14,923 nt of DNA from Thermoplasmata archaeon (lineage in GTDB: Archaea > Thermoplasmatota > Thermoplasmata > GCA-020350865), in NCBI GenBank assembly GCA_020348445.1, contig CP070751.1, positions 1,256,025 to 1,270,947 of the forward strand, given 5' to 3'. Each line of letters opens with the position of its first letter. Position 1 is the first letter of the stretch. Below the pieces are notes generated by a model that was not told where the DNA came from, did no database searches, and worked only from the letters and a program-made list of their open reading frames with translations. Position numbers and translations under genes: made by a program. Shown here piece by piece: positions 1 through 14,923 of the stretch.

Positions 1-2
1 TA

Positions 3-1322
3 AAATGCAAAGGCTCTCTTTCCTCTCCAAAACCATTTAATTTGATGTTCGAATTGGCCATAGGTGCCGGTTTAAAGGGGGGGAGAAAGGGCTATCTCAG
101 GCCAGAGACGGCCCAGGGAATTTTCACGAATTTCGGACTGCTTTACCGCTATTTCAGGGAGAAGATGCCCTTTGGTGTGGTCCAGATAGGAAGGGGCTTC
201 AGAAACGAGATATCGCCAAGGCAGGGTGTTATAAGATTGAGGGAGCTCAACATGGCCGAGGCCGAGCTGTTCATCAATCCAGAAGATGATTTCTGGCCAA
301 GGTTTGACGAATTGAAAGAGGAGAACCTAAGCCTGGTTCCCAATTCCGGGGAGACTGTTTCCTTGACCCTGGGGGAGTCCATTGAAAAGGGCATAATAAA
401 AAAGCAGATTCTCGGGTACTTTGTTGCCTTAACCCAGAAGTTCCTGATTGAAGTGGGTTTGGATCCTGCGAAGTTAAGGTTCAGGCAGCACCTTTCAGAC
501 GAGATGGCCCATTATGCAGCAGACTGCTGGGACGCCGAGGCTGAGACTTCCTTTGGCTGGGTTGAGGTTGTTGGTGTTGCGGATAGAACCTGCTATGATC
601 TACAAGGCCACATCGACCACTCCAAACAGGATCTCAGGGCCTTTGAGAGATTTGAGGAGCCTGTTGAGGCTGAGGTCAAGAAGGTTATTCCCAAGGCCGA
701 GGTTCTCGGTCCCAAATTCAAATCCGATGCAGATAAGATCAAGGCTGCACTCGAGGAGATGGACGGGGGAGAACTTGAAGGCAAGGATTCGGTAACTATT
801 ACTGTGGACGGGCAGGATTTCGAAGTTGGTAAGGAATGCTATGAGATACAGATGGTAAAGGAGAAGACCTCTGGTAGAAGGTACGTACCGAGTGTCATCG
901 AGCCCTCCTACGGAATCGACAGGATTTTCTATTCGGTTTTGGAGCATGCGTATTTTGAGGAGGAGGATTATATTACCTTGCGCCTTGATCCCAGGATAGC
1001 TCCCATAAAGGTGGGGATTTTTCCCTTGATGCCCAAAGAAGAACTTTCTAAAAAGGCTAAACCAATTGATGAGCAATTGAGAAAAGAGGGCATAATGACA
1101 TACTATGATGAATCAGGCTCAATTGGGCGAAGGTACGCTAGGATGGACGAGATAGGGACACCCTTTTGCATAACAGTGGACTACGATACCTTGAAAGATG
1201 ATTCTGTCACCATAAGGGACAGGGATTCCAAGGAGCAGGTGAGGGTGAAAATAGGGGAGATTTTAGGGATTTTGGATGAACTTCTTTCGGGTAAGACCAA
1301 GCTCTCGGAAATCGGGGGATAG
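3..1322 (+). CDS. glyS: Glycine--tRNA ligase (archaeal/eukaryotic alpha2 type), 5'-truncated by window edge
   Basis: The frame is open from base 3 (KCKGSLSSPKPFNLMF...), so the ORF-track start at 42 is internal. Class II motif 2 FRNEISPR, motif 3 EPSYGIDR, C-terminal anticodon-binding domain (GSIGRRYARMDEIGTPFCITVD). Confidence 0.97.
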   Translation, partial: KCKGSLSSPKPFNLMFELAIGAGLKGGRKGYLRPETAQGIFTNFGLLYRYFREKMPFGVVQIGRGFRNEISPRQGVIRLRELNMAEAELFINPEDDFWPRFDELKEENLSLVPNSGETVSLTLGESIEKGIIKKQILGYFVALTQKFLIEVGLDPAKLRFRQHLSDEMAHYAADCWDAEAETSFGWVEVVGVADRTCYDLQGHIDHSKQDLRAFERFEEPVEAEVKKVIPKAEVLGPKFKSDADKIKAALEEMDGGELEGKDSVTITVDGQDFEVGKECYEIQMVKEKTSGRRYVPSVIEPSYGIDRIFYSVLEHAYFEEEDYITLRLDPRIAPIKVGIFPLMPKEELSKKAKPIDEQLRKEGIMTYYDESGSIGRRYARMDEIGTPFCITVDYDTLKDDSVTIRDRDSKEQVRVKIGEILGILDELLSGKTKLSEIGG

Positions 1323-1356
1323 CCAGGTTTTTAATATCTCCATATCCAAAATGCAC

Positions 1357-1368
1357 AAAGTTTATGTA
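1357..1368 (+). promoter_or_regulatory. Candidate BRE/TATA for the propeller-protein operon
   Basis: AAAG-TTTATGTA about 110 nt upstream of ATG 1475; resemblance to the archaeal consensus only. Confidence 0.35.
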
Positions 1369-1474
1369 TTCCTAAGGCCATTTATTTTTTAAGAGAACTG
1401 ACACTTCGTAAAAAACCTATGAGGGATTACGAAGGATCCAAGACCCTTTCGACGCGAAATTGGGGGAGGCAAAG

Positions 1475-3223
1475 ATGAGAAGGAAATTGATTAGTATTGT
1501 GCTGTGCACCTTGTTATTTATGACAGTTTTGATAGAAAAGGTACCAGAAAAAGGAAATGCACAGTTAATTGAGGAATGGGTAGCGAGGTATGATGGGCCT
1601 ATGAACAAACGCGACAGTGCTGTTGCTCTTGCTGTTGATAATGTGGGGAATGTATATGTTACAGGAGCCACTGATTGGAGTTTTAATAATCATTCTACTA
1701 GTGATATTGCGATTATAAAATACGATCCATCAGGAAATGAGCTCTGGAAGGTAAGATATGATGGACCTGGGCATGGCAAGGATTGGCCAACTGATATTTC
1801 CTTGGACCCTTTTGGGAATATTTATGTAATAGGAAATAGTAGAACTGGTCCTACTCGTAAGGATAGTGCTGACTATATCACTTTAAAGTATGATTCCAAT
1901 GGTAATGAACTCTGGGTAGCAAGATATGATGGTTTTGTGAATGGAGATGATCAGCCTCACGCTCTAGCCATTGACATATTAGGGAATGTATATGTGACCG
2001 GAGGAAGTCATGGGAGTAAATCCTCCAGTGGTTGGGGTTTTGACTACAACTATGTTACAATAAAATACGATTCCAATGGAAACGAGCTTTGGGTAGCAAG
2101 ATATAATAGTATAGGCAACAAAGATGAGATAGCCACTAGTATTACTATAGATCCATCTGGTAATATCTACATAACAGGGTATAGCGGTAATCGACATTCG
2201 GAAATGGATTATCTAACTGTAGCCTATGATAATAACGGTAATGAATTATGGGTAGCAGTGTACGACGGACCAGGAAATAATTGTGATTGGGCAAGTGATA
2301 TTGCCTTAGATCCCTTGGGAAATATTTATGTCACCGGACATAGCCGTAGCGAATCAGATCCATATCCTAATGGAAACAGCGATTATGCTACTATTAAGTA
2401 TGACCCGAATGGAAACCAGCTTTGGGTAGCTAGATACGACGGGTTATTAAATGAAGATGACGGCGCCAAGGCTATGGTTATTGATTCATCTGAAAATGTT
2501 ATTGTTACAGGATATATTCAAAATACATTAGGATCAAAATATGATTTCGGAACGATTGCATACGATTCAGAAGGAAATGAGCTTTGGATTTCAATATATA
2601 ACAGCCCGGGAAATGGTTGGGATAGCCCTGAAGCTATCGATGTGGATTTATCGGGAAACATCTATGTTGTTGGGACAAGTGGATTATGGACAGACGAGAA
2701 TTATACCACAATAGCATATGACAATTCAGGTAATCAATTATGGCTAGCAAGCTATGATGGTCCTGGAAACGACAGGGATATCGGTAATGATATTGCCTTG
2801 GACATCCATGGGAATGTATATATAACAGGGCAAAGTTCAGGCGGTGGGTCCGATTGGGATTCCCTTGATTGGGCTACTATCAAATATTCACATCCTTGGG
2901 TACGATTAAGGTGTAACGTCGACATCGACCCCAACACACTAAACCTCAAATCCAAAGGCCGATGGATTACTTGCTACATCGACCTACCAGGTTACGATGT
3001 AAACGAAATCGACATCAGCACCATTATACTTGAGGATACCATCCCCGCAGAATGGGGAGATATCCAGAACGATACCCTCATGGTGAAATTCGACAGGAGT
3101 GAGGTTGAAGATTTTATCGGAGCCCCCTTTGAGAGTATTGAGTTGACTGTAACAGGGGAACTTTATGATGGAACTCCGTTTGCAGGTAGCGATATAATTC
3201 GAGTGATTGAGCCTGGGGGATAA
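1475..3223 (+). CDS. Secreted SBBP-like beta-propeller repeat protein (8 repeats) with conserved C-terminal module
   Basis: SD GGAGG at 1465-1469 favours ATG 1475 over TTG 1460. Signal peptide MRRKLISIVLCTLLFMTVLI...GNA|Q. Eight ~55-aa repeats W.ARYDG...D...IA.D..GN.YVTG.S...DY.TIKYD..GN. 101-aa C-terminal module. Confidence 0.9.
   Translation: MRRKLISIVLCTLLFMTVLIEKVPEKGNAQLIEEWVARYDGPMNKRDSAVALAVDNVGNVYVTGATDWSFNNHSTSDIAIIKYDPSGNELWKVRYDGPGHGKDWPTDISLDPFGNIYVIGNSRTGPTRKDSADYITLKYDSNGNELWVARYDGFVNGDDQPHALAIDILGNVYVTGGSHGSKSSSGWGFDYNYVTIKYDSNGNELWVARYNSIGNKDEIATSITIDPSGNIYITGYSGNRHSEMDYLTVAYDNNGNELWVAVYDGPGNNCDWASDIALDPLGNIYVTGHSRSESDPYPNGNSDYATIKYDPNGNQLWVARYDGLLNEDDGAKAMVIDSSENVIVTGYIQNTLGSKYDFGTIAYDSEGNELWISIYNSPGNGWDSPEAIDVDLSGNIYVVGTSGLWTDENYTTIAYDNSGNQLWLASYDGPGNDRDIGNDIALDIHGNVYITGQSSGGGSDWDSLDWATIKYSHPWVRLRCNVDIDPNTLNLKSKGRWITCYIDLPGYDVNEIDISTIILEDTIPAEWGDIQNDTLMVKFDRSEVEDFIGAPFESIELTVTGELYDGTPFAGSDIIRVIEPGG
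2918..3220 (+). repeat. C-terminal module, copy 1 (paralogous to 5488-5790)
   Basis: VDIDPNTLNLKSKGRWITCYI...GSDIIRVIEPGG; 81/101 aa identical to copy 2 by manual alignment. Confidence 0.95.
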
Positions 3224-3225
3224 GG

Positions 3226-5793
3226 ATGAATCCAAAAATAAGAAAAATATTTTCCTTAATCATGAGTATCTTTATTGTTGCTACAATTTTTATGTTTGAG
3301 GTTCCAAATAAGGTGCAGGCCCAACCTACCGAGGAATGGGTTGACAGATACAATGGACTTGGAGATAAAAACGATTATATTGAAGAAATAGCTGTGGACT
3401 CTTCTGGAAATCTAATCGTAGCTGGAACCTGTTATAAATTTTATTCAAAAAACGATTTTTTGACAATAAAATATGATCCACAGGGTAACAAACTCTGGGA
3501 GGTTACCTTTGACGCTTATTATCATCATGACTTTCTTCATGCAATGACAATTGATGATTCTCAGAATATATATGTGACAGGAGCCAACGTAGGGCTCGGT
3601 ACTGATGAAGATTTTGTCACGATCAAGTATGATTCAGATGGAAACGAGATATGGGTCAAAAGATATAACGGCCCGGACAATTATAAGGATAGCCCTTCGG
3701 ATATTGCTGTAGATCCTCAGGGAAATGTGTATGTCACTGGATACAGTTATGGAATTGACACTCGTCACGATTACATTACAATAAAATATGATTCGTCAGG
3801 AAACGAGCAATGGGTAGCTCGATACAACGGACCCGGTGTTGTCCGTGATTATGCAAATGCAATTGCTGTGGACTCAAATAAAAACGTCTTTGTCACGGGA
3901 AGAAGTTATAGCCTCGATTACTATTTTGATTTTGTGACTATTAAATACGATGCAAATGGCAACCAAATATGGATTAACAGATATAATGGACCAGGATTTT
4001 ACTTTGATAATGCCACAGCAATTGTCTTGGATTCATCTGAAAATATTTACGTTACTGGTGTAAGTTTTGGGAAGGGAAAATCCTATGACTATGCCACTGT
4101 GGCATACGATCAACAGGGAAACACACTTTGGATCTCAAGATTTAACGGCCCTGGAAATGGCGATGATTTTGTTTCTGCAATGAGATTGGACCCCTTTGAT
4201 AATATTATTGTCACAGGTTACAGTCATCAAGGGAGATTCCATAACTATGATTATGTCACCATTAAGTACGATAGAAACGGAAACGAGCTTTGGATTGCTA
4301 GGTACAATGGCCCGGAAAATAGATCAGATGTGGCTAGGGATATTTATATTGATAGATATGGAAATACTTATGTTACAGGATCAAGTGAAAATCCCAATAA
4401 TATAACCGAGTTCGTAACTATTAAATACGATACCATGGGAAATGAACAATTCATCAAGAAATATGAACGCCTAAACAGCGATAGAAATGAGGGCCAGTAC
4501 TTGGTGGTGGATGCAGAGGGAAATATCTACGTTTGTGGGTATTGCATAGGCCTTGGGACGTACCTTGATTTCATAACAATCAAATATTCACCACCTTCTC
4601 AAGATCAGCTCATATTTGCAGATGCAGGAGAAGATCAGACAGTATACGAGGGAGATTTGGTGCATTTCGATGGAAGTAACTCTTCTGTATCAGAAGGTGA
4701 AATTCTAGAATACCAATGGGATTTTGATGCAAGTATTGATTCAGATGGAGATGGTAATCCCACAAATGATGTGGACGCAACCGGACCCACTCCTACTTAT
4801 ATGTATGTAGATAACGGGATTTACACTGCGACTCTTACTGTTAGATCAATGGTACCTCGGGAGACAATCCAAAAGGTTGACCAAGATGTCATGTTGGTTA
4901 TAGATAGCTCTAACAGTATGCTTTGGAACGATCATATTGATATGAGGATACATGCCGCAAAGAGCTATCTGAACTGCCTCATCCCGGATGATAGAATGGG
5001 TGTCGTGAATTTCGACACTTCCGCTTATCTTCAAGAGTTAAATACGGACTACAGGAATATCGTGGATATCTTGGAGGCAATTGACAGCTTCGGGGGAGAT
5101 CCCATGGGGATTCCCACTACTTCTGTTTCACCAGCACTGGATTTGGCAATCAGTGAACTTACGGAAAACGGTGATCCAAATCATGAGTGGGTTATCATTC
5201 TCCTGTCTGATTTAGAGGTAATACATTCTGATGTTGATGATATATATGTGCAGATCGATCGGGCTGCTGCAAATGGAATCAGGATATACACAGTTGGTTT
5301 GAACGCTGATACTCCACTTTTGGGAGAAATTGCTAATGCGACCTATGGAATGTTCTATCAAAATCCGAACTCCTCCAACATGAAAGCAATCTTCCAGAAT
5401 GTATCGGAAAAAGCAGGGAATACATATTACGAAGAGCTCTCTGATAACGACACTTGTGAGATAACCGTAATATCGGTGCCAGACACAATTGAAATCGATC
5501 CAGACACTTTAAATCTAGATTCAAAAGGAAGATGGATCACGTGTTATATATACCTACACAGATACGATGTCAACGACATAGATATAAGTTCCATCATGCT
5601 CGAGGATTTGATTCTCGCAGAATGGGGAGACATCCAAAACGACACTCTAATGGTAAAGTTCGATAGGAGCGAGGTTGAAGATTTTATCGGAGCCCCCAAT
5701 GAAAGCATTGAGTTGACGGTTAGAGGTGAGCTTTTTGATGGAACATCCTTTCAGGGCTCAGATACTATAAGAGTTATAGATCCTGGGAAATAA
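3226..5793 (+). CDS. Secreted protein: 8 SBBP-like repeats + PKD domain with inserted vWA domain + conserved C-terminal module
   Basis: Signal peptide ending VQA|Q. Eight propeller repeats. PKD signature DAGEDQTVYEGDLVHFDGSNS...YQWDF...Y.DNGIYTATLTV. vWA MIDAS DSSNS at 4903-4917. Starts 2 nt after the upstream stop. Confidence 0.9.
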   Translation: MNPKIRKIFSLIMSIFIVATIFMFEVPNKVQAQPTEEWVDRYNGLGDKNDYIEEIAVDSSGNLIVAGTCYKFYSKNDFLTIKYDPQGNKLWEVTFDAYYHHDFLHAMTIDDSQNIYVTGANVGLGTDEDFVTIKYDSDGNEIWVKRYNGPDNYKDSPSDIAVDPQGNVYVTGYSYGIDTRHDYITIKYDSSGNEQWVARYNGPGVVRDYANAIAVDSNKNVFVTGRSYSLDYYFDFVTIKYDANGNQIWINRYNGPGFYFDNATAIVLDSSENIYVTGVSFGKGKSYDYATVAYDQQGNTLWISRFNGPGNGDDFVSAMRLDPFDNIIVTGYSHQGRFHNYDYVTIKYDRNGNELWIARYNGPENRSDVARDIYIDRYGNTYVTGSSENPNNITEFVTIKYDTMGNEQFIKKYERLNSDRNEGQYLVVDAEGNIYVCGYCIGLGTYLDFITIKYSPPSQDQLIFADAGEDQTVYEGDLVHFDGSNSSVSEGEILEYQWDFDASIDSDGDGNPTNDVDATGPTPTYMYVDNGIYTATLTVRSMVPRETIQKVDQDVMLVIDSSNSMLWNDHIDMRIHAAKSYLNCLIPDDRMGVVNFDTSAYLQELNTDYRNIVDILEAIDSFGGDPMGIPTTSVSPALDLAISELTENGDPNHEWVIILLSDLEVIHSDVDDIYVQIDRAAANGIRIYTVGLNADTPLLGEIANATYGMFYQNPNSSNMKAIFQNVSEKAGNTYYEELSDNDTCEITVISVPDTIEIDPDTLNLDSKGRWITCYIYLHRYDVNDIDISSIMLEDLILAEWGDIQNDTLMVKFDRSEVEDFIGAPNESIELTVRGELFDGTSFQGSDTIRVIDPGK
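5488..5790 (+). repeat. C-terminal module, copy 2
   Basis: IEIDPDTLNLDSKGRWITCYI...GSDTIRVIDPGK; 27-aa block AEWGDIQNDTLMVKFDRSEVEDFIGAP identical in both copies. Confidence 0.95.
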
Positions 5794-5815
5794 TCCCGAG
5801 AAAATGCATCCTATG

Positions 5816-6214
5816 TTACTCTTTAAAATCCCTCAACCTCAGCACCTTGATATTTGATTTTTTAACAGGTAAAAAGTGCTTGTCCCCTGTCACTATTGCA
5901 TAGCCTGTTGCCAAACTGCATGCTACAATGGGGACATCATCCTTGTCCTTAATCAATTTGGTAGCCTCCTTTACTTTATCCTCGTAGATTTTGGATTCTA
6001 TCCAGGAAATTGGAAGGCTCTCGAAAAGATCTGTTATCTCCTCTTTTTTATAGCTCAACTTCGTAATCAAAATACGCTCTAGTTCATTTTTGACATGTTC
6101 AGGTGAGAACAACCTCATCTCCCCGAAAATCGCCATTTGAATCAGATGGGCTGCAGGGGATTCTTCCGAGTACAATGCCGAGAAAATTATATTTGTATCT
6201 ATGATGAGGTTCAA
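5816..6214 (-). CDS. vapC: PIN-domain (VapC-like) toxin
   Basis: IIDTNIIFSAL N-terminal motif; acidic tetrad candidates in DTN, EHVKNEL, DKDD, TGDKHF. TTG start overlaps the antitoxin TGA (TTGA). Confidence 0.88.
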   Translation of the reverse strand: MNLIIDTNIIFSALYSEESPAAHLIQMAIFGEMRLFSPEHVKNELERILITKLSYKKEEITDLFESLPISWIESKIYEDKVKEATKLIKDKDDVPIVACSLATGYAIVTGDKHFLPVKKSNIKVLRLRDFKE

Positions 6215-6411
6215 TTAATCAAATCCTCAAGCTTCAGTTTCTTTTCCTTCATCTTCCTTCTGAAGGTTTTGCTTGCCTTCTGGAACTTGCTCTTTTTATG
6301 CTCGATAATAAGCTCCTTTATGAGATCGTCAACACTGTTGTAACCCTCCTCGATCTTCATTATCTGGATATCCTTTCTTGTCTTATCAGATACTGCAATT
6401 GTGGTCATCAT
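6211..6411 (-). CDS. Putative ribbon-helix-helix antitoxin (VapB-like)
   Basis: 66 aa; TTIAVS beta-strand followed by two helices (SVDDLIKELI); directly upstream of and overlapping the PIN gene. Confidence 0.8.
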   Translation of the reverse strand: MMTTIAVSDKTRKDIQIMKIEEGYNSVDDLIKELIIEHKKSKFQKASKTFRRKMKEKKLKLEDLIN

Positions 6412-6419
6412 AGTATCAT

Positions 6420-6446
6420 AGTTATATAATATTATAACTTTATAAA
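6420..6446 (-). promoter_or_regulatory. TA operon promoter: TATA (TTTATAAA, 6439-6446) and operator inverted repeat AGTTATA-N6-TATAACT (6420-6439)
   Basis: 7-bp perfect arms between the TATA box and the antitoxin ATG, the usual geometry for TA autorepression. Confidence 0.6.
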
Positions 6447-6557
6447 TGTTTTGGAGTATGAACTTGAAAAAGAAATTGTATTTTTGTCATACCAAAAATC
6501 CTAATTAATTGTACCACATTACCCCAATTGCGCAGTAACCTAAATTGTGGGAATGTT

Positions 6558-7028
6558 ATGGCTTTTGAGATCTCTGTTGTGAGCAATACACCTCTAACAC
6601 CCCTGGATGATGTGGATGAGGTGGCCCTGACTTTTCTTACCCAGATAGGCTACATTCCAAAGGGCTACGACCCAAAAACTGGCACAACAGATGTGAAAAA
6701 GAGCGTACCGTACAAGTTGTTCACAGAATGTTTCATGGGTCATCCCGAGAAGGGATGGCTCGTGGAAGAGCTTGCAGTGGAGCTTAAGACAACAAAGCCC
6801 ACGATTTACAGACATATAAACAAATTAAAGGATCTGGATATCCTTGAGGAGATGCATGTTGAGAAGGAGGAAGGACGCACCTCCAAGGCCTACAGGATAA
6901 GATACGGCAACCTGTCCAAGGCCTGGAACTTCGTGGAGGCACATTTGGAGGTGGCAACAGAAAATTACCGCAAGACAGCAGATCATCTTCAGAATCTTGT
7001 TGATAAGAAAAGAAAGAAAAGGAAGTGA
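6558..7028 (+). CDS. Winged helix-turn-helix transcriptional regulator (ArsR/TrmB-like)
   Basis: HTH WLVEELAVELKTTKPTIYRHINKLKDLDILEE plus wing KAYRIR. ATG 6558 preferred over the TTG at 6528. Confidence 0.8.
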   Translation: MAFEISVVSNTPLTPLDDVDEVALTFLTQIGYIPKGYDPKTGTTDVKKSVPYKLFTECFMGHPEKGWLVEELAVELKTTKPTIYRHINKLKDLDILEEMHVEKEEGRTSKAYRIRYGNLSKAWNFVEAHLEVATENYRKTADHLQNLVDKKRKKRK

Positions 7029-7034
7029 AGTCAC

Positions 7035-7319
7035 ATGAAGGATAATGCACAGTTTCAGATGACAGTGGGTTCGAAGTACAAGATTAGGTCCCTGGAATCA
7101 AGGGACAAACCACTAATAACGCAGGGAATATTCAAAGGCTATGCCGCCTTTGGCCATGAGGATGCCCTTGTCATGGAACTTGACGATTCCCATGGCGAGG
7201 ACGCAGGAAAAACAAGGGTCCTCCCTGGACATATGATTTTGGCTATTGATGTCCTATCCACGGTGGTGGATAAAGTATCAAAGGGTAAGGAAGACGAAAC
7301 AGCGACATATTTCGGATAA
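7035..7319 (+). CDS. Small hypothetical protein, predicted beta-rich Sm/LSm-like fold
   Basis: 94 aa, 6 nt after the wHTH stop, SD-like GAAGTGA. Strand pattern KYKIRS / ITQGIFKGY / ALVMEL / KTRVLPGHMILAIDV resembles Sm1+Sm2. Confidence 0.75.
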   Translation: MKDNAQFQMTVGSKYKIRSLESRDKPLITQGIFKGYAAFGHEDALVMELDDSHGEDAGKTRVLPGHMILAIDVLSTVVDKVSKGKEDETATYFG

Positions 7320-7373
7320 GCGATATTCTCACTTTCCTGGATTCAAATTCAGCTTATTATATGAGGAAGAGCC

Positions 7374-9053
7374 ATGCCCAAAAAAGAAGATATGGAAGCC
7401 ATAAAAAGAGAAAAGGCTGAATGGGAGAAAAAGAGACTAGAAGATATTTTAAAATCGCATCCAGAAAGAAGAGGGGAATTTATTACAACCTCAAGCCAAA
7501 CAGTGGATAGATTGTACACACCTGATGATATCTCTAATATGGATTATGAAAAAGATCTGGGATTTCCCGGAGAAAAGCCGTATACAAGGGGAGTTCAACC
7601 CACCATGTTCAGGGGAAGACTGTGGACAATGCGCCAGTACGCTGGTTTCGGCACGGCAGAGGAGTCAAATAAGCGATACAGGTACCTGTTGGACCAGGGT
7701 CAGACCGGTCTTTCAGTTGCATTTGATTTGCCCACCCAAATAGGATATGATTCAGATCATCCCCTTTCCAAAGGTGAGGTGGGTAAGGTGGGAGTGGCAA
7801 TAGATTCTTTGGCAGATATGGAAGTTCTCTTTGATGGTATTTCGCTGGATAAAATCAGCACTTCCATGACCATAAACTCCCCTGCCTCGATTCTATTGGC
7901 GATGTATATCGCACTTGCAGAGAAGCAGGGAGTTTCCCCAAGGGAATTACAGGGTACAATTCAAAACGACATTCTGAAGGAGTACACAGCCCGGGGAACA
8001 TACATCTTTCCTCCCAAACCCTCCATGAGGTTGATTTGCGATGTATTTGAATACTGCTCAGAAAATATGCCCAGATGGAATACAATTAGCATCTCAGGGT
8101 ATCATATAAGGGAGGCAGGCTCCACCGCGATCCAGGAGGTTGCATTCACTTTGGCAGATGGTATTGCCTATGTCGAAGCAGCCATTGAAAAGGGCTTGAA
8201 TGTGGATGATTTTGCTCCCCGCCTTGCCTTCTTCTTCAATGCACACAATGATTTATTTGAGGAGGTTGCAAAGCTTAGAGCCGCAAGACGTCTTTGGGCC
8301 AGGATAATGAAGGAGCGCTTTTCTGCTACAAACCCAAAGTCCTGCATGCTGCGCTTTCACACCCAGACTGCAGGGTGCTCACTTACTGCCCAACAGCCTG
8401 AAAACAATATCGTGCGTGTTACTATGCAAGCTCTTGCTGCCGTGCTTGGCGGGACTCAATCTCTGCACACGAACTCCATGGACGAGGCCCTGGCACTGCC
8501 AACAGAGGAGGCTGTTCGAACCGCACTTCGTACGCAGCAGATCATAGCCCATGAAAGCGGTTGTGTAAACACAATCGATCCCCTCGGTGGAAGTTATTTT
8601 GTGGAGGCAATGACAGATAGAATAGAGAGGGCGGCTATGGAGTACATACAGAAGATCGATTCTATGGGTGGTATGCTTGTTTCAGTGGAGAAGGGCTATA
8701 TACAAAAGGAAATCCACGAAAGTGCATATGTATATCAGAAGCAGATCGAACGCAAGGAACGATTGATAGTGGGTGTGAACAGATTTGAAATGGACGAGAA
8801 GATTCCCATGAAGATCCTGAAGGTTCCACCAGAGATCGAGAAAAAACAGGTTGAAAGGGTAAAGAAGCTCAGAAGTGAAAGGGATAACAAAGAGGTGGAG
8901 GATGCTCTTGAGAATCTGAAACAGGTGGCCGAGGGAGATGAAAATACAATGCCCGTGATTTTGCAGGCAGTGAAATCCTATGCCACACTTGGGGAAGTAT
9001 GTGATGTGTTCAGGGAGGTCTTTGGGGAGTATCAGGCTCCCAACATATTTTAG
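7374..9053 (+). CDS. mcmA: Methylmalonyl-CoA mutase, large (substrate-binding TIM barrel) subunit; no B12-binding domain
   Basis: [10 protein letters not shown] (Y89), [16 protein letters not shown] (R207), [11 protein letters not shown] (Y243/H244), [11 protein letters not shown]. Ends without a DxHxxG domain. Confidence 0.95.
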
Positions 9054-9062
9054 GTGATTTGT

Positions 9063-9461
9063 ATGATCGAAAAACTGGACCATATCGGAATAGCTGTAAA
9101 GGATATTGATTCTACCTTAAAATTCTATTCAGAGGCTCTTGGTTTGAAATGCACCCATGTGGAGGAAGTGTCAGGGCAGCATGTGAAGATTGCCTTTCTT
9201 CCGGTAGGGGGTGTGAACCTTGAGCTTCTGCAGTCCACAGATCCTGAAGGTGCAGTTGCCAAGTTCATTGAAAAAAAGGGAGAGGGAATACAGCATATCG
9301 CTTTTAAGGTGGAGAACATTGAGATGGCTATGCAGGCTCTAAAAGAGAAGGGTGTGGAATTTATTGATGCGATTCCAAGGAAAGGGGCACACGGGTCAAA
9401 GATAGCTTTCTTGCATCCGCGAAGTGCACACGGAGTGTTAATTGAGTTAGTAGAGAAATAA
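9063..9461 (+). CDS. mce: Methylmalonyl-CoA epimerase (VOC family)
   Basis: LDHIGIAV, ELL, GEGIQHIAF, IAFLHP...GVLIELVE. SD AGGTGA overlaps the mutase stop, giving ATG 9063. Confidence 0.95.
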   Translation: MIEKLDHIGIAVKDIDSTLKFYSEALGLKCTHVEEVSGQHVKIAFLPVGGVNLELLQSTDPEGAVAKFIEKKGEGIQHIAFKVENIEMAMQALKEKGVEFIDAIPRKGAHGSKIAFLHPRSAHGVLIELVEK

Positions 9462-9487
9462 CCTGTCTGACAATCATTTTATAGTCT

Positions 9488-9526
9488 CATGCCATCCTCA
9501 ACAAGCGAAGTTTTTAGGATGGCATG
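9488..9526. promoter_or_regulatory. 11-bp perfect inverted repeat CATGCCATCCT-N17-AGGATGGCATG (mce terminator hairpin or upstream operator)
   Basis: Read directly; lies 27 nt after the mce stop and 15 nt before a BRE/TATA. Confidence 0.55.
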
Positions 9527-9540
9527 CCAAGAAATACCGT

Positions 9541-9553
9541 AAAACTTATATAC
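9541..9553 (+). promoter_or_regulatory. BRE/TATA promoter for the 61-aa ORF
   Basis: AAAAC-TTATATAC; expected TSS near 9575. Confidence 0.65.
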
Positions 9554-9608
9554 CCTTAAACCAATATATGTCTGACAATAAGTCTGACAACTTAGGGATG
9601 GGATAACC

Positions 9609-9794
9609 ATGACAGAAGCAATGGACCAGGAACCGTACATGGACTTAAACGGCATGCTGCTTTTTTCTGAGCAAGAGAGCCTGATACTTGAGAGAGTGGA
9701 ACGCATAGAACGGAAACTCGAGAGACTAGAGAGAACACTGACAAAGCTCGGCAAAGTCGTCATAAGGCATGTGACTGAATCCCAGGAGGATTAG
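9609..9794 (+). CDS. Small coiled-coil hypothetical protein (61 aa)
   Basis: Own TATA, SD-like AGGGATGGG; 3-4 hydrophobic repeat LERVERIERKLERLERTLTKL. Confidence 0.6.
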   Translation: MTEAMDQEPYMDLNGMLLFSEQESLILERVERIERKLERLERTLTKLGKVVIRHVTESQED

Positions 9795-9856
9795 AAAAAG
9801 CATCATGTTGTGAGTAAGATCACATCATAATAAGTCCTCATATCTGTCGGACATAA

Positions 9857-9940
9857 ATGTCTGACAGCCTCAATACGAGCGCATATGCTGCCCTTCTCAG
9901 GGCAGCTAAAATGCGTAAATCAGCGGAAGCTTCAAATTAA
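9857..9940 (+). other. Candidate 27-aa sORF (MSDSLNTSAYAALLRAAKMRKSAEASN) or structured sRNA
   Basis: Open frame ending just before a T-tract; contains hairpin CGCAT..GCTGCCCT-TCTC-AGGGCAGC..ATGCG (9880-9915). Absent from the ORF track. Confidence 0.35.
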
Positions 9941-9950
9941 CCTCCCTCCA

Positions 9951-9965
9951 TTTTTATTTTTTTTT
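9951..9965 (+). terminator. Oligo-T terminator
   Basis: TTTTTATTTTTTTTT, typical archaeal intrinsic terminator. Confidence 0.6.
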
Positions 9966-10024
9966 ATATTTGACTTCGCTCGAGGATGCAATTTATTGTT
10001 CTCGCTCATTTACCACCTTCAGAG

Positions 10025-10037
10025 AAAACTTTTATGA
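10025..10037 (+). promoter_or_regulatory. BRE/TATA for tRNA-Val
   Basis: GAAAAC-TTTTATG about 40 nt upstream of tRNA position 1. Confidence 0.55.
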
Positions 10038-10073
10038 ACTTGTATTTTATTCCACAGTTATCCAATCAGCCGT

Positions 10074-10178
10074 GGGCTCATGGTCTAGTTGGTTATGACG
10101 TCGCCTTGACATCCGCAGAGTCTTTTGACCTGCTGGTCAGATCGGCGGAGGTCGGGAGTTCGAATCTCCCTGAGCCCA
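10074..10178 (+). tRNA. tRNA-Val(GAC) with 31-nt intron at canonical 37/38 (10112-10142); CCA not encoded
   Basis: Acceptor GGGCTCA/TGAGCCC+A, anticodon stem TCGCC/GGCGG, loop TT-GAC-A|C, T arm GGGAG-TTCGAAT-CTCCC. Bulge-helix-bulge: TTGA(32-35) pairs TCAG(10137-10140), bulges CA|T and AT|C. Confidence 0.93.
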
Positions 10179-10180
10179 TT
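10164..10180 (+). repeat. att-like direct repeat copy 1 (tRNA 3' end) ATCTCCCTGAGCCCATT
   Basis: 17/17 identical to 13999-14015. Confidence 0.85.
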
Positions 10181-10234
10181 TTACTTTTATATTCTTAAAG
10201 CATGGTTTCTTATAAGACAAAATAGCCCAGGCCA

Positions 10235-10350
10235 CTTTTACCTTTTTAAATATTTGGGTTATTTTTTATATAGGCTTTATCCTACCTCCTGCAAGTGGGA
10301 TAGGGCATTTATTGGGTATATATCCTAACATGGGAGGTTGGTGAAAGTAC
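10235..10350. repeat. 116-bp non-coding element, copy 1
   Basis: About 91% identical (8 substitutions, 2 indels by manual alignment) to 14177-14292. Confidence 0.92.
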
Positions 10351-10424
10351 AAAATTATATTAAAAATATATTTTCTCTATCCAAAATGTCGTGATATATA
10401 TTAGATAATAGTAAAAAGGAGACC

Positions 10425-10550
10425 ATCCGATTAACTAAAAATGACAAATATGTACTCAATCAACTAATTGAACATGGACGAATCTCTGATATCACGATGG
10501 CTAAAAAATTGGACATTACACCTCAAGTTGTTTTAAAAATCAGATATTAA
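10425..10550 (+). pseudogene. Truncated Lrp/AsnC-type HTH regulator fragment
   Basis: Translates IRLTKNDKYVLNQLIEHGRISDITMAKKLDITPQVVLKIRY*: an AsnC-type HTH that stops in the recognition helix. SD AAGGAG is followed by ATC instead of ATG. Confidence 0.7.
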
Positions 10551-10551
10551 T

Positions 10552-12945
10552 TTACTCGTATCTCAAGGCATCTCCAGGTTTGAGCTTGGTAGCCCGAAGA
10601 AGCGGTGCCTGGATTATTAAGATGGTTCCAATTAAAGCTATAAGAAATGAATATAAGATATACTGATAGGGGAAGTACAATACCATCTGTAATTTCATTG
10701 CATCTGCCACCATTTCCGTTAAAATATATGATAATATATATCCAACAGGGATACCAATTACCCAACCGATTATTGAAAGAAATACACCCTCGACACAAAA
10801 CATAGTCCATATATTTTTGGATTTGGAGCCTATGCAGCGCATCATTCCTATCTCCTTTGTGCGGTCTATTACGTTCATTGTGAGTGTGCTCATAAGGCCT
10901 ATCATGCTGATGAAAATAACAAGCAAACTCACTATGAAAAACAAGTCCATAATTCCTTGATTCTGCGCCTGGTTTAATTCCTCCAACACATAATGGATTT
11001 GATTATTCACTACATAGCCTTTTGCTAATAAAGTTTCTTCTATTCTTGTGGAGACCTTATCTATTTCATTTTGATCAGAACTTTCCGTGTGTATTAAAAA
11101 TCCGGAGACTGTATCGTTAATTCGCAGAACGTCCTGAAGGGTGGACAATGGCGCACAGACGGCCTGACCATTATCCATTAGACTTGATTGAAGACCGATA
11201 ATTGTAAATTCGAATTCCCCAGTTGCGGTCATTAATTTAACCTTATCCCCCACATCCAAATCCTCAAATTCGGCAAGGGCTTCACCAATTACCAATACTC
11301 TAGAATTATTTTCCTGATCTTGTTGGGAAATCCATCTGCTGGGGGATGGGTTCGTGGTTTTTTCATAATCCCACATCTTTGTGTTGTAATTATATCCCCA
11401 AATCTCGATTGGACGCTCATTTATCTGGGCGAATGTTGTTAAATATGGCTCCACAAGTTTCACACCTTCAATGTTATCAATGATAAAGGTGTCATCTTCA
11501 TATAGTTGGTTTTCACCGCCTCCCTGGGAGATAATCCTTATATCCCACGATCTATCGCTCCACGCACCTGAGACCGCAATCTGTAAGGAATATCCAAACG
11601 TCACCAATCCCAAAAATACTCCAACTGCCATGGCAACTTGGATTGTGGTTGTGGCACTGCGTCCTTTCTTTCTAGCCGCATTGCGCAAACCCATCTGTAC
11701 CGTCCTGGGCATACCCTTCATACGTAAAAGTAACCTATCCAGTGCTCCTTTTCCGTATTTGCCTGAGATACCATGACTCTCCAGCCCCTCCCTAACCAAA
11801 ACCTTTGTTGACCGCACAAGAGCCGGTAGAGACGCGCCTATAACAACAACCAAACCCACCACAAGGCTGATTAGGACTGTTGGGTAATGAACCATAAAAG
11901 AGGTTTCAAAGCCAAATGGCCGCCCCAGGGTGATAAGAACATAAAAGGAGATGAATATCCCCATAATCGAGCCCAACACTGCACCGATAATACCCATGAT
12001 CAATGATGTCGTCAGGTATGACTTAAACACCTGAAAATTTGTTGCACCTATCGCTTTTAATTGGGCGATCTCCTTTCTTTGTTCCGATATTATCGTGTTC
12101 ATGGTATTGGATATGAGAAATATGCTGCAGAATAAAGCAAGAAATGTAAGAATGGACATGAAGCTCATAAGCTGCTGGAGAAATTCACTTCCAAACCACT
12201 CATCCTCTGATCTTGTTTCAGGTAAATCAGCAAACGCTACCACTGAGGTGTTGTTGGTCAAGTACGAACGAATCTCCTCAATGGTTGTTTCCATTTCCTG
12301 ATCTTCTGTCATCTCAAGATCGAAGGATAGTGTATTGTAGCCTGTGAGATTTCCCAGGTTTTGTACCGTTCCCAAGGTTGTATAGAAAACCGCAAATCCT
12401 TCTAATGTGGCAGAGGAATGTGTTAAGCTCCGTCCTTCACCTGTTATTTTTATAATCCGATCGCTACCAGTGGAATCCTTGACAATGATATCATCTTCTT
12501 TTTTCCATTCATGTATACCGTTGATAGTATTGGTCTGCTCGGAAAGAGTCTCGAAGTCATCTGGATAATCACCCGAAATCTTGAATATCTTGTCGACTTT
12601 CTGGTTAATATAGTTTGAAACTCCTATCAAGATAGCATTATTCCAACGCTCACCTATTTTCACTTTTGTAAGGATGATAGTCCTTGTTTCAATCAGGTTA
12701 ACATTATCGATATCCTCGAGTGCCTGAAGGTTCGTTTGGGTGAGATTTACATCCGTCACGCGTATCCGGACATTGGACATGTTGGCATTTTCCATTTCTT
12801 TAAGAGCGCTTTCATCTGCAAGAGGGGTGACCGCAAAAAGGGATATACCCATCACCCCGAGGGCTATGGTCAAAATTGTGAAGAAGGTTCTTGCCTTCCT
12901 CTTGGAAAGGTCACGAAACGATTTTTTAACGATTGCAGAGACCAA
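10552..12945 (-). CDS. ABC transporter permease, FtsX/MacB/LolE type (two periplasmic-core + FtsX modules fused)
   Basis: Two QRKEIAQLKAIGA / DRTKEIGMMRCIGS motifs, two large extracellular loops, about 8 TM helices, C-terminal KPGDALRYE; TTG start. Confidence 0.92.
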   Translation of the reverse strand: MVSAIVKKSFRDLSKRKARTFFTILTIALGVMGISLFAVTPLADESALKEMENANMSNVRIRVTDVNLTQTNLQALEDIDNVNLIETRTIILTKVKIGERWNNAILIGVSNYINQKVDKIFKISGDYPDDFETLSEQTNTINGIHEWKKEDDIIVKDSTGSDRIIKITGEGRSLTHSSATLEGFAVFYTTLGTVQNLGNLTGYNTLSFDLEMTEDQEMETTIEEIRSYLTNNTSVVAFADLPETRSEDEWFGSEFLQQLMSFMSILTFLALFCSIFLISNTMNTIISEQRKEIAQLKAIGATNFQVFKSYLTTSLIMGIIGAVLGSIMGIFISFYVLITLGRPFGFETSFMVHYPTVLISLVVGLVVVIGASLPALVRSTKVLVREGLESHGISGKYGKGALDRLLLRMKGMPRTVQMGLRNAARKKGRSATTTIQVAMAVGVFLGLVTFGYSLQIAVSGAWSDRSWDIRIISQGGGENQLYEDDTFIIDNIEGVKLVEPYLTTFAQINERPIEIWGYNYNTKMWDYEKTTNPSPSRWISQQDQENNSRVLVIGEALAEFEDLDVGDKVKLMTATGEFEFTIIGLQSSLMDNGQAVCAPLSTLQDVLRINDTVSGFLIHTESSDQNEIDKVSTRIEETLLAKGYVVNNQIHYVLEELNQAQNQGIMDLFFIVSLLVIFISMIGLMSTLTMNVIDRTKEIGMMRCIGSKSKNIWTMFCVEGVFLSIIGWVIGIPVGYILSYILTEMVADAMKLQMVLYFPYQYILYSFLIALIGTILIIQAPLLRATKLKPGDALRYE

Positions 12946-12947
12946 GA

Positions 12948-13631
12948 TTATCCCTCTACGATTTCTCCGTCAAGCATTTTAATATTCCGTTTGGCTTTTT
13001 TGGCAAGCTCTTTACTATGTGTTACATACAGTATCGTCTTTCCCTGGCCGTTTAACTTCTTCAATAGATCGAACATCCTGCCCTCGGTTTTGGAATCGAG
13101 GTTACCTGTGGGCTCGTCACCGATTATTATCATGGGATCGTTTGCTAAAGACCGTGCGATTGCCACCCTCTGCTGCTCGCCTCCAGAGAGTTCCGAGGGA
13201 AGGTTTGTAAGCTTATCGCCCAATCCCACCAGCTCCAGATTCTTTTTGGCAATCTCTGCTCTTTCCTTGACCTTACCTTTTTTAGCAAAGTCCATTGGAA
13301 GCATGGCATTCTCGTGGGCAGTAAGAGTGGGGAACAATTGAAAGAATTGAAAGACAATCCCGATATTCTTTCCCCGCCAGGCAGCAAGCCTGTCCTCCTT
13401 CATCGAATCAATCCTCTCTCCACCTATTGTCACCGACCCCGCAGTGGGCCTGTCTATACCTGTGATCATGTTGAGCATAGTGGATTTACCACAGCCAGAA
13501 GGACCCACAATAGCTGCCAGCTCTCCTTCCTCAATATTCAGGTTGACCTTTTTTAAAGCCTGATATTCCAATTTACCAGTTTTGTATACCTTATCCAAAT
13601 CCCTGAGCTCTATTAATGTCAAGAATCTCAT
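12948..13631 (-). CDS. ABC transporter ATP-binding protein, LolD/MacB family
   Basis: Walker A GPSGCGKS, signature LSGGEQQRV, DEPTGNLD, H-loop VTH. Start is ATG 13631 or TTG 13622 (better SD spacing). Confidence 0.93.
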   Translation of the reverse strand: MRFLTLIELRDLDKVYKTGKLEYQALKKVNLNIEEGELAAIVGPSGCGKSTMLNMITGIDRPTAGSVTIGGERIDSMKEDRLAAWRGKNIGIVFQFFQLFPTLTAHENAMLPMDFAKKGKVKERAEIAKKNLELVGLGDKLTNLPSELSGGEQQRVAIARSLANDPMIIIGDEPTGNLDSKTEGRMFDLLKKLNGQGKTILYVTHSKELAKKAKRNIKMLDGEIVEG

Positions 13632-13811
13632 CCCCTTATAAACTATCACATTAGATCGAATTGGTAAAATAGATAACTCCCACCAGATTATATGCAGATT
13701 TTATCCATTACAACCATCAGATATAAAGGGGGGGAAGCTGTATGGAGGTATAAAAGTTTTTTGTGGCATAATAATTGCTGCTTTCTTGGTTTTTATAGCT
13801 TAACAACCTTC

Positions 13812-13827
13812 AGGATATATATATCCT
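13812..13827. promoter_or_regulatory. 16-bp perfect palindrome AGGATATATATATCCT
   Basis: Read directly; about 180 nt upstream of the ABC operon. Confidence 0.4.
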
Positions 13828-13863
13828 CGCCAAATTATTATATAGTAAAAGAAGTCCAAGCGG

Positions 13864-14015
13864 CTGAGCCCACTTTTACTTTAATAAGTTTTATTCGTGG
13901 GCTCAGTCCGGGCTCTCACGAAATGTTGAGATACTGGCCATGGTGAAAGCCCTAGCGCCCAGGTTATGGTGTTATATGCTTTCGTCTTAAACCTGGGCAT
14001 CTCCCTGAGCCCATT
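13864..14015. ncRNA. Candidate structured RNA or recombination-site array: three tandem hairpins with tRNA-Val-like termini
   Basis: Inverted repeats 13864-13873/13897-13906, 13910-13919/13943-13952 and 13957-13965/13990-13998, loops 23, 23 and 24 nt. Confidence 0.4.
13999..14015 (+). repeat. att-like direct repeat copy 2
   Basis: 17/17 identical to the tRNA-Val 3' end. Confidence 0.85.
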
Positions 14016-14176
14016 ATAAGGCGCAAATTCTCCCTAAGCTCTTGATTATTAAGCTTTGGCTCGAATATGACCGGGCCGTGTTTCGGATTAAGAAGAATAC
14101 ATATACAAACGTAACCGAAATACGAAGGGGGCAACATGAACGCATATATTTACAAGTAACTTGGTGGCCCCGCTCG

Positions 14177-14292
14177 CTTTTACCTTTTTAAAGTTATGGG
14201 TTATTTTTTTATATAGACTTTATTCAACCTCCTGCAAGTGGGATAGGGCATTTATTGGGTACATACCCTAACATGGGAGGTGGTGAAAGTAC
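14177..14292. repeat. 116-bp non-coding element, copy 2
   Basis: Direct-orientation copy of 10235-10350. Confidence 0.92.
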
Positions 14293-14307
14293 GATTCTGT
14301 ATGAAGA

Positions 14308-14631
14308 TTAAATTCGATATTTTCTTCCCAATTTCGTAACGTAATATATGATCCAGTTACCCTGCTGCTTTCCCTCTATAAGTCCACTTTCCTTTAATAT
14401 ATTCAGATGATACGATAGCTTTGAGTCCGAGGTTTTCACAATTTCCTTAATAAGGCATACACATAGGGGTTGTATCGATAACAGATTCAATATCTTAAGC
14501 CTTAGGGGTTCCGATAGGGCGTGATAGACCCTGCTCTGGTGAGCTATATCCTTGTCTTCAACTAGGTCAGCAATCGCCCTAATTCCGCCTTTCTTTTGCA
14601 CTTGCTTTTGGATAGGTTTGGGAATTTCCAT
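14308..14631 (-). CDS. arsR: ArsR/SmtB family repressor with CVC motif
   Basis: ALSEPLRLKIL, LCVCLIKE (alpha3 As(III)-type site), LSYHLNILKESGLI, QGNWIIY; ATG 14631. Confidence 0.9.
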   Translation of the reverse strand: MEIPKPIQKQVQKKGGIRAIADLVEDKDIAHQSRVYHALSEPLRLKILNLLSIQPLCVCLIKEIVKTSDSKLSYHLNILKESGLIEGKQQGNWIIYYVTKLGRKYRI

Positions 14632-14643
14632 TGCAATCAACTA

Positions 14644-14717
14644 TTTCAACTTATTTTGAAACGCTAAAATCTATATACATGTTCGAATATATGGTATTTC
14701 AAGAAATATTGAAATAC
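14644..14717. promoter_or_regulatory. Two ArsR-type operators, TTTCAA-N6-TTGAAA (14644-14661) and GTATTTCAA-N6-TTGAAATAC (14694-14717)
   Basis: Same half-site and spacing, each just upstream of one of the divergent start codons. Confidence 0.7.
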
Positions 14718-14735
14718 TGTAAGAGTATGGTAATC

Positions 14736-14923
14736 ATGGTAAATATACTTTACGACCCTCTCCTGAGCGGTTTAGAAAGTGTAGTCGAATATCTGGCTGA
14801 GCATGTGCTAACCTGTTTGGTTCCTGCTTTCTTTATTGCCGGAGCCATCGCAGCTTTTATAAAAAAGGATGCGATTCTCAAGTATTTTGGCCCGAAAACA
14901 AAGAAAAAAATATCATACACCAT
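14736..14923 (+). CDS. DUF318/ArsP-like permease, 3'-truncated by window edge
   Basis: MVNILYDPLLSGLESVVEYLAEHVLTCLVPAFFIAGAIAAFIKKDAILKYFGPK...; the HVLTCLVPAFFIAGAI motif is typical of COG0701 permeases. Divergent from arsR; not in the ORF track. Alternative ATG at 14727. Confidence 0.8.
   Translation, partial: MVNILYDPLLSGLESVVEYLAEHVLTCLVPAFFIAGAIAAFIKKDAILKYFGPKTKKKISYT

Follow-up and report, generated by a model that had tools for sequence, protein, structure and literature searches.

The window analysed here is a 14,923-nt stretch of the genome G000 (G000 being the source genome, G001 to G004 the other genomes of the genus, L002 a G000 locus, and L069 and L070 metagenome contigs). On its plus strand lies a tRNA-Val(GAC) gene with a 33-nt intron (10074–10178), which is matched by the Rfam tRNA family RF00005 with 55.6 bits and is missed by ARAGORN at default settings. 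An islet of about 3.7 kb is placed between this gene and the structured module described below. The body of the islet (10179–13799) comprises a T-rich trailer, a repeat (D1), a MacB/FtsX permease gene (10552–12945, minus strand; Pfam FtsX and MacB_PCD) and an ABC ATPase gene (12948–13649, minus strand; Pfam ABC_tran), and no integrase ORF was found in the islet by ORF and Pfam searches. Its right-hand end is a conserved left arm (13800–13863, plus strand), which ends at the core and carries a TATA-like box (13838–13845) 20–25 nt ahead of core1. Repeat D1 occurs at 10236–10372 and at 14179–14314 (84–91% identity), each time behind a tRNA-end copy.

The module itself, read directly from the letters, is on the plus strand and opens with core1 (13864–13873), a direct copy of the 3' acceptor strand of tRNA-Val plus AC that is identical in nine of nine modules and forms the 5' arm of hairpin 0. 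The loop of this hairpin is an AT-rich spacer of 23 nt (13874–13896) with a T run and a TATA-like tract. Next comes IR (13897–13906), an inverted copy of the tRNA 3' end that is the complement of 13864–13873 and whose partner can be either core1 or the closing repeat, DR2. Two inner hairpins follow. The first, hp1 (13910–13952), is an extra hairpin with a 23-nt loop, whose arms (13910–13919 and 13943–13952) form 10 bp with one C·A mismatch. The second, hp2 (13957–13998), is the hallmark hairpin of a wider family according to a genome hairpin census, and is kept in nine of nine Val copies; the lower part of its stem is variable, one base bulges on the 3' side, TTA pairs with TAA and the loop has the form TTAT...TCTTAA, such that its arms (13957–13965 and 13990–13998) can be read either as a continuous 9 bp or as 7 bp, a 1-nt bulge and TTA/TAA. 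DR2 (13999–14015; repeat D6) closes the module and repeats, in direct orientation, the final 17 nt of tRNA-Val, a stretch made up of the T-stem 3' strand, the acceptor strand and a two-base flank. The template of the module's repeats is formed by the last bases of tRNA-Val, at 10164–10180 (repeats D6 and D7).

In all, three tRNA-end copies lie within 150 nt, and a decayed fourth (14028–14041) belongs to what reads as the decayed 3' half of a second Val unit (14016–14041, plus strand). This half retains the end of a loop, a 3' arm and a degenerate copy of the tRNA end, and has its homologues in L002 (3' arm of hp2 and core2) and in G001. Beyond it, a weak module-like unit on the minus strand (14065–14204; match to model R1, 24.6 bits, E 2.4e-6) contains a hallmark-type hairpin at 14078–14123, also recovered in the hairpin census. 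An ORF at 13692–13946 is without a Pfam match and spans the repeat, and was treated as spurious. An earlier, sequence-only reading of this segment had pointed to its resemblance to tRNA-Val, and all the identities and stems that it listed were recovered at their positions: 13896–13905 is identical to 10071–10080 (10 of 10), 13999–14015 is identical to the tRNA-Val 3' end at 10164–10180 (17 of 17), and the three hairpins start at 13864, 13910 and 13957, which gives the 46–47-nt period.

On the plus strand, 13860–14018 folds with −59.7 kcal/mol, against −42.3 ± 3.8 kcal/mol for shuffled sequences (z −4.57), and on the minus strand z is −4.94. None of 200 shuffles was as good on either strand. 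Without core1, the segment 13897–14014 has a three-way junction as its minimum-energy fold (z −3.89), and this junction, proposed earlier for either strand, indeed folds equally well both ways. The postulated competition by a 5' anti-acceptor arm is also borne out, with two rival helices of near-equal energies: the three-hairpin conformer comes to −46.1 kcal/mol and the three-way junction to −43.8 kcal/mol, a gap of about 2 kcal/mol on either strand.

Nine complete Val modules could be assembled from the five genomes of the genus and two metagenome contigs, including a second G000 copy (L002) at 2.3 Mb from the window module. Over these nine copies core1 and core2 are unchanged and IR shows two single transitions; the three segments are almost invariant even in the six copies that lie away from a tRNA, while hp1 and hp2 drift there. 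Over the nine copies, hp1 and hp2 exist with many different stem sequences and their pairing is retained. With a hand-set register, 79 of 81 cells are Watson-Crick in hp1, where seven of nine positions show at least two pair types, and 72 of 81 in hp2, and no partner shuffle attained the observed hp1/hp2 pairing. In a model-made alignment of the nine copies the covariation score is 0.330, versus 0.139 in shuffles, of which none in 500 scored as high, and pairing reaches 98.9% in helix 1 and 97.8% of the cells in hp2, where both sides have changed in six of the ten pairs; the covariance-model alignment misregisters hp1 in several rows, which lowers its paired fraction to 55.6%, against the 79 of 81 of the hand-set register. 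The compensatory changes sought in homologues are present in the nine Val modules, and the earlier argument that the segment is more than a bare attR is supported. G·T and C·A cells are rare in hp1 and hp2 and roughly equal between strands (4 versus 6 of 162); in the wider family the counts are 7 versus 18, with inherited and chance matches mixed in. The loops of the Val modules are not conserved among the nine copies, all of which have a TTTT run as well as TATA-like tracts in their spacer. As for hp1, it began as a fold-back derived from the acceptor and has since drifted: its L002 copy retains GGGCTCA/TGAGCCC, and the loops of several copies are similar to the spacer of the family.

The origin of the segment that had been taken for a copy of the tRNA 5' end (13896–13905) must be revised, as it really is an inverted copy of the 3' end. 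The sequence-only reading had itself cautioned that an inverted fragment would mimic a 5' end, and this caveat holds, as judged from the units behind tRNA-Ala, tRNA-Arg and tRNA-Pro. The tRNA-Ala unit has GGACCGG where the tRNA 5' strand is GGGCCGG, and the tRNA-Arg unit GGACGTG where the 5' strand is GGGCGTG; in both, the inverted segment complements the 3' strand base for base, the tRNA 5' strand having there a G opposite U. At tRNA-Pro(CGG), whose gene encodes CCA, the inverted copy extends over the CCA, and its length must hence be counted from the junction rather than from the acceptor stem. The spacer's final base accounts for the extra C that the segment shares with the Val leader. Pairing between leader and trailer was not seen in tRNAs in general, and the idea that the spacer is a general tRNA leader or promoter was abandoned, only one of the first 16 tRNA leaders having scored similarly. 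The direct repeat includes four to five T-stem bases that are left unpaired in the fold, which suggests that it is a footprint of copying.

The module is not specific to tRNA-Val and is instead one copy of a family found behind many tRNA genes. In a census of the whole G000 genome based on an intron-aware tRNA scan (47 dispersed tRNA calls), a spacer and an inverted copy follow 19 of the 47 dispersed tRNA genes. The spacer is exactly 24 nt in 14 of these 19 tRNA-linked units, the inverted copies are 7–11 nt long and reproduce the last bases before the junction, and direct repeats of the tRNA end (12–19 nt) were detected in eight. The family hairpin has a variable stem with one bulged base and a loop that runs from TTAT to TCTTAAG; a strict search of G000 gave 45 matches and a looser one 68, where about 11 are expected by chance, and the loop has the same orientation as the tRNA in 26 of 28 tRNA-linked hairpins. 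The Val segment shows each of the family traits, with a spacer of 23 nt against the usual 24 (13874–13896), the inverted copy (13897–13906), the hallmark hairpin (13957–13998) and the closing direct repeat (13999–14015, 17 of 17). Units also occur in tandem arrays and as partial and decayed copies. A tRNA-unlinked subfamily of about 115 nt, with the inner stem GCCCTTAGG and the outer arms GTGGCCTA/TAGTCCAC, is represented by seven near-identical copies in G000 (at 395434, 924471, 2621079, 3219279, 3473564, 3486833 and 4029794) that sit in unrelated, C-rich flanks, and it looks as if it had spread recently.

All five genomes of the genus contain the family, and a search of 296 other Thermoplasmata genomes did not find it, returning only short tRNA matches. 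Beyond the archaeal relatives and the two metagenome contigs, public pattern scans gave only unrelated matches (bacterial contigs and one Bathyarchaeia contig, which proved on reading to be coding); phage and plasmid collections gave no match to the module, and viral contigs one chance match in coding sequence. Two other arrangements at tRNA genes of G000 were seen in passing. Upstream of tRNA-Ala(TGC) (368440–368700) there are three 5'-flank units; in each, a copy of the first 12–14 nt of the tRNA stands first and a small GTGG...CCAC hairpin after it, an inner hairpin unlike that of the 3'-flank units. At 4640570–4643566 (minus strand), about 25 tRNA genes lie within 3 kb, a few bases apart and without fold-back modules; this dense array looks like an imported tRNA island, possibly of viral or other extrachromosomal source.

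The comparison of Val loci bears on the role of the core. Both joints of the window islet fall exactly in the common core CTGAGCCCA(C), and DNA inserted there is bounded by a direct repeat of the tRNA 3' end (D6 and D7). The islet is absent from the Val loci of G002, G003, G004 and L070, and in G002a, G003b, G004 and L070 core1 is supplied by tRNA-Val itself, which the module directly abuts; upstream, G003 has the same synteny as the window, from a methylmalonyl-CoA mutase gene to tRNA-Val. In L069, the DNA behind a Val module matches the stretch 10165–10351 (trailer and D1) with 91% identity. CTGAGCC forms the end of the left arm at five sites (the window, L002 and three times in G001, twice in L006 and once in L012), and on the right of this core the arm continues into four kinds of sequence. 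These are the module of window type, both in the window itself and in G001, that of L002 type in L002, and, again in G001, either the 3' flank of the ABC genes or an unrelated sequence, G001 being a gapped MAG in which one joint lies at most 1.3 kb from a gap and another starts at a gap. Three other copies have degenerate remnants of a T arm ahead of them in place of the left arm. Breakpoints that share the same 8–10 bases, with flanks swapped in different combinations, would be expected from recombination at the core.

Modules also flank cassettes in G002 (in the order tRNA, module, Fic and AAA ATPase genes, module) and in G003, as they do in the window. Two tRNA-Lys cassettes of G000 (2797500–2800775, minus strand) are each bounded by a copy of at least the last 14 nt of the tRNA, and neither a hallmark hairpin nor an integrase was found with them; since these cassettes are delimited without a module, the insertion of cassettes is separable from the formation of modules. 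Two further features of G002 are mentioned here for completeness. Its tRNA-Val gene (L024:36–190) has a second insertion, in the D-arm region, besides the anticodon-loop intron, so that intron content varies within the genus. Near the tRNA-Val locus, an 843-aa ORF (L027:4504–7035, minus strand) of this archaeal MAG combines two RNase PH domains with KH and S1 domains and is PNPase-like. PNPase is unusual in archaea, and this ORF may have been acquired from bacteria or misplaced in binning.

Candidate enzymes were sought in the five genomes of the genus. Cas1 (PF01867) is absent from all five, a reverse transcriptase is present in two and an IS110 transposase in one, and TnpB was not convincingly found. 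In G000, tyrosine integrases (PF00589) are represented only by two fragments, at 1864225–1864380 and 2412539–2412649, adjoining tRNA-Leu and tRNA-Met, which is how SSV-type integrase genes should look once integration has split them. Y1 HUH transposases occur in all five genomes, with 5–17 matches each. An IS200-like pair in G000 (around 2860309–2860969 and 3338969–3339629) consists of two 661-bp copies that are 100% identical, each with a 157-aa Y1 ORF, ordinary IS200-type end hairpins and no tnpB; the 661-bp element is probably active. No hallmark hairpin was found in the flanks read at the G000 Y1 loci (the IS200-like pair and a pair at 4214–4215 kb), and the searches for Cas1, reverse transcriptase, IS110, TnpB, integrase and Y1 genes found no enzyme linked to the modules.

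From these data, we lean, with a little more than even confidence, towards a fold-back repeat that operates at the DNA level and whose tRNA-end copies act as recombination joints. The standard unit consists of an AT-rich spacer of about 24 nt, an inverted copy, the hallmark hairpin and a direct copy, built in this order onto the end of a tRNA gene; the inverted copy reproduces the last 8–11 bases before the junction and the direct copy the last 12–17 bases of the tRNA. The Val unit is such a standard unit with one extra inner hairpin, hp1. As DNA, the module would act through hairpins or cruciforms on either strand, and its three tRNA-end copies (direct, inverted, direct) could serve as spare joints at which cassettes are inserted, excised or shuffled, so that the tRNA gene would stay undamaged through this traffic. 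What keeps the stems paired could be selection on folding or, alternatively, correction templated by the hairpin. This DNA-level reading is preferred because the inverted copy, whose length is counted from the junction, is perfectly complementary, because G·T and C·A cells are symmetric and the fold is equal on both strands, and because copies can be partial, decayed, in tandem or unlinked to a tRNA, without an Rfam match or targets for the loops. The TATA-like tracts and T runs on the tRNA-sense strand, in the spacer and the left arm, count against it. Moreover, the co-orientation of the loop in 26 of 28 hairpins and the conserved bulge fit a strand-specific product, which may be an RNA or a single DNA strand. 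No mechanism is known to us by which a target would be copied, at fixed spacing, both directly and in inverted form.

A small structured RNA gene on the tRNA-sense strand, whose product would be a putative decoy, switch or guide, is the first alternative, and one we hold to be possible but unlikely. It could take the form of an RNA of about 118 nt folded into a three-way junction closed by an acceptor-like stem, or of a shorter RNA that would begin with either inner hairpin (hp1 or hp2), some 26 nt downstream from the spacer's TATA-like tract, and end in a single-stranded tail equal to the tRNA 3' end. The covarying stems, the conserved bulge and loop ends, the near-constant orientation of the hallmark loop, the T runs and TATA-like tracts of all nine Val spacers and the TATA-like box of the left arm, 20–25 nt ahead of core1, would all suit such a gene, as would the near-invariance of core1, IR and core2 in the six tRNA-unlinked copies in which hp1 and hp2 drift. 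However, RNA stems should show a G·U bias on one strand, and the lack of strand bias among the G·T pairs thus counts against an RNA, which must also face the equal folding of the two strands, the unconserved and target-less loops, the absence of an Rfam family, the G·U of the tRNA that is not retained, and an inverted copy that is measured from the junction and can include CCA.

The module is probably not a tRNA-like RNA in particular. Processing by RNase P and RNase Z followed by CCA addition, as the sequence-only reading had envisaged, is unlikely, since the T arm is missing and the closing stem, 10 bp long in relatives, pairs the discriminator and the next base, which would make a poor substrate for these enzymes. 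Stated in terms of the tRNA family (RF00005), the T-loop sequence is absent and the 9–10-bp closing stem includes the discriminator; an Rfam search over 13780–14330 returned no match even at E ≤1, and, at gathering thresholds and at E ≤1, Rfam recovered only the true tRNA and one chance miRNA match. Nor do the loops look like guides, one of the earlier hypotheses, the best that the three loops give against the genome being matches of at most 13 nt with E ≥0.5. Other RNA classes were considered and set aside: an H/ACA or C/D box guide RNA would need a longer period, and box-like motifs are not conserved between copies; in a hammerhead ribozyme, CUGAGCC would lack the required GA; and in a bulge-helix-bulge processing site the linkers would be staggered, whereas here they are directly opposite.

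One further scheme, which we regard as rather improbable, would make the modules and the tRNA-end cores a tRNA-anchored platform for archaeal gene cassettes, where a putative recombinase would read folded DNA or a hairpin RNA whose 3' tail is the tRNA end, and where IR would be a built-in guide that alternates between two partners, the target in hairpin 0 and the end of the element in the closing stem. Improbable to a similar or slightly greater degree is a folded recombination site of the kind of integron attC, recognised in trans by a structure-specific recombinase. The layout is indeed similar, as an outer stem and an internal loop lead to an inner stem, in which one base is extrahelical, and to a terminal loop that varies; cassettes are bounded by modules in G002, G003 and the window, and the joints lie exactly at the core; but the tRNA-Lys cassettes show that no hallmark hairpin, and hence no module, is needed for insertion, the outer stem differs from tRNA to tRNA where attC would have a conserved R box, cassettes are lacking beside most units, and neither an IntI-like nor a full-length tyrosine recombinase was detected in G000. 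That the locus is plain debris of repeated integrations, with stacked att copies and accidental hairpins, is scarcely believable: the three tRNA-end copies in 150 nt, the decayed fourth at 14028–14041 and the position at the border of the islet would agree with it, but both inner hairpins are kept through compensatory changes in nine homologues, the fold is better than that of all shuffles, and the same plan with its fixed 24-nt spacer recurs behind many tRNAs.

Among known systems, the att duplications made by tyrosine integrases (SSV-type, pNOB8-type and P4-like) have in common with the Val locus a direct repeat of the tRNA 3' end that flanks foreign DNA, an intact tRNA and a conserved element-side arm by the core. 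In contrast to these, the islet has no integrase and G000 only the two PF00589 fragments, so that no cognate integrase of an attR is found in element or genome; the module has, in addition, an inverted core copy and covarying hairpins, and it is present at tRNA-Val without an insert in relatives as well as behind many other tRNAs. Integron attC sites resemble the module in their conserved folding with variable sequence, their extrahelical base and their position at cassette borders. Here, however, the R-box GTTRRRY is absent, the outer stem being tRNA sequence, no IntI was found and G000 has no full-length tyrosine recombinase; the sites are anchored to tRNAs, and cassettes occur without modules too. 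Casposon or Cas1-type integration produces target duplications of 14–15 bp, which the direct repeats approach in size, but Cas1 is absent from all five genomes.

REP, BIME and REPIN sequences are bacterial extragenic palindromes mobilised by RAYT (Y1 HUH) transposases. Like them, the module is a short non-coding imperfect palindrome with many copies, in tandem or flipped, that is defined by structure more than by sequence. It differs in that its outer arms are copied from the adjacent tRNA end and in having no conserved terminal tetranucleotide, and, although Y1 genes exist in five of five genomes, the G000 copies inspected are not flanked by hallmark hairpins, as a RAYT gene would be by its repeats. 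A MITE would have conserved terminal inverted repeats and a parent element; the outer arms of the module vary with the tRNA, and no coding relative carrying the hallmark hairpin was found. Template switching at quasi-palindromes and inversions of small hairpin loops are known in bacteria and in chloroplast spacers. Such switching accounts for the perfect complementarity of the arms, for compensatory-looking changes without selection and for occasional flipped loops, but not for a spacer fixed at 24 nt, for the retention of the bulge and internal loops, for an inverted copy measured at 8–11 nt or for the direct repeat. Finally, the permuted and split tRNA genes of archaea and red algae have in common with the module a 3' acceptor strand, a short spacer and a 5' acceptor-like strand. 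The module, by contrast, lacks the D, anticodon and T arms, its 5'-like strand complements the 3' strand exactly, and no bulge-helix-bulge motif was seen in it.

Extragenic palindromes and tRNA-end att duplications are already known as general kinds, and literature searches found no description of elements such as these. What is new, in the literature searched, is a repeat whose arms are re-tailored to the preceding tRNA and which combines a measured spacer with a conserved bulged hairpin. To this family the Val locus adds a variant with two arms, as well as evidence for the core as a recombination joint. Should the copying mechanism or its enzyme be found, it could explain how cassettes are shuffled without an integrase, and how tRNA genes are protected, in this lineage.
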